From Candidatus Sulfomarinibacteraceae bacterium (GTDB taxonomy: Bacteria; Acidobacteriota; Thermoanaerobaculia; Thermoanaerobaculales; Sulfomarinibacteraceae): a stretch of DNA of 64,000 nucleotides. Position 1 is the stretch's first letter. Each line of letters begins with the position of its first letter. Shown piece by piece: positions 1-64,000 of this stretch. A program made the position numbers and the translations under genes. The stretch covers positions 448,001-512,000 of the forward strand of contig CAWCLO010000001.1 in assembly GCA_963796455.1 (NCBI GenBank), in the 5' to 3' direction. Under the pieces are notes generated by a model. The model had not been told where the DNA came from. It saw only the letters and a list, made by a program, of their open reading frames with translations, and made no database searches.

Positions 1-408
1 TGGACCAGGCAATTATTGAAAGACACCCTTTCATCCATGCTACCACCCTTGTCGAGTCCCAATATCAATTTTGATCAATTGATCACACGATACCGTTGCA
101 GCCGTAGAATGAAGATTCAGCTCGACGTCCCAGCTCTCGATTTCGCAGCCCCAATTGATACATTTCGAGTGGTTACTCTCACAACGTAATGCCTGCGACG
201 CGGAAGTCAACTGCATGGTGGCACCGGACCCTGGCGCGCCAGGTATCCGCACGACAGCCCGCCCCCGATTTCTCCTGACATATTGACGTCCCGTCTTGAG
301 ACAGATGAATCATTGAAGGACGCCCACTGCCCGATTCCCTCTTAATTACTCGCCAATTCTTGGCACCATTCGTGCATTTCCTGGTCTCAGGAATTGAGGA
401 GGGCAGAC

Positions 409-2787
409 ATGCCGAACAACAGTTTCCGCTATTGGATCATCATCGGAATCTTTGTGCTGAGCGTCTGGGTCATCGGAACCGTTCCCGCGTCTGCCCAGGT
501 TTCTCTGGTCAAGGACATCAATCCCGGTGAAGGCCCCTCGAATGGCGTTGGCGTGACCGCCTTTGGTTCGAAGATCCTTTTCAGCGCCGACGACGGGACC
601 TACGGTCAGGAACCATGGGTGAGCGACGGCACAGCAGAGGGCACCTTCATGCTCGCCGACATCGTGATTGCCAATGACCCTCAGGGTTACTGCGGCGACG
701 CTTCGAATCCGGTGAACTTCATCCAGGTGGGAGACGCCGCCTACTTTTCCGCGACGGACTATTGGGATGAGACCAACCCCTCCTATCCATTCTGCAGGAA
801 ATCGGTTTGGACGACTGACGGCACGTCACTCGGCACAGCAGCGACCACCGTCCTTCAACGAGATCCCTCGAACTGGGCCTTCGCATCGATGGGAGGAGCC
901 CTCTATCTGCGCGGTTGGGACCCCGACTACGGCGAAGAGATCTGGAAGATCGACGGTGGCAACCAGTACATGATCAAGGACGTCGAGCCCGGAACACTCG
1001 GGTCCTCGCCCGGTCATTTCAACGTAGTGAGCCTCGACGGGCTCGGAGACCGCCTGTTTTTTTCCGCCACCACTCAGCTGGAGGGATTTCACCCGTGGAT
1101 TAGCGCTGGCCTCCCTGGAAACACCGAACTGCTGAAGGTCATCAACGAAATCTCCGGTAATTCGGGAACGGGGTACTTCGAGGGCTTTCACGGCAAGGCG
1201 TGGTTCGGGGCCGATGAAGGAGTCAACGGCAACGAACTCTGGGTTTCGGACGGCACGACCGCCGGCACCACCCAATTCAAGGATTTGAACACCGGCCCGT
1301 CAAGCAGCAACCCCCAAAACTTCACTGTCGTCGACGACCAGATGTTCTTTCTCGCCACCTTCGAGAGCTATGGTTTCCAGCTCTGGGTCACCGACGGGAC
1401 GATCGAAAACACCCACATGGTCTTCGACCCCACATCCGAACCGACCCCGTCCGATATCCACGAGCCGATCGCGTTGAACGGCAAGCTGTATTTCTCGGCG
1501 TACACCTCCGGGACTGGTCGTGAGTTGTGGGTCAGCGACGGAACCGCCGTCGGGACGTTCATGATCACGGACATCTATCCGGGCGGCAATTCCTCTGACC
1601 CAACCTGGCTCACCGCGGCTGACGGCAAGTTGTTCTTTTCTGCCTACACACCCGGAGCCTATCGTGAGCTGTGGGTGAGCAACGGCACCGCCGAGGGCAC
1701 GATGATGGTGGAGGACCTCTACCCTGGAGGCACCTACCTCGACCAACACTCGTCGTGGCCTAACTACCTCCTGCCCGTGGGCGACACTTTGTTCTTCTTC
1801 GCCACCAACGATACGGTCGGCACCGAGCTGTGGAAACTGCCGCTGACCGACATCGTGACCACCCCGGATACCCCGAGCGGAACCGCAACGGGCCCCATCG
1901 ACACCAGCTTTTCCTACTCCACCGGCGGGTCCATTTCAATCGAGGGCAATGATGTCCAGTATCGGTTCCACTGGGACGACGAGACCTCGAGCGATTGGCT
2001 CACGGTCGGCGCCGTGTCGGCCGACCATTCGTGGAGCGAAGCGGGGACGTACACCGTCACTGCCGAGGGCCGCTCGGCGAGCGAGACCGGGATCGTTTCC
2101 AGGATCTCCGCAGGATTCGATGTGGAGATCACCGATGACGAGGTCATCGACGCAGCGGATGTCATTGGCCCGGCGGAAGGCTGGGAGGGTGTGAGCTATG
2201 AATACACCTTCGGAGCCACATCGTCCAAGGGACATCAGCTGCAGTACTCGATCAACTGGGGTGACGGCGAGATCACCGAATGGGCCGACCTGATTGGCGA
2301 GCCGCCATCCGTCACCGCCTCCCACACCTGGACTGAAGCTGGTTGGAAAGCTGTCGTGTTCACCGTCAAGTGCGCGTCAGACACCGAGGTCGAGACCTAT
2401 TCCGCAATCAACATCAATATCACCGTGGAACCGGCCGAGGAGATCACGTCGGCGGTCGTAACGGGGCCGACTTCCGGGTTTGTTGGGGCCGAGTACACCT
2501 TCACACTCAGCGCGACCACCAACAAAGACCACGATCTCGAGTATCTCATCCATTGGGGCGACGGGACCCCCGAAGCATGGGTCGCCTTCGGATCCGGACT
2601 GACATCGATCGAAATATCACACTCCTGGAGCTTCACGGACAGCTTTCCGGTCGATGCCGAAGTCCGTTGTATCGCCCACCAGATCGGGTCCCTCGAGTCA
2701 GTCGGCGTCACCATCGAGATCTCCGATCCACCACCGGGCTGGATCTTCGCTGACGGATTCGAGTCCGGTAATACAGAAGCCTGGTAG
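409..2787 (+). CDS. Secreted ELWxxDGT-repeat (beta-propeller) protein with C-terminal PKD-like domains
   Basis: Signal peptide; repeated ELWVSDGT/EPWVSDGT motifs; three [FI]xWGD/WDD PKD-like units; C-terminal IFADGFESG; GAGGAGG upstream of ATG 409. Confidence 0.85.
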   Translation: MPNNSFRYWIIIGIFVLSVWVIGTVPASAQVSLVKDINPGEGPSNGVGVTAFGSKILFSADDGTYGQEPWVSDGTAEGTFMLADIVIANDPQGYCGDASNPVNFIQVGDAAYFSATDYWDETNPSYPFCRKSVWTTDGTSLGTAATTVLQRDPSNWAFASMGGALYLRGWDPDYGEEIWKIDGGNQYMIKDVEPGTLGSSPGHFNVVSLDGLGDRLFFSATTQLEGFHPWISAGLPGNTELLKVINEISGNSGTGYFEGFHGKAWFGADEGVNGNELWVSDGTTAGTTQFKDLNTGPSSSNPQNFTVVDDQMFFLATFESYGFQLWVTDGTIENTHMVFDPTSEPTPSDIHEPIALNGKLYFSAYTSGTGRELWVSDGTAVGTFMITDIYPGGNSSDPTWLTAADGKLFFSAYTPGAYRELWVSNGTAEGTMMVEDLYPGGTYLDQHSSWPNYLLPVGDTLFFFATNDTVGTELWKLPLTDIVTTPDTPSGTATGPIDTSFSYSTGGSISIEGNDVQYRFHWDDETSSDWLTVGAVSADHSWSEAGTYTVTAEGRSASETGIVSRISAGFDVEITDDEVIDAADVIGPAEGWEGVSYEYTFGATSSKGHQLQYSINWGDGEITEWADLIGEPPSVTASHTWTEAGWKAVVFTVKCASDTEVETYSAININITVEPAEEITSAVVTGPTSGFVGAEYTFTLSATTNKDHDLEYLIHWGDGTPEAWVAFGSGLTSIEISHSWSFTDSFPVDAEVRCIAHQIGSLESVGVTIEISDPPPGWIFADGFESGNTEAW

Positions 2788-2808
2788 ACCGATCAGAAAG
2801 GAATTCCC

Positions 2809-3003
2809 ATGGAATCGAAACAGATCTACGAACTGGTTCACTCCCCCACCCCAGGCGATCTTTCAGCAGCTGTAGATGACCGCATCGGCGACGGCTGGTG
2901 GCCGGTCGGCAGGCCGTTTGTCCATGGTGAACAATTCATCCAGGCAATGGTTCTCGACCGGTCCTCAGACGACCCCCTAAAGGACACGGAGAGTGATGCC
3001 TGA
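2809..3003 (+). CDS. Small DUF1737-like protein
   Basis: 64 aa with L..AV...I.DGW.P.G.PF...F.QAMV pattern typical of DUF1737; AAGGA RBS. Confidence 0.65.
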   Translation: MESKQIYELVHSPTPGDLSAAVDDRIGDGWWPVGRPFVHGEQFIQAMVLDRSSDDPLKDTESDA

Positions 3004-3105
3004 GCGGCATCACGCGAGCCACCGGACTGACTTGACACTGCTTTCATTGCGCGGAGTCTGTGACGAAGCGAGCGACACCTTGCACATCAGCCTCGATGGA
3101 AACGA

Positions 3106-3137
3106 AAACGGGGCGCCTTCCGGCGCCCCGTTTGTTT
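3106..3137. terminator. Probable bidirectional intrinsic terminator
   Basis: AAACGGGGCGCC-TTCC-GGCGCCCCGTTT hairpin between convergent genes. Confidence 0.75.
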
Positions 3138-4604
3138 CATAGGTATTCTTCGAGGAGTCCCGTGCGGTCGTTGAACTCATCGATCTGACGGTCCCATTCT
3201 TCCCACGCGTGCCAATGGGTGGTCCAGTACTCATCGTCGTACCACTGGGCGTCGAGCTCCTCCACCGTCTTGCCCTGTTGCTCGACCCATGTGAAGTATT
3301 TGAGGTTGTGGATCCGCCGGCGGTCCCAGTACCCGAGTTCCTGCAGGTGGTCCACACCGGCGCCCAGGAGGTGGCGTTCGTGGTCGACTGCAGCCGCTGT
3401 CGGGCTGTAGGCACCGTGAAGGTCCGCTTTCCTCTTCAACCCGGGAACCGTACATTTCGACCGAATCGGTGGCGACGGTGAAGAGCATGTCCCGATCGCT
3501 CATCTCGAAGAACTTGGCTGTCTTGACCGCCGTCAGGAGATTGGCGATGGAAGAGATACCAAGCAGACCAAGGCGATCCACCAGCTCCGAGGCTACACCC
3601 TGCGCCTCGAGGTACGTCCTCCCCTCGGTCTCGTTGAAGAGCCGCAGCAGGTTCATACACGCTTGATCGTCGATCCCGGCAACCACGTCGGTGTTCTTGA
3701 TGTTGTGAATCCACGGGACGTGTTTGTCGCCGATGCCTTCGATCCGGTGCGCTCCGTAGCCGTTGGACAGAAGGGTGGGGCACTGCAGCGCTTCCGCTGC
3801 CACGACTTTAAGACGCGGGTGGACCTCACGAAGGTACTCGGCGCATCCGAGGGTTCCCGCCGACCCCTGGGTGAGGCAGACGCCCGCAAAGCGGGATCCT
3901 TCGTTCCCTTCGGATTCAAAGACCTCCTGCATGGCGCGGCCGGTGCAGACGTAGTGCCAGATCGCGTTGCCGAATTCGGCAAACTGGTTGAGGACGACGA
4001 TTCCATCGCCACGTTCGGCCTCGAGCTCTTTGACCTTGTCGTAGATCTCCTTGACGTTGGACTCCGAACCCGGTGTCGCGAAAATCTCGGAACCGAGCTT
4101 CTCCAACCACTCGAAACGTTCTCTGGACATGCCCTCGGGGAGAACGGCGATCGACGGGCAGGCCAGGAGGGCCGCGTCATAGGCGCCGCCGCGGCAGTAG
4201 TTCCCGGTGGAGGGCCAAAGGGCTTTCTGAGTCGTGGGATCGAAGGCCCCGCGAATCAGTTTTTCCACCAGCGGGCCGAAGGTCGCTCCGACCTTGTGCG
4301 CCCCGGTCGGGAAGAACTTCCCAACCAACATGAAGATCCTCGCATCGACACCGGTCAACTCTCGCGGCAGCTCGACGAAGTTGATACCGCCGAATCCGCC
4401 ACCGGTCTCGATGGGTTCGTTCTTCCAGGTGATTCGGAAGAGATTGCGGGGGTGGAGATCCCACAGACCCACACTCTTCAACTCGGTTCGGATCCCTTCC
4501 GGAACGAGCGATGGATCCGTCATCTGACGATAGGTCGGGATGATGATGTTGCGCTCCCGACAGCGCTGGATTGTGTTTTCGAGGACTTCTTCCGGATTTC
4601 GCAT
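3137..4604 (-). pseudogene. PLP-dependent enzyme (fold type II, cysteine synthase-like), split by a frameshift near 3430-3442
   Basis: PTGAHKVG, STGNY and EGIGDK motifs in ORF 3231..4604; the protein-like C-terminus (HNLKYFTWVEQQGK) continues in another frame, 3137..3439; may be an assembly error. Confidence 0.7.
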
Positions 4605-4700
4605 GTTTCAGGGGTCCCTTCGGGCGGCAGAAAATTGACGGCCGGACTATAGTACACGTCGGCTCACCCGCCAATCGGATGAGCAATATTGGGAGGACCA

Positions 4701-5897
4701 ATGGACCGAGGAAAACAAGCACTCGAAGCAGCCAGAAGTTACGAAGACAGGATTGTCCGATTTCTCCGCGAAATGATCGCGATCCCGGCCGAGAGCTGCC
4801 GCGAAGAAAAGCGTTGCGAACGGGTCAAAAAGGAGTACGAGGATCTCGGGTTCGACGAGGTCTTCTTCGACGGTCTGGGCACTGTGGTGGCTCGTATCGG
4901 CAATGGCGAACGGAAAATTCTCTATGACGGCCACATCGATTGTGTCGGCGTCGGTGATCCGGCATCCTGGGACTTCGATCCCTTCGAAGGCAAACACGAG
5001 GACGGCCACATCTGGGGTCGCGGCGCCGTCGATGAATTGCCGGCCATTGCCGGGATGGCTTACGGCGCGAAAATTCTCGCCGACCGCGGCCTCCCATCGG
5101 GAGTGAGCTTGTATCTCACGGCATCGGTCATGGAAGAGGACTGCGACGGTTATTGCATGCGCCATCTGATCGAGAACGAGGGCATCCGACCTGATCTTGT
5201 TGTTCTCGGTGAACCTACCGATCTCGATATCTACCGGGGCCAACGCGGCCGTCTCGAAGCGACCATCACCACCCGCGGTGTCTCGGCGCACGGCGCTCAC
5301 GCCCATCTCGGCGTCAACGCGCTGTACAAGATGGCGCCCATCATTTCCGATGTGGAAGAACTCAATGGAGGGCTCGCGGAGGACGCTTTTCTCGGCAAAG
5401 GATCGATCATCGTGTCATCGATCGAGTGCACGACGCCGTCGCTCAACGCAGTGCCCGACTCGGCGCGAATCTATATCGACCGGCGCCTGACCATCGGTGA
5501 AACCGAAGAAATCGCCATGGCGGAACTGCGGGCCCTCCCCCACCTCGGAGACGCCGAGGTCGAGTTGCTCGAGTACGACGCCGTGAGCTGGCGCGGCACC
5601 AACGCGAAGCAGCCCAAGTACTACCCGACCTGGGTTCTTGACGAGGATCACGAACTTGTTCAGGGGACGGCAACCGCTACCGAAGAGGTCCTGGGCGAGA
5701 GACCGAAAATCTCGCGCTGGCATTTTTCGACCAACGGCGTTGCGACCATGGGTCTCTATGGCATTCCAACCATCGGCTTTGCCCCCGGGCGCGAAGAGCT
5801 CGCCCACACGACGCAGGAGCGAGTCTCTGTCGATGACCTCGTCAAAGCAACCGCGGTCTATTCTCTGATTCCGGAAAACTTGTCTGCCGCAAAATGA
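4701..5897 (+). CDS. ygeY: YgeY-family M20 metallohydrolase
   Basis: DGHID, GRGAVD, EEDCDG, GQRGR, FSTNG and GFAPG motifs; GGAGG RBS. Confidence 0.8.
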   Translation: MDRGKQALEAARSYEDRIVRFLREMIAIPAESCREEKRCERVKKEYEDLGFDEVFFDGLGTVVARIGNGERKILYDGHIDCVGVGDPASWDFDPFEGKHEDGHIWGRGAVDELPAIAGMAYGAKILADRGLPSGVSLYLTASVMEEDCDGYCMRHLIENEGIRPDLVVLGEPTDLDIYRGQRGRLEATITTRGVSAHGAHAHLGVNALYKMAPIISDVEELNGGLAEDAFLGKGSIIVSSIECTTPSLNAVPDSARIYIDRRLTIGETEEIAMAELRALPHLGDAEVELLEYDAVSWRGTNAKQPKYYPTWVLDEDHELVQGTATATEEVLGERPKISRWHFSTNGVATMGLYGIPTIGFAPGREELAHTTQERVSVDDLVKATAVYSLIPENLSAAK

Positions 5898-6322
5898 AAA
5901 ACCACAGAGACACAGAGTCACAGAGTCGGACACAGAGAGAACCGATCTCTGACGCGGTGAACGAAATCTCGGGATTGATCATCGATGCCGCGTACCAGGT
6001 GCATGCCAATCTAGGCCCCGGCCTTCTGGAGAGTGTCTACGAACGATGTCTCGAATATGAATTGAAATGTCGTGGTCTTAATGTCGAGCGGCAGGTGAAC
6101 GTGCCGCTGATTTACAAAGAACTCGAGTTCGACTGTGGTTTTCGAATCGACTTATTGGTTGAGGGCTGTGTCGTCGTGGAACTCAAAGCAACTGAAGCAA
6201 TCGTCCCGGTTCATACGGCGCAGATTCTCACCTACCTGAAGATAACCGGCCATCGCGTCGGGTTGGTCCTCAATTTCAATCAAGCCACTCTCAAAGAAGG
6301 AATTCACCGAGTGGCTCTATAA
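5894..6322 (+). CDS. GxxExxY family protein (putative PD-(D/E)XK nuclease fold)
   Basis: LGPGLLESVYE, RIDLLVE, VVELKA, AQILTYL and GLVLNF motifs; ATGA overlap with the ygeY stop. Confidence 0.9.
   Translation: MKNHRDTESQSRTQREPISDAVNEISGLIIDAAYQVHANLGPGLLESVYERCLEYELKCRGLNVERQVNVPLIYKELEFDCGFRIDLLVEGCVVVELKATEAIVPVHTAQILTYLKITGHRVGLVLNFNQATLKEGIHRVAL
5900..5937 (+). repeat. Left arm: 4 x CACAGAG array at the start of the GxxExxY gene
   Basis: AACCACAGAG-ACACAGAG-TCACAGAG-TCGGA-CACAGAG; inverted partner at 6326-6363. Confidence 0.9.
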
Positions 6323-6325
6323 AAA

Positions 6326-6363
6326 CTCTGTGCAACCCTCTGTGCCTCTGTGCCTCTGTGGTT
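6326..6363 (-). repeat. Right arm: 4 x CTCTGTG array, inverted complement of 5900-5937
   Basis: CTCTGTG-CAACC-CTCTGTGC-CTCTGTGC-CTCTGTGGTT; 31/38 complementary in the same register. Confidence 0.9.
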
Positions 6364-6391
6364 GCACGCGAGACGCAACAGGAGATTCAAT

Positions 6392-7363
6392 ATGACACTC
6401 AAAGGCAAAGACTTCATTACCACGCAAGACTGGTCGGTCGACGAGCTGACGGAGGCGCTCGAGTTGGCGGCACAGCTCAAGGCCGACCGTGCGGCCGGAA
6501 AACCAACCGATCTGCTGGTGGCCAAGACCCTCTATATGATCTTCTTCGATGCATCGACCCGGACCCGCAATTCCTTCGAAACCGGGATCACCCAACTCGG
6601 GGGCCACGGGATCTATCTGTCGCCCGACAAGATGCAGATCAGTCACGGCGAAAACGCCCAGGACACGGCCAACGTGTTGTCGCGTTACGGTGAGGGCATC
6701 GCGATCCGTCATTGCGCCTTTGGTGAAGGCAACGGCTATATCAACGACGTCGCGCACCACGCCTCGATTCCCGTGATGTCCATGCAATGCGATGTGTATC
6801 ACCCGTGCCAGATCCTCGCCGATCTCCTGACGATCCGCGAGAAGCACGGCACCAATACCAAGGGCCTCAAGCTCGGCGTGGCATGGACCTCCGCGCCCAA
6901 CTACGTGCGGCCGCTTTCGGTGCCGCAGAGCCTCATCCTGCTCATGCCCCGATTCGGAATCGACGTGACCCTGGCCTACCCGCCCGAATTCAAATTGATG
7001 CCGGAGATTGAGGCCCAGGCCCAGGCCAACGCCGAGGCCGGCGGTTCCACCTTCCGGATCTCCCACGATTTCGAGGAGGCCTTCACCGATGCCAACGTCG
7101 TGGTGCCTAAATCATGGGGACCCCTCATGACCACCCAGGACACCGCCGAGGGTCTCTCGCTGATCGAGAAGTACCCGACCTGGCGCTGCGACTCCAGCCA
7201 CATGGCCCTCGGCTCCGACGACCTGATCTATATGCATCCCCTGCCTGCCGACCGCGGCCGTGAGGTCACCGACGAGGTCATCGACGGCCCGCAGTCGGTC
7301 GTCTACGACGAAGCCGAGAACCGCCTCCACGTGCAGAAGGCGCTGATGGCGCTGACGATGTAA
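6392..7363 (+). CDS. YgeW-like (knotted) carbamoyltransferase, ATCase/OTCase family
   Basis: STRTRNSF, HPCQ, PLSVPQS, PKSWGP and MHPLPAD motifs; AGGAG RBS. Confidence 0.85.
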   Translation: MTLKGKDFITTQDWSVDELTEALELAAQLKADRAAGKPTDLLVAKTLYMIFFDASTRTRNSFETGITQLGGHGIYLSPDKMQISHGENAQDTANVLSRYGEGIAIRHCAFGEGNGYINDVAHHASIPVMSMQCDVYHPCQILADLLTIREKHGTNTKGLKLGVAWTSAPNYVRPLSVPQSLILLMPRFGIDVTLAYPPEFKLMPEIEAQAQANAEAGGSTFRISHDFEEAFTDANVVVPKSWGPLMTTQDTAEGLSLIEKYPTWRCDSSHMALGSDDLIYMHPLPADRGREVTDEVIDGPQSVVYDEAENRLHVQKALMALTM

Positions 7364-7377
7364 ACAAGCATCGCTGG

Positions 7378-7617
7378 TCTCAGAGTCCAAGTTGCAACGA
7401 CAGCGACAGTGTCCAGCGACCGCAACGGAGAGCAGCGACCGGGAACAGCGATCAGTGTGCAGCGGTCAGGAGTCCAGTTCTCCGAACCAGTCAGACTGAA
7501 CGCGCGCTCTGATCGCAGTCGCTGAAAACTGTTCGCTGCCCCTGTTCGCTGTCGCTGTTTGCCGTTGCCTGTCGCTGTCCATGAACCCTTTACGAGACCC
7601 TGTCTTGGACACGAGTG
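7378..7617 (+). mobile_element. Internally deleted copy of the CACT-TIR / four-helix-bundle element (arms only)
   Basis: CAGCGA-rich left arm and TCGCTG-rich right arm; ends TGTCTTGGACACGAGTG, then AT and (CCAGCAT)n. Confidence 0.65.
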
Positions 7618-7821
7618 ATCCAGCATCCAGCATCCAGTATCTGCCGATACTCCGATCTCGGCTCGCCTGACATCAATCTTGACCTCCAGCACGAACCGGG
7701 CATACTGAATTCACGCGGACCGGCGGCCATGAGGGCATCCGGTTGCTGCGGGGTGGGCGGGAGCGACCATGACCCTTCCGGGTCGGCGCTCCGCTTGTCC
7801 CGGAAGCAACAGGAGGTGTTC

Positions 7822-9351
7822 ATGGCCATTTCCATCAGCGGCGAAAATCTCAGCATCGAAGACGTCGTCGCGGTTGCTCGAAACCGCGAACCCGTCGAAC
7901 TCTCAACCGACTCGATCGATCGAATCCGCCATTGCAGGGCCTTTCTCGAACGGAGGCTCGAGGCGAAGGAGATCATGTACGGAGTCAACACCGGCATCGG
8001 CGAGTTTTCCGAGGTCGTTCTCTCCGACGATCAGGTCCGCGAATTCCAGCGCTATCTGATCTACAACCATGCTGCTGGGATCGGAGATCCGTGTCCTGAA
8101 GACTGGATCCGCGCGGCGATACTGCTGCGGATCAATGTCCACGCCCACGGCCACTCGGGTTGCCGGCCCGAGATCACCGCCACCCTTGTGGAGATGCTCA
8201 ACAAGGGTGTCACGCCGGTGGTCTGCGAAAAGGGGTCGGTTGGTGCCTGCGGTGACCTCGCGCCGATGAGCCAGATCGCCCTCCTCATGATGGGTGAAGG
8301 CGAGGCGTTTTATGAGGGTTCGAGAATGTCGGGAGGAGCTGCTCTCGAAAAGGCCGGCATCCCGGTCCCCGGGCTCGAGGCCCGCGACGGTCTGGCGGTC
8401 ATCAACGGGTCCAACCTGACCAACGCCATCGGCTGCCTCACGGTCTGGGACAGCGAACGATTCATCAAACAGGCCGAGATCGCCTGCGCCATGAGTCTCG
8501 AGGCATTACGCGCCAACCTGAAGCCCTACGACAGCCGTCTCCATGAATTGCGCGGTTTCCGCGGCGCCGTCGCTTCGGCCGCCAATATCCGTGCGGTGCT
8601 GGATGGCTCCGATCTGTTGAGCGGCAAAGAAAAGGTCAAAGTGCAGGACGCCTATTCGATGCGGTCTTCTCCGCAGGTGATCGGGGCCGCTCGCGACCAG
8701 CTGCGTTGGACTCGCGAACAGCTCGAAATCGAGGCCAACGGCGTTGGCGACAATCCGATATTCCTTCCCGAGGACGACGTGGTTCTGACCGGCGCCAATT
8801 TTCAGGGCACTCCGGTGAGCATGCCCCTCGATACTCTCGGAGGCGCTGTGACCATGGTCTGTGTCCTGTCGGAGCGACGCCTCAACCGGCTGACCAATCC
8901 TGCTTTGAGCGCCGGTCTCCCACCATTCCTCACAGATGGCGCAGGGATGTTTTCGGGAATGATGTTGAGCCAGTACACCGCCGATATGCAGATCGTGGAA
9001 CAGAAGATTCTCTCCAGCCCGGCCTTTATCCAGTCCATTCCGGCGGCGGCCGACCAGGAGGATTTTGTGTCGATGGGGATGAACTCGGCCCTCAAGACCC
9101 GCACGATCCTCGGCAACGCCTACGGGATTCTCGGTATCGAGTTCATGGCGGCCGCACAGGGGCTGGATTTCCGAACCTTCGAACCGGGACGGGGCACCCG
9201 GGCTGCCCACGCGGCAGTGCGGCGAAACGTCGACCACCTGGGCGAGGACCGGCCGCTCTTCCCGGATCACAATGTGATGAAGGATACGGTCGAGCGCCTC
9301 GATATTCTCGCGGCGGTCGAGTCGGAGATCGGAGAGCTGACGGCGTACTGA
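7822..9351 (+). CDS. Aromatic amino acid ammonia-lyase family (HAL-like, MIO enzyme)
   Basis: YGVNTGIG, GSVGACGDLAP, QDAYSMRS, DNP, GANFQG and QEDFVSMG motifs; AGGAGG RBS. Confidence 0.9.
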   Translation: MAISISGENLSIEDVVAVARNREPVELSTDSIDRIRHCRAFLERRLEAKEIMYGVNTGIGEFSEVVLSDDQVREFQRYLIYNHAAGIGDPCPEDWIRAAILLRINVHAHGHSGCRPEITATLVEMLNKGVTPVVCEKGSVGACGDLAPMSQIALLMMGEGEAFYEGSRMSGGAALEKAGIPVPGLEARDGLAVINGSNLTNAIGCLTVWDSERFIKQAEIACAMSLEALRANLKPYDSRLHELRGFRGAVASAANIRAVLDGSDLLSGKEKVKVQDAYSMRSSPQVIGAARDQLRWTREQLEIEANGVGDNPIFLPEDDVVLTGANFQGTPVSMPLDTLGGAVTMVCVLSERRLNRLTNPALSAGLPPFLTDGAGMFSGMMLSQYTADMQIVEQKILSSPAFIQSIPAAADQEDFVSMGMNSALKTRTILGNAYGILGIEFMAAAQGLDFRTFEPGRGTRAAHAAVRRNVDHLGEDRPLFPDHNVMKDTVERLDILAAVESEIGELTAY

Positions 9352-9368
9352 CGAGCCCTCCTCGCAGA

Positions 9369-9541
9369 GGAGAAAGGGAGAGGGGGAGAAAGGGAGAAAG
9401 GGAGACGGCCCCGTCTCTTGATGCTCGATGCTCGATTCTGGATGCTGGATGCTGGAATCCTTTCCCAGATCGCAGAGGGGCATGGGGGCGGAGGATCGGA
9501 GGCGGCGCTCGCTATCGCTATCGGAATCGCTATCGCTATCG
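9369..9541 (+). repeat. Composite short tandem arrays: (GGGAGAAA)n, (GATGCT[C/G])n, (GCTATC)n
   Basis: Directly visible; the part from about 9409 onward is homologous to the flanks of the element at 62891-63755. Confidence 0.75.
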
Positions 9542-9650
9542 ATGGGCAACGGTTGATTCATCTTTCTTACCCCAATCGCAATTCGTACGCTTTCCCGAAA
9601 GGGAGAACCACCCATCACGGATGGTCCCTGCACGTGAATGTCGCCTCCCC

Positions 9651-9770
9651 ATGTCATCCTGAGCGGAGCCCCACAGGGGCGTAGTCGAAGGATCTATGAG
9701 ACGGACCGCAACGCCCGTGAGCCGCAGATCCTTCGACTCCGCGCTCGAAGCGCTGCGCTCAGGATGACAT
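9651..9770. repeat. REP-like palindrome pair (GTCATCCTGAG...AGATCCTTCG type)
   Basis: 15-bp perfect IR ATGTCATCCTGAGCG/CGCTCAGGATGACAT; inner 13-bp IR AGTCGAAGGATCT/AGATCCTTCGACT. Confidence 0.85.
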
Positions 9771-9850
9771 ATTGAAAAGGCCCACTGATAAAGTTCCGGA
9801 TGAGACGAAAGGAAGATCAACGAGGGTCGATAAACGTGATAAGGGCCGGG

Positions 9851-9970
9851 GCTCCTCTGCTCCTCTGCTCCTCTGCTCCTCTGCTCCTCTGCTCCTCTGC
9901 TCCTCTGCTCCTCTGCTCCTCTGCTCCTCTGCTCCTCTGCTCCTCTGCTCCTGCTCCTCTGCTCCTCTGC
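9851..9970 (+). repeat. (GCTCCTCT)n octamer tandem repeat, 14 full units plus one 6-nt unit
   Basis: Counted directly in the sequence. Confidence 0.95.
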
Positions 9971-10013
9971 TGCCTTTCAGCACCGGCTCCGGCGGATGCC
10001 TTACAATCCCCCC

Positions 10014-11255
10014 ATGGCCCGCTTCCATTTCGAATGCATCGAATGCGGTGAGGAATTCGCCGAAGATCCAAACCGCTATGTTTGCTCGAGCTGCACGGGA
10101 AAACAGGAACCCGGGGGCACGATTCGCGGCGTGCTCGAAATCGTTCTCAAGGCATTGCCCAAGGACTGGCCGAATTTCCGCGCCTCGGATCCAGAGTTTC
10201 TGCACGCCTTCTGGCCGATCAGCGATGAAAGAAGCCTGCCCCCCATCCCGGTCGGAGACACACCTCTGCTGACAGTCCCACGGCTGCGCGAAGAACTGTC
10301 CATGCCCTCTCTCTTTCTCAAGGATGACACCAGGAATCCGTCGGGGTCGACCAAGGACCGGGCGTCTTTGTTGGTGGTCGCCAAGGCCATCGAGTACGGT
10401 TGTGACACAGTGGCCACCGCGTCGACTGGAAACGCGGCCTCCGCTCTGGGGACGATCACCGCCGCGGCAGGGGTTCGGGCCGTCGTTCTGGTGCCCGCGA
10501 CGGCACCGGCGGCCAAACTGGTGCAGATGCAGAGCTACGGCGCCCGGGTCATTCCGGTCGATGGAACCTATGACGACGCCTTCGAATTGTGTACGCAGGC
10601 GTGCAACCATTTCGGCTGGTACAACCGAAGCACCGCCCTCAACCCCTTCACCATCGAAGGTAAAAAGACGGCAGGACTGGAAATCGCCGCGGCGATGGCC
10701 GACGGATACCCCGACGTGGTGCTGATCCCCTCCGGCGATGGGGTGATCCTGGCAGGCCTCGCCAAGGGATTCAAGGATCTCGAAGCCGCTGGGATTCTCC
10801 CTCACCGACCCCGCTTGATCGCGGTGCAGCCCGAAGGATCGTCGGCAATCGTCGACGCCCTGCGATCCGGGGCCGACCAGGCTTCGAAACACCTCGGAGC
10901 CGCCAGCGCCGCCGACAGCCTGACAGTCGAGATGCCGCGGAACGGCATCGGCTGTCTGGCGGAGATCCGAGCCTCCGATGGTTCAGGTGTCTGCGTTTCC
11001 GACGACGCGATCGTACGGGCAATTCCGCGGCTCGCATCGAGCACCGGGGTTTTCGCGGAGCCCGCAGCAGCAGCCGTCCTGGCCGGTCTCGAAACTGCGC
11101 TCGAGGAGGGCCTCGTCGAACGCGACGAACGGGTGGTCCTGATGGTGACCGGAAACGGGCTGAAGGACGTGGCAACCGCGTCGAGGGCTCTCACTTCACC
11201 CGAGCCCGTCGAACCGACCCTCAAGGCGATCGAAGAGAGGGTCGCTGGCTCCTAG
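10014..11255 (+). CDS. Threonine synthase-like PLP enzyme
   Basis: N-terminal CxxC...CxxC; GDTPL, NPSGSTKDR, ASTGNAA, EGKKT and TGNGLKD motifs. Confidence 0.85.
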   Translation: MARFHFECIECGEEFAEDPNRYVCSSCTGKQEPGGTIRGVLEIVLKALPKDWPNFRASDPEFLHAFWPISDERSLPPIPVGDTPLLTVPRLREELSMPSLFLKDDTRNPSGSTKDRASLLVVAKAIEYGCDTVATASTGNAASALGTITAAAGVRAVVLVPATAPAAKLVQMQSYGARVIPVDGTYDDAFELCTQACNHFGWYNRSTALNPFTIEGKKTAGLEIAAAMADGYPDVVLIPSGDGVILAGLAKGFKDLEAAGILPHRPRLIAVQPEGSSAIVDALRSGADQASKHLGAASAADSLTVEMPRNGIGCLAEIRASDGSGVCVSDDAIVRAIPRLASSTGVFAEPAAAAVLAGLETALEEGLVERDERVVLMVTGNGLKDVATASRALTSPEPVEPTLKAIEERVAGS

Positions 11256-11290
11256 CCTCGGCGTCGCGGATGAAAACATCAGGGCCCGCT

Positions 11291-11609
11291 TGTCATCCTG
11301 AGCGTGGGAGCAGAGATACCGCAGATCACGCAGACGAACGCAGAAAAAGCTGAACAGCGCTGTCCGATAAATCTGCGTCTATCTGCGCCATCTGCGGTTT
11401 GCAGCGCGTCCGGGTGAGGAGCTTCTTTCGAGCTGCCAGGCGCAGGCAGAGGAATATTCAACCATTGATCGCGGCGTGCTGCTCCTCGAATTGAGCGGCC
11501 GGTTTGGGATCGCGCCAACAAATGGCACAACAAGGGACGAAGGAGTGTTCGGTGCCGACCGTCCCACAGATCCTTCGACTCGCTCGTGTTGCTCGCTCGC
11601 TCAGGATGA
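11291..11609. repeat. GTCATCCTGAG-type REP pair enclosing an inverted CGCAGA array (11318-11398)
   Basis: TGTCATCCTGAGCG at 11291; AGATCCTTCGAC...CGCTCAGGATGA ending 11609; inside, ACCGCAGATCACGCAGAC / ATCTGCGCCATCTGCGGT. Confidence 0.75.
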
Positions 11610-11647
11610 AATGATGACCCGCCGGCGAAGCCGGCGGGTCATCATTT
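11609..11647 (-). terminator. Terminator-like perfect hairpin
   Basis: AAATGATGACCCGCCGGC-GAA-GCCGGCGGGTCATCATTT at the stop of the minus-strand gene. Confidence 0.65.
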
Positions 11648-12027
11648 CATTTCGGTCCGACGATCTTCGAGGTCTCCTCGGCTCCGGGAACGACGATTCG
11701 CGACATCTCTTTGCGCTGCATCTCCTTGACCTCTTCGATCATGGCTTCGACGGCGGTCTGGATGGCCGCCGGGAAGCGTTCGATGGCCGCCTTGAGATTC
11801 TCGGCTTCGATTTTTGTCTGCACCGGCACCGGCCCGACCTGCGACATGAGCTGGGTCTCGCCGACATAAACCATCGGCCGCCCCAAGTCTCTGTCACCGT
11901 CGGTTGTGACCGGAGTGAGTTGTTTCAACGAACCGACTCGAAGATCGGTGTAGACCTCTTCACGATAAAGGTTCTTTTCGTCCAGCTTGATTTCGGACAA
12001 TGCCTGGGTCTGCGGGTCATCCATCAT
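11647..12027 (-). CDS. Conserved hypothetical cytoplasmic protein
   Basis: 126 aa ORF, NLYREEVYTDLRVGS...IVVPG; GAGGAGG RBS. Confidence 0.75.
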   Translation of the reverse strand: MMDDPQTQALSEIKLDEKNLYREEVYTDLRVGSLKQLTPVTTDGDRDLGRPMVYVGETQLMSQVGPVPVQTKIEAENLKAAIERFPAAIQTAVEAMIEEVKEMQRKEMSRIVVPGAEETSKIVGPK

Positions 12028-12033
12028 TCCTCC

Positions 12034-12807
12034 TCATTTGTCAGACGGGAGCGACCATTGCGGATCGGCCGCCATCCCGAGAAATTCTTCTGATTCTTTC
12101 ATCAAGAGATTGACGCGTTCTTCGAGGTCCTGGCGGTGCGTCTCGAGCTCGGCACCGTCAAATTTCCTCGGGACAGTGTAGGGCTCCCCGACGCTGATGA
12201 CCACCCGGGAAAAAGGTTTTGGGACCAGATGGTGATCCCAGGTCGGCAGACGCCAGGCGCTCCTCGCAGCAAACCCTATCGGTACGATGGGCACGTCCGA
12301 CATCCGGGCCACCATGATCGCGCCGGGTTTACAGTAATGGCGTGGGCCTTTTGAACCATCAAGAGTGATACACGGAGACATACCGTCTTCGCAGATTGCC
12401 CGTTTGAGCCCTCGAAGCGCCGCCGCGCCACTCCTACGAGCCGATCCACGGACCGCCTTGCCTCCGAATTGGGCCAGCAACTGCACCCCGATTTCGCCAT
12501 CGACCGAGGGACTGATCAAAAAAGTGGGATTGAGGCCCTCGCCACCGATTCGAGCGATGAAACGACCAACGACGATCAGGCCTTCGTGCCAGATCGCATA
12601 CACCACCGGCTGTTTCTCACCAGCCAAACGACGAAACCCATCCGATTCAAGAAATTCGAAACGAAAAAGCCACCAGATGAACCTGACGAACATGGCCAGC
12701 AGCGGCGCCAGAATGGCAAAGAGCCATCGCCTCCACCACGTCAGTTCTCGAGGTCGATCGGCCGCACGTTGCGATTTGGGCTGGGGTGGTTGTTTTGCTT
12801 CATTCAT
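12034..12807 (-). CDS. DUF374 / lysophospholipid acyltransferase family protein
   Basis: AIWH, ISPSVDGE, VRGS, ITLDGSKGP, WD and PKPFS motifs. Confidence 0.85.
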   Translation of the reverse strand: MNEAKQPPQPKSQRAADRPRELTWWRRWLFAILAPLLAMFVRFIWWLFRFEFLESDGFRRLAGEKQPVVYAIWHEGLIVVGRFIARIGGEGLNPTFLISPSVDGEIGVQLLAQFGGKAVRGSARRSGAAALRGLKRAICEDGMSPCITLDGSKGPRHYCKPGAIMVARMSDVPIVPIGFAARSAWRLPTWDHHLVPKPFSRVVISVGEPYTVPRKFDGAELETHRQDLEERVNLLMKESEEFLGMAADPQWSLPSDK

Positions 12808-12848
12808 CGGTATTCCGCATCGGATCGCAGGGATGGTACCACGGCGAT

Positions 12849-15041
12849 TCAGGCTTCTCCGAGGTGATGGTAACTGGGTGACGGGCCGACCTCGATCTCG
12901 AAACCGACCGGCGTCTTCAGCTTCTGACCGTCACGACCGATCGATTGCAGCGCCGGACGCGGGAGGCGTTCGTGCCCGGGACCGACCGCGCTCCAAGCAA
13001 CAACAATTTCCTCACCATCCAGTGTGAATCGATAGAGAAAACGGCCGTCCTTCGAGGGAAGTGGTCCGTGAAAGAGCGCACCATCAAGCTCGCTGTGGAG
13101 CGTCCGCAATGCCGCGAATGCAGGCCGTCGCCGCAGCGTACCATCATTCCCGGGCGCCGCAAGGCCATAACCCCGTGCCGCCAATCGCCACCAGAACACA
13201 CGCTCCACCAGACCGGTGCCCAGGGCGAGCAGGTAGTAACGAACCAGGTAGTCGGCGTGTTCTTCTTCATTCACCGAGACCGTCTTACCGGCCGGCGAGT
13301 GCGGCCCCTCCCACAACGGCCAATTGACCTCGGTGATCCAACAGCGTTCGCTTGAGTTGCGGCCGGTCTCGGCAATCGCACGAAGCAGGGTGACTTTATC
13401 GATGGTATCGAGCCCCATCTGCCGGTTTTCGGGCGCGCCGCGGCGATCCACGTACAGCAAGCTCGAGACCGCATCGAAGTGAAGGCCCGGATAGCGGCCG
13501 TTCACCAGGGCCAATATGGACTGAAACTCGAAGTCGATCACCGCCGGTCCGAGAACCTCGACGCCCGGCCTCCTGCGAAGGATATCAGCCGCTTCGAGAT
13601 AAAGGTCTACATACTCGCCGTGGGTCCACACCCCCCACTTGCTGCGGTTGATCGCTTGACCAACCTGAAATCGACAACCAAGGGGTGAAAAGAGATCCGC
13701 CAATTCTTCCACCGCAGCTCGCCAACGGGAACGATCTCGAACCAGATCCCGATTCTGGGGGATGACAAACGCCAGCTCACGGCCCCGCTCGGAAAGGGCC
13801 CTGGCAAGATCGAGCTCGGCCGAGTGATCGTCATCCCAGGGATGGAGGCGGATCAGCAGCTGTCGCACACCGAGATCATCGATCGCATCGAGATGGGCTG
13901 CCGGATCGATGGGAAATGGCCGCAGGGCGAGCCCGATTCCGGTGAACGGGCTCGGCTGTGAATAAAGGGACGATTTCAGACTGCGATAGCGCCGCAACGT
14001 TCTGGGCAAGGCGCCGGCGCTCACCACCAGGTCCCGGATGTGGGAAGGGCTGTCGGCGAAACGAATCGCATATTTTTCGAATTTCGTCGCGTGCTGGTGT
14101 GGCTGGTCCGAGAGGTGATCCCAGACGGCACGATCGCGGGTCGAGGCACCTTCGTGGGCAGCCGGAATGTGCGGATGATGCGAACCACCGTGGGCGTGGC
14201 GCCGTTTCAGACGAAACTTTCGAAGTGGCTTTTTGATCGCGTGTTTGAGGATATACCCGTCAACCGACAGACCGTAGAACCACCACCGGAACGACCAGCG
14301 GGGCGGCACCTTTCCCCAGTAGCCGTCGAGAAATGCTTCGCGGTGTTTTTTCTGGAGTACCGGGAGTCGGCAGATATCGCGAGTCCGCCGGTACACCCCG
14401 AGCGTTCTACCGGTTCTTGCACGGTTGAAGTCGATGAGGAAGAGCTCGAGTTCGCCGTCATCGCCAGCGACCGCGAGGATGTTGCCTAGCGAGAGATCGC
14501 GATAGAGGATGCCGGCATCGTTGATGCGTCGCGCCAGTTGACCGAGCCGTTTGAGAAATGCCGCGTCATCGACCACCGGGAAGTCGCTCTCCCCAGCCTC
14601 ATGATTGAGGCGACGAAAAAACTGCCGCACTTCGACGGCACCGACAAGACGGCGGGCGACAAAGAAGGACGGGCCCTCGATCTCGTCGCTCTCCCCCCAC
14701 AAAAGCGGGTCCGGTGTGGCCAAACCTGCCCGGAGGAGTTCCTTCGCGACCCGCCAACTGCGCTCGGCCTTGCTGCCGCGAAACTTCCGATCGAGACGTT
14801 TTCGCAGACCCTGGTTCGAAAACTGTTTGACCACCGCCGGCACAGCGGATTCTTCGCTGTTCAGATCGACCGCGTAAATATAGTTGCGGCCCCAATGGAT
14901 GGTTTCCACCGATGCTGACGGGTCGCAGATTCTGGCGATTTCCGTCGCTCCATCCTTTGGTCTGTAGGCGACCGCAAATTCGCCGCGCAGAGGCGCGCCG
15001 GAAAATTCTTCAAAGAGTGGAATTCGGGTCTCATCCGACAT
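12849..15041 (-). CDS. LPS kinase (Kdo/WaaP/InaA)-like domain fused to a glycoside-hydrolase-like TIM barrel
   Basis: YRDLSLGNIL and LIDFNR kinase motifs; C-terminal LYVDRRGAPEN and WITEVNWPL. Confidence 0.7.
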   Translation of the reverse strand: MSDETRIPLFEEFSGAPLRGEFAVAYRPKDGATEIARICDPSASVETIHWGRNYIYAVDLNSEESAVPAVVKQFSNQGLRKRLDRKFRGSKAERSWRVAKELLRAGLATPDPLLWGESDEIEGPSFFVARRLVGAVEVRQFFRRLNHEAGESDFPVVDDAAFLKRLGQLARRINDAGILYRDLSLGNILAVAGDDGELELFLIDFNRARTGRTLGVYRRTRDICRLPVLQKKHREAFLDGYWGKVPPRWSFRWWFYGLSVDGYILKHAIKKPLRKFRLKRRHAHGGSHHPHIPAAHEGASTRDRAVWDHLSDQPHQHATKFEKYAIRFADSPSHIRDLVVSAGALPRTLRRYRSLKSSLYSQPSPFTGIGLALRPFPIDPAAHLDAIDDLGVRQLLIRLHPWDDDHSAELDLARALSERGRELAFVIPQNRDLVRDRSRWRAAVEELADLFSPLGCRFQVGQAINRSKWGVWTHGEYVDLYLEAADILRRRPGVEVLGPAVIDFEFQSILALVNGRYPGLHFDAVSSLLYVDRRGAPENRQMGLDTIDKVTLLRAIAETGRNSSERCWITEVNWPLWEGPHSPAGKTVSVNEEEHADYLVRYYLLALGTGLVERVFWWRLAARGYGLAAPGNDGTLRRRPAFAALRTLHSELDGALFHGPLPSKDGRFLYRFTLDGEEIVVAWSAVGPGHERLPRPALQSIGRDGQKLKTPVGFEIEVGPSPSYHHLGEA

Positions 15042-15091
15042 CGGCGGAGAATACCATCGCGCTCGGATCCGCGTCCGAAATAATCACCCGA

Positions 15092-16303
15092 TCAGGAGCC
15101 GAGGATGCGCTCGAACTCTTCGGGACGCGAACTGCGAACCCTGGCCTCCTCGCCATTGATCGCGCCCGCACGGACAAGATCTGCGAGTGACTGCTCCATC
15201 GACACCATGCCCCTGCTTCGGCCGCCAACCAATTCGTCGTAAAGACGATCCAGATGCCCGCGACGAACATGGTTGCGAACGGCATAGCTGGCCCGCAACA
15301 CCTCCACTGCAGGAACACGACCTCCCCCATCCATCGTCGGAACCAATTGTTGACAGACGATCGCGCTCAACGACATCGACAGCTGCTGACTGATCTGCGC
15401 CTGTTGGTTGGCGGGAAAGACATCGATCATCCGGTGGACCGCCTGCGCGACATCACTCGTGTGGAGCGTGGAGAGGATGAGGTGTCCTGTTTCGGCGGCG
15501 GTTATCGCCGTGGCCATGGTCTCGAGGTCTCTCATTTCGCCGACCAGAATGATGTCGGGGTCGCGCCGCAGCGCCGACCGGAGGGCGTCAGCAAAGCTGG
15601 GGGAATCGCTGCCGACCTCGATCTGCTCGAAAACGGATCGTTGGTTCGGATGTTGATACTCGATCGGTTCTTCGATAGTGATCACGTGCCGGAATTGTGA
15701 TCGATTGACATGGTCCAGAAGCGCGGCGATGGTGGTCGACTTGCCGGAACCGGTCGGCCCACAGACCAACACCAGACCGTTTGATGGATCGACGAGGTTG
15801 ACCAGCTCTGAGGGCAGGTGGAGCGCCTCGAGGCTGGGGATCGACCGCGGCAGCGCCCGGATCGCGGCTGCGAGAAGCCCGCTCTGGCGCTGAATATTGA
15901 CCCGTAGGCGCAAAGCCTGCTCGCCTGGAACACTGAGCGAGAAATCCGCCGACCCGGTTTCGGCGATCCTCCTGGCAGCGCCGTGACCGATATTCGACTC
16001 AAAAAGGCGGCGAATGGCGTCCTTATCGATGGATCTGTCTTCCATCCGCTCCAGGCGACCGTTGACCCTCAGGACCGGAGCGCTACCTGGTACCAACACA
16101 AGATCGCTGGCGTTTCGGTGGATCATCTCGGCAACCAGACGCAGCAGCTCTCCGCCGGCTGCTGTGGGAGAACCACCCCATCCATCCAGCTCCGCCTCCT
16201 CCCGGGTGCGCAATGGGGGGGAGTTCTCGCTGTCGGGTTTGACCGACCGGTTCATCTCCTGGACCAGTCGATCGATCTCCGGATCTGGAAGGTATTTGCC
16301 CAT
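15092..16303 (-). CDS. pilT: PilT/PilU family type IV pilus ATPase
   Basis: GPTGSGKSTT, TIEEPIE, LRRDPDIILVGEMRD and AETGHL motifs. Confidence 0.85.
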   Translation of the reverse strand: MGKYLPDPEIDRLVQEMNRSVKPDSENSPPLRTREEAELDGWGGSPTAAGGELLRLVAEMIHRNASDLVLVPGSAPVLRVNGRLERMEDRSIDKDAIRRLFESNIGHGAARRIAETGSADFSLSVPGEQALRLRVNIQRQSGLLAAAIRALPRSIPSLEALHLPSELVNLVDPSNGLVLVCGPTGSGKSTTIAALLDHVNRSQFRHVITIEEPIEYQHPNQRSVFEQIEVGSDSPSFADALRSALRRDPDIILVGEMRDLETMATAITAAETGHLILSTLHTSDVAQAVHRMIDVFPANQQAQISQQLSMSLSAIVCQQLVPTMDGGGRVPAVEVLRASYAVRNHVRRGHLDRLYDELVGGRSRGMVSMEQSLADLVRAGAINGEEARVRSSRPEEFERILGS

Positions 16304-16314
16304 CTGCCCCTATC

Positions 16315-17499
16315 TTACGGTGTCGCTTCGGCATGGGTCGGCGTTTCGGGAATTTCGATCGATCGCCCCAGGGTGTCGGCGATTGCCATCCCCGCGATCG
16401 TTGGACGGATGGTCTCGCCATCGACGAGGAGGTGGCCCGATTCTCGAAAACCTCCGATCGCGTTCCGGTTTCTTTGCCACAGATCGACCTCATACGCACG
16501 ACCGAGCGCTCCGAGATCCACACCTTCTTTGGTCCGAAGACCCAGGATCACCCGCTCGAGCAGAAGCTCGGTCGACGACAGCGTCTCCTCGCCCGCCACC
16601 GGAAGGCGGCCCGATCCGAGTGCAGACTGCCACAATCTCACTTTCTTCAGGTTCCACCACCGCCGCCCGCCGACAAAGGAATGAGCCGACGGCCCGAGGC
16701 CGAGGTACGGCGTGTGGTTCCAATATTTTAAATTGTGGTGTGACCGGTGGGCCTCTGCCGAAGCGAAGTTCGACACCTCGTAACCCTCATATCCCGCGTC
16801 GGCCAACAAGGTGTGGGTGAGGAAATAGAGCTCTGCCTGTTGCGGCTCCGGGGCCTCGTTGACCCTGCCCTCCTTGAATCGACGGCCAAAGATCGTGCCG
16901 TCATGAAAGGTCAGTTGATAGCAGCTCAGGTGATCCACACCTATTGCCACCGCCTGCCTGAGCTCCGCACGCCAATCGGCCGGAGACTGGCCGTCGAGAC
17001 CGAAGATCAGATCGAGCGAAACCGTCTCGAACCCCGCTTCGAGCAGTTCGAATGCCGCATGCTTCGCCTCAGCCGCGGTATGAGCCCGGCCGAGGAAACG
17101 AAGCGCTCGATCATCAAACGACTGGACGCCAAGGCTGACCCTGGAAAATCCCAGTCGACGCCAGATCCTCGCCGACTCGGCGGTCACGTCCTCCGGGTTG
17201 ATCTCGAGGTACCGAAACGCGTCGTTGCGAATCCGGAGGCATTCACCAACCTGATCGAGCACCTCGAGAAGCCGACCCGGGCCCAGCGACGACGGTGTGC
17301 CGCCGCCGAGGTAGACGGTGTCAAAATCCAGGTCGAGATTGCAGTAGCGCTCCGCTTCCATCCGAAGGCCCGCAGCCCAACCTGCACGGCGTTTCTCACC
17401 GGCAATCGTGACCGCAAAATCGCAATAGGGACAAACCGAGGTGCAAAAAGGAACATGGATGTACAGGCCCGCGGATTCCGACAATTCTCCGTCGATCAT
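16315..17499 (-). CDS. hemW: Radical SAM heme chaperone HemW
   Basis: YIHVPFCTSVCPYCDF, GGGTPS, YEVSNF, HNLKYW and GLGPSAHS; downstream of lepA. Confidence 0.9.
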   Translation of the reverse strand: MIDGELSESAGLYIHVPFCTSVCPYCDFAVTIAGEKRRAGWAAGLRMEAERYCNLDLDFDTVYLGGGTPSSLGPGRLLEVLDQVGECLRIRNDAFRYLEINPEDVTAESARIWRRLGFSRVSLGVQSFDDRALRFLGRAHTAAEAKHAAFELLEAGFETVSLDLIFGLDGQSPADWRAELRQAVAIGVDHLSCYQLTFHDGTIFGRRFKEGRVNEAPEPQQAELYFLTHTLLADAGYEGYEVSNFASAEAHRSHHNLKYWNHTPYLGLGPSAHSFVGGRRWWNLKKVRLWQSALGSGRLPVAGEETLSSTELLLERVILGLRTKEGVDLGALGRAYEVDLWQRNRNAIGGFRESGHLLVDGETIRPTIAGMAIADTLGRSIEIPETPTHAEATP

Positions 17500-17508
17500 G
17501 AAAAAGGC

Positions 17509-17619
17509 ATTTCGAATTTCGAATTTCGAATTTCGGATTTCCGCTCACCTGACCGTGAATCCGCCGTCATATCTCGCGAGAAACAAAAATCCGAAATCCG
17601 ACATCCCAAATCCGAAATC
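17509..17619. repeat. Inverted heptamer arrays (ATTTCGA)n ... (AAATCCG)n with no gene inside
   Basis: 17509-17541 is complementary to 17587-17619. Confidence 0.8.
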
Positions 17620-19414
17620 AATCTTTATCCGTCTTCAGCACCGCAACAAATGCCGATTGCGGGATCTCCACCGAACCCACCATCTTCATCCGCGCCTTGC
17701 CCTTCTTCTGCTTCTCGAGGAGTTTTCGTTTGCGGGAGATGTCGCCTCCGTAACACTTGGCGGTCACATCCTTGCGGTAGGCGTTGATCGTCTTGCGGGC
17801 GATGACATCACCACCGATGGCACCCTGGATGGCGATCTTGAACTGCTGCTTCGGAATCGTGTCGGCGAGCCGGTCGCAATAGTGGAGGGCGCGCGCGCGG
17901 GCCTTCTCCACGTGGACGAGCTGGGCCAGGGCATCCACCGGTTCACCATTGACCAGAATATCCACCTTGACGAGCTCGGCGGGTCGATAGTCGAGCATCT
18001 CGTAGTCAAAGGAACCATAACCCTGGGTCACCGATTTGAGGCGATCATAAAAATCGAAGAGCACCTCGGCGAGCGGCATCTCAGACGTCAGCTCGACCCG
18101 ACCCACCGCCAGATAAGTGAAGGTCGTGTTTTCACCCCGCCGATCGCGGCACAATTCCATCACCGATCCGACATAGCGCTCCGGCATCATCACCGAGGCC
18201 TTGATGAAGGGTTCCTTTGCTTCTTCGATGGTTCCGCGATCGGGGTAGAGGCTCGGGTTGTCGATCCAGCCTTCGCTTCCATCGGTGCGGCGCACCAGAT
18301 AGCGCACCGACGGCGCCGAAAGAATCAGGGAAAGATCGTACTCGCGGCGCAGCCTTTCCTGAACCACTTCGAGGTGAAGCAAACCGAGGAAGCCGCAACG
18401 AAATCCAAATCCGAGGGCCACCGACGAGTCTTTTTCGTAGGTCAGTGCGGCGTCGTTGAGTTTGAGCTTTTCCAGCGCCTTGGTCAATTCGCGATACTCG
18501 TCGGTCGACATCGGATAGATCGAGGAGAAGACCACCGGTTTCGCCTCTTTGTAGCCGGGCAGGGGATCCGCCGCCGGATTGTCCGTTTCGGTGATGGTGT
18601 CGCCCACCGCGATGTCGGAAACCGCTTTCACGCCAGCAATCACATAGCCCACCATCCCGGCTGCAAGCTCCTCCGTCTTGACCTTCTTCAGCTGCAGCAA
18701 TCCGACTTCCTCGACCACATACTCCTTATCGGTGTGCATCAGAAGGACCCGCCGGCCCGGACGCATCGTTCCTTCCATGACCCGTACCAACAAGACAGCG
18801 CCTCGATATGGATCGTATTGAGCGTCGAAGATCAACGCCTGAAGGGGGGCTTCCGGGTCCCCGGTCGGAGGAGGCAGACGATGTACGATAGCCTCCAATA
18901 CGTCCTCGATGCCTTGCCCGGTTTTGGCCGAACACAACACGGCCTCTGAGGAATCGAGACCGAGGTCCTCGTCAATCTCCTCGCTGACTCTTTCGACATC
19001 GGCAGCGGGAAGATCGATCTTGTTGATGACCGGCACCATCTCGAGATCGTGTTCGAGGGCCAGATACAGATTGGCCACCGTCTGGGCCTCGACACCCTGC
19101 GAAGCATCCACCAGCAACAGCGCGCCCTCGCACGACATCAACGACCGCCTCACCTCGTGGGAGAAGTCCACGTGGCCCGGGGTGTCGATGAGATTGAGCT
19201 TGTAGGTCTGTCCGTTTTTGGCCGTGTAGTCGAGGGTCACGGTGTTCGATTTGATGGTGATGCCGCGCTCGCGTTCGATGTCCATCGAATCGAGGATCTG
19301 ATCCCGGAAGTCACGATCCGCGACGCCGCCACAGAACTGGATCAACCGATCGGCAAGCGTCGACTTGCCGTGATCGATATGGGCGATGATGCAGAAACTC
19401 CGAACCTGATCCAC
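17618..19414 (-). CDS. lepA: Elongation factor 4
   Basis: AHIDHGKSTLAD, DTPGHVDF, GFLGLLH and KCYGGDISRKRKLL. Confidence 0.98.
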   Translation of the reverse strand: MDQVRSFCIIAHIDHGKSTLADRLIQFCGGVADRDFRDQILDSMDIERERGITIKSNTVTLDYTAKNGQTYKLNLIDTPGHVDFSHEVRRSLMSCEGALLLVDASQGVEAQTVANLYLALEHDLEMVPVINKIDLPAADVERVSEEIDEDLGLDSSEAVLCSAKTGQGIEDVLEAIVHRLPPPTGDPEAPLQALIFDAQYDPYRGAVLLVRVMEGTMRPGRRVLLMHTDKEYVVEEVGLLQLKKVKTEELAAGMVGYVIAGVKAVSDIAVGDTITETDNPAADPLPGYKEAKPVVFSSIYPMSTDEYRELTKALEKLKLNDAALTYEKDSSVALGFGFRCGFLGLLHLEVVQERLRREYDLSLILSAPSVRYLVRRTDGSEGWIDNPSLYPDRGTIEEAKEPFIKASVMMPERYVGSVMELCRDRRGENTTFTYLAVGRVELTSEMPLAEVLFDFYDRLKSVTQGYGSFDYEMLDYRPAELVKVDILVNGEPVDALAQLVHVEKARARALHYCDRLADTIPKQQFKIAIQGAIGGDVIARKTINAYRKDVTAKCYGGDISRKRKLLEKQKKGKARMKMVGSVEIPQSAFVAVLKTDKD

Positions 19415-19696
19415 TGAATTTCCTCCGGGGAACCGCGGGGGCGGTAGAAGGCATTATCGCGGAAAACCCCGTTTCACGCCAGCCGAGGTCTTCCGACCAC
19501 GTCGAGCTCATCAACTTGCGGCACGATCCTCGAGGTTCCGGGCCTCCCGCAATCAACGGATCGCATGCTCCGACGAGCAACGGGTTGAGACCGAGGGCTG
19601 CCTCGATGCTGCGGCGCGCGGCCGCTTCCCTGTCGGGAAAAAACGCCTTTTACATGATCCTGACTCCAAACGCGCCCAAAACAGCTATCCTGAGGC

Positions 19697-20386
19697 ATGC
19701 ATATCCTCATCGTCGAGGACGAACGAATCCTGCGCGAGGGCCTCACCGAGCTGCTGACCGCGGCCGATCATCAGGTCACTGCCCACGAAAGTGGCAGGGA
19801 GGCCATCGAGAGCGGCACCCACGAAACCTTTGACCTGGTGCTCCTCGATCTCATGTTGCCCGACATGGACGGCGTCGAGGTCTGCCGCCGCCTTCGCCAG
19901 GCACGGCCTTCGCTTCCCATCTTCATGCTGACCGCTCGAGGCTCGGAGGACGACAAGGTCGCCGGGCTTGATGCCGGTGCCGACGACTATCTGACAAAAC
20001 CATTTGCGGTGCGCGAATTGCTGGCCCGAATCAACGCCCTGGCCCGCCGGGCTACGGCGACCCCGGCCGATCCCGAAATCGTATCCGTCGATGACTGCAC
20101 AATCGACCTCGGTCGACTGGAGGCCCGGCGAGCCGACCAAAGCGTGCAGCTCACCCCGCGCGAAGCCGGTATCCTGCGCTGGCTCCACCGCCATCGCTCA
20201 CGCGCAGTCAGCCGGTCGGAACTGCTCGAAAGGGTCTGGGGGGCGAGCGGAAAGCTGCAGACCCGGACGGTCGACATGACGGTCGCCAATCTCCGGCAGA
20301 AGATCGAACGGGATGCATCCGATCCGAAAATCGTGTTGACGGTCACCGGCGCCGGATACGCCTGGGGTGATGTCTCAGAATCATGA
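19697..20386 (+). CDS. OmpR-family response regulator
   Basis: Receiver domain (LLDLMLP, GADDYLTKPF) plus winged helix (RTVDMTVANLRQK). Confidence 0.95.
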   Translation: MHILIVEDERILREGLTELLTAADHQVTAHESGREAIESGTHETFDLVLLDLMLPDMDGVEVCRRLRQARPSLPIFMLTARGSEDDKVAGLDAGADDYLTKPFAVRELLARINALARRATATPADPEIVSVDDCTIDLGRLEARRADQSVQLTPREAGILRWLHRHRSRAVSRSELLERVWGASGKLQTRTVDMTVANLRQKIERDASDPKIVLTVTGAGYAWGDVSES

Positions 20387-22092
20387 GGGCCACTCGCAGA
20401 GTCACCGTCGCGGCCATTCTGATCGGTGTGGCCGTGCTGCTGCCCACCGCGGCATGGTTTGTCTCAGGGTCGCGCGATGTTGCTCGGCGGGCGGCAAGCC
20501 TGGCCGCCGAAGCCGAAAGCCGGCTCAGATCCGAAATCGAACGTGAGGCCGACCGTCTCGGAGCCCGACTCGAGAATCTTCGCGCCCAGGAATCCGAACG
20601 CCCGTTTTTTCATTACCAGACCCTGTACCACGACCCCCGTGGCGCAGCCGAGGGCCTTTCGGTCACCCCATCGCCGCTAACCGCCGGAACCACCGATCCG
20701 CTGGTTCGTGCCCATTTTCAAATTGACGAGACCGGTGCGGTCAATCTGCCGTCGGTGAGCGAACGCTTCCCGGAACTGACGACAGGCGCAGATTTCGGCG
20801 CCTTGTGCGATCTGCTTTCCGAACTCCAGGATGCGGTGGTGCTGGCCGACGACCAGAGCCGTGCGGCGGCGGCCGTAGATGACGAACGGGTCCTGACCAT
20901 GACCGGCTATGAATGGGAGCAGATCGCGCTCGCGGATTCGGTCTATGCCACCATCACCGGCCGCCAGAACGATGCGACCGAGCCCGCACCGGCGGAGGCC
21001 GGCGTCGGAAGGGTCGCGGTTCGTGTGCGGTCGCTCCGCTGGCAGACCATGTTGTTGATCAGCGGACCGACCTTGGCAGCGGTGAGGGAAGTCCACACAC
21101 CTGTCGGCGTCGTTCTTCAGGGTTTTGCGGTCGCACCGGAGGCTGTTTCGCAATGGCTCTCCGCGGGCGCACTGGATCTGCGGTTTTCCGCGAGCCCGAT
21201 CGAGGCCGCCGATTCGATCATGGTGCTGGTCGGCGAAACGGGTTGGAATGTCTCTGCCTCGGCATCAGCAGCCCGCGAAGAGGCCGCACTGCAGGCCCGT
21301 GAGCTGGTTTCAGATTTTCACAGAAATTTCGCCATGCTCGGTCTGGCCGTCCTCCTGGCTGCCGCAGCGGTGGTGTGGATCCTCTTTCAGATCGACAGCC
21401 TTGCGACTCAGCGAGCCCGTTTTGCGGCGGCCGCAGCCCATGAACTCAAGACACCCTTGTCGGGTCTGCTGCTTCATTCGGAAATGTTGGCCGAAAACCT
21501 CGGAGATCCGGAACACCGCCAGAAGTACGCCGAAACGGTAACCAACGAAGCCGGCCGGCTCGGCCGGGTCATCAGCAATATGCTGGACCTCGCTCGCCTG
21601 GAAAGAGGTGGGTTGGTCGCCCAGGTGAGCGACGGTGACATCGGCCGGGTTGTCCGGGCGCGTATCGACCACGCACGAACACGGCTCGAAGAAGCGGGCG
21701 TCCAGATCGTGCTCGAGATTCCTCCGGATCGGACGTCGGCTCGCTTTGACGACGACGCCACCGGACAGATCCTCGACAATCTCCTGGATAACGCCGAAAA
21801 ACACACCCGCGGAATGACCGGTCGAACGATCCGCGTCGGTCTGTCAGAGGCCGCTTCGATATTCAGGGTGGAAGTGGCCGACAACGGTCCCGGCATCCCT
21901 CGAAACGCTCGACGAAGCCTCTTCAAACCATTCAATCGGCCGGCCTCGGCGGATGGCACCGCTGGTCTCGGTCTCGGGCTCGCCCTCGCCCGCAGCCTGG
22001 CCCGCGCGCAGGGCGGCGATCTCGCACTCGACCCTCACCACACCGTCGGCGCCACCTTTGTGCTCACCGTGCCGAAGTCCACAACAGCCTAA
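20383..22092 (+). CDS. Membrane sensor histidine kinase
   Basis: Two TM segments; AHELKTPL H-box, NLLDNA, DNGPG and GLGLAL. Confidence 0.93.
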   Translation: MRATRRVTVAAILIGVAVLLPTAAWFVSGSRDVARRAASLAAEAESRLRSEIEREADRLGARLENLRAQESERPFFHYQTLYHDPRGAAEGLSVTPSPLTAGTTDPLVRAHFQIDETGAVNLPSVSERFPELTTGADFGALCDLLSELQDAVVLADDQSRAAAAVDDERVLTMTGYEWEQIALADSVYATITGRQNDATEPAPAEAGVGRVAVRVRSLRWQTMLLISGPTLAAVREVHTPVGVVLQGFAVAPEAVSQWLSAGALDLRFSASPIEAADSIMVLVGETGWNVSASASAAREEAALQARELVSDFHRNFAMLGLAVLLAAAAVVWILFQIDSLATQRARFAAAAAHELKTPLSGLLLHSEMLAENLGDPEHRQKYAETVTNEAGRLGRVISNMLDLARLERGGLVAQVSDGDIGRVVRARIDHARTRLEEAGVQIVLEIPPDRTSARFDDDATGQILDNLLDNAEKHTRGMTGRTIRVGLSEAASIFRVEVADNGPGIPRNARRSLFKPFNRPASADGTAGLGLGLALARSLARAQGGDLALDPHHTVGATFVLTVPKSTTA

Positions 22093-22113
22093 GGAAGATG
22101 CTGGATGCAGGAC

Positions 22114-22617
22114 CACTCCTGCCAGGTGTGAGTTCGGGCAGCGAACAGTGGCCAGCGGCAGCGGCAGAGAGCAGCGACAGCGACAGTTGGCAGCGACAGT
22201 GTCCAGGGGGCAGGGACAGCGAACAGTGGCCAGGTGCAGTGACGGCGAGGCCACCTCCGGGTCGTTCAAAAGAAGGGGTAGCCGGTGGGCGGCCGATTCG
22301 GTAGAGACCGATTGAACCACTGGAGAATCGCCTACGCCTCGGCCAAAGAGGTCGACAGCCACTTGGAACTCCTCGCCCACGCCGGGGCGATCAGCCCGAA
22401 GGGAGCCAGTGAAGCGATGCACGCTTTCGATCAAGTCCGCGCGATGACCTGGCGACTGTTGAACCCGACGAAGTGAGAGCTTTTCACCGGCGCTGTCGCT
22501 GCCCCGGCGCTGATTGCTGACGCTGGTGACTGAACGCTGCCGCTGACTCCTGCTCGCTGTCGCTGAATTCTGTCGCTGTCCCTGTACGATATCGAAACTC
22601 TGTCTTGGACAAGAGTG
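22114..22617 (+). mobile_element. Deleted copy of the CACT-TIR element retaining the 3' half of the four-helix-bundle gene (about 22291-22476)
   Basis: GRFGRDRLNHWRIAYASAKEVDSHLELL...WRLLNPTK matches the 63 kb copy; ends CACTCCTGCCA and TTGGACAAGAGTG; flanked by GATGCTG / CAGCATC arrays. Confidence 0.85.
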
Positions 22618-22688
22618 ATCCTGCATCCGCATCGCAGCATCCAGCATCCAGCATCCAGTGATTGTCCCCTGCTGTTTGCGGTTCTACC

Positions 22689-23627
22689 TCAGCCTCCCCC
22701 GCCATCAATTACCTGGGTATTGGGGTAAAAATTCGACCAGGCAAACCAGAAGACGGAGGTCACGGGGATGCTTTCCTGCTTTGATTCCGACCCGGCCGCC
22801 GATTGAATATGGGCCCTGACTCCGCCATCGGCCGCCCGGTTGAAAACCACCGACGTCCCACCCAGATCCACGGTGATCGGTTCGCCGGCCGCGAGGGCTT
22901 CCTCGGTCACCGCCACCGCATGGGGACCGAGGGTTGCCCCGTAAACCAGGGTCTTTCCCGCCATCTGTTCGTGCAACCATTGGGCTCGGAATAGACCCAT
23001 TCGATCGGGGTTGTCGAAATATTTCTGATAGTGAGAAGACCGCACTTCTTCACTCTTTTTCAGCAGGGTCGTGTCGGGATGGGCGCGATACCAGTCCTCC
23101 CACCTCGTCTGTACCGAATCGAGGACTTGAAGCTGGGTGCCCTGGTGGGGTCCCTTGAGTGCGCGACCGGTGATATGACTCCACCAGGTCTCCGTCTCTC
23201 GGTCGAGCATGATCAGGCTATTTCGCCACAACATTCCCGAAACCTGGAAAGTGTAGGTATTCGATCGCAGCGTGCGGGCGTAGACCACGCCCGTGTGACA
23301 GAGAGGTCACCAGGTGGCGGCGATGGCGGTTCCCGCCAGCTCGTCGTTGACGATTTCATGGGCATCGAGATGCCACAGCGAGTACGCTCGCGCCTTGCCG
23401 CCGATCACGATGCCCAGGACCGGCTCGTCACTGTCCATCTGCGCGTCGGCGGCGTCTCCGATGAGGAATTCGGGCTCGTCAATTGCCGGGATACCGCCCA
23501 CCGGGAGGAGTCTGTAAACATCGTCCCCGGCTAGTGTCGTCACAACCTCGGGCTCCGGTCGTTGGGCAAAAACGGGTTGCGCCGCAACGGTCACAATCGA
23601 ACAGACAAATACCGTCAGTAATCTCAT
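22689..23627 (-). CDS. DUF3179 family secreted selenoprotein (UGA read as Sec at 23307-23309)
   Basis: ORFs 23307..23696 and 22689..23288 are in one frame, joined as TW-TGA-PLC; HEIVND, SGMLW, DRETETWW and FWFAW motifs; GGAGAG RBS and signal peptide. Confidence 0.85.
23275..23293 (-). promoter_or_regulatory. Candidate bacterial SECIS element
   Basis: CGGGCGT-GGTCT-ACGCCCG hairpin starting 13 nt after the UGA, with a G-initiated loop. Confidence 0.75.
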
Positions 23628-23765
23628 TGAACTCTCCATGGATTCAGTGTGCTCGGGATCCGGATCGGTTACGCGATCCAAGCGCACGAGATGCAAGGGA
23701 CTATAGCGCCTGAGACAACCCGGCCCTCTGCCGGTTTCTTCCGCGCCGCCCGACCCGACGAGAAT

Positions 23766-25493
23766 TCAGCCCTTTTCGGGAGCCGAAATATAACCGAGAC
23801 GATCGAGGCAGAGGAGCACTTCACGGGCCGCTTCCGAGGGAGTCAGAATGGCGGTGTTGATGACCACGTCGGCGTCGGCCGGTTCCTGATAGGGATCGGA
23901 GACGCCGGTGAATTCCTTGATGATGCCGGCCCGGGCCTTGGCATACATTCCCTTGCGGTCTCTCGCCTCACAGACTTCGATCGGCGTCGACACGTGGACC
24001 AATACGAATCCACCGCATGGCTCCACCATCTCGCGGACCTCCCGCCTGACGACGTCGTAGGGAGCGATGGGAGCACAGATCGCGACTCCGCCGGCACGGG
24101 TGATTTCCGCCGCCACAAAACCGATCCGGCGGATGTTGAGATCACGATGTTCCTTGGAAAAACCGAGATTTGACGAAAGATTGGCGCGGACCAGATCGCC
24201 ATCGAGCAGCGACACCCCACGGCCCCCGATCTCGAGGAGTTTGATCCGTAATACGTTGGCGACGGTGGATTTTCCCGATCCCGACAAACCGGTCAAAAAA
24301 ACGGTAAAACCCTGGGCGGCGCGAGTTGGATGGCGGCGGTGGAGCTCCTCGGCAACCGATGGATAGGTGAACCACGAAGGAATTTCGCGGCCGTCCTCGA
24401 GCCTGCGGCGGATTTCGACCGGATCGATGGACATGACCCGGCTCCCCTCCGGAACCGCCTCGGCATTCGTGAAACTTTGACTGTCTTCAAGATAAATCAT
24501 CGAGCGCGCCGGCACCCATCCGACAACGAGTTCTTCCGCATATTCATCGAAGACGGCGGCCACCTCGTTCGCCTCGTAGGTCGGAGCACCGAGAGTCTCG
24601 AGGATCGAGCCGGCCCCGTTCTTGTCCACCATCAGGTGGGTGCAGCCATAGTTCTTGTGAACGATCGCGTGGAGCAATGCTTCGTTTTCGCCCCCACCCC
24701 TCAGCGCCATGGGAAGCAGATTGAGCCGCGCCATGGTTTTCGGAAAATGGGGCATCAATGCCTGATAGCACCTGATGCGCGTGTGGTGGTCCGCATCGCC
24801 GGGCAGCCCCCGCCCCACGACCGGGTGGATCAGGAGATTCGAGCCGGTCTCCCTGGCCGCCTCGACGGTCATGGCCAGCTGCGCTTTGTGAATAGTTCGG
24901 TGGGTCTGAAATGCGATGACACGGCGCCAGCCCAGACGAGAAAACTCTCGTCGCAGTTCCCGTGGCGTCAGACGCAGCTCGCGGTAGTCAAAATGAAGCG
25001 GCAGCTGCAGACCTTCAATCCGGCCCGCTACAGAATGCCGGGTCGCACGATGGAGATGCTGCGCGATCTCGGGCCGAGATCTGTCGTCGGAACCAAACAG
25101 TGCCAGGACTTCGGCGTCACGATCCGGTTTGAAGATTTCGTCGACCACGATGGCCGCGAGCATCACGCCTTCGCCGTCCCGTAGAGCCAGGGGCGCACCG
25201 GGCTCCAGAGACCGGGCAAGCTCGTCACTGATGTCGAGGGTCACCGGGAGTGGCCACAGGGTGCCGTCCGCCAGGTGGAGATCGGCACATACCGACTGGT
25301 AATCCGCCGCTCCCATGAATCCCTGCAGCGGAGAGTACCCGCCGTTGAGTAAGAGCTCCAGATCGCAGAGCTGGCGCGGGCTGAGGTCCATCGACGGCCA
25401 CTCACGCGATTGTTCGCGTATTTCCTTCGCACGTGGCTCATCGACGATCAGGTCGACCAGCCGAGAGCCGTGGGGAGAGATGAGATGATCCAA
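23766..25493 (-). CDS. cysC: Sulfate adenylyltransferase-like domain fused to adenylylsulfate kinase
   Basis: GLSGSGKST, LLDGD, DRKGMY and FTGVSDPY kinase motifs; N-terminal ATP sulfurylase fold (PHG, GYSPLQGFM); TTG start after GGAG. Confidence 0.88.
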   Translation of the reverse strand: MDHLISPHGSRLVDLIVDEPRAKEIREQSREWPSMDLSPRQLCDLELLLNGGYSPLQGFMGAADYQSVCADLHLADGTLWPLPVTLDISDELARSLEPGAPLALRDGEGVMLAAIVVDEIFKPDRDAEVLALFGSDDRSRPEIAQHLHRATRHSVAGRIEGLQLPLHFDYRELRLTPRELRREFSRLGWRRVIAFQTHRTIHKAQLAMTVEAARETGSNLLIHPVVGRGLPGDADHHTRIRCYQALMPHFPKTMARLNLLPMALRGGGENEALLHAIVHKNYGCTHLMVDKNGAGSILETLGAPTYEANEVAAVFDEYAEELVVGWVPARSMIYLEDSQSFTNAEAVPEGSRVMSIDPVEIRRRLEDGREIPSWFTYPSVAEELHRRHPTRAAQGFTVFLTGLSGSGKSTVANVLRIKLLEIGGRGVSLLDGDLVRANLSSNLGFSKEHRDLNIRRIGFVAAEITRAGGVAICAPIAPYDVVRREVREMVEPCGGFVLVHVSTPIEVCEARDRKGMYAKARAGIIKEFTGVSDPYQEPADADVVINTAILTPSEAAREVLLCLDRLGYISAPEKG

Positions 25494-25619
25494 TAGTGTC
25501 TCCGAGGCGCGAGATTGTAACGCACCTTGTCGTGATTTCCTGCCTCGACGAACTCCATTCCCAATTTTCGGCGACCGCCCGAGGGGCGAGCGCGGAAACA
25601 AAAGGAGGTAGAAGAGTCA

Positions 25620-26093
25620 CTACACCAGAACCGGCATCCTCCAGGTCGGGGTGTACTGAAAGATCAACCGGGTCTGGATGTGGTCCACCTCGTCGCGGGT
25701 GGTGAAGGAATCCAGCGCGAGATCTCTCAGATGATCAGAATCTCGCACCGCCACGTGAACCAGAAAGTCATCCCCGCCGGTGACGTGGAAGACGCTCCGC
25801 ACCTCGGCAAGCTCGACCACATAAGCCCTGAAGTCTTCCACGAGATCCCGCGAATGGCGCCGCAGCCGGACCGCGATCATCGCCTCGAGACCGACCCCGA
25901 AGGCAGCCGGATCGATTTCGGCATGGTGACCGCGCAGCACTCCGAGACGAAGCAATCGCCGAACCCGTTCGAGACAGGTGGAGGGTGCGATTCCCACCGC
26001 CTCCGCAAGTCGATTGTTCGCCACCCGAGCATCCTTTTGCAGAATCGTGAGAATGGCGAAGTCGATTCGGTCGAGATCCTCGAGGCTCTTCAT
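25620..26093 (-). CDS. Lrp/AsnC family transcriptional regulator
   Basis: LDRIDFAIL..LQKDAR HTH; HVTGGDDF; divergent from an AT-rich promoter region. Confidence 0.93.
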   Translation of the reverse strand: MKSLEDLDRIDFAILTILQKDARVANNRLAEAVGIAPSTCLERVRRLLRLGVLRGHHAEIDPAAFGVGLEAMIAVRLRRHSRDLVEDFRAYVVELAEVRSVFHVTGGDDFLVHVAVRDSDHLRDLALDSFTTRDEVDHIQTRLIFQYTPTWRMPVLV

Positions 26094-26235
26094 AAATCGA
26101 ACTATATTCGGTTTCTTGCCAGAAGCAAGAATCTTCTCTTAAAATCTAAAAGTTCCAAGAATTATTGTCGTTTTCGAGACAGATTTTCAGAATCAGAATT
26201 CGAAAACCAGATCACAAACAAAACCGGAGGTCCCA

Positions 26236-27533
26236 TGAAATTCGATCTTCTCTCGACCCGCGATATCGCCGCCATCGATGCCCTCAAGCAGCACTACGGG
26301 GGGGCGACCGCCATCAGCGAGGCCATCCGGGATCGGCGTGATCTCGCCACCAGGCTTCAACTTCTCGAAAACCAGGGATACGGTGAGATGATGGCCGATG
26401 CCACCCGATTGGTCGACCGCTTTGCAAAGATCGAAGAATTCGAAGGGTCGCTCGAATCCTCCTACCGGTCAGACTTCGGCATCGCGACTTCCCAGGTTTC
26501 CGGTTTTCAGGGCGCGAAGGTCACCCATCGTTCAATGGTGCAGATGGCCGAAAGCGCCGGGACCGATGACCCCTGCTGGGTTCCATCCGAGTTCATCTCG
26601 GTGGTGGCCTTGACCGAGAACTATGTCTACTCCGGCGATCTCATGGCGACCCTCACAATGGCCGAAAACATCATGGGTGCATCGAAATTCTGCAGCACCA
26701 ATCTGATCGGCACGCCGCTGCCGAGCCATCGATTCGCCACCCTTGAATCGATCACTGGAAAGACCTTCGAAACCATGGATCTCGGTAACGGCATGTCACA
26801 GATCATCCTCAAAAACATGGGCACCGCGTTTGGCAACCTGGGTGGTGTCGAGGTCGCGAACGACAACCACCTGGTCTATCTTGACGGCGTGATTCGCGCC
26901 GCGATGGAAACCGGCAACGATTTCTTCCTCAATCCCTCGTGGTCATCCATCATCGCGGCTTGCTATTTCGCACGGGATATTCCGAACCTCCGCTTCAAGG
27001 TCTCGATGCTCTTGTCGACTCAGAATCTCATGCAGTTCCGGATGTTGCTCAATATCATGTCGACATACCTTCGCGACGATCAGGCATCACCGATCTACGA
27101 GATCAACATCGGCAACGGCGTGTCCCCCGAAAACTTCATCCTTTGTTCGGAAGAGCTCGACCGAAGCGGGATTCGTGGTCTGAGCTTGGCGGCCCATTTA
27201 CGGATCAATCCTGATCTCGGACTGCCTGATTTCGACTGGACCGACAACGCGTTCAAGGTTCTCGAAAACGGCACCAATCTGACCTTCAAATATGAATCGG
27301 ACGGCACGGCGCGTGATTTCGACACCATGGAGGCCTACTTCATGCCGGAGGAGGAGCGGGCAAAGGTCGCCGACACCATCGGCGACGTGATCTACTACAA
27401 ATCCCTTCGCGCTTCCATGGACGGGCGTGAGATGATGCGGCGCGGCATTCGAACCCGTTTCGGGGCGGCATCCTATCGCGCAAACGCCCCGGCAGACCCG
27501 ACCCACGGAGATATGGAAGCGGCCGCAGTCTGA
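26236..27533 (+). CDS. Hypothetical protein, first gene of the Lrp-divergent operon
   Basis: 432 aa ORF with GGAGG RBS; no recognised family motif. Confidence 0.8.
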
Positions 27534-27578
27534 CGGGAATCCAGATGAGCGATTCGCCCTCGTATCAAGGAGGCAATC

Positions 27579-28799
27579 TTGAAGGATGAGTGGCGTGCGA
27601 GATTTGCGGAAAACGTCAGGGACTACCAGGGATACCTGATCGGCAAAACAATCCAGTATCTGTCCGACCCCGAGATCATCTCTCTCGCGGGCGGGCTCCC
27701 TTCACCGGATGTCTTCCAGCGCTCAGAGCTTCGACAGGCGACGGGTGAGGCCTTCGACAGGGCCATCGATCGAATCATGCAATACTCACCAATACCCGGT
27801 GAAGAAGCCTTGATCGAAGCCGTTCTGAGATTCCTGGAACGCGATCAGATCTACCTCGAACGCAATGAAATCGTCATCACGAGCGGCGGACAATCGGGGC
27901 TGGACATCACCGGTCGGTTGTTCCTCCAACCCGACGATGTGGTCCTGGTGGACCGTCCCACCTTCGCCGGCGCCCTCGTGGCCTTTCAAATGCAAAAACC
28001 TCGTTTCGTAGGCGTCAACATCGAAGAAGATGGATCGAATGTGGGGGGCATGCGAGACCGTCTCGAAGAGCTCGCCCAACAAGGCACGAAGCCAAAACTC
28101 ATCTATGTCGTGCCCGATTTCCAGAATCCCACCGGCATCACCATCAGCCACGCCAAACGGGAGGCGCTGCTCGACCTCAGCTACGAATACGACGTCCCGA
28201 TCGTCGAAGACAGCCCCTACCGCGATCTTCGCTACGCCGGAGAGACCATTCCAGCGATTTACACCCTCGACCAACAGCGAGATGGCGGACACGTCATCGG
28301 CCTGTACACATTTTCGAAGCTGTTCTGTCCCGGCATCAGAGTCGGATTCAATATCGGACCGAACGAGGTCATAACCGGGATGACCCACATCAAGGAAGGC
28401 GGGGTTCTCAACACACCGAAGTGGAACCAGGACATGTGCACCGCCTTTCTAGAGGACATGGGTCTCGAAGAACACCTCGAAAAATGTCGAGACTATTATC
28501 GCGAAAAACTCGACACATTTCTGCGTACGATGACTCAATATTTCCCGCCGGAAACAGGCGTCACATGGACCCAACCTGAAGGCGGACTTTTTTTGTGGGT
28601 TTCCGTTCCAAAGAAACTCGATACCGACGAATTATTCTTTGATGCGATAGAACATAAAGTTGCCTTCGTTCCTGGAGCTCTCTTCTATGGAGAAAATCCC
28701 GAGAAAAATCACATGAGAATCAATTTTTCTTTTGTCTCGAAAGAAGACCTCGAAGAGGCCGTCAAGCGTCTCGCTAACTGCATCAAAGGAAAACTATAA
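27579..28799 (+). CDS. PLP-dependent class I aminotransferase (LysN/ARO8-like)
   Basis: ISLAGGLP, PDFQNPTG, EDSPY, TFSK..PGIRVG and PEGGLF; AGGAGG before TTG. Confidence 0.92.
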   Translation: MKDEWRARFAENVRDYQGYLIGKTIQYLSDPEIISLAGGLPSPDVFQRSELRQATGEAFDRAIDRIMQYSPIPGEEALIEAVLRFLERDQIYLERNEIVITSGGQSGLDITGRLFLQPDDVVLVDRPTFAGALVAFQMQKPRFVGVNIEEDGSNVGGMRDRLEELAQQGTKPKLIYVVPDFQNPTGITISHAKREALLDLSYEYDVPIVEDSPYRDLRYAGETIPAIYTLDQQRDGGHVIGLYTFSKLFCPGIRVGFNIGPNEVITGMTHIKEGGVLNTPKWNQDMCTAFLEDMGLEEHLEKCRDYYREKLDTFLRTMTQYFPPETGVTWTQPEGGLFLWVSVPKKLDTDELFFDAIEHKVAFVPGALFYGENPEKNHMRINFSFVSKEDLEEAVKRLANCIKGKL

Positions 28800-28871
28800 A
28801 AATATTCTTTATCATATGTTTAACAACGAATAACCTCCATGAAAAGTCAATATTCTGAAGAGGAGCATTGT

Positions 28872-29894
28872 ATGCGTTTATTGTTTGTAGGTTTTGGAAC
28901 CGTCGCACAAGGATTGTCAGAACTTTTGATCGAAAAGAAAGACGAACTCCAGAAAGAATATGGTCTCGAATGGAGCGTCACCGGCATCGTTGATATGCTC
29001 AAAGGATCGGCCTATAATCCAGACGGGATCGATTTGGAAGAAATCATGAAATTGGTTTCTGACGGCGATTCAATTTCCGATTATTCCAAAGGCGGATGCG
29101 CCTGGAACGCACTCGAAATGATTTCCAATTGTGACGCGGACGTGATGCTCGAGCTGACCTATACCGATATCAAAAGCGGCCAACCGGCCACCGACCACAT
29201 CCGCGCCGCGCTTGCCCGCGGCATGCACGTGACCACGACCAACAAGGGCCCGCTGGCTCTTTTTTCCAATGAACTTGTGGATCTCGCCGACAGCAACCAT
29301 GTTCAGTTTCTTTTCGAAGGAACGGTCATGGCGGGAACGCCCCTCCTGAATCTCATCCGCGACACTCTCGCCGGATCCGAGATCAACGAGATGCAGGGGA
29401 TCCTCAACGGTACGACCAACTACATCCTGACCCAGATGGAAGCGGGGATGGATTACTCCGCCGCACTCGCCCAGGCCCAGGAACTCGGCTATGCCGAAGC
29501 TGTCCCGGACGCGGACGTGCTCGGTTGGGATGCCCTGGCCAAAGTGACGATTCTGGCCAACGTCGTTTTTGGCGCCTCCCTGTCACCTGACGACAGCCCG
29601 TGCACCGGCATCACCGAGATCACACCGGCGGACATCGCGGCCGCGGCTGCGGACGGAAAACGCCACAAACTGATCGGGAGGGTGTGGCGCGACGGGGATG
29701 AGGTCAAGGCCTCGGTGGCCCCTCAACTGATGGATCTGTCGCACCCGCTGGCGGGTGTGGGCGGCGCCACCAATGCCATGACCATCACCACCGACACGCT
29801 CGGAGATGTCACGATCGTCGGTCCCGGCGCGGGCCGGAGAGAGACCGGCTTCTCGCTATTGAACGATTTGATCACCATCGCGACCAGGAGCTGA
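28872..29894 (+). CDS. hom: Homoserine dehydrogenase family protein
   Basis: GFGTV, TTNKGP, GILNGTTNYIL, GYAE and GPGAG. Confidence 0.85.
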   Translation: MRLLFVGFGTVAQGLSELLIEKKDELQKEYGLEWSVTGIVDMLKGSAYNPDGIDLEEIMKLVSDGDSISDYSKGGCAWNALEMISNCDADVMLELTYTDIKSGQPATDHIRAALARGMHVTTTNKGPLALFSNELVDLADSNHVQFLFEGTVMAGTPLLNLIRDTLAGSEINEMQGILNGTTNYILTQMEAGMDYSAALAQAQELGYAEAVPDADVLGWDALAKVTILANVVFGASLSPDDSPCTGITEITPADIAAAAADGKRHKLIGRVWRDGDEVKASVAPQLMDLSHPLAGVGGATNAMTITTDTLGDVTIVGPGAGRRETGFSLLNDLITIATRS

Positions 29895-29896
29895 AG

Positions 29897-31315
29897 ATGA
29901 AGATGCTGCTAGCCGATCAGTGGGTTGACCGTGAGAAAACCATTGAGGTTCGGGACCCTTATGATGATTCGGTCATTGACACGGTACCCGCCGCAACGGC
30001 TGAGGATGTGGAGACCGCCCTGGAAGCCGCCCACCGGGCCCGGGTGACCGCGCGCGGACTTTCGACCTACGAGAGATCGCAGATTCTCCTCGAGACGGCG
30101 GCGATCGTGGCCGACAATCTCGATGACTTTGCCGAGACCATCGCCCGCGAGGGATCAAAAACCATTCGCGAGGCGCGCGGCGAGGCCAGACGCTGCGTCA
30201 ACACGCTGACCATCGCCGGCGAAGAGGCCAAACGGCTGCTCGGAGAGACGATCCCCTTCGACTCCTTCCCCGGCGGCGAACGCCGGCGTGGCCATTTCGA
30301 ACGCGTTCCGATCGGCGTCGTACTCGCCATCACCCCCTTCAATGATCCTCTCAACCTGGTGGCCCACAAACTCGGTCCCGCCATCGCGGCCGGTAACACG
30401 GTGATTCTCAAACCGGCCACGGTGACGCCGCTGTCGGCGCTCAAGCTCACCGAAGCATTCATGGAGGCGGGACTGCCCACCGGCGTTCTTCAGTGCATCA
30501 CCGGCCACGGCGCCATCCTTGGCGACGCACTGGTCTCCGACCCCAGGGTCCGGATGGTGAGCTTTACCGGCGGCGTCGAAGCCGGCGAGCGGATCGTGTC
30601 AAAGGCCGGTCTGAAAAAGATCGGCATGGAGCTTGGTTCCAACTCACCGGTCGTCGTCTGGAAGGACGCCGATATCGAGTGGGCGGCCGAGACCTGCGTC
30701 TCCGGCGCCTTCTGGGCGGCCGGGCAGAACTGTATCGGTGTCCAGCGCATCTATATCCATCGCGAGGTCTACGACAACTTCAAGAAGCTCTTCGTCGAAC
30801 GCACCAGGGCCTACCGCATCGGCGACAAGATGGACGAGACGACCGATATGGGCCCGATGATCAACGAAGGCGAAGCAAAACGCGTCGAACGTTGGGTCGC
30901 CGAGGCGGTCGAGAAGGGCGCGACAGTCCTCGCGGGCGGGAGCCGTGAGCATGCGCTCATGCAACCGACCGTGCTCGAAAACGTTCCCAAGAATGCCACC
31001 ATCCACCACGACGAGGTCTTCGGCCCCGCCGTCAACCTGTATCCGGTCGATGATCTCGATGAGGCGATTCAAGAGGCCAACTCGGTGGACTACGGCCTCC
31101 ACGCGGCCGGTTTCTCGCGCGACGTCGAGATTTGCCACCGCCTCATCGAGGGCCTCGACGCGGGTTCGGTGCTGATCAACGATTCCACCGACTACCGGCT
31201 CGATTCGATGCCCTTCGGCGGCGTCAAGAAAAGCGGTCTCGGCCGCGAAGGCATCCGTTTTTCCCTCGCCGAGATGACTGAACCGAAGGTGGTTTGCTGG
31301 TACCTCCAGGGGTAG
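29897..31315 (+). CDS. Aldehyde dehydrogenase family protein
   Basis: ITPFN, FTGG, MELGSNSP, AGQNC, EVFGP and PFGGVKKSG. Confidence 0.93.
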   Translation: MKMLLADQWVDREKTIEVRDPYDDSVIDTVPAATAEDVETALEAAHRARVTARGLSTYERSQILLETAAIVADNLDDFAETIAREGSKTIREARGEARRCVNTLTIAGEEAKRLLGETIPFDSFPGGERRRGHFERVPIGVVLAITPFNDPLNLVAHKLGPAIAAGNTVILKPATVTPLSALKLTEAFMEAGLPTGVLQCITGHGAILGDALVSDPRVRMVSFTGGVEAGERIVSKAGLKKIGMELGSNSPVVVWKDADIEWAAETCVSGAFWAAGQNCIGVQRIYIHREVYDNFKKLFVERTRAYRIGDKMDETTDMGPMINEGEAKRVERWVAEAVEKGATVLAGGSREHALMQPTVLENVPKNATIHHDEVFGPAVNLYPVDDLDEAIQEANSVDYGLHAAGFSRDVEICHRLIEGLDAGSVLINDSTDYRLDSMPFGGVKKSGLGREGIRFSLAEMTEPKVVCWYLQG

Positions 31316-31535
31316 GCCCTTCTGCATCTCCCCGCTCGGTCCGCAAGACCGAGCGGGATACTTGTTAGGATGGATGAAACAAGGCTGCCACCGAGACCGC
31401 GACGCAGAGCTCGGTGGACTGTTCAGGGGGGTTCTCATCCGTTCGTTCGAATGTCATCGAAAACCATTGATCGACAGCGGCTCTGCACGGGCTTTTCTCC
31501 GAACAGGGGCAGTCCAAAAGTGATTCGGCAATTCC

Positions 31536-34133
31536 ATGGGTGAATCACGAATCGATCTTTCGATCGTGGTGCCGGTCTACAACGCCGAGGGGTTCATCGA
31601 GGCTTCCCTGGACGAACTCGTGTCCTATCTCGCATCCTGCGACAGAAGCTCCGAACTCATAGTGGTCGATGACGGCAGCAGTGATGCCACAGCCGAGATC
31701 GTCACCCGTATTGCCGCGGGCTCTGTGGTGCCGATTCGTTTTCTCCAGATGGAGACCAACCAGGGCAAAGGCGCCGCCGTTACTCGGGGAATGAACCACG
31801 CCACCGGTCGGCAGCGAATTTTTGTCGACGCAGATCTCGCCTTCCCGCCAACGGCCATCGAAAAGGTCTGCGACCGACTCGATGGGGACGCAGATGTGGT
31901 GGTGGCCAGCCGGGTACACGCCGGATCGAAATACCTCATCAAACCGTCGTTCTTCAGATACCTCTATACCCGTCACCTGGCCGGGCGCTTCTTCAATTTC
32001 ATCGTTCGTTTATTTCTGCTGCCGGGAATCAGGGACTCGCAGGCCGGGCTGAAGGGATTCTCAGCCGACGCCGCTTCAGCCCTTTTCGGCAAATGGAGCC
32101 CCAGTGGGTTTGGCTTTGACCTCGCGATCCTCGCTCGGGCCCGGTCGTTCGACTTCAAGATCGTACAGGTGCCGGTGCTCTTTCGATACGACAGCGAGCC
32201 GACCACGGTCCGTTTCCTGGCCGATACCGTGCTCATGCTGCGCGATATTGCTCGCGTGCGACTGCGGATCGGCGGTCCGACCATCCGAGAGAGCCTGCGC
32301 GAGTTCTCCGGCTGGATCCGTCGCCGGATCGAAAGGGTCGATGGAGCGATGGCGAGGCCCACCTACAGATCGCTGGGATTGGCCGCGTGCTGTGTGGGCA
32401 TCATCGGTGTCGCCGTTTTTCGTCTTTGGCTGCCATCGGGCTCGATGGCCGTGCTCTCCTGGCTCCTGGCCCTAGTCGCATTCCTCCTCCTCACCCGCGG
32501 TGCCGATGAACCTCTCGAAAGCGCACGATCGTCGCTTTTTTCGAAACGGGGTGAGGGGATGATCTTTGTTCTGATTTTCGCCCTGACCGCTTTCCTCCGA
32601 CTCTGGCATCTCGGAGATGCCCCGCCGATGATCCACGGCGACTCCGCCGAATGTGGTCTTCAGGGCCTCGACATTCTCCGCGGACGTGTCGTTGACGTGT
32701 TTGACTTCAGCCGTTGGTACAACACGCCCTACTTCGCATATTTGCCTTATGCCGTGAGCTTTGCGACGGCTGGCCTGACCATCGTCGGGCTGCGACTGCC
32801 AACCGCCGTGCTCGGCATCCTGGCGATGATTCCCCTCTATTTCATGGTCCGGTCGTGGTTCGGTACAAGGGCCGCGCAAATTGCAGCCACGCTCTATGCG
32901 GTGTCACACGCCGCCATCCATTTCGGCCGAATCGGTCTCTGGAACATCCAGACGCTCTTCCTCGAGCTGATCGCTTTCGCGCTGCTGATGCGGGCATTGC
33001 GAATTCGCAAGGTGTTTCCCGCCGCAGCGGCCGGCATCGCGGCAGGTCTCGCACTGTTTTCCTACACCGCCGGCCGTTTGATTCTGGTGGTCGGTGTGGC
33101 TTTCTTCATCATCCAGTTCCTTCAAGGCAACCGACGGCTCGTCTCTCGACTCCTGATTTTCTTCCTCCTGGGTGCAACCATCACGGCAATTCCGCTCTTT
33201 CTGAACTACGTCAAATCACCCCATATTCTGCTGGAAGACCGCACCGGCAGCGTCATGGTTCTGTCCGAGAGCAATCGGGTCCACCTCGCCCAGGAGATGG
33301 ACAACCTGTCGGCAACCGAGATCCTCTGGCGGCAGACCCGTACGGCCCTCGCAGGCTTTGCCACCATCGGCGATGCCAGCGGCCAGTACGGAACCGTGCA
33401 ACCTCTTCTGTCCTGGGTCACGGCTTTTCTGGCAGCCATCGGTTTTCTCATTGCCCTCCTACGGATCCGACAACCACCTTCCCAATTCCTCATCCTGTGG
33501 ACTGTGCTCGGACTGTTGCTTTCGAGTATTCTCGTCATCGACCCACCGTTTTATCCTCGCCTGATCGTGCTGTTTCCCGTGCCGTTCATATTTGCCGCAT
33601 CCGCCCTCGAGACAGGGCTCTCCCGATTGAGGGAGGACCGACGGCGGCAGCGATGGGCGGCGGCCGCGATCTGTCTGGCGGTCCTCGCCCAGTCGGCGTA
33701 TTTTTCCCTTACCGGCTACCGTCGGTATCTCGTTGCGATGGATGTGGATACCATCGAGTGGGATGTGGTCGAGGTCTTTGAGCGGGTCGGAACAGATCAC
33801 GACTACTATCTTTTTGGCGGCCCGACAATAACCGTCCTTCTCCCAGCATTGGAGCTCTTCGCCGATGACCGTCGGGTCGTGGTGGGCTTCACTCCACAGG
33901 ATGTGCCCGCAGATCTTCTTCAAAACACGGTTTTTATCGCTTTTTCTTCGGTGATCGAAGACCACACTCAGTTGCAACAGTTGGGAACGGTCATCAGCGA
34001 GCGGTTCCCGCAAACTCACCGGGAAGTGACCCACAGCCACAACCGCCGGCAGTTGGTTCTCTTTTTCTCGTCGCCGCTCGGCGGTTCTCGGGCCCGCCCT
34101 GGAGGTGCGAATGCGCATGACTCTGATCCATGA
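31536..34133 (+). CDS. Fusion of a GT2 polyprenyl-phosphate glycosyltransferase and a GT-C (ArnT/PMT-like) membrane glycosyltransferase
   Basis: VVPVYN, VVDDGSSD, NQGKG and FVDAD; then a multi-TM domain with LRLWHL..HGDSA. Confidence 0.85.
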   Translation: MGESRIDLSIVVPVYNAEGFIEASLDELVSYLASCDRSSELIVVDDGSSDATAEIVTRIAAGSVVPIRFLQMETNQGKGAAVTRGMNHATGRQRIFVDADLAFPPTAIEKVCDRLDGDADVVVASRVHAGSKYLIKPSFFRYLYTRHLAGRFFNFIVRLFLLPGIRDSQAGLKGFSADAASALFGKWSPSGFGFDLAILARARSFDFKIVQVPVLFRYDSEPTTVRFLADTVLMLRDIARVRLRIGGPTIRESLREFSGWIRRRIERVDGAMARPTYRSLGLAACCVGIIGVAVFRLWLPSGSMAVLSWLLALVAFLLLTRGADEPLESARSSLFSKRGEGMIFVLIFALTAFLRLWHLGDAPPMIHGDSAECGLQGLDILRGRVVDVFDFSRWYNTPYFAYLPYAVSFATAGLTIVGLRLPTAVLGILAMIPLYFMVRSWFGTRAAQIAATLYAVSHAAIHFGRIGLWNIQTLFLELIAFALLMRALRIRKVFPAAAAGIAAGLALFSYTAGRLILVVGVAFFIIQFLQGNRRLVSRLLIFFLLGATITAIPLFLNYVKSPHILLEDRTGSVMVLSESNRVHLAQEMDNLSATEILWRQTRTALAGFATIGDASGQYGTVQPLLSWVTAFLAAIGFLIALLRIRQPPSQFLILWTVLGLLLSSILVIDPPFYPRLIVLFPVPFIFAASALETGLSRLREDRRRQRWAAAAICLAVLAQSAYFSLTGYRRYLVAMDVDTIEWDVVEVFERVGTDHDYYLFGGPTITVLLPALELFADDRRVVVGFTPQDVPADLLQNTVFIAFSSVIEDHTQLQQLGTVISERFPQTHREVTHSHNRRQLVLFFSSPLGGSRARPGGANAHDSDP

Positions 34134-34941
34134 TCTGACCCTGCGGAGAAAAGTTCTCGTCCGGTGCACCGCCGCGTGCTGCCTGATGACCGCTGTATTT
34201 GCATCTGCGCAGACCGAAACCACGCCGCAACAATTTGATGTCGTGTTCATGGAGAGGGCCGAAGCCGCCGCCCGAACTGTCCTGTCCGCTGAAATGCGGA
34301 GCCCACATGACAATATCCGATGGGTCGCTCTGCGAGCCGCCACGGAACTCCGCGATCCGTGGATCGCCGCAGCGGCCCAGCCGATGTGCGAATCCACCGA
34401 CATCCTCGAACAGGTTCTAGCCCTGGAGTTGATCACAAATACAGATGCGGCTCGCGGCAGAGCCCAATTTCTGACCGCCCTTCAATCGCCTGACCGCGCG
34501 GTTCGACTTCGGGGTCTGCTCGGTCTGGAAAAAATCGGCGATCCGGAAACGACGCTAGAAATCGCCCGCCATTTGACAGATGACGACGACCCCGATCTCA
34601 GGGCGGTGGCAGCCCGCGCCCTCGGTTCGATCGGAGATCCCGCGGCGGTCCCCGCCCTCTATTCTGCCGTCGGCGACCCGCACGCCACCGTCCGGCGCGC
34701 AGCCGTTGCAGCCCTGGTCGAAACCGGAGACACCGACATCGGGAGATACCTCGTCAGCCGCCTCCAGCACGGCAACCCCTCGGAAACCCTGCCCCTTCTC
34801 CGATTGCTGACGCTGGTGAGAGATCCGCTGCTTGTTCCGGAGCTAGAACCATTTTTGCGGCACGACCTGGAAGAGGCCAGAGCGTGGGCGGCAGCGGCCA
34901 TCCTCGCCGCCCTCGAAACATCTCACTCCACGGCCCCCTGA
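34111..34941 (+). CDS. Secreted HEAT-repeat protein
   Basis: Signal-like N-terminus; repeated D.D..[VL]R..AA.ALG motifs. Confidence 0.75.
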   Translation: MRMTLIHDLTLRRKVLVRCTAACCLMTAVFASAQTETTPQQFDVVFMERAEAAARTVLSAEMRSPHDNIRWVALRAATELRDPWIAAAAQPMCESTDILEQVLALELITNTDAARGRAQFLTALQSPDRAVRLRGLLGLEKIGDPETTLEIARHLTDDDDPDLRAVAARALGSIGDPAAVPALYSAVGDPHATVRRAAVAALVETGDTDIGRYLVSRLQHGNPSETLPLLRLLTLVRDPLLVPELEPFLRHDLEEARAWAAAAILAALETSHSTAP

Positions 34942-35552
34942 TGGTCGACCCCGCGGTCGCCCGCCACTTCGCCGAATCCGCGGAAAACTACTCTCGTTTC
35001 CGGGGTCGCGGACCGCTCGGCTGGATCAGAGATCAGGAACAACGGGCGGTGCGGGATCTGGTAGATATCGAACCGGGAGAGCGGGTCCTCGACGCCGGAT
35101 GCGGTGATGGAGCCACCCTCGACTGGCTCGCCGAATCCGGCGCCTTGGCCACCGGCATCGATCTCAGTTGGCCGATGGCCCGTCTGTGCTCTGCCGCCGG
35201 CCACCCCGTCGCCGTGCAGGACATCGAGCGACCCGGGCTTCAACCGGTCTTCGATTGGGTTCTGTGCATCGGTGCGATGGAGTTTGTATCCGATCCCGCG
35301 CGGGCCCTCAGCCGTCTCGCAGGCTGCCTTGTTCCCGGTGGCAGACTGGTCCTGCTTTACCCCCGCAGGAGTGCTCTCGGATCGCTCTATGCCCTCTATC
35401 ACCGAAGCCACGGCGCCCGGATCCACACCTTTGACCGCGGCCGGGTCACCGGTCTGATGCAGAGCGCCGGCCTTGCCGCTCCGGAGAGCTGGCGCAACTG
35501 CATGTTGGCGAGCGTTTGCCGCACCCGACTCGCGGCGGTCAGGTCGCCGTGA
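34941..35552 (+). CDS. Class I SAM-dependent methyltransferase
   Basis: VLDAGCGDG and LVPGGRL; TGATG coupling with the upstream gene. Confidence 0.85.
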   Translation: MVDPAVARHFAESAENYSRFRGRGPLGWIRDQEQRAVRDLVDIEPGERVLDAGCGDGATLDWLAESGALATGIDLSWPMARLCSAAGHPVAVQDIERPGLQPVFDWVLCIGAMEFVSDPARALSRLAGCLVPGGRLVLLYPRRSALGSLYALYHRSHGARIHTFDRGRVTGLMQSAGLAAPESWRNCMLASVCRTRLAAVRSP

Positions 35553-36337
35553 AACCGCTGCTGCTGACCTTTGACGTCGAGGAGTTCGACTGGTTGGTCG
35601 ATGGCGCTCGACCGATGCCGCCCGCCGAGCAGATCGCAATCACGGCTGAAGGCCTCCGCTTGCTGATACCGATTCTGCAAAACAGCCGGGCGCGCGCCAC
35701 TTTCTTTGTCACCGGCACATTTGCCGAGAGCCAGGGCGAGCTGGTGGCCCAACTCGCCGACTCGGGCCACGAGATTGGCGTCCACGGCCTCGAGCACGGG
35801 GATGACTACGCAAGCCTGGATCCAGGAGAGGCCACAGGGAGACTGCTTCGCGCGCGCGAGATCGTGGAAGGTGCCAGCGGGCAGACGGCTTCCGGCCTCC
35901 GGACCCCGCGGCTCAGAAAGTGCCCGGCAACTGTGGTCCGTGAGGCCGGTTTTGCCTACGACGCGTCGCCTCACCCAACCTGGGTCCCCGGGCGCTATTT
36001 CGGCCTCCTGCTGTCGCGCAAACCGTGGCAGGAGGAGTCAATCACCATGGTCCCGATATCTGTCCTTCCGGTCCTGAGAACGCCGGTCTCGTGGCAGTGG
36101 TTCCAGATTGCCGGCCGCGGTCTCGGGGTCGCGGCCCTCCGCCTTGCAGCCCTCGGCGCACCTTATCTCCACCTCTACTTTCACCCGTGGGAGGCCATCG
36201 ATCTGCGCAGCGTCGGAATCGATACGCCGGTGACCAGGCGGACCGGGCCGCCCTTCCTCGAGGCCATGACGGCAATCCTCGCGCGAACCTCAGGCTGGAC
36301 CGAGACCACCACGGTGATCGATTTCATCAAGAGATGA
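35549..36337 (+). CDS. Polysaccharide deacetylase family protein
   Basis: LTFDVEE, ATFFV, HEIGVHG and YFHPWE; GTGA overlap. Confidence 0.85.
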   Translation: MKPLLLTFDVEEFDWLVDGARPMPPAEQIAITAEGLRLLIPILQNSRARATFFVTGTFAESQGELVAQLADSGHEIGVHGLEHGDDYASLDPGEATGRLLRAREIVEGASGQTASGLRTPRLRKCPATVVREAGFAYDASPHPTWVPGRYFGLLLSRKPWQEESITMVPISVLPVLRTPVSWQWFQIAGRGLGVAALRLAALGAPYLHLYFHPWEAIDLRSVGIDTPVTRRTGPPFLEAMTAILARTSGWTETTTVIDFIKR

Positions 36338-36467
36338 CACCTTGGCAGGCCGGACAGGCCGACCATCTGTGCTTCGCACCCGGCGACCGCGTTCGATATT
36401 CATATTTTTAGCCGGACTCTATTTCTGATAATTTGTCTCAAACACATGCATCCCGAAGGAGAACACA

Positions 36468-37292
36468 ATGAAACACTTTTTGGGCTCGGTCCTGGCGCTT
36501 CTTCTCGCGATTCCCGCCTCGGCCAACGTCACGTACGAGATCGAGGTCAAAGATCACAAGCAGTCGCCAGCAAAGACATCGCTGATGAAATTCCTGGTTC
36601 TCGACAAGATGCTCAAACTCGATTCATCCTCGGTCGACGGAGATTTCAACGGTGAGATGATCTTTCGCGGTGAGGGTGAGAGCAAAAAGATGATCATCGT
36701 GAACCACGATGAGAAGTCCTATTTTGTGATCGACGAGGAGGCCATGAAGGAGATCGCGGCGAAGCTCGACAACGCGATGGCGATGATGGAGCAGGCGCTG
36801 GCCAACGTCCCGGAGAGTCAGCGCGAACAATTCGAAATAATCATGAAACAGAAAATGCCCGAACAACCTGTGCCGCGCGAAAAAACCGAGCTTCGCCCAA
36901 CCAGCGACACCGATACAGTCAACAACTATCCCTGCGTCCGGTACGAGCTGTGGAAGAGCGGCGCCAAGATCCGCGATCTGTGGGTCACTGATTGGAAGAA
37001 CATCGACGGCGGCAATGAAGTGGCCGACGCCTTTCAGGAAATGTCCGAGTTCTTCAGGGAGATGATGGACAGTTTGCCGCAATTCGGAGGTGGCCGGCAG
37101 TCCTTGGGCGATCCATCCTTCGAACACCTCCGCGAAATGAAGGGCTTCCCGGTTCTGACCAGCGAATTCGACACCGACGGTTCGCTCGAGAGCGAGGCTA
37201 CACTCAAGTCGGCGACTTCCGGAGAAATCGATCCCGATGCCTTCGATCCGCCCAAAGGCTACATGAAAAAGGAAATGTTCAGAGGGCAATAG
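36468..37292 (+). CDS. Secreted DUF4412-like protein
   Basis: Signal peptide; YPCVRY, LWVT, GFPV and FDPPKGY; AAGGAG RBS. Confidence 0.7.
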   Translation: MKHFLGSVLALLLAIPASANVTYEIEVKDHKQSPAKTSLMKFLVLDKMLKLDSSSVDGDFNGEMIFRGEGESKKMIIVNHDEKSYFVIDEEAMKEIAAKLDNAMAMMEQALANVPESQREQFEIIMKQKMPEQPVPREKTELRPTSDTDTVNNYPCVRYELWKSGAKIRDLWVTDWKNIDGGNEVADAFQEMSEFFREMMDSLPQFGGGRQSLGDPSFEHLREMKGFPVLTSEFDTDGSLESEATLKSATSGEIDPDAFDPPKGYMKKEMFRGQ

Positions 37293-37348
37293 GCCGGCGG
37301 GAGAACATTGGAACGAGATCGGAATCAGGAATTCGCGCGCACGGAGTA

Positions 37349-37520
37349 ACCGCAGATAGAGCAGATGGAAGCAGAAAAAAAACGACCAAAGGACAAGAGA
37401 CGTGATGAATCTCCAGAAGACACCACGCTCAGGTGCTTTGGCAAAGAGTGTCGTCACAATGTGATTGGGTTGTTCAAATGACGGGTCCGAGATCTGCGTT
37501 CATCTGCGTGATCTGCGGTT
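37349..37520. repeat. Inverted GCAGAT arrays enclosing about 120 nt with no clear gene
   Basis: AACCGCAGATAGAGCAGAT ... ATCTGCGTTCATCTGCGTGATCTGCGGTT. Confidence 0.7.
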
Positions 37521-37581
37521 TCTCCGAATCCACCCGCATGATATCGAGGAAATAAACCACCTGCAGCGATAGAATCTCTTC

Positions 37582-38307
37582 GTGGTTGCCAAGAAAAAAA
37601 AGAAATCGAAGAAAAAAACCTCTCGCCGGTGGGGCCTGCGTCTGCTGGCCACGGTGTGCTCGGTCCTTCTGGCTGGAGCGGCCGTCGTCATCTTCACCTG
37701 GCCCGATGTCGCCGCATTGGCCGAGCAACCGCCGGAAACGACCGCCTTTGTCGAGCGTGCCCGATTGCAGGGGAAGGAAGTCGGTTGGCGTTGGGTGCCC
37801 TACGACCAGATCTCACAGGAGCTGAAAAAAACGGTCGTGGCGGCAGAGGACATGAGCTTTTTTTCGCACAACGGCTTCGACACCCACGAGATCAAGGTGG
37901 CGGCCCGCGACGCGGTGCGCGGCAAGCAGGTCCGGGGTGCGTCGACGATCACCCAACAGCTCGCCAAGAATCTGTGGCTGACCCCATCACGCTCACCAAC
38001 CCGGAAGATCAGGGAGTTCATCCTGACCCGCCAACTCGAGGATCGACTCTCAAAACAGAGAATTCTCGAGCTCTATTTGAATGTCGTCCAGTTCGGGCCC
38101 AACACTTTTGGCGCGGAGGCTGCCGCCCGCGAGTATTTCGGGCTGCCAGCCGCCGAACTCGACCGTCGCCAGGCGGCTTCTCTCGCGGCCTCGCTGCCCC
38201 GGCCTTCGAGCTGGCACCCGGGTGTCACCGACGCAGCCTATCAAAGAAGCATCGCCCGAATATCGGCCAGGGCGGACCAGGCAGACTGGATCGATCAACT
38301 GCTGTAA
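37582..38307 (+). CDS. mtgA: Monofunctional peptidoglycan transglycosylase
   Basis: AAED..F..H.GFD, GASTITQQLAKN, RKIRE and KQRILELYLN. Confidence 0.92.
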   Translation: MVAKKKKKSKKKTSRRWGLRLLATVCSVLLAGAAVVIFTWPDVAALAEQPPETTAFVERARLQGKEVGWRWVPYDQISQELKKTVVAAEDMSFFSHNGFDTHEIKVAARDAVRGKQVRGASTITQQLAKNLWLTPSRSPTRKIREFILTRQLEDRLSKQRILELYLNVVQFGPNTFGAEAAAREYFGLPAAELDRRQAASLAASLPRPSSWHPGVTDAAYQRSIARISARADQADWIDQLL

Positions 38308-38352
38308 GATTTCGTGGTTACCAAAAAATCGGAACGCCGGAGGATCATCACC

Positions 38353-39330
38353 ATGAGAAGCATCAAGTTGATCGCGCTCGCATCCGTTACCGTACTCGCC
38401 GTTTCGTGCGCGCCCGCCGGCCCGGGCCCGGAACAGGCCGCAACGATGGAAGAGCCGACGATGGAAGGCCTCGAAAACGGCTCTTTCACGACCGAACTCA
38501 ACGGTTTCGACATCCATTATGAGGTGCACGGTCAAGGGCCTGTCCTGATGACCTTGCCCAACTCGTGGGGTTTGTCGCTTGAAGGCCTTCGAGCCATGTA
38601 TCGGCCGCTGGAGACCGGATTGACGATGGTCTATTTCGATCCCCGCGGAATGGGAGAGTCCGCACCCATCGTCAACGACGACGATATGGCGATGGAGGCC
38701 GTCCGGGCTGACTTTCAGGCCCTTCGCGAGCACCTCGGCCTGGCAGCGGTCAACGCCATCGGGTGGTCGAACGGCGCCATGAACCTCATCGAACTCGCCT
38801 CAGAAAGCCCCTCCACCCTGAGTGCAGCGATCTTCGTTCACGGTGCGGCAAGCTTTGCCGAAGAGGACTCGGCTCTCATGGCGCAGAAATATCCCGAACT
38901 CATCAGCAAGTGGATGGAATTCGAGACCTTGATGCAGACCGACACCGAGCTCACCACCGCAGAACGGACCGCGTTGATGCGAGTTCTGTGGCTCGAAGAC
39001 TGGTTCCCACTCTCGACCGGAGACCCGGCCGGCGCCGCAGTCCTCTTCGAAAGGCTGTTCGGGGAAGCCGAGTTCAGTTGGGCGCACGCCGATTACACCA
39101 ACAAGCGCTATCCCACCTTTGACGCTCGCGACCGCCTCCCCTTGATCACGGCCCGCAGTCTGGTGGTCGCCGGAACCCACGACATGTTCTCGGTCGAAAA
39201 GGTCGAGGTACTGGCGGATGGCATTGCGGACGCACAATTGGTGGTTTTTGAGTCGAGCGGCCATTTTGCACCGGCCGAAGAAGAGGAAGCCTTCAAGCGG
39301 GCTGTCTTCGACTTCCTGGGAGTTGAGTAA
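38353..39330 (+). CDS. Alpha/beta hydrolase lipoprotein
   Basis: Lipobox LAVSC; DPRGMG, GWSNG nucleophile elbow and SGHF. Confidence 0.85.
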   Translation: MRSIKLIALASVTVLAVSCAPAGPGPEQAATMEEPTMEGLENGSFTTELNGFDIHYEVHGQGPVLMTLPNSWGLSLEGLRAMYRPLETGLTMVYFDPRGMGESAPIVNDDDMAMEAVRADFQALREHLGLAAVNAIGWSNGAMNLIELASESPSTLSAAIFVHGAASFAEEDSALMAQKYPELISKWMEFETLMQTDTELTTAERTALMRVLWLEDWFPLSTGDPAGAAVLFERLFGEAEFSWAHADYTNKRYPTFDARDRLPLITARSLVVAGTHDMFSVEKVEVLADGIADAQLVVFESSGHFAPAEEEEAFKRAVFDFLGVE

Positions 39331-39365
39331 GAGCACGAATTCCAACGCGATCGTTGGTTCGATCC

Positions 39366-40223
39366 CTATTTCTTTTTGACCGGTGTTTCGGCTGGGGGTG
39401 GGTTTTCGAGTTCCGCCGGATCCCGACGATCGACAACACCCTCGGCAGGGCCTCTGAGACTGGCCGTCAAACGTCCGAAACTGAGTTTGAAATCAAGACG
39501 ATACAGTGTTCTCGTCGGACCTGGGTCGATCCAGTAGACAAACTCACCCTTGCGCGAAAACATCTCACCATCGGCGGTCACCGGCTGGACTCGCAGCAGC
39601 GTCCGTTTCCCATCAAAGGCCCTGAACTGTTTGCGCGGACCGACGTTGGAAATCGTTTCGATGCCGCCGTGATCGGTGAAAAGGGTCAGGGGAAACGTGG
39701 CTCCAACTTTCTCCGCCAGGGTGCGCCCGCGATAGACGAAAGCCATCGGGTCGAGGGCCGGGCCGCCCTCGTAGGGTGACTCCGCCGGCATACCCTTTTT
39801 GTTGGTGCGGATAACGCCCGCCTCGCGATCGATTCGGTAGTAGACGACCCGTCGTCTCCCGCGCTCGGTGATGTCGCTCTCATAGGCAACTGTGCTCATG
39901 GTCTCGGCATCGACCCAAGACTCGATTTGTCCGTCCACACGATAGATCTTGTTGAAGAACTTCGAGTTCCTCGCGGACATGAGGATGTGGTAAGTGGGCC
40001 GACCTTGATAGTCCTCGAGCCGGCTTTCCAGCGTCATTTCGCCGCACTTGACTCCGAGATACTCGACCACATAACGAAAGGGCCCATCGATCGGGATCGT
40101 CGCCGCGTTGTCGGTGACCACCGTACGAACAGGCTCCTCGGCGCGGCTCACCAGCACCGTCGCCGTGGCTGCACCTGCTGCAACCAGGGCAAAACCCAAC
40201 GCAAACCGCATGGTCCGTTTCAT
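39366..40223 (-). CDS. DUF3108-like secreted protein
   Basis: Signal peptide; Y.V.YLG...G, KIYRV, LDPMA and YWI...LSFG. Confidence 0.7.
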   Translation of the reverse strand: MKRTMRFALGFALVAAGAATATVLVSRAEEPVRTVVTDNAATIPIDGPFRYVVEYLGVKCGEMTLESRLEDYQGRPTYHILMSARNSKFFNKIYRVDGQIESWVDAETMSTVAYESDITERGRRRVVYYRIDREAGVIRTNKKGMPAESPYEGGPALDPMAFVYRGRTLAEKVGATFPLTLFTDHGGIETISNVGPRKQFRAFDGKRTLLRVQPVTADGEMFSRKGEFVYWIDPGPTRTLYRLDFKLSFGRLTASLRGPAEGVVDRRDPAELENPPPAETPVKKK

Positions 40224-40236
40224 TCCCATCAAACCA

Positions 40237-40890
40237 TTATCCTGCAGTCGACTCCGGATCGGCCACCTCGCCGTCGCGAGTTCGCCGATTCCGATACAAG
40301 GATCCATCGACTGCGGCGGCCATCCGGACGACATCGAGGTCGCCACCGAGAAAATCAGCGATCCGCTGCGCTTCACCGGAGGGGTTCCCGACCACATCCG
40401 AATATTTCACATAGACCGCATCCAGGTTTTTTCGGAAACGGATCTGAAATTCCACCTTCTCGAGGTGGTTCTCATACATCCTCAGAAGTTCTCCGTCATC
40501 GGTGTGCGAGTCTTCACCCCTGCGTTCGAGCATTTTTGCTTGCGAGGCAAGAACCTCGTGCACGTTGCGTCGCATGAAGACGATTTTGTAATCGTTGTCT
40601 GCCGGAAGGTGATTGAGCAGGGACGACACGACCTTGATGACCCTGCCCCGGGCGCTTCGCAACCAGCTTGTATCAGTAGCCGTTGCCAGGTCCATCACCC
40701 TCTCGTCCTCGAAATAGCCCTTCGGATTGTCCTCGTCGGCCGTCCGGGCGTCGTCGACCACCAACTCCAGACCGCCCGCCTCGAGCATCTTCATCGCCAT
40801 CGAGGTCCCGGACCTCGGCAGCCCGGAAACGATGACCACCGGTCTTCCATATTTCAGGCGCCGGACAACTCTTGAAAGCGCACCCGTCAT
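40237..40890 (-). CDS. Sulfotransferase family protein
   Basis: IVSGLPRSGTS PAPS-binding motif; NPKGYFE. Confidence 0.85.
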   Translation of the reverse strand: MTGALSRVVRRLKYGRPVVIVSGLPRSGTSMAMKMLEAGGLELVVDDARTADEDNPKGYFEDERVMDLATATDTSWLRSARGRVIKVVSSLLNHLPADNDYKIVFMRRNVHEVLASQAKMLERRGEDSHTDDGELLRMYENHLEKVEFQIRFRKNLDAVYVKYSDVVGNPSGEAQRIADFLGGDLDVVRMAAAVDGSLYRNRRTRDGEVADPESTAG

Positions 40891-41081
40891 GCTCCACATC
40901 TCCCTGGTTTGGCGGTACGGAATTCTCAACACCACCATCGGCGTTCTCTGATGTCGGACGATCATCGATCGGGTCGGCCACCGGCCGCCGATCGGCGTTC
41001 TGGCTATACTACAATGCCGCGATCGGAGCCATCATTCCGGTCCACTCTTGCGGCACGATATGCGCACCAACAGGAGATTCT

Positions 41082-43229
41082 TTGCCACCAGATCGTTTCG
41101 AATCACGAGCGCAGTCATTGCGCCGCGCCACAACCCTTGCGGTGACGGCCTTTTTGCTCGTATGGCCGGTCAGCGCCGAGGCATATATCGGCCCCGGCGC
41201 GGGCTTTGCCGTGCTCGGATCCTTCGCCGTCTTGTTCGTCACGATGCTTCTCGCAGGAATTTCACTGCTCGCGTGGCCTTTCCGCATGTTGTGGCGAATG
41301 ATCCGGCGACGGAGTCGAAGCAAAGCTCTGGTCAGGCGCCTGATCGTCGTCGGCTTTGATGGCCAGGATCCACGCATCACCGAAGATCTGATGGCGCGTG
41401 GAAAGATGCCGAATTTCTCCAAGCTCGCGGAGACCGGCGGTTACAGCCGCCTGCGATCGACCTTCCCGTCGATCACACCGGTTGCCTGGTCCTCGTTCAC
41501 CACCGGCACCAATCCAGGAAAACACAACATCTTCGATTTTTTGGATCGCGACCCGCGAACCTATCTTCCGCGGCTGTCGTCGACCGAAATTTCGTCGCCA
41601 CACCGCGTTCTCAAACTGGGAAAGTTCCGCATCCCCCTTGCCAAACCCGGCATCCGGTTGCTGCGAAAATCGAAACCGTTCTGGACAATTCTCGGCGAAC
41701 ACAATATCTGGAGCACGGTGATCCGGGTTCCGATCACCTTCCCGCCAGACGTCTTCTACGGTGCTCAGCTCGGCGCGATGTGCATCCCGGATCTGCTCGG
41801 GACTCAAGGCACGTTTATGTTCTTTACGACCCGCACCGGCGTGGAAGCGTTTCAGGAGGGTGGGCTGAGATTCACTCTGAGCCCGAACGGCTCCGAAAAC
41901 TCCTTTTCGGGAACGATTGCGGGCCCTGAGAACAGCTTTCTCGAGGGCAACCCACCCATGACCCTCCCGCTCGCCATCGACGTCGATCGCGACGCCGACC
42001 GTGCACAGGTTTCGGTTGACGGCAAGAGCTTGGACCTCGAACCGATGGTGCTCAGCGATTGGGTCAAACTCGAGTTCTCGGCAATCGCCGGAATGAAGGT
42101 CACCGGGATCTGCCGCATGATGATCACCGAGATGGGCGAACACGTCTCGCTCTATCTCTCACCGATCAACATCGAGCCTGAAAAACCGGTGATGCCGATT
42201 TCGCATCCGGGCTACTACTGTTCCTATCTCGAGAAAAAACTGGGATCCTACGCCACCCTCGGGCTGGCCGAAGACACCTGGGCCCTCAACGAAAAAATCA
42301 CCGACGACAAGACATTCATGACGCAGACCACCGACATCGACCGGGAGCGCGAGACCATGTTCTTCACCGCTCTCGATAGGTTGCGAAAGGGAATGTTGGT
42401 CACGGTCTTCGACGCAACCGACCGCGTCAATCACATGTTTTGGCGCTACCGGGAAGACGGCCATCCGGCTGCTGCAGGAATCGAAGCGCCCGAGTACGGC
42501 GATGCCATCGAGCAGCAGTACATCCGGAACGACGAGATCGTAGGAAGGGTCATGCAGCGCCTCGGCGAAGGGGACGTCCTGTGGGTGATGTCCGACCACG
42601 GTTGCACCTCGTTTCGCCGCGGGGTCAACCTCAACGCGTGGTTCCTGGAGAACGGCTATCTCGCACTCAAAGAGGGTGTCGACGCTTCGCAACCGTGGCT
42701 GCAGTCGGTCGATTGGTCACGCACCCGGGCCTACGCCGTTGGTCTGGTCGGTGTGTTCCTCAACATCAAAGGTCGAGAAGCTCAGGGGATTGTCACCGCG
42801 GGCAAGGAGGCAGATGAACTCAAATCCGAGCTCAAACAGAAACTCGATGGCCTCGCCGACAACGAAACCGGCGACGTGGCCATCAACGAGGTCTTCGACA
42901 CCGATCTGCTCTATCGCGGCCCCTACAAGGGCAACGCGCCGGATCTTCTCGTCGGCTACAACCACGGTTATCGGATCTCCTGGGATTGTGCGAGCGGCGT
43001 TGCGGCCGGCCCATTGTTCGAAGACAACACGAAGGCATGGAGCGGTGATCACATCGTCGATCCGAGGCTTGTACCGGGGATCCTTCTCGCCAACCACAAG
43101 ATCGACCGGAAGGACCCGGCCATCATCGATCTCGCACCAACCGCGCTGAGTCTTTTCGGCCTCAAACCGGCTCCTCATATGGAGGGAAGCCCGGTGGTCG
43201 AGATGAGCCGCTTCGGCGGCAAAGGATAG
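41082..43229 (+). CDS. Alkaline phosphatase superfamily (nucleotide pyrophosphatase/phosphodiesterase-like) membrane-anchored protein
   Basis: VGFDGQD, TPVAWSSF.TG.NPGKH, SDHG and WSGDH; AYIGPGAG N-terminal TM segment; TTG after AGGAG. Confidence 0.85.
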   Translation: MPPDRFESRAQSLRRATTLAVTAFLLVWPVSAEAYIGPGAGFAVLGSFAVLFVTMLLAGISLLAWPFRMLWRMIRRRSRSKALVRRLIVVGFDGQDPRITEDLMARGKMPNFSKLAETGGYSRLRSTFPSITPVAWSSFTTGTNPGKHNIFDFLDRDPRTYLPRLSSTEISSPHRVLKLGKFRIPLAKPGIRLLRKSKPFWTILGEHNIWSTVIRVPITFPPDVFYGAQLGAMCIPDLLGTQGTFMFFTTRTGVEAFQEGGLRFTLSPNGSENSFSGTIAGPENSFLEGNPPMTLPLAIDVDRDADRAQVSVDGKSLDLEPMVLSDWVKLEFSAIAGMKVTGICRMMITEMGEHVSLYLSPINIEPEKPVMPISHPGYYCSYLEKKLGSYATLGLAEDTWALNEKITDDKTFMTQTTDIDRERETMFFTALDRLRKGMLVTVFDATDRVNHMFWRYREDGHPAAAGIEAPEYGDAIEQQYIRNDEIVGRVMQRLGEGDVLWVMSDHGCTSFRRGVNLNAWFLENGYLALKEGVDASQPWLQSVDWSRTRAYAVGLVGVFLNIKGREAQGIVTAGKEADELKSELKQKLDGLADNETGDVAINEVFDTDLLYRGPYKGNAPDLLVGYNHGYRISWDCASGVAAGPLFEDNTKAWSGDHIVDPRLVPGILLANHKIDRKDPAIIDLAPTALSLFGLKPAPHMEGSPVVEMSRFGGKG

Positions 43230-43238
43230 GGGGAAATC

Positions 43239-43433
43239 ATGTTTGCATACACCAAAGTCAAACTCGAAAAAAGCTTGATCGAGAGGGTGCGCCGTTTTTC
43301 TGATATCGCCGGCTACTCCTCGCCAGAGGAGTTCATCACCCACGCCTTGGAGAAGGAGCTTGCCCAACTCGAGGACGCCGACTCCGAGGAGGAGATCAAG
43401 AAACGTCTCCAGGGCCTCGGTTATATGTCGTGA
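43239..43433 (+). CDS. Small conserved protein (ribbon-helix-helix-like)
   Basis: 64 aa, AGYSSPEEFI..LEKE...RLQGLGY; in operon. Confidence 0.65.
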   Translation: MFAYTKVKLEKSLIERVRRFSDIAGYSSPEEFITHALEKELAQLEDADSEEEIKKRLQGLGYMS

Positions 43434-43452
43434 ACGAAGCACACTGACACCA

Positions 43453-44295
43453 ATGACCGTCTTGAATGATCTGCTGCGTCCGATATTCGATTGGCTGCAA
43501 CGCCCGCTCGAGGGTCTGCCGCCGATCGTCGGCGTCTTGATCTGGTCCATCCCGGTAGGTGTCTTCGCTCTCTGGGTATTTGGCAAGACATCGAATCAGG
43601 AGCGAATTGCACAGGTCAAGCGGCGCATCCACGCCGGGCTCTTCGAGATCCGGCTCTTCAACGACGACCTTGGCGCCATCATGAGGGCCCAGGGAGAGAT
43701 CCTGCGCCACGTTGTTCACTATCAGGCCCTGGCGCTCAAACCGATGATCTTCATCCTTCCGCCGCTGGTTCTGGTGATGGTTCAGCTGCACCAGTTTTAC
43801 GGATTTTCGGGGCTCCGTCCCGGTGATTCGACCCAACTGACGGTCGCACTCGATCAAGATGCCGTGAAACCGGGGCTCCGACCGGAGGTGAGCCTCGACC
43901 TCCCTCAGGGTCTGCGGGCCGAGACAGAGGCCATCTGGGCGCCGGCCCTGGCCGAATTCAGTTGGCGCCTGGCGGCCGACGAATCGGGAGAATATGACAT
44001 CCAGATCGTGATCGACGGCATCCCCTACTCCAAAAATTTGGCGGTGATCGACAAGGTCAAACGATTGTCGCCTGAAAGGCCGCCCCGAGGATTTGTGGAT
44101 CAGCTCGAGTGGCCCTCTGAAGCGCCGCTCGAAAACGAGGCCGCTGTGCGGTCGATCACCGTGGCATACCCCGAAGCGACGATGAATCTCCTGGTTTGGA
44201 GCTGGCAATGGAGCTTCGCCTGGATGGTGGCATTTTTTCTGCTGACGATGGTGGTGGCACTCTTGTTGCGAAAACCAATGGACGTCGAGCTCTGA
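43453..44295 (+). CDS. Hypothetical membrane protein
   Basis: Three TM segments; SNQ.RI...K...LFEIRLFNDD. Confidence 0.7.
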   Translation: MTVLNDLLRPIFDWLQRPLEGLPPIVGVLIWSIPVGVFALWVFGKTSNQERIAQVKRRIHAGLFEIRLFNDDLGAIMRAQGEILRHVVHYQALALKPMIFILPPLVLVMVQLHQFYGFSGLRPGDSTQLTVALDQDAVKPGLRPEVSLDLPQGLRAETEAIWAPALAEFSWRLAADESGEYDIQIVIDGIPYSKNLAVIDKVKRLSPERPPRGFVDQLEWPSEAPLENEAAVRSITVAYPEATMNLLVWSWQWSFAWMVAFFLLTMVVALLLRKPMDVEL

Positions 44296-44308
44296 TCGGA
44301 TTCAGGAG

Positions 44309-45226
44309 ATGAAGGATAGATCCACGATTCTTGGCGCGGCGCTGATCTGCCTCTCGGCGGCCCTGTGGGGCCTCGATGGCGTCGTCCTCACCCCGAGGCT
44401 CGCCAACCTGCCGGTGGCCTTTGTCGTCTTCCTCCTGCACGTCGTGCCCTTTGTCTTGATGCAGCCCTTCCTCCATCGGAGCTACGGACGCCTGCGCCAG
44501 ATGGATGCCCGCGGCTGGTCGGCCCTCGCCCTGGTGTCGTTGACGGGCGGGCTGATCGGCACCCTCGCCATCGTCAAAGCACTTTTCCTCGTTGATTTCA
44601 ATCAACTCAGCGTCGTCGTTTTGTTGCAGAAGTTGCAGCCGGTGTTTGCCATCGTTCTTGCGGCCATCCTGCTCAAGGAACGCATCAGCTTTCGCTTTCT
44701 GGCCTCGGCGGTGGTCGCCATCATCGGTGCCTATCTCCTCACTTTTGGCTTCACGGCGCCGGATGGCGCGGCCGATGCGATCACGCTCCGGGCGGCCTTT
44801 TGGGCGGTGGTGGCCGCCGCTGCCTTCGGCTCGGCAACCGTACTCGGGAAATGGCTCCTGGGTTCGCTGGATTTCAAAGACGCGACGTTTGCCCGCTATG
44901 GAATGACTTCGTTCATGGCGCTTGGCGTGCTCGTGGTCGGCGGTTTCGGCCTCCCCTTCAACATGATCACGAACACCAACTGGATCGTGATCCTGATCAT
45001 CTCGCTGACTACCGGCAGTGGGGCCATCTTCCTTTATTACTACGGTCTCACCCGGGTCCGGGCCAGTGTCGCCACGATCTGCGAGCTCTGTCTTCCGCTG
45101 AGCGCGGTCCTTTTCGACTACCTCGTCAACGGCTCGGTTCTCGGCCCCTGGCAGTGGGCTGGTGCGGCGCTTCTTGTCGGGGCGATCCTGCACATCACCA
45201 CCCGCGTCGAGTCCGACCCAACCTGA
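44309..45226 (+). CDS. EamA/DMT family transporter
   Basis: About 10 TM segments, LQKLQPVFA, duplicated halves. Confidence 0.88.
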   Translation: MKDRSTILGAALICLSAALWGLDGVVLTPRLANLPVAFVVFLLHVVPFVLMQPFLHRSYGRLRQMDARGWSALALVSLTGGLIGTLAIVKALFLVDFNQLSVVVLLQKLQPVFAIVLAAILLKERISFRFLASAVVAIIGAYLLTFGFTAPDGAADAITLRAAFWAVVAAAAFGSATVLGKWLLGSLDFKDATFARYGMTSFMALGVLVVGGFGLPFNMITNTNWIVILIISLTTGSGAIFLYYYGLTRVRASVATICELCLPLSAVLFDYLVNGSVLGPWQWAGAALLVGAILHITTRVESDPT

Positions 45227-45278
45227 AGCAAAACTCTCGAGACCCGAACTCCGAAATTCCTCATTCCTGATTTCCAAT

Positions 45279-45730
45279 ATCTGTCGTCAAAGGCGGAGTC
45301 TCGGACATCGTTCAGGGACAGCGACGGGGATCGGCAGACAGCGACAGCGAACAGGAGTCAGTGGCAGCATTCAGTCATCACAGGCTGTCTTCGGCGACAG
45401 CGTTCAGGCTGGCTGTTCTGGAGATCTGAAATCATGACTTTGGGTTGACTACCCCTTCTGTTGAACGACCCGGAGGTGGCCACATCGTCGCCTGTACTCC
45501 TGACCGCTGCCCTGAACACTGATCGCTGTTCTCTGTCGCTGTCCCTGTTCGCTGTTGCCTGTCGCTGACGCTGGACACTGTCGCTGACGCTGCAATTCGG
45601 GCACGGGCATGGACGCGGACGCGGACGCGGGCGCGGGGCAATCGCCACCCGGATATCCGAAAAACCAACCCGTAAACCACGTGTTGTCAGGTGGGCAACT
45701 TCAATTGACGATTTGTTCTGGACAGCAGTG
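45279..45730 (-). mobile_element. Deleted copy of the CACT-TIR element retaining only the last codons (NPKS-stop) of the four-helix gene
   Basis: TCATGACTTTGGGTTGA joined to CTACCCCTTCTGTTGAACGACCCGG; right end TGTTCTGGACAGCAGTG then AT; flanked by ATTCCT[C/G/T] heptamers; left end degenerate. Confidence 0.8.
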
Positions 45731-45742
45731 ATTCCTTATTCC

Positions 45743-46711
45743 TCATCTAAAAGACCCCGGTTTTTGTGGAAACATCCTGGGGAGATCCGCCTCGACGCCG
45801 TAGTGCATCAGCGCGGTGACGCATTTCAGTGTCACCCAGCGCGAGGGGCCGATAGCTCGACAGGTGGAATCACCCGGCAGTGTGGCTGGTACAGGTACCC
45901 GACGGCGCCATCGGGCACCCACGATCTGGCGGTGCTGCAGCCTCGCCAGCGCCGCGGTCATCGACGGAAGGAGGGGCGCTTGAATCTGAGCCAGCACATT
46001 GAGGATCTCGGCAAAATCGGTACGACCGAGACATGGATGTCCCAGCCGCGCCAAGGCGCCCCTCGGAGGATCCAGCGTCCGGTCGATGCTCGCCAGGGCG
46101 CGCTCAAATAACCGGGCCCGTCGTTTTTCACCACAGGACTCGATCGCGCCGAGGACGGCAACCGCGGTCACCGGACACTCTTCATCCTTCCGACCCGCAG
46201 CCCGCCATCCACCTCGGTTCGCAGGTGGTGCGCCTTCCTCGAGCCAGGCCAAAGCCTCCTGGAACCTGGGGTGATGGCACCAACCAAGCCCGGCGAGCGC
46301 TTGTAACGCACGTGCGGTCAACAGAGGATCGGCCCGAACACCCTCAATTCGAGGAAAACCGCTCACATCTCGACCGTGTTCCAGCAGGCGCTCCGCCGCC
46401 GCCTGAAGCCGCGGATCGGTGGGATCAGCGCCCCACTGAACCGCCGCCACCAGCCGCCAGCCGAGACCGGAGTAGGTCTTCCAGACCGCCAACTGAGCGA
46501 TTTCTTCTCCGCCAAAACCAAAATCCGCAATCAGGGAGGCGACCGGTTCCACCGCGTTGGCTCCCCCACGCGCGCGGGCGACCGCCGGCGAGGACGAAGG
46601 GCGGTGAAAGAGATCTGTCAACACCTTCCACTGCAGGTTGGGGTGGTTTTCGTCAAGGAGCCACGGCAGCGGATCGCCGCGCAGGCATTCCCACGCCTCG
46701 GATCGCGTCAA
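45743..46711 (-). CDS. Hypothetical alpha-helical protein (prenyltransferase/squalene-oxidase-repeat-like)
   Basis: 322 aa; DPLPWLL...PSRWVTL pattern; ATGA-type overlap with the upstream gene. Confidence 0.6.
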   Translation of the reverse strand: MTRSEAWECLRGDPLPWLLDENHPNLQWKVLTDLFHRPSSSPAVARARGGANAVEPVASLIADFGFGGEEIAQLAVWKTYSGLGWRLVAAVQWGADPTDPRLQAAAERLLEHGRDVSGFPRIEGVRADPLLTARALQALAGLGWCHHPRFQEALAWLEEGAPPANRGGWRAAGRKDEECPVTAVAVLGAIESCGEKRRARLFERALASIDRTLDPPRGALARLGHPCLGRTDFAEILNVLAQIQAPLLPSMTAALARLQHRQIVGARWRRRVPVPATLPGDSTCRAIGPSRWVTLKCVTALMHYGVEADLPRMFPQKPGSFR

Positions 46712-46986
46712 ATCCGTCCCGCCCGGCGGAGAGACATTGTATGACGAAGCAAACGCGTAGCGCCTTCGATTCTTGAAATCCGGCGGTTTCTGGCCTGGAG
46801 GGCCGGCTGGTCTTCCAGATCAACCGCTGAAGCTCGAGTCTCGCGCAGCCGCTTGTCGAGTTCAAATTCAAGTTTGACCATCTGATCCAAACTCATCCGT
46901 TTGAGGGAGACCTGGTTGAGCAAGGTGTACCCGTCGCAGACCTGTTTCGCCATCGCCGGCGCCGATCCGCCCTGATATGTCCCCAT
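46708..46986 (-). CDS. Small hypothetical protein
   Basis: 92 aa; GGGAGG RBS before ATG; coiled C-terminus. Confidence 0.65.
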   Translation of the reverse strand: MGTYQGGSAPAMAKQVCDGYTLLNQVSLKRMSLDQMVKLEFELDKRLRETRASAVDLEDQPALQARNRRISRIEGATRLLRHTMSLRRAGRI

Positions 46987-47034
46987 CGTGACCTCCCATA
47001 CGGTCCGCACAGTGTAACCCGGCACCGATCACTC

Positions 47035-47190
47035 GATTTCGGATTTTGGATTTTGGATTTCCGGTCCTTAAGATCCCACCAACCCATTTTTGGAGAAACC
47101 GCAGGTCACGCAGATGAGCGCAGATAGACCAACCGTTGTGGTGTAGGGGTCTCGCCTGCACACCGTGCGGCCGAGACGGCCGCACCACAA
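47035..47190. repeat. Cluster of repeat types: (GATTTTG)n, a CGCAGAT array and a REP-like palindrome TTGTGGTG...CACCACAA
   Basis: 47035-47062, 47096-47125 and 47136-47190, with internal hairpin GTGCGGCCG-AGA-CGGCCGCAC. Confidence 0.7.
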
Positions 47191-47214
47191 AGGCCGGAGC
47201 CCGAAGAAGTGAAT

Positions 47215-47330
47215 GCTGTTCGCTGTCCCGGCCGCTGATCACTGACGCTGATGACTGATTGCTGCCGCTGACTCCTGATCTCTGTCGCTGTCCCCGAACG
47301 CTGTCCGAGACATTGTCTTGAACAAGAGTG
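47215..47330 (+). mobile_element. Solo arm of the CACT-TIR element
   Basis: Reverse complement CACTCTTGTTCAAGACAATGTCTCGGACAGCGTTCGGGGACAGCGAC matches the arm at 62891; followed by AT. Confidence 0.7.
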
Positions 47331-47338
47331 ATCGAGCG

Positions 47339-48475
47339 TCAGGGATTCAACGGACGCAATGCTCCATCCCTGAACTCGAGAACTTCGGATGCGCGGTAGG
47401 CGAGCTCCAGATCGGGGGTGATCCAGATCGCGGTCCTGCCGAGTGATGCGCGAACCACCGCCGCCCGCCAGTTTTCCCGATGAACGGCATTCACCCACGG
47501 CACCGGGTCGACCACCACCATCACGTGGTACTGGGACGGGATCACGCGGGCAACCAGCACCAACATCCGGTGGAATGAAGACATTGGGGCTCCATCTCCG
47601 GCAATCATTTGCTCTCCAAGGGCATCGGCGACTTCTGCCAGCGAGCACGCCTCATAAAGGGCAACCCGGGTCGAGCGATCGAGGGGCTCCGTACACAGGC
47701 TACCGAGATTGACCGCCAAATCTCCCTCCAAGAAGGGCTCACCCGGGGCAACCATGGCAACGAGCCGCGAGCCGTCGTCCATTGGTGCTCCATCAATGAT
47801 GATCTCACCGGAACGCGGCCGAACCCGGCCTGAAATTCCCGCCGCAAGCGCCTCGGAATCATCCGGATCGTCGCACAAGATGGCCACCGACTGGCCTGGT
47901 CGGAGCTCGAGGTCGATCGGCACCGTTCGCGGCAGCCCGTCCGCTCCGGAAAAAACGACGCTCTCGAGGCTCAGCGTGCCGCGAAGCTCGCGCAAGGGTG
48001 GAGCCGGAGCGATTTCAGTCGACAACGCTTCGACCCGTCCGCCCACCATCCTCCGCACAGCCATGAGGAGCACGCCCGGCGCCAGCCACCCACCGGATGA
48101 CGCCTCCACAAGCTTCGGTGCAAAAACGAAGACGAGACCCCAACCACCGATTGCCAGGAAGTCGGCCGCATCCGGTCCCCGCTTCGCAGGTCGGGGCACC
48201 GCCCACCTCATTGCTCCCGTGAGAGCGGCCAACAGGAACCAGCCCGCAGCCACTTCCCAACCTCCCGAGATTGCCAGATACGTCAGAGCCGACAGCGCCA
48301 CAGCAGCGCTCGACCAAGGTTCAACCGTCCGGTCGCGGCTGACGAAACCCTGCAGAACAATAATCACCACCACCACGAGCGGGGCCCAGGACGGCCACCA
48401 GACGGCGATCCATACCAACGACGCCCAGAGGGCGGCGTGGAGCCAGCCCACGGCTACTTTTTCCGGAGTTCCCAC
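47339..48475 (-). CDS. Membrane protein with a degenerate ABC-ATPase-like C-terminal domain
   Basis: N-terminal TM helices; LELRPGQSVAI, GRVRPRSGEIIIDG and VLEFRDG; Walker A not intact. Confidence 0.6.
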   Translation of the reverse strand: MGTPEKVAVGWLHAALWASLVWIAVWWPSWAPLVVVVIIVLQGFVSRDRTVEPWSSAAVALSALTYLAISGGWEVAAGWFLLAALTGAMRWAVPRPAKRGPDAADFLAIGGWGLVFVFAPKLVEASSGGWLAPGVLLMAVRRMVGGRVEALSTEIAPAPPLRELRGTLSLESVVFSGADGLPRTVPIDLELRPGQSVAILCDDPDDSEALAAGISGRVRPRSGEIIIDGAPMDDGSRLVAMVAPGEPFLEGDLAVNLGSLCTEPLDRSTRVALYEACSLAEVADALGEQMIAGDGAPMSSFHRMLVLVARVIPSQYHVMVVVDPVPWVNAVHRENWRAAVVRASLGRTAIWITPDLELAYRASEVLEFRDGALRPLNP

Positions 48476-48661
48476 CTGATGATCATAGTCGCAATTTTTG
48501 AATGTGGCTTCGGTTCGAGCCGCCACAGCCCTCCAAAGCAGCGTTTGTTGCGATGGCCCCGATTCCCGACCGCGTTTCCGATAGCGATCAAAAGCGATGC
48601 CTCTGGCGCGATAACCGAGCAATTCTCCAGGTCCTTCTGCAAGCCAGGTATGATGGCCCAC

Positions 48662-49843
48662 ATGCATGAACTCGACGGTCTGGATCTGTTCCGTTTCGAC
48701 GATGAACTGAGCGACGAGGAACGCATGGTGCGCAACACCGTGCGCGAGTGGGTGGACGACCGTATTCTGCCCCATATCGAGGAGTGGGCATGGGACTGCC
48801 GCTTTCCGCGAGAGCTGGTGGCGGAACTCGGTGCCCTCGATCTCCTGGGAGCCCCGTACAGCGAATTCGATCTGCCGGGGGTCAACAGTGTGACCTATGG
48901 GCTGATCAACCGTGAGCTCGAGCGGGGGGACTCCGGTCTCCGTTCCTTTGTCTCAGTGCAGACCTCACTTGTCATGTTTCCGATCCTCGAATGGGGCAGT
49001 GACGCCCAGAAAGAAACCTGGATCCCTGCCCTCGGACGCGGAGAAGCGATCGGTTGTTTTGGCCTCACCGAGCCTGATTTCGGCTCCAATCCCGGAGGCA
49101 TGCGGACGCGAGCTCAACGGGACGGGGATGACTGGATCCTCAACGGTGAAAAGGCGTGGATCACCAATGGTTCAATTGCCGACGTGGCGGTGGTGTGGGC
49201 ACGCACGGATGATGGTGTTCGCGGCTTTCTGGTGGATACGAAGACTCCCGGCTTTTCCACCTTCGAACACAAAGGAAAATACTCGCTGCGCGCATCGGTC
49301 ACATCGCAACTCGCTCTTTCCGACTGCCGGGTACCATTCGATGCCATCCTCCCCGGCACGAGCGGGCTCAAGGATCCCCTCTTGTGCCTCAATCAAGCGC
49401 GCTTCGGCATCGCATGGGGAGCTCTCGGCTCCGCGTTGGCGACCTTCTCGGCCGCTCTCGACTACGCCAAGAGCCGTATCCAGTTCGGCGGGCAACCCAT
49501 CGCGGCTCATCAGATCCAGCAGCAGAAGCTGGTCTGGATGTACTCGGAGATCGTCAAGGGTCACCTGCTCGCCCTCCAACTCGGGCGCCTCAAGGACAGC
49601 GGACGGCTGCGGCACGAAGCTGTCTCCCTCGCCAAGCGGAACAACGTCTGGGTGGGGCGGGAGTGCGCGAAGCTGGCGCGAGAGATTCACGGCGCCAACG
49701 GAATCGTCAACGAATATCCGATCATGCGCCATCTGATGAACATGGAAACGGTCTACACCTACGAAGGGACCCACGACATCCACACCCTCGTTCTCGGGCA
49801 GTACCTGACCGGAATCCCAGCCTTCGATCCGCCACGCGGATAG
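48662..49843 (+). CDS. gcdH: Acyl-CoA dehydrogenase, glutaryl-CoA dehydrogenase-like
   Basis: ERGDSGLRS, FGLTEPDFGS, KAWITN and TYEGTHDIH. Confidence 0.85.
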   Translation: MHELDGLDLFRFDDELSDEERMVRNTVREWVDDRILPHIEEWAWDCRFPRELVAELGALDLLGAPYSEFDLPGVNSVTYGLINRELERGDSGLRSFVSVQTSLVMFPILEWGSDAQKETWIPALGRGEAIGCFGLTEPDFGSNPGGMRTRAQRDGDDWILNGEKAWITNGSIADVAVVWARTDDGVRGFLVDTKTPGFSTFEHKGKYSLRASVTSQLALSDCRVPFDAILPGTSGLKDPLLCLNQARFGIAWGALGSALATFSAALDYAKSRIQFGGQPIAAHQIQQQKLVWMYSEIVKGHLLALQLGRLKDSGRLRHEAVSLAKRNNVWVGRECAKLAREIHGANGIVNEYPIMRHLMNMETVYTYEGTHDIHTLVLGQYLTGIPAFDPPRG

Positions 49844-49985
49844 TTTTACATTCGCGTGACAAATATCACTCGGACAGCATAACTTTTTCGGCCTTTCTCC
49901 GTATAGCTGAGGGACACGGGCACAAGGAGAAGGCCCGATTTCGGAGCATTAATGTTCCTCACGACCTCTATCCAACTCCTCCTTC

Positions 49986-50015
49986 AGGCTCCTCCCCCGG
50001 GAGCCTATTTTTTTT
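49986..50015 (+). terminator. Intrinsic terminator
   Basis: AGGCTCC-loop-GGAGCCT followed by A and T8. Confidence 0.8.
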
Positions 50016-50055
50016 GTCCTGAGGCGGCGGATTCAACGCCTGTTATTCTCTGTTG

Positions 50056-51558
50056 ATGGAATGGATCGTCAGTCTCATACCGGATTCCGCCCCTGACCCG
50101 ATCGCGGCACTGACCGATCCACCCGACGGGGCCGGTATTGCAGAGATCCGGATGGATCTCTTTCCCGACCTGGATCTCCAGACCGCCGTCGGCGCCTCTC
50201 GACTTCCCGTTTTGTTCACCCTCCGCTCGACGACCGAGGGGGGCCGCGGCCCCGACGATCGGGAAACACGTGCGCGGAGGATCCAGGAGGCCTGGGAGGC
50301 CGGTGCGGCACTGCTCGACCTCGAGTTCGATCGCGACCTCGAGTTGATTCGCGAATTCGGCATTCCTTCAGAGCAGGTCGTGCTTTCGTGGCACGATCAT
50401 GGCGGCACACCGGCTGATCTGATGGCGATCACCGACAGGATGTTGGCCGCCCCGGCGCGCTGGATCAAGGTTGTCCCGACAGCCCGGAGTGTTGCAGACC
50501 TGGTCGCGGTGCTGGCTCTCCACCGCCGCTTCAACGGCGGTCAACGGGCGCGGCGGCGGCTGGTGAGCTTTGCAATGGGAAACTCCGGAATCGCCAGCAG
50601 GTACCTGAGCCCCTTACTCGGTCCTCCCCTCGGATACGCCGCGTGGTCGGGCGATGCGCCCGCAGCCCCGGGTCAGATTTCGATTGCGGCGATGGAGGCT
50701 GTCATATCCCACCTCGACGGTCCGCCGCAACGGCTCTATGGGGTCATCGGTGAAAATGTTTCGCAGAGCCTCAGCCCCGTCCTCCACGCCGCTGCATACC
50801 GCAAACTGGGTCTTCCAAATCTGCTGTTGCCGATAACCGTCACAAATCCCGACGAGTTGGCGGATCTCTTCACTCCCCGCGGCTCCACCGTATTCGAAGC
50901 ATGCGGGCTCGACCCTTGGGGGTGGGCAGTGACCACGCCCTACAAATCGCACGCGGCTGCCGCAGCCGACCGCCACGCACCCAGGGTTCTGCGAGCGGCC
51001 GCCGCCAACACACTGATCCTCGGACCGGAACATGTCACCGCCGAAAACACCGATGCCGACGGCGTCGCGGGTTCTTTGATCACGATGGGCGTTGACCCCA
51101 GAGGCCGCATCGCCGTCGTCCAGGGCACTGGAGGAGCGGCACGAGGTGCTGCCGTTGGTCTCGATCTCGCAGGGGCCGACGTGATCCTTCGCGGCCGCTC
51201 GGCCAAAACCACAGCGGCGATCGCCGAGGAAATCGGTGTCGGCCACTGTGCTTCGAACGAGGCACCGGAGGGTGCGTCGATTCTCGTCAACGCCACCCCG
51301 CTGGGCGGTGATGCAACCGATGCGGTCCCTTTCAGCGACCACGAAATCTCAGTCGCGAAGGCCATCGTGGATATGGTTTACACAGATCACGCGACGGAAC
51401 TGGTAGCCAAGGCACACGAGCACGGCGTAGCGGTCGCCGATGGCAGAGAGGTTTTGCTCCACCAGGGCATCGCCCAGTTCGCGGCCTTCAACCAGACCGT
51501 CCCACCAAAGGACGCTATGAGAGCAGCGCTCGAGCGCCGTTCGAACTCGAAGTTCTGA
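50056..51558 (+). CDS. aroDE: Bifunctional type I 3-dehydroquinate dehydratase / shikimate dehydrogenase
   Basis: EIRMD, TLRS..EGG, SWHD and AAPGQ; SLSP.LH, VTTPYK, NTD, GTGGAAR and NATPLG. Confidence 0.88.
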   Translation: MEWIVSLIPDSAPDPIAALTDPPDGAGIAEIRMDLFPDLDLQTAVGASRLPVLFTLRSTTEGGRGPDDRETRARRIQEAWEAGAALLDLEFDRDLELIREFGIPSEQVVLSWHDHGGTPADLMAITDRMLAAPARWIKVVPTARSVADLVAVLALHRRFNGGQRARRRLVSFAMGNSGIASRYLSPLLGPPLGYAAWSGDAPAAPGQISIAAMEAVISHLDGPPQRLYGVIGENVSQSLSPVLHAAAYRKLGLPNLLLPITVTNPDELADLFTPRGSTVFEACGLDPWGWAVTTPYKSHAAAAADRHAPRVLRAAAANTLILGPEHVTAENTDADGVAGSLITMGVDPRGRIAVVQGTGGAARGAAVGLDLAGADVILRGRSAKTTAAIAEEIGVGHCASNEAPEGASILVNATPLGGDATDAVPFSDHEISVAKAIVDMVYTDHATELVAKAHEHGVAVADGREVLLHQGIAQFAAFNQTVPPKDAMRAALERRSNSKF

Positions 51559-51586
51559 GTTCGGAATTCGGAATTCGGAGTTCGAC
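51545..51586. repeat. Heptamer array (GAGTTCG/GAATTCG)n
   Basis: GAGTTCGGAATTCGGAATTCGGAGTTCG at the aroDE stop. Confidence 0.65.
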
Positions 51587-51639
51587 TCCTCCATCCGGCA
51601 GCCAGGGCGGTCAACCCGGCAACAACTCAATCGACGAAC

Positions 51640-51893
51640 AAAATCTGTTGAACGACCCGGAGTTGCCCCGCCGTCCCTGCACCTGATCGCTGGCTCTGAA
51701 CACTGATTGCTGCCCCCTGTCGCTGTTTGCTGTCTTCTGTTCGCTGTCGCTGACGCTGACGCTGGACACTGTCGCTGCCGCTGCAATTCGGGTACGGACG
51801 CGGGACAACCGCATACCCGATAAACCAGAAGCCAACCCGTAAGGTGTCGTTCAGTGGGCAACCTCACATCATGATTCGTTTTGTACGGTAGTG
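51640..51893 (-). mobile_element. Diverged partial copy of the CACT-TIR element
   Basis: TCTGTTGAACGACCCGG, TCGCTG arm, GCTGCAATTCGG, CCAACCCGTAA and degenerate end GTTTTGTACGGTAGTG. Confidence 0.7.
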
Positions 51894-51932
51894 TTTCCAG
51901 ACCCCGAAGTCAGAAATTGTACGACCGCGGCC

Positions 51933-52901
51933 TCAGCGCATCCCTACGGCCCTGCGCACCTCATCCATCAGCGGTCCGGCCGTCTCGCGAGCCTTTTCAG
52001 CCCCGGCAGAAAGAATCCGTTCAACCTCGGCCGGGTCACCCACAAGCTCTTCGTAGCGGGCGCGGGCCTCGCCGAAGGTCTGAAGGTAGTAATCGAAGAG
52101 GCGCTTCTTCATGTCGCCGTAACCAACGCCGCCCTCGCGAAAGGCCTTTTCAATCCATGCCTTCTCAGTCGCGTCCGGCGCAAAAAGCTTGAGCAGGTCG
52201 TAAAGGGGGTTGTCCTCGGTCGGCTTTGGTTCCTCCACCGGGGTCGAATCCGTGACGATCGACATGATCTTCTTTCGGATCGGTTTTTCGGGCCCGAAGA
52301 TATCGATCGTATTGTCGTAGGATTTACTCATCTTGCGACCGTCCAGCCCGGGGACCACCGCCACATCGGCGAGGATCAATGGATCCGGAAGAACAAAGAC
52401 TTCTTCGCCATAGGTCGCATGGAAGGAGGCTGCCACATCGCGGGTCACCTCGAGGTGTTGCTTCTGGTCTTTGCCGACCGGCACCAAGCCGCTCTTGACG
52501 ATGAGAATATCTGCCGCCATCAGTACCGGATAGGCAAAAAGACCGTGGTTCGGGACAACACCCTGCGCAACCTTGTCCTTGAAGGAATGACAACGCTGCA
52601 ACAGCCCCATCGAAGTTACCGACGACAGATACCACGAGAGCTCCGTCACCTCTGGCAAATCGGACTGGCGATAGATGACGCTTCGAGACGGATCGAGACC
52701 GAGGGCAAGAAAACCGGTCGCCAGATCGCCGACCAGACCGCGCAGGCGATCGGCGTCCTGCACCGTGGTCAGTGCGTGGAGGTCCGCCAGAAAATAGTAG
52801 CAGTCATGCTCCTCCTGCAACCGGAGGAACTGCCGGATGGCACCGAAGTAATTTCCGATGTGGAGGTTGCCCGAGGGTTGAACACCCGAAAGAACACGCA
52901 T
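51933..52901 (-). CDS. trpS: Tryptophan--tRNA ligase
   Basis: SGVQPSG, HIGN, YPVLMAADIL, GKDQKQH and KMSKS. Confidence 0.98.
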   Translation of the reverse strand: MRVLSGVQPSGNLHIGNYFGAIRQFLRLQEEHDCYYFLADLHALTTVQDADRLRGLVGDLATGFLALGLDPSRSVIYRQSDLPEVTELSWYLSSVTSMGLLQRCHSFKDKVAQGVVPNHGLFAYPVLMAADILIVKSGLVPVGKDQKQHLEVTRDVAASFHATYGEEVFVLPDPLILADVAVVPGLDGRKMSKSYDNTIDIFGPEKPIRKKIMSIVTDSTPVEEPKPTEDNPLYDLLKLFAPDATEKAWIEKAFREGGVGYGDMKKRLFDYYLQTFGEARARYEELVGDPAEVERILSAGAEKARETAGPLMDEVRRAVGMR

Positions 52902-52993
52902 GGAAACTCCTTTTGACTCTCGCGGCCCGGAGACCCGGCCGCTGGAGGACCGGAGGGGCCGAGCGGATCATAACAAAGGTGCGGGGGGCCGAC

Positions 52994-53023
52994 AAAAAAA
53001 CCGGCCGGTGCGCCACCGGCCGG
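52994..53023 (-). terminator. Intrinsic terminator after the ferredoxin gene
   Basis: CCGGCCGGTG-loop-CACCGGCCGG with an A7 tract on the + strand (U tract on -). Confidence 0.8.
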
Positions 53024-53047
53024 CGTGTTCTCTTGTGAATTCAGCGA

Positions 53048-53281
53048 CTACTCTCCGTCGTCACCAATCGCCTCGACCGGGCACGACTCCATGGACTCTT
53101 CCATTTGCTCGTTCTCTTCGTCATTCCCCGGCTGCTTGGACACGTACGAGTAGCCTTCGTCCTCATTCGCCTCGAAATTATTCGGGGCGGTGGTTCGGCA
53201 GACGTCGCAGTCGATACAGCTTGAATCCACGTACCACTTTCCGGGTACGTTGTCTTCCAGTTTGTCAGTAGGGTCGGCCAT
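53048..53281 (-). CDS. Ferredoxin
   Basis: CIDCDVC ... CPVEAI; AAGGAG RBS. Confidence 0.92.
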   Translation of the reverse strand: MADPTDKLEDNVPGKWYVDSSCIDCDVCRTTAPNNFEANEDEGYSYVSKQPGNDEENEQMEESMESCPVEAIGDDGE

Positions 53282-53370
53282 CTCGCACTCCTTTCCAGCG
53301 GGCTGTTCCCGCGCATCGGCGGGATAATACCACCCGCACCTCGGTTGTCAATTCTCTTTTTGATTCGGCT

Positions 53371-54480
53371 TCATCTGGGCGCAATCTCAAACGGTCGTCG
53401 ATTGACGCGGCGGAAGGGCTCCGATGAGCTTCCATCCGCCTTGGCTTCAGACGACGGCCACTGGCATTCAACATTATAGGGGTAGGCAAAGGCCGGCAGG
53501 ATCGCGGTGGGATCCTGGGTCCTGTTGTCGATATAGTTCCCGTAGACCGTCATTCCGACCACCGGGTCGGTGCCCGAAGACGTCCAGGCGATGATCGAGA
53601 CATCGACTCGGATGTCCTTGGGGGCCGAAGCGAAACCAAACAAATTCAGGAGGAAGCTGTCGAACTGGGTGTGGGACGCCGGAGGCATCGAGAACACGTA
53701 GATCAAAGGGTCGCCGTTGAGGTCGAGAAACGCTGATCCGTCACCCTGAAACGCTTGGATCGTCACCGTGATCGCGGTCAGCGGATCGGACGCGTTCATG
53801 ACACCGAGGTTGTAGCGAAAGTCTTCGTTCTCCGTGCCACCGGTCATGACCAGGAAACTGAAGTCGGTTTCTTCAGTCACGGCCGACGAGTCGGCCAGGT
53901 TATACCAGGGTAAACCGGGCAGGGTCTGGCCAAAGGTCCCCACGACCGGCAGGAACTCCCCTTCGTTGGCGGGATCCTCCTGGTAGTAGCTGAAGGGGGT
54001 GTAGTCGCGCGAATTGACGATCGCGTTTTTGTAGACACGCGTCCCGTCGTCTTCCAGGCTGCCGGCCTCATAGGCGAAGATAACCAGACCGCCGAAATTG
54101 GTGCCGTTCTCCGTTCCCCAGTAGAGTCCGATCGGATCTTCAATCACCACGGTACCGCCGGGAGGAATGTCGCGGAGCGATTCGTTGATGAAGCCGAAGC
54201 CATCGGCCTCGCGCCCACCGAGCCACAGCGATCGATCGATGAACGCATTGCTGTTCGAGATCAACCCCGACTGGATGTACACAACGGCAATATCGATGGA
54301 AGCTTCGGTTTCGACGTTGGTGATGTAAAGATCTGATCGCCACTCGGTCCCGTTCGCCCCACTGGTGTGAGCGATTGCGGGCAGATAAATCAAGTCGGCG
54401 GCCTGAAACTGAGCATCCGCCGGCATCGCGGCGAAGAACATAGACATGACAAGAGCTGTCATCAGCCCCTTACGGATCAT
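53371..54480 (-). CDS. Secreted hypothetical protein
   Basis: Signal peptide; LPAIAHTSGANGTEWRSDL and IDNRTQDP motifs; GGAGG RBS. Confidence 0.75.
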   Translation of the reverse strand: MIRKGLMTALVMSMFFAAMPADAQFQAADLIYLPAIAHTSGANGTEWRSDLYITNVETEASIDIAVVYIQSGLISNSNAFIDRSLWLGGREADGFGFINESLRDIPPGGTVVIEDPIGLYWGTENGTNFGGLVIFAYEAGSLEDDGTRVYKNAIVNSRDYTPFSYYQEDPANEGEFLPVVGTFGQTLPGLPWYNLADSSAVTEETDFSFLVMTGGTENEDFRYNLGVMNASDPLTAITVTIQAFQGDGSAFLDLNGDPLIYVFSMPPASHTQFDSFLLNLFGFASAPKDIRVDVSIIAWTSSGTDPVVGMTVYGNYIDNRTQDPTAILPAFAYPYNVECQWPSSEAKADGSSSEPFRRVNRRPFEIAPR

Positions 54481-54524
54481 TCAAACCTCCCGGGGTGCTC
54501 GGTGAGATACTTCTTCTCAACCGA

Positions 54525-55877
54525 TCACTCGCCTATCTTGACAGTTTCATCGGAGATCGGCAAGACGACCCGCGCTTCGAATCCGTGCGGATCGAGATTC
54601 GCAAGCTCGATGTGGCCTCCCTGCGCATGCACGAACCGCTCGGCGATCGCCAACCCGAGGCCGCTTCCACCCCTCCGGCGGGTATAAAACGCCTTCCGGA
54701 CGCGCTCCATTTCCTGTTGCGGTATCCCGTCGCCCCGATCCCGAACCACCATGGTCGCGAAGGACGCATCAGCCTCGGCAAAAAGCTCGACCACGCGGCG
54801 ATCGGCGGGTAGAGCCCGTACTGCCTGCACCGCGTTGAGCACGAGATTGAGGAGGACCTGCCGGAGTTGGCCCCCATCAGAACGAACCTTGACGGTGGAA
54901 AGCCCCGGCTTGACCCGAAGGTGCACTCCGAGCGCCTTGGCCTCATTGGTGAGAAAGCCTCCGACGTCCTCGAGAATCGTGTCGACCCTGATGGCTTCGA
55001 ATTCAGGCTCGGTGGGCCGCGCATAGGTCAGAAAATCGCTCACCAAACTGGCCAGACGTCCGACTTCGGCACGGGTGCTGGCGAGCGATTCGCGGGCATT
55101 GGCTCCCTCGGACGCAAGATCTTCATCCAGAAGTTCGAGATTGAGGTTGATCGAATTGAGAGGATTCCGGATCTCGTGGGCCAAATTGGCTGCCAGTGCG
55201 CCGAGGGCGGCCAGTTCTTCGGCCTCGAAGCGCTGCGCCTCGAGGCGGCGAGTCCTCTGAATCAGCATCCAGACAAGAGCAAAGGCGAGAACCAGAGTGG
55301 CCACCGTGAGCACGGCGATTCGAATCGTCTGCGACAAAAGATCCCCGCGGAGTACCGAGACCCGCTCGGCGACCTCTGCAGGATCAACATTGAGGATCAC
55401 ATTGCCGACTTCACCAAGAGGCACGGCAATCCGATAAGGATTTTCGGTTTCGATCACCTTTTCATCGGACAGCATTCCTTGAAGATCGAGATCCTCGGCC
55501 AGTGCATCGGGGATCTCTTCAGTACTCTGACTCTTTGATGAGAACACAACTCTGCCATCGGCATCAGTGACTTCGATGGACTTCCAGATTCTGCGTTCGG
55601 GGTCGCCCTCGAGGGTGCGTGTCAGGACCTCGCGTCGAGTTTCCACCACATCGAGTTCCTTGACTTCCATTCCCCCGAGTTCGGCGGCGATGCGGCGAGC
55701 TTCCTCACGCCCTCCGGCGAGCACATCTTCGAGGTACCTTTTGGACAGCGACCCGGAAATCAGGTGCCCAAATAGCAGAATGATACCGAGCACGAGCAAC
55801 AGAAAGACCGCAGCCGCGACTGCATACTGCAGACTGAGTGTGCTCCGTGTGCCGTTGATGCGCTCCATATCGGCCAT
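54525..55877 (-). CDS. Sensor histidine kinase (no adjacent response regulator)
   Basis: AHEIRNPL, LNLVLNA, DRGDG and GSGLGL. Confidence 0.92.
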   Translation of the reverse strand: MADMERINGTRSTLSLQYAVAAAVFLLLVLGIILLFGHLISGSLSKRYLEDVLAGGREEARRIAAELGGMEVKELDVVETRREVLTRTLEGDPERRIWKSIEVTDADGRVVFSSKSQSTEEIPDALAEDLDLQGMLSDEKVIETENPYRIAVPLGEVGNVILNVDPAEVAERVSVLRGDLLSQTIRIAVLTVATLVLAFALVWMLIQRTRRLEAQRFEAEELAALGALAANLAHEIRNPLNSINLNLELLDEDLASEGANARESLASTRAEVGRLASLVSDFLTYARPTEPEFEAIRVDTILEDVGGFLTNEAKALGVHLRVKPGLSTVKVRSDGGQLRQVLLNLVLNAVQAVRALPADRRVVELFAEADASFATMVVRDRGDGIPQQEMERVRKAFYTRRRGGSGLGLAIAERFVHAQGGHIELANLDPHGFEARVVLPISDETVKIGE

Positions 55878-56042
55878 TCTGACCTTATCCTCGCCCGGGC
55901 GCACGGACTCCTCCTTGCGGGACCATCCGCTGAACACAGTGTTTTAAGGGCCCCAAGGCCGCCATGCCCCGTTTCATGCCTCGGCCGACGCAAGGGTCAT
56001 GCCAGTGCCCTGCAGCACAATCCAGGGCGGATCCAGGAGCAC

Positions 56043-57194
56043 CTACAGGCCGCAGGCGGTTCGCAGATCCCCGGTCCGGTGGGTCCGCTCCCATGTGAAC
56101 TCCGGCTCATCACGACCGAAGTGTCCAAAAGCAGCTGTCTTTTTGAAAATCGGGCGCAACAAGTCGAGATCCTCGATGATGCCAAGCGGCGACAGCGGGA
56201 AGACCTCACGAACCGCCGCGGTGATTCGATCATCCGGCACCTCACCGGTACCAAAACTGTCGACCATGACCGAAACCGGATCAACCACACCGATCGCATA
56301 TGCCAGCTGAACTTCGACCCGGCTCGCGAGACCGGAAGCGACGACATTCTTGGCCACGTGCCGCGCCATGTATGAGGCGGAGCGATCGACCTTTGTCGGG
56401 TCCTTTCCGGAAAACGCGCCGCCACCGTGCGATCCGACACCACCATAGGTATCAACAATGATCTTCCGGCCCGTGAGGCCGCAGTCCCCCTGCGGTCCAC
56501 CAATGACAAAACGGCCTGTCGGGTTGATGTGAATTTTGGTTTGCTCATCGAGCATCGATGCGGGAATTGTTTCCTCGATCACGCGGGTTCGAATATCGTC
56601 ACGGATCTCGTCGATCGTCACGTCTTCAGAATGCTGGCAAGACACCACGATGGCTTCGATCCGTCGCGGCGAATCTCCGTCATATTCGATCGAGACCTGC
56701 GATTTGCCGTCCGGGCGAAGCCAGTCGATCGCGCCGCTCCGACGAGAACTGCTCAGTTTTCGGGTGAGTTGGTGCGCCATGATCAGCGGCATCGGCATGA
56801 GTTCGGGGGTCTCGTTGGTCGCAAAACCGAACATCAGACCCTGGTCCCCTGCACCGCCCGGATTGACACCCTGCGCAATATCGGGAGACTGCGGATCGAT
56901 CGACGAAATCACCGCGCAGGTTTCGTAGTCAAAACCGAATTTCGCGCGGGTGTAACCGATCTCCCGAATCGTCTCGCGCACGATGGCGGGAAAATCGACA
57001 TAGGTCTTGGTGGTGATCTCGCCGGCGATGAAGGCGAGACCGGTGGTCACGAGGGTCTCGCACGCCACCCGTCCGTTGACGTCCTCAGCCAGCACGGCGT
57101 CGAGGATCGCGTCCGAGATCTGGTCGGCGATCTTGTCAGGGTGGCCCTCGGTCACCGATTCCGATGTGAAGACATGTCGTCCGATGGGTGCCAT
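56043..57194 (-). CDS. metK: S-adenosylmethionine synthetase
   Basis: [17 protein letters not shown] and GGGAFSGKD. Confidence 0.98.
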
Positions 57195-57366
57195 CTCTCC
57201 TCCTTGAGCAGCGCGGTGCGTTCACGACCAGGCGGTCCGATGACGAGAACGCGCACACTGAAGAACCCCAAAGGTATCACCGGCATTTCCGGATGGTCAA
57301 TGTTCAGGATGCTGGATGCTAGATGCTCGATGCTGGATCTCTGATTCAGAATTCAGGTTGCAAAAT

Positions 57367-57739
57367 CACTCGAGTCCAAAAGAGTGCCATCGGACAGCGT
57401 TCAGGGACAGGGTCAGCGAACGGGAGTCAGCGTCAGCGTTCAGTCATCATCGGCCATCGTCGGCGACAGGGTCAGTCTGACTGGCATCGAGATCCGAAAT
57501 CACGACCTCCGGTTGAGCTAACGCCACGCCGTCACGGCACCAGATCGCTGCGGCTGAACACTGGACACTGTTGCCTGTCGCTGACGCTGGATCCTGACGC
57601 TGGACCCTGTCGCTGCCGCTGCAATTCGGGATCGGGATCGAGAACGTGCCAACCGCCAACCGAATATGCCAGAAACCAACCCGTAAACCACGTGTTGTCA
57701 GGTGAGTAACTTCATGACAATCTGCTTTGGACAGCAGTG
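57367..57739 (-). mobile_element. Deleted copy of the CACT-TIR element, flanked by AT on both sides
   Basis: CACTCGAGTCCAAAA ... TTTGGACAGCAGTG; shared 32-bp core at 57673-57704; GATGCT array at about 57307-57337 and GCATCC array at about 57742-57770. Confidence 0.8.
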
Positions 57740-57809
57740 ATCCAGCATCCTGCATCCTGCATCCTGTATCGTAAATCTCCGGTCTGGGTCGGAAATCGAG
57801 GGGAGTTTC

Positions 57810-58475
57810 ATGGCAAAAAGGTGGAATGAGAAGACCATCCGAGAGATGGTCTCGCGGCTCGAGGTATTTCGCCGCACCTGCCGGGTAACGACTCTGGCCG
57901 AAGAACAACGTGAACGGTCCCCTTACCGCCTCCTTGCCGCGTGCGTGATCTCTCTGCGGACCAAAGACGAAGTCACGGCAGAGGCCAGCAGGAGGCTGTT
58001 TGCCATTGCCCCGACGCCGGCCGCGTTGTCCGCCCTCGAAGAGGAAGCTATCGCCACCGCCATTTACCCAGCCGGGTTTTACAACACCAAGGCCGGTCAA
58101 CTCAAAAAGATCGGCCGCATCATTTCCGAGCAGCACGGTGGCGAAGTTCCGGCCAGCGAAGAGGATCTGTTGAGGATGCCCGGGGTCGGTCGCAAAACAG
58201 CGAATCTCGTGCTCGGTCTCGGTTTCGAAATCCCCGCAATCTGCGTTGACACGCACGTCCACCGCATCTCGAATCGACTCGGTATGATTGCCACCAAAAC
58301 GCCCGAAAAGAGTGAGCAGGCGCTCAACCGGATGCTGCCGCGCGATCTCTGGATTCCCATCAACGATCTGTTGGTGACCTTCGGGCAGAATTGTTGCCAC
58401 CCGACCTCACCTCATTGCAGCACATGCCCTCTCGAGGACCTCTGCCCCCGCATCAGCGTCACACGCTCCCGCTGA
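57810..58475 (+). CDS. nth: Endonuclease III
   Basis: SLRTKD, PGVGRKTANLV, VDTHV and a C-terminal Fe-S Cys cluster. Confidence 0.95.
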   Translation: MAKRWNEKTIREMVSRLEVFRRTCRVTTLAEEQRERSPYRLLAACVISLRTKDEVTAEASRRLFAIAPTPAALSALEEEAIATAIYPAGFYNTKAGQLKKIGRIISEQHGGEVPASEEDLLRMPGVGRKTANLVLGLGFEIPAICVDTHVHRISNRLGMIATKTPEKSEQALNRMLPRDLWIPINDLLVTFGQNCCHPTSPHCSTCPLEDLCPRISVTRSR

Positions 58476-58711
58476 AGTTTCGAGTTTTGATGCTTGAGTT
58501 ACGTCTTCTTTTCTCTGCACCCGATAGCAAGTGCGTGAGTCGTAGAATTGATAGCTCAGCGCCATGAATAAACCTGATCGTCAATGGAATTGTGAGTCGC
58601 GGCATCCACAGGACGGGGCCTGTCCCGCCCTTTCCCGAGTCCTCAATTGTCGTTTGGGATTCGCGAGTTCTGCACGAGCCTCATCTCAAAACTCATAACT
58701 CAAAACTCAAA
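58476..58711. repeat. Inverted heptamer arrays (GAGTTTT)n ... (AAAACTC)n
   Basis: 58476-58500 versus 58685-58711. Confidence 0.6.
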
Positions 58712-58723
58712 CCTGATCGATGG

Positions 58724-61663
58724 TCAATTCGCCTGGCGGTGTTGATCGAGATTCGACAGCCTGTTCGACACATCCCGGTACGAGGGGTCGGCCGCCATCA
58801 GCTCCTGGAATATCTCTTGCGCCTGGTCGATATCACCGGCCGCTTCGTAAGCAGCTGCGAGGTCGTAGCGAAGCCCGATGCGGGCATCTTCAGAGAGATC
58901 GGGTGCCACCAAGGCCTTTTGATACCACTCCGCCGCCTCGGACCACATTCCCTGCTCCTGATAGCAGACCCCGATGGTCGCACAACTGTCGACAAAGTAT
59001 GCAGTGTCTCGCGACGCCACCTGAAATTCTCGAATCGCTTCGGGCAACAACCCCATCTCACGGTACGCGATACCGAGGTTGTAGTGGGTGTCCGAATCCT
59101 CTTCCGACAATTGTTCGGCAACGCCCTTCTGGAATTCCCGGAAGACTTCTTCCAATATCGCCTCGCCCTTGCCACGACCGGTCGCTTCGTCGACCATCGC
59201 CTCCTCCGCGGCCAGCTCCGCTTCGAGTTCCTTGGCGAGATCGATATATTGTTCCTCGTCCGCAAAGAGTTCTTCCGCACCCTCTTCGACGGCTTCGACC
59301 TGTCCGAGCAGAACCCCGACCTCCTTGAGTTTAAGCCGCCGTTCGACGACCTCCGGGTCCTCACCGTGTTCTTCTTCGAGCTTTGCCAACACACGGGCGG
59401 CGTCCTCGTAGAGATCCTGATCGATGAAGAAGTCGATCTGCTCGAGGTCTCCCATCGAAGGACCGACAAAGCTGTCGGTAATTTCGACCAACTCGTCCGG
59501 CACTTCTTCGACAACCAGAGGCATCTCTTCCACAACCGGCTGCGCCGGCTCTTCAGCAACAACCTGGGCTTCGGGCTCTTCGACGACCCGAGCCATTTCA
59601 GGCTCTTCGATCGCCACGATTTCGGGCTCCTCGGCTGTCACCGCTTCCGACTCGTCGACAGCGGCCGACTCGTCGATCTCGGCTGCGACCACCGGCTCTT
59701 CAGGCACGCTGGGCGGTTCCGGCAGATCGATCTGCTCTGCAACCGCCTCCACGACCTCGGCCGTTTCGTCGGCGACGCCCATCCCTGAAGCAAAATCGAC
59801 AGGAAACTCCTCGACTTCGAGCACCTGATCTTCGGCCGGCGGAATTGACATCTCACCTTCGATGTCCACGACCTCGATCAGATCGCTCTCTTCATCAACA
59901 AACTCGGCCGCCGGCGGTTCCGAGCTCGCAACAGCCTCGTCGCCGCCGGTCGAATCTTCCGCGAGCTCCACCGGTTCACCTGAAGTCACCAGTGTCGGGA
60001 CGTCGGCGTCAGCCGACGGGACCGATCCGTCGACGATTTCGGGTAAGACATTGACGAGGTCGGCCAGCTCATCCATCGAGTCCTGGGCACGATGATGCTC
60101 CACCAACGGTCCAGCCATCGAAACGGCCTTATCGCGGTCCCCCTGCTCTGCATACAGGAGAACCAGGCGTCGACGGGGCTCGAATTCATCCGGGCAAAAA
60201 AGGACCACATCCTCGAGATGGCTGACGGCTTTTTCTACCAGCCCGTACTTGGCAAAAACAGCAGCCTCGGCGAGCCGTTCCTGCAGATCGAACGAATCGG
60301 GCGCCGGAACCTCAGAACCCGACGGCGTCGATCGGGCGACTTTCTCGGTCTTTGGGGTCTCTTGGCCCGAAAGCGTCTCGGCTTCGATGACCTCGGCGAC
60401 TTCTTCTTCATCCTCTTCTTCATCGATCTCGATGACCTCGATATCGCCGTCTCGAAAGGTATCGTCGGTTCCGGGAGGCTGATGTACCTCGGCATTGACG
60501 CTATCGAGGGTCGACAATCGCTGCCGAAATTGCTGATTCTCGGGTTCGGTCTCTTGAACCTCGAGAAACAACCGCTTCGCCTTCTCGAGTTCTTTCGATT
60601 GGTAATAACTCTCAGCGAGTGCCGCCTTCAGGGTGAAAAGAGTTTCCGCCTCGTCGGAGGAGGCAAAGGCCCTGACGCCGAGCTGCAGAACCACCTGATC
60701 TTCAGGCAGTTCCTGAAGCAGATTTTTGAGCACGCGTTGCGCCTTTTTGGTCTTGCCCTTTTCGAGCATCGCCTCGATCACCGGGACGAGCATCTCGCGC
60801 GCTTCGTCGACCTCGCCTGAGGTCAGCAGCGCACCGCCCACCAGCGATCGCATCTCCGCGTTGTCGGGCTTCACGGCCAGAACTCTGTTGGCGATTTCCA
60901 TCGCCGCCTTGTTCTCGCCCATCGTCAGATGAGTGCGAACCAGTAGCGTGTTCAGTTCAACGTTCTCAGGCGAGGCGCCGACGGCCCAGTTCAGGAACTC
61001 GAGCACCACCGGAGTTCGGCCGGAGTCGAGAAAGACCTCGCAGACCTTGATCATGAAGTCGCCTTGCGGTGGATCCTGTTCGAGAACATGGCGATAGAGC
61101 CGCTCGGCCTCATCGAGCTTTTCAGCCTCGAGCAGCATCCCGCCGAGACGATCGTAGACTTTGAGAGCCGAATTGATTTCGCCCCGCCTCAAAAGGAGGT
61201 CGGCGAGCCGGAGCGCCGATACATGGTTCGACGGGTCCAGATCAACCAGCTTTTCGTGGCTCTCGATGGCCTTTTCGAGCTCTCCGTTTTTGACGTACCA
61301 ATCCGCGAGGATCTGATACTCGCGTTTCGCCTCGACCATCAAGCCCTGGTCAAAATAGAGATCGGCGAGGCGTTCGAAAATATCGAGGCGTTGCGGGTCC
61401 AGACGCTGAATTTTTTTCAGTATCGCGATGGCTTTGGTCGTGAACCCATCCTTGGTGAAATGGTCCGCGATTTCTTCGTACAACTCGATCGCACGCTGGA
61501 GCTGTCCAACCCGCCCGTACAGGTCTCCGACCCGGTTGATGATGGTCGTGTCGTCGGGAAAGCGCCTGCGGATCTTCTCGTACTCTTTGATGGCCTGCTC
61601 GAGCTTGCCCTTTTGGACCAGCTTTTCTGCATCCTTGAGGATCTTGTCCCGTTTTATGGCCAT
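58724..61663 (-). CDS. Large TPR-repeat protein with an acidic low-complexity linker
   Basis: N-terminal TPRs, E/P/V-rich middle, C-terminal THYNLGIAYREMGL TPRs. Confidence 0.85.
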   Translation of the reverse strand: MAIKRDKILKDAEKLVQKGKLEQAIKEYEKIRRRFPDDTTIINRVGDLYGRVGQLQRAIELYEEIADHFTKDGFTTKAIAILKKIQRLDPQRLDIFERLADLYFDQGLMVEAKREYQILADWYVKNGELEKAIESHEKLVDLDPSNHVSALRLADLLLRRGEINSALKVYDRLGGMLLEAEKLDEAERLYRHVLEQDPPQGDFMIKVCEVFLDSGRTPVVLEFLNWAVGASPENVELNTLLVRTHLTMGENKAAMEIANRVLAVKPDNAEMRSLVGGALLTSGEVDEAREMLVPVIEAMLEKGKTKKAQRVLKNLLQELPEDQVVLQLGVRAFASSDEAETLFTLKAALAESYYQSKELEKAKRLFLEVQETEPENQQFRQRLSTLDSVNAEVHQPPGTDDTFRDGDIEVIEIDEEEDEEEVAEVIEAETLSGQETPKTEKVARSTPSGSEVPAPDSFDLQERLAEAAVFAKYGLVEKAVSHLEDVVLFCPDEFEPRRRLVLLYAEQGDRDKAVSMAGPLVEHHRAQDSMDELADLVNVLPEIVDGSVPSADADVPTLVTSGEPVELAEDSTGGDEAVASSEPPAAEFVDEESDLIEVVDIEGEMSIPPAEDQVLEVEEFPVDFASGMGVADETAEVVEAVAEQIDLPEPPSVPEEPVVAAEIDESAAVDESEAVTAEEPEIVAIEEPEMARVVEEPEAQVVAEEPAQPVVEEMPLVVEEVPDELVEITDSFVGPSMGDLEQIDFFIDQDLYEDAARVLAKLEEEHGEDPEVVERRLKLKEVGVLLGQVEAVEEGAEELFADEEQYIDLAKELEAELAAEEAMVDEATGRGKGEAILEEVFREFQKGVAEQLSEEDSDTHYNLGIAYREMGLLPEAIREFQVASRDTAYFVDSCATIGVCYQEQGMWSEAAEWYQKALVAPDLSEDARIGLRYDLAAAYEAAGDIDQAQEIFQELMAADPSYRDVSNRLSNLDQHRQAN

Positions 61664-61762
61664 CTCGTCTCAATCTCCTCGATCAAAGCTATACCCAGGA
61701 TGGCACGTAACAACGCAGCCTCCCTGAACAATCTGGACTCATATCTGTCCTGATCCCAGGGT

Positions 61763-62347
61763 TTATGGTAGCACAGGCGACCACCGGAATCCGCGGCGAT
61801 GGAGTACGGTCGAACCGTGATTCTGCAAGCCCTTCCGGTGTTCGACAGTGCCGTAACCCTTGTTATTCTCCCACTTCCATTTCGGAAACCGGGTGGAGAG
61901 GTCGACCATGAGGCGGTCTCGGTGGACCTTTGCCACGATCGAGGCCGCGGCCACCGAAAAATAATCGCGGTCAGCACGGGTCGGCGACAGGACAGGACAA
62001 CCGAGATCGCCCGGATCGACGTGGTCAGTGACAACAACGCAATCGGGAGTCAGAAGTGCGCCTGCCGCAGAACGCATCGCCAGACGGGTCGCTTCGAGGA
62101 TATTCAATTCATCGATCAACTCGACCCAGATCTCGCAGAGCGCGTAGGACATCTCTCCCGCCAGGAGACGGGCCGCGACGGCTTCGCGGCGTCGTGGGGT
62201 CAATTGCTTGGAATCGCGAACCTCGGGATCGTCGGGGATGGACGAGAACGCTGCCGCGCCGACAACAACGGGGCCCGATAACGCTCCCCTTCCGACTTCA
62301 TCCACACCAATGATGAAATCGGCATCATCCAAGACACGGCGGTCCAT
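61763..62347 (-). CDS. rnhB: Ribonuclease HII
   Basis: GVDEVGRG, DSKQL, AAASIVAKV and KGYGT; follows rplS. Confidence 0.95.
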   Translation of the reverse strand: MDRRVLDDADFIIGVDEVGRGALSGPVVVGAAAFSSIPDDPEVRDSKQLTPRRREAVAARLLAGEMSYALCEIWVELIDELNILEATRLAMRSAAGALLTPDCVVVTDHVDPGDLGCPVLSPTRADRDYFSVAAASIVAKVHRDRLMVDLSTRFPKWKWENNKGYGTVEHRKGLQNHGSTVLHRRGFRWSPVLP

Positions 62348-62387
62348 TGATCCGAGTTTGTGCTGTCGCCCAGGAAACCGGGATCGG

Positions 62388-62732
62388 TCAGCGGCCACGC
62401 TCTTTGATCCGCGCCGCCTTACCGCGAAGGTTGCGGATGTAGTAAAGCTTGGCCCGCCGCACCTGTCCACGCCGGGAAACTTCGATCTTGGCGATGGACG
62501 GCGTGTGGAGAGGGAAGGTCCGCTCGACGCCGATTCCGGAAGAAATCTTGCGAACGGTAAAGGTCTCCGAAACACCGCCGTGCTTGCGCGCGATCACGAG
62601 ACCCTCAAAAATCTGAATGCGTTCTTTCTCGCCCTCTTTGAGGCGCACGTGGACCTTGACATTGTCGCCGGGGCGAAACTCGGGAATGTCGGTCTTCAAA
62701 TATTCTTGCGTCACTTCGCGAATGAGGTCCAT
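62388..62732 (-). CDS. rplS: 50S ribosomal protein L19
   Basis: FRPGDNV, GVERTFP and [16 protein letters not shown]. Confidence 0.98.
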
Positions 62733-62890
62733 CTTCGTCGCCTCCAAAGGAATCCCGATCCGCCTGGGCGGTACCGGGGCGGGGAGTATACATGCCTTCC
62801 CCAGCGAGGACAAGGGGTCGCGGGCTGCCCGCAGGGAAACGGAACGGGTCCCGTCGTTCGATGCTCGATACTGGATGCTAGATGCTAGAT

Positions 62891-63755
62891 CACTGCTGTC
62901 CAAGACATCATCTCAGACAGCGATCAGGGACGGCGACAGCGATCAGTGTTCAGCATCAGCGAACAGTAGTCAGCGTCACGTTTGACTGGTATGGAGCCCT
63001 GAAATCAAGACTTTGGGTTGAGTAAACGCCAGGTCATCGCACGGACTTGATCGAAGGCCTTCATCGCTTCACCGGCTCCATTCCGGTTGACCGCCCCAGC
63101 GTGGACGAGGAGCTCCAGGTGGCTGTCGACCTCTTTCGCCGAGGCGTAGGCGATTCTCCAGTGGTTCGATCGGTCTCTACCAATCGGCCGTGCCCTTCTG
63201 CCAGATTCGCAGGGACCGAACTTGCCGACCGGATGACCTGATCGGCAATGGACTTCAGCGGAGCTGGAACCCTCATCACGAGCTTGATCGCGATTCCTGC
63301 TGCTTCGAGGGCTTTCGAGTGGGCAACGAGGTTGGTGGTCGTGGCGGCTGAGGAAATGGTCACCTCCGGGTCGTTCATGCCCATATCCACAAGCCGGTGT
63401 GGTGGCCGATGTCAAGGATGCCCTGCACCCTGCCTGTCCTTGACATCGGCCGCCCACCGGCTACCTATTCTGTTGAACGACCCGGTGGTGGCCACTTCGC
63501 CGACTGGACTCCTGATCGCTGCCGCTGGACACTGATTGCTGATCTCCGTCGCTGATCCCTGTCGCTGACGCTGCCTCCTGTCGCTGTCCCTGCACCTTGG
63601 ACGCTGTCGCTGCCGCTGCAATTCGGACGCGGACGCGGACACGGGCACGGGCACGGGCACGGACAACCGCGAACCGGATATGCCAAAAACCAACCCGTAA
63701 ACCACGTGTTGTCAGGTGGGTAACTTTTCGTGAGATTCTGTTTTGGACAGCAGTG
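62891..63755 (-). mobile_element. 865-bp element with terminal inverted repeats carrying a four-helix-bundle gene; no transposase
   Basis: CACTGCTGTCCAAGACA / TGTTTTGGACAGCAGTG (16/17 IR); AT on both sides; inverted CAGCGA / TCGCTG degenerate arms. Confidence 0.85.
63005..63378 (-). pseudogene. Four-helix-bundle protein (23S IVS-protein / Avd-like family) with a 1-nt frameshift at about 63182
   Basis: DQVIRSASSVPANLAEGHGR then IAYASAKEVDSHL in another frame; the 22 kb copy reads CGA TTC GGT where this one reads CGA TT GGT. Confidence 0.85.
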
Positions 63756-63757
63756 AT

Positions 63758-64000
63758 GCGAGATGCTGGATCCCACAACCACTTGGCAGAGGGGCACGGG
63801 GGGAGAGGGGCGGAGGACAGCCCGGCATCCTCGCTATCGCTATCGGGATCGCTATCGCTATCGAACGGCTGCTGTGGATATCGACCTCGAAAGGTGGAAA
63901 GGAGCCGACGGGAAAGGGAGAACCACTCGGCACCAATTTCTCCTAAACGCGAATGTCGCCTCCCGATGTCATCCTGAGCGGAGCCCGCCCTGGGGCGTAG
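63758..64000 (+). repeat. Second copy of the 9.4-9.7 kb composite repeat (GCTATC array and GTCATCCTGAG REP), running off the window
   Basis: Shares GCAGAGGGGCA, CTCGCTATCGCTATCGG.ATCGCTATCGCTATCGA, GAAAGGGAGAACCAC and GAATGTCGCCTCCC.ATGTCATCCTGAGCGGAGCCC with 9470-9684. Confidence 0.8.

Follow-up and report, generated by a model that had tools for sequence, protein, structure and literature searches.

A multicopy IS4-derived element without a transposase that carries a predicted hairpin and a four-helix-bundle gene in a Candidatus Sulfomarinibacteraceae bacterium

Several described systems come close to the element analysed here. MIC231 belongs to the IS231 subgroup of the IS4 family and, in the accessible part of the source (PMC6199540), consists of IS4-family inverted repeats around a passenger gene, exceeds about 700 bp in size, lacks a transposase and has been shown to be mobilised in trans. 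Another subgroup, IS4Sa, is set by ends of the form CA------T together with a target duplication of 8-10 bp (PMC2266710, available section). The intervening sequences (IVS) of 23S rRNA genes in Coxiella, Leptospira and Xanthomonas carry an open reading frame (ORF) for an S23p-family protein inside inverted repeats with short tandem units, and the idea that such proteins mobilise their own elements is old, having been proposed but never shown according to the accessible part of PMC4990558. The Avd gene of DGRs lies beside a structured non-coding segment (PMC10053308, available part). Insertion sequences (IS) that target REPs, such as IS621 and IS1594, insert into intergenic repeats (PMC3184786); intergenic repeats and REP-targeting IS, not the IVS-type cassette, are what the available portions of PMC2996986 and PMC3184786 describe. 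Among open papers, no description of the present element or of its combination of features was found.

We analysed a window of 64,000 nucleotides from the genome G000 (other G-labels denote genomes of relatives and L-labels individual loci). An initial annotation had drawn attention to an 865-bp unit with inverted ends, which was borne out at positions 62891-63755 (G000:C1:510891-511755), with the ends CACTGCTGTCCAAGAC and GTTTTGGACAGCAGTG and a terminal inverted repeat of 27 nt that is 89% complementary. Its hexamer arms are inverted as had been described, CAGCGA occurring three times in the left arm and never in the right one, and TCGCTG never in the left and five times in the right. The dinucleotide AT on both sides, in contrast, does not represent the target duplication. 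The real duplication comprises 9 bp (ATGCTAGAT at 62882-62890 and ATGCGAGAT at 63756-63764, 8 of 9 positions identical), and AT is visible at both ends because the insertion lies inside a GATGCTG-type heptamer array. When flank lengths from 2 to 17 were compared for 93 elements, a length of 9 stood out with an identity of 0.76, compared to 0.49 for shuffled pairs. For the 30 elements with non-periodic flanks, 9-mers matched at 0.70 versus 0.32 after shuffling (shuffled maximum 0.41), whereas 2-mers matched at 0.43 and stayed within the shuffled range (maximum 0.48), so that a 2-bp duplication was rejected. The element is located upstream of the rplS promoter and outside the operon, in a spacer dense with other repeats (Table 1). 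From 63756 to 64000, and on to G000:C1:512268, there is a repeat nest with ATCGCT hexamers, a long GTCATCCTGAGCG...GAAGGATCT palindrome and octamer runs AAAGGGAG and CTCTGCTC. Elsewhere in the window (58724-61663, minus strand), a 979-aa ORF downstream of rnhB appears to encode a TPR-rich protein with a long acidic middle.

Table 1. Features of the 865-bp element, its surroundings and related copies in the window.
Positions	Strand	Feature	Basis
62785..62813	-	Predicted rplS promoter TTGTCC-17-TATACT, kept in relatives	
62860..62890	+	Left part of the target heptamer array (GATGCTG-type), with one copy of the 9-bp duplication at 62882-62890	
62891..62917	+	Terminal inverted repeat from IS4 left end, downstream of the gene	
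62916..62975	+	Downstream hexamer arm, CAGCGA-type on the plus strand, complementary to the upstream arm	
63005..63357	-	Four-helix-bundle gene PF05635/TIGR02436; 117 aa where intact, pseudogene here	
63353..63498	-	Conserved nested hairpin; outer stem formed by 63474-63498 and 63353-63377	
63505..63665	+	Upstream hexamer arm, TCGCTG-type on the plus strand, plus GCACGG-type hexamer run	
63670..63755	-	About 85 bp from IS4 right end, including terminal inverted repeat	Alignment to L012 right end
63756..63772	+	Right part of the heptamer array, with the other copy of the 9-bp duplication (8/9 identical)	
7377..7617	+	Partial copy lacking the gene, with a left-type end at 7617	
22115..22617	+	Partial copy, 3' half of the gene kept after internal deletion	
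45279..45730	-	Gene-less copy, two ends, another heptamer array	
47197..47330	+	Partial copy, one end	
51644..51893	-	Partial copy, one end (right-type)	
57367..57739	-	Gene-less copy, two ends	

The single four-helix-bundle ORF reported for the element is a PF05635 gene, but not an intact one: the domain is split across two frames and falls below the Pfam cut-off, one base is missing near 63182 and the ATG of the family reads ATT at 63355-63357. The six partial copies that had been noticed in the window exist at their places and in both orientations, but the family is much larger than these seven members. A BLASTN search gave 235 loci in G000, and with a profile search the number rose to 278 merged loci that together span 112 kb. 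Gene-less copies make up the majority of loci, and 17 of 58 short ones form one family; the 100 matches to the ORF comprise 58 intact copies, 6 with a frameshift and 36 partial ones. A left end could be paired with 95 right ends, and the 93 pairs shorter than 900 bp fall mainly into two size classes, about 340-630 bp and 817-895 bp. The view that copies are intergenic holds as well, since none of the 278 loci lies wholly within a gene predicted by our own crude codon-score finder. Nine partial ORF copies (for example at 22115-22617 of the window) start at ORF position 168, a common deletion junction. At L013 (G000:C3:12441-14068) an IS, which we take to be of IS481 type from its N-terminus, is inserted within a cassette copy; the ORF behind the end at C3:12441 belongs to this separate IS and was rejected as the transposase of the family.

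The absence of a transposase from element and window extends to the genome, as no matching IS4 transposase was found in G000 (90.5% complete), nor in G006. Querying G000 by tblastn with both parent transposases gave a sole match with E=0.34. No autonomous copy was found in G000, where the two long end pairs (1960 and 2168 bp) represent nested ends, and the lone PF01609 transposase of this genome (353 aa, in an IS at L001:1284-2678) was rejected as a partner, its 30-bp inverted ends being unrelated. The transposase bounded by the same ends that the initial annotation had proposed to look for was found in a congener: a DUF4372 search of 25 genus genomes returned a single one, in element L012 of G017. 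This element of 1411 bp encodes a DUF4372 plus DDE protein that matches NF033592 with 251 bits (cut-off 115) and whose motif, by residue spacing, is presumably of the YREK type. Its ends align with both cassette ends, the right end over about 75 bases with the first 18 exact, and the CA------T form of the cassette ends is common to this intact IS4 element. Because of this match, the shell of the 865-bp element, judged from its sequence, is an ordinary non-autonomous derivative of an IS4Sa-type element with captured cargo. An ordinary MITE with captured cargo is what the annotation had foreseen if the ends matched a known IS, and this applies to the shell, whereas the cargo remains unusual. Ends and duplication are like those of IS4Sa; the window element differs in having no transposase (PMC2266710, available section). 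Compared with MIC231, it shares the IS4-family inverted repeats around a passenger gene, the size and the lack of a transposase; in contrast to MIC231 as described in the accessible part of PMC6199540, its ends are of IS4Sa rather than IS231 type, there are 58 intact copies per genome, a version with ISL3 ends exists, the cargo has its own repeat arms and hairpin, and insertion is targeted to tandem arrays. Scanning the collection with the 20-base end gave 19 loci. Among them were the start of an IS4 transposase in Nitrospira and MITEs of 124-410 bp that lack the gene, several of the latter with clean 9-bp duplications; named records with the end sequence are mostly Candidatus Sulfomarinibacteraceae and other Thermoanaerobaculia-like genomes. 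Since gene-less MITEs with these ends have clean duplications, the protein is dispensable in cis for transposition. A MITE-like element moved in trans, as had been suggested, is thus backed by the IS4 ends in G017, the 9-bp duplication and the empty orthologous sites described below.

The cargo, which consists of the hexamer arms, the covarying hairpin and the TIGR02436 gene, is found in other settings as well. In G006 the cassette occurs in the IS4 shell, and in G014, G008, G016, G005, G020 and G021 it lies within ISL3 ends with 8-bp duplications. These ends, GG(C/T)TCATCCGG, are carried by intact ISL3 elements, and the sites are AACGTT-type octamer arrays. No IS ends were seen on cassettes L010, L067, L075 and L133-L135. 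Out of 14 further genomes in the family, 9 gave a match to the hairpin (6 genera), as against none of 106 sampled outside it. The occurrence in 6 genera with IS4 ends, ISL3 ends or none shows that the cassette is older than the shell. Full-length genes number 0-65 per genome and are present in 18 of 25 genus members; the other seven have no full-length match, two of them being 95% complete, so the gene is dispensable to the host. Four unrelated four-helix-bundle genes of G000 (L014-L017) are likewise situated between inverted 6-, 7- or 8-base arrays, wedged between genes, and for this reason the cargo can be placed in a wider class. At L080:948-3186 an intact ISL3 element is followed by a cassette that closes with a third ISL3 end, possibly a composite unit of transposase and cargo.

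Insertion occurs in phase with short tandem arrays for both shells, the 8- or 9-mer being near-palindromic. The consensus target is AT(C/G)CNG(G/C)AT. Reconstructed empty sites had a period of 7 or 8 in 52 of 93 cases, compared to 5% of random intergenic points. Intact parents of the IS4 and of the ISL3 kind sit in such arrays too, hence array targeting is independent of cargo in cis; we infer that it reflects target preference of the transposases together with survival in harmless spacers. Similar insertion into intergenic repeats is known for REP-targeting IS, but here, within a single genus, two DDE families that are unrelated to each other insert into degenerate 7- and 8-base tandem arrays, unlike what the available part of PMC3184786 describes for IS621 and IS1594. 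The whole genome G000 contains 469 period-7 and 341 period-8 arrays, compared to 1-56 for periods 5, 9, 10 and 11. An element end is touched by 69 of the 469 heptamer arrays and by 1 of the 341 octamer arrays, and 53 of 116 heptamer arrays of such type have no element end nearby. An origin of the arrays as stacked target duplications fits the 8-base arrays and not the 7-base ones. A second gene-less family, with about 100 bp between inverted GATGCTA-type heptamer arms into which the IS4 cassette inserts, was seen at G000:C1:1067870, C7:100638, C7:103116, C8:37083 and C10:485451.

Comparison of orthologous loci, the check that had been suggested for mobility, revealed filled and empty sites between species. 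From 23 congeners with rplS, 18 of them located by motif, 16 provided at least 1.5 kb of upstream sequence, and in none of these 16 was the cassette present; their rplS upstream regions contained one gene-less hexamer-arm piece and, in several cases, other repeat hairpins or a compact spacer. Among 50 cassette loci of relatives, 22 had two-sided synteny to G000, where 13 of the sites are empty and 9 occupied. Vertical inheritance at the 9 shared sites was rejected, as 5 have the same and 4 the opposite orientation, which favours repeated insertion; also, 9 filled sites out of 22, compared to 235 of 2348 spacers occupied overall, point to repeated use of the same spacers. Four DNA sequencing runs contained mostly other copies, no piece across the site and no clean empty-site joint, and within the species no empty allele was seen in them.

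The outer stem of the hairpin (about 20 bp) is near-invariant in ten species and covers the GGAGGT ribosome-binding site (63362-63367) as well as the start codon. In the inner stem, 7 of 26 pairs are changed on both sides between species; for the whole hairpin this holds for 10 of 56 pairs, a value reached by 0 of 500 shuffles. Long stems are predicted for the window copy with a folding z-score of -11, and removing the 5' arm raises the predicted probability that the ribosome-binding region is unpaired from 0.16 to 0.44. Recombination of the arms at the DNA level, as in the flipped apex of L075, can mimic the covariation, which may therefore arise from exchange between arms rather than from RNA structure; within G000, 1 of 8 double changes keeps the hairpin pair. 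A search of Rfam with the cassette RNA gave no match at gathering score and five weak ones far below it, and a search for an internal promoter found TTGACA in both inner arms but by eye no conserved -10 element.

The protein of an intact relative matches TIGR02436 with 62.8 bits (cut-off 24) and is predicted to fold into four helices (pLDDT 93.5). Its model superimposes with a TM score of 0.82 on Xcc0516 (2GSC) and of 0.79 on Avd (4DWL, 10% identity), and BT_0352 was also matched. As 2GSC and 2RLD have five chains each, the protein is likely a pentamer. PF05635 proteins are widespread and, to our knowledge, have no established function outside DGRs. The cassette resembles Avd of DGRs in this fold and in the position of the gene beside a structured non-coding segment, but it differs in the low identity, in the absence of a reverse transcriptase from G000 and in that neither a template or variable repeat nor a clear adenine-specific change was seen (comparison with the available part of PMC10053308). 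PF00078 gave 0 matches in G000 and matches in 11 of 25 genus genomes, and a reverse-transcriptase route was rejected in G000 for lack of the enzyme; A sites differ in 0.25 of copies versus 0.14-0.17 for C and G sites, a comparison that involves only 9 sites. Eleven reverse-transcriptase matches in G006, several of them equal in length, are probably group II introns. With the 23S IVS the cassette shares an S23p-family protein inside inverted repeats with short tandem units, but it is intergenic and bounded by IS ends, and its ORF is conserved whereas that of Coxiella is decaying (PMC4990558, accessible part). The one 23S rRNA of G000 has no IVS, its 3011 nt giving an end-to-end match to RF02541.

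Pairwise comparison of the 58 intact copies, with terminal and internal branches pooled, gave pS 0.27, pN 0.047 and dN/dS 0.145; for nearest neighbours the values were 0.17, 0.027 and 0.157, and partial copies had a dN/dS of 0.32. Along 33 full-length copies (34 aligned rows, one poorly aligned and dropped), diversity amounted to 0.01-0.05 for the hairpin stems, 0.13-0.19 for the IS ends and 0.21-0.31 for the arms; within codons it was 0.04-0.06 for positions 1-2 and 0.20 for position 3. Residues constant in 15 copies from other genomes were changed in 18 of 2726 codons of intact copies versus 29 of 490 in partial ones (p=3e-13), and in 4 of 282 codons of frameshifted copies, where relaxation is not significant (p=0.14). 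In-frame stops were absent from 64 near-full copies and numbered 3 in partial copies. The 25 intact copies that miss an end are as constrained as others (0.18-0.21). These substitution patterns indicate that the gene is under purifying selection which is relaxed once the gene is broken; near-neutral singleton changes (pN/pS 0.59) and the non-significant result for frameshifted copies speak against this. Copies recombine freely: r2 among 20 common alleles was 0.024 compared to 0.017 under independence, with linkage falling with distance. Duplications around the 33 intact two-ended copies are 0.71 identical and are perfect in young copies. L054 has a decayed end, yet its interior is 99.5% identical to another locus. 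Copy interiors are likely refreshed by conversion, which makes duplication decay a weaker clock. Of the 13 two-ended copies in G008, 9 make up a young clade with intact genes, each 98.9-100% identical to a neighbour (perfect duplication in 5 of 9, one decayed end), and most G006 copies are 97-99% alike, although copies of relatives were chosen as best matches, which biases intactness upward.

An explanation to which we give an even chance is that a transposase-less IS4 derivative is moved in trans into heptamer repeat arrays and carries an older cassette whose protein favours copying of this cassette in cis. An IS4Sa-type element with these ends resides in the genus, and insertions have 9-bp duplications; the cassette, known from 6 genera with IS4 ends, ISL3 ends or none, predates the shell; both shells land in phase in near-palindromic short tandem arrays; and resident copies exchange sequence, the intact ones keeping protein and hairpin as ends and duplications decay. 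Taken jointly, these four steps are very probable. For the last step we are tentative and put it somewhat below an even chance: the hairpin would keep the gene off in read-through RNA; after opening or cleavage of the hairpin, the protein, with its Avd fold and probably pentameric, would bind its own structured nucleic acid, and the copy concerned would become a more effective donor in transposition or gene conversion. Transposition in trans would found sites and conversion would homogenise the copies. A role of the protein in spread gains indirect support from the 58 copies under purifying selection, the sweeps of gene-intact variants in two shells and the dispensability for the host. An advantage in cis is the simplest account of why protein and hairpin are kept in a gene that some congeners lack and that exists in dozens of redundant copies, and it would also explain the double capture by two IS families; we put its chance somewhat below even. 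Rather doubtful is the narrower proposal of a selfish drive module, in which the Avd-like protein would bind its own hairpin and bias transposition or conversion to intact copies, and which would therefore have been captured by two unrelated transposon shells and have swept through genomes.

Selection might instead act at the level of the host on each copy. If missense proteins poisoned mixed pentamers and null alleles were harmless, the cassette could be a passenger with a small host role, and it would be understandable that nulls are common (6 frameshifted copies, 36 partial ones and most loci gene-less) and missense changes purged. The closest structure, 2GSC, is indeed a pentamer of five chains (PMC10053308, available part), and a duplication identity of 0.71, comparable to the synonymous divergence of 0.17 per copy, is as expected for long residence. 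We nevertheless regard this as unlikely, because it gives no account of the capture by two IS, of the sweeps of intact variants or of the absence from 7 of 25 genomes, and in-frame stops, which are nulls too, are missing from all 64 near-full copies. A passive passenger, in which host selection acts on one or a few source copies whose sequence is spread by transposition and unbiased conversion, with all other copies functionless, would agree with the free recombination, the near-neutral singletons and a dN/dS of 0.32 in partial copies, well below 1. It is improbable all the same: no master lineage is visible, nearest neighbours differ at 17% of synonymous versus 2.7% of non-synonymous sites, and unbiased conversion would spread broken alleles as well.

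Equally improbable, in our judgement, is a self-neutralising insert of the IVS kind, which implies a lower cost of insertion and not driven copying. RNase III would cut the stems from host transcripts and the protein would aid in processing or protecting this RNA at its own locus. The RNase III gene is present in G000, the hairpin has a z-score of -11, and in Coxiella RNase III excises an IVS that contains heptamer repeats and whose SD region is lost (PMC4990558, accessible part). Against such an insert, only 7 of the 58 intact copies have same-strand genes on both sides and run in sense with them, the 23S rRNA of G000 is free of an IVS and the window copy is upstream of the rplS promoter. Intact copies tend to avoid a same-strand downstream gene, the gene downstream of the cassette being on the opposite strand in 42 of 58 intact versus 27 of 58 gene-less copies (p=0.008). 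This counts in favour of the IVS-like insert, but the avoidance of pointing into the downstream gene is explained poorly by every model, including copying favoured in cis.

In summary, the shell is of a known kind, and no open paper was found to describe an IVS-type cassette that combines two kinds of IS shell with targeting of arrays and purifying selection across the family. Two unrelated IS families converge on short tandem arrays for landing. The ends and target arrays of the element that contains the gene are defined and two cognate transposases are identified; together with measurable selection and natural wild-type, frameshift and deletion alleles, this makes the question of mobilisation directly testable. 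If the drive reading were true, it would provide the first function of a PF05635 protein outside DGRs and strengthen the long-standing proposal that the ORFs of rRNA intervening sequences are mobility factors.
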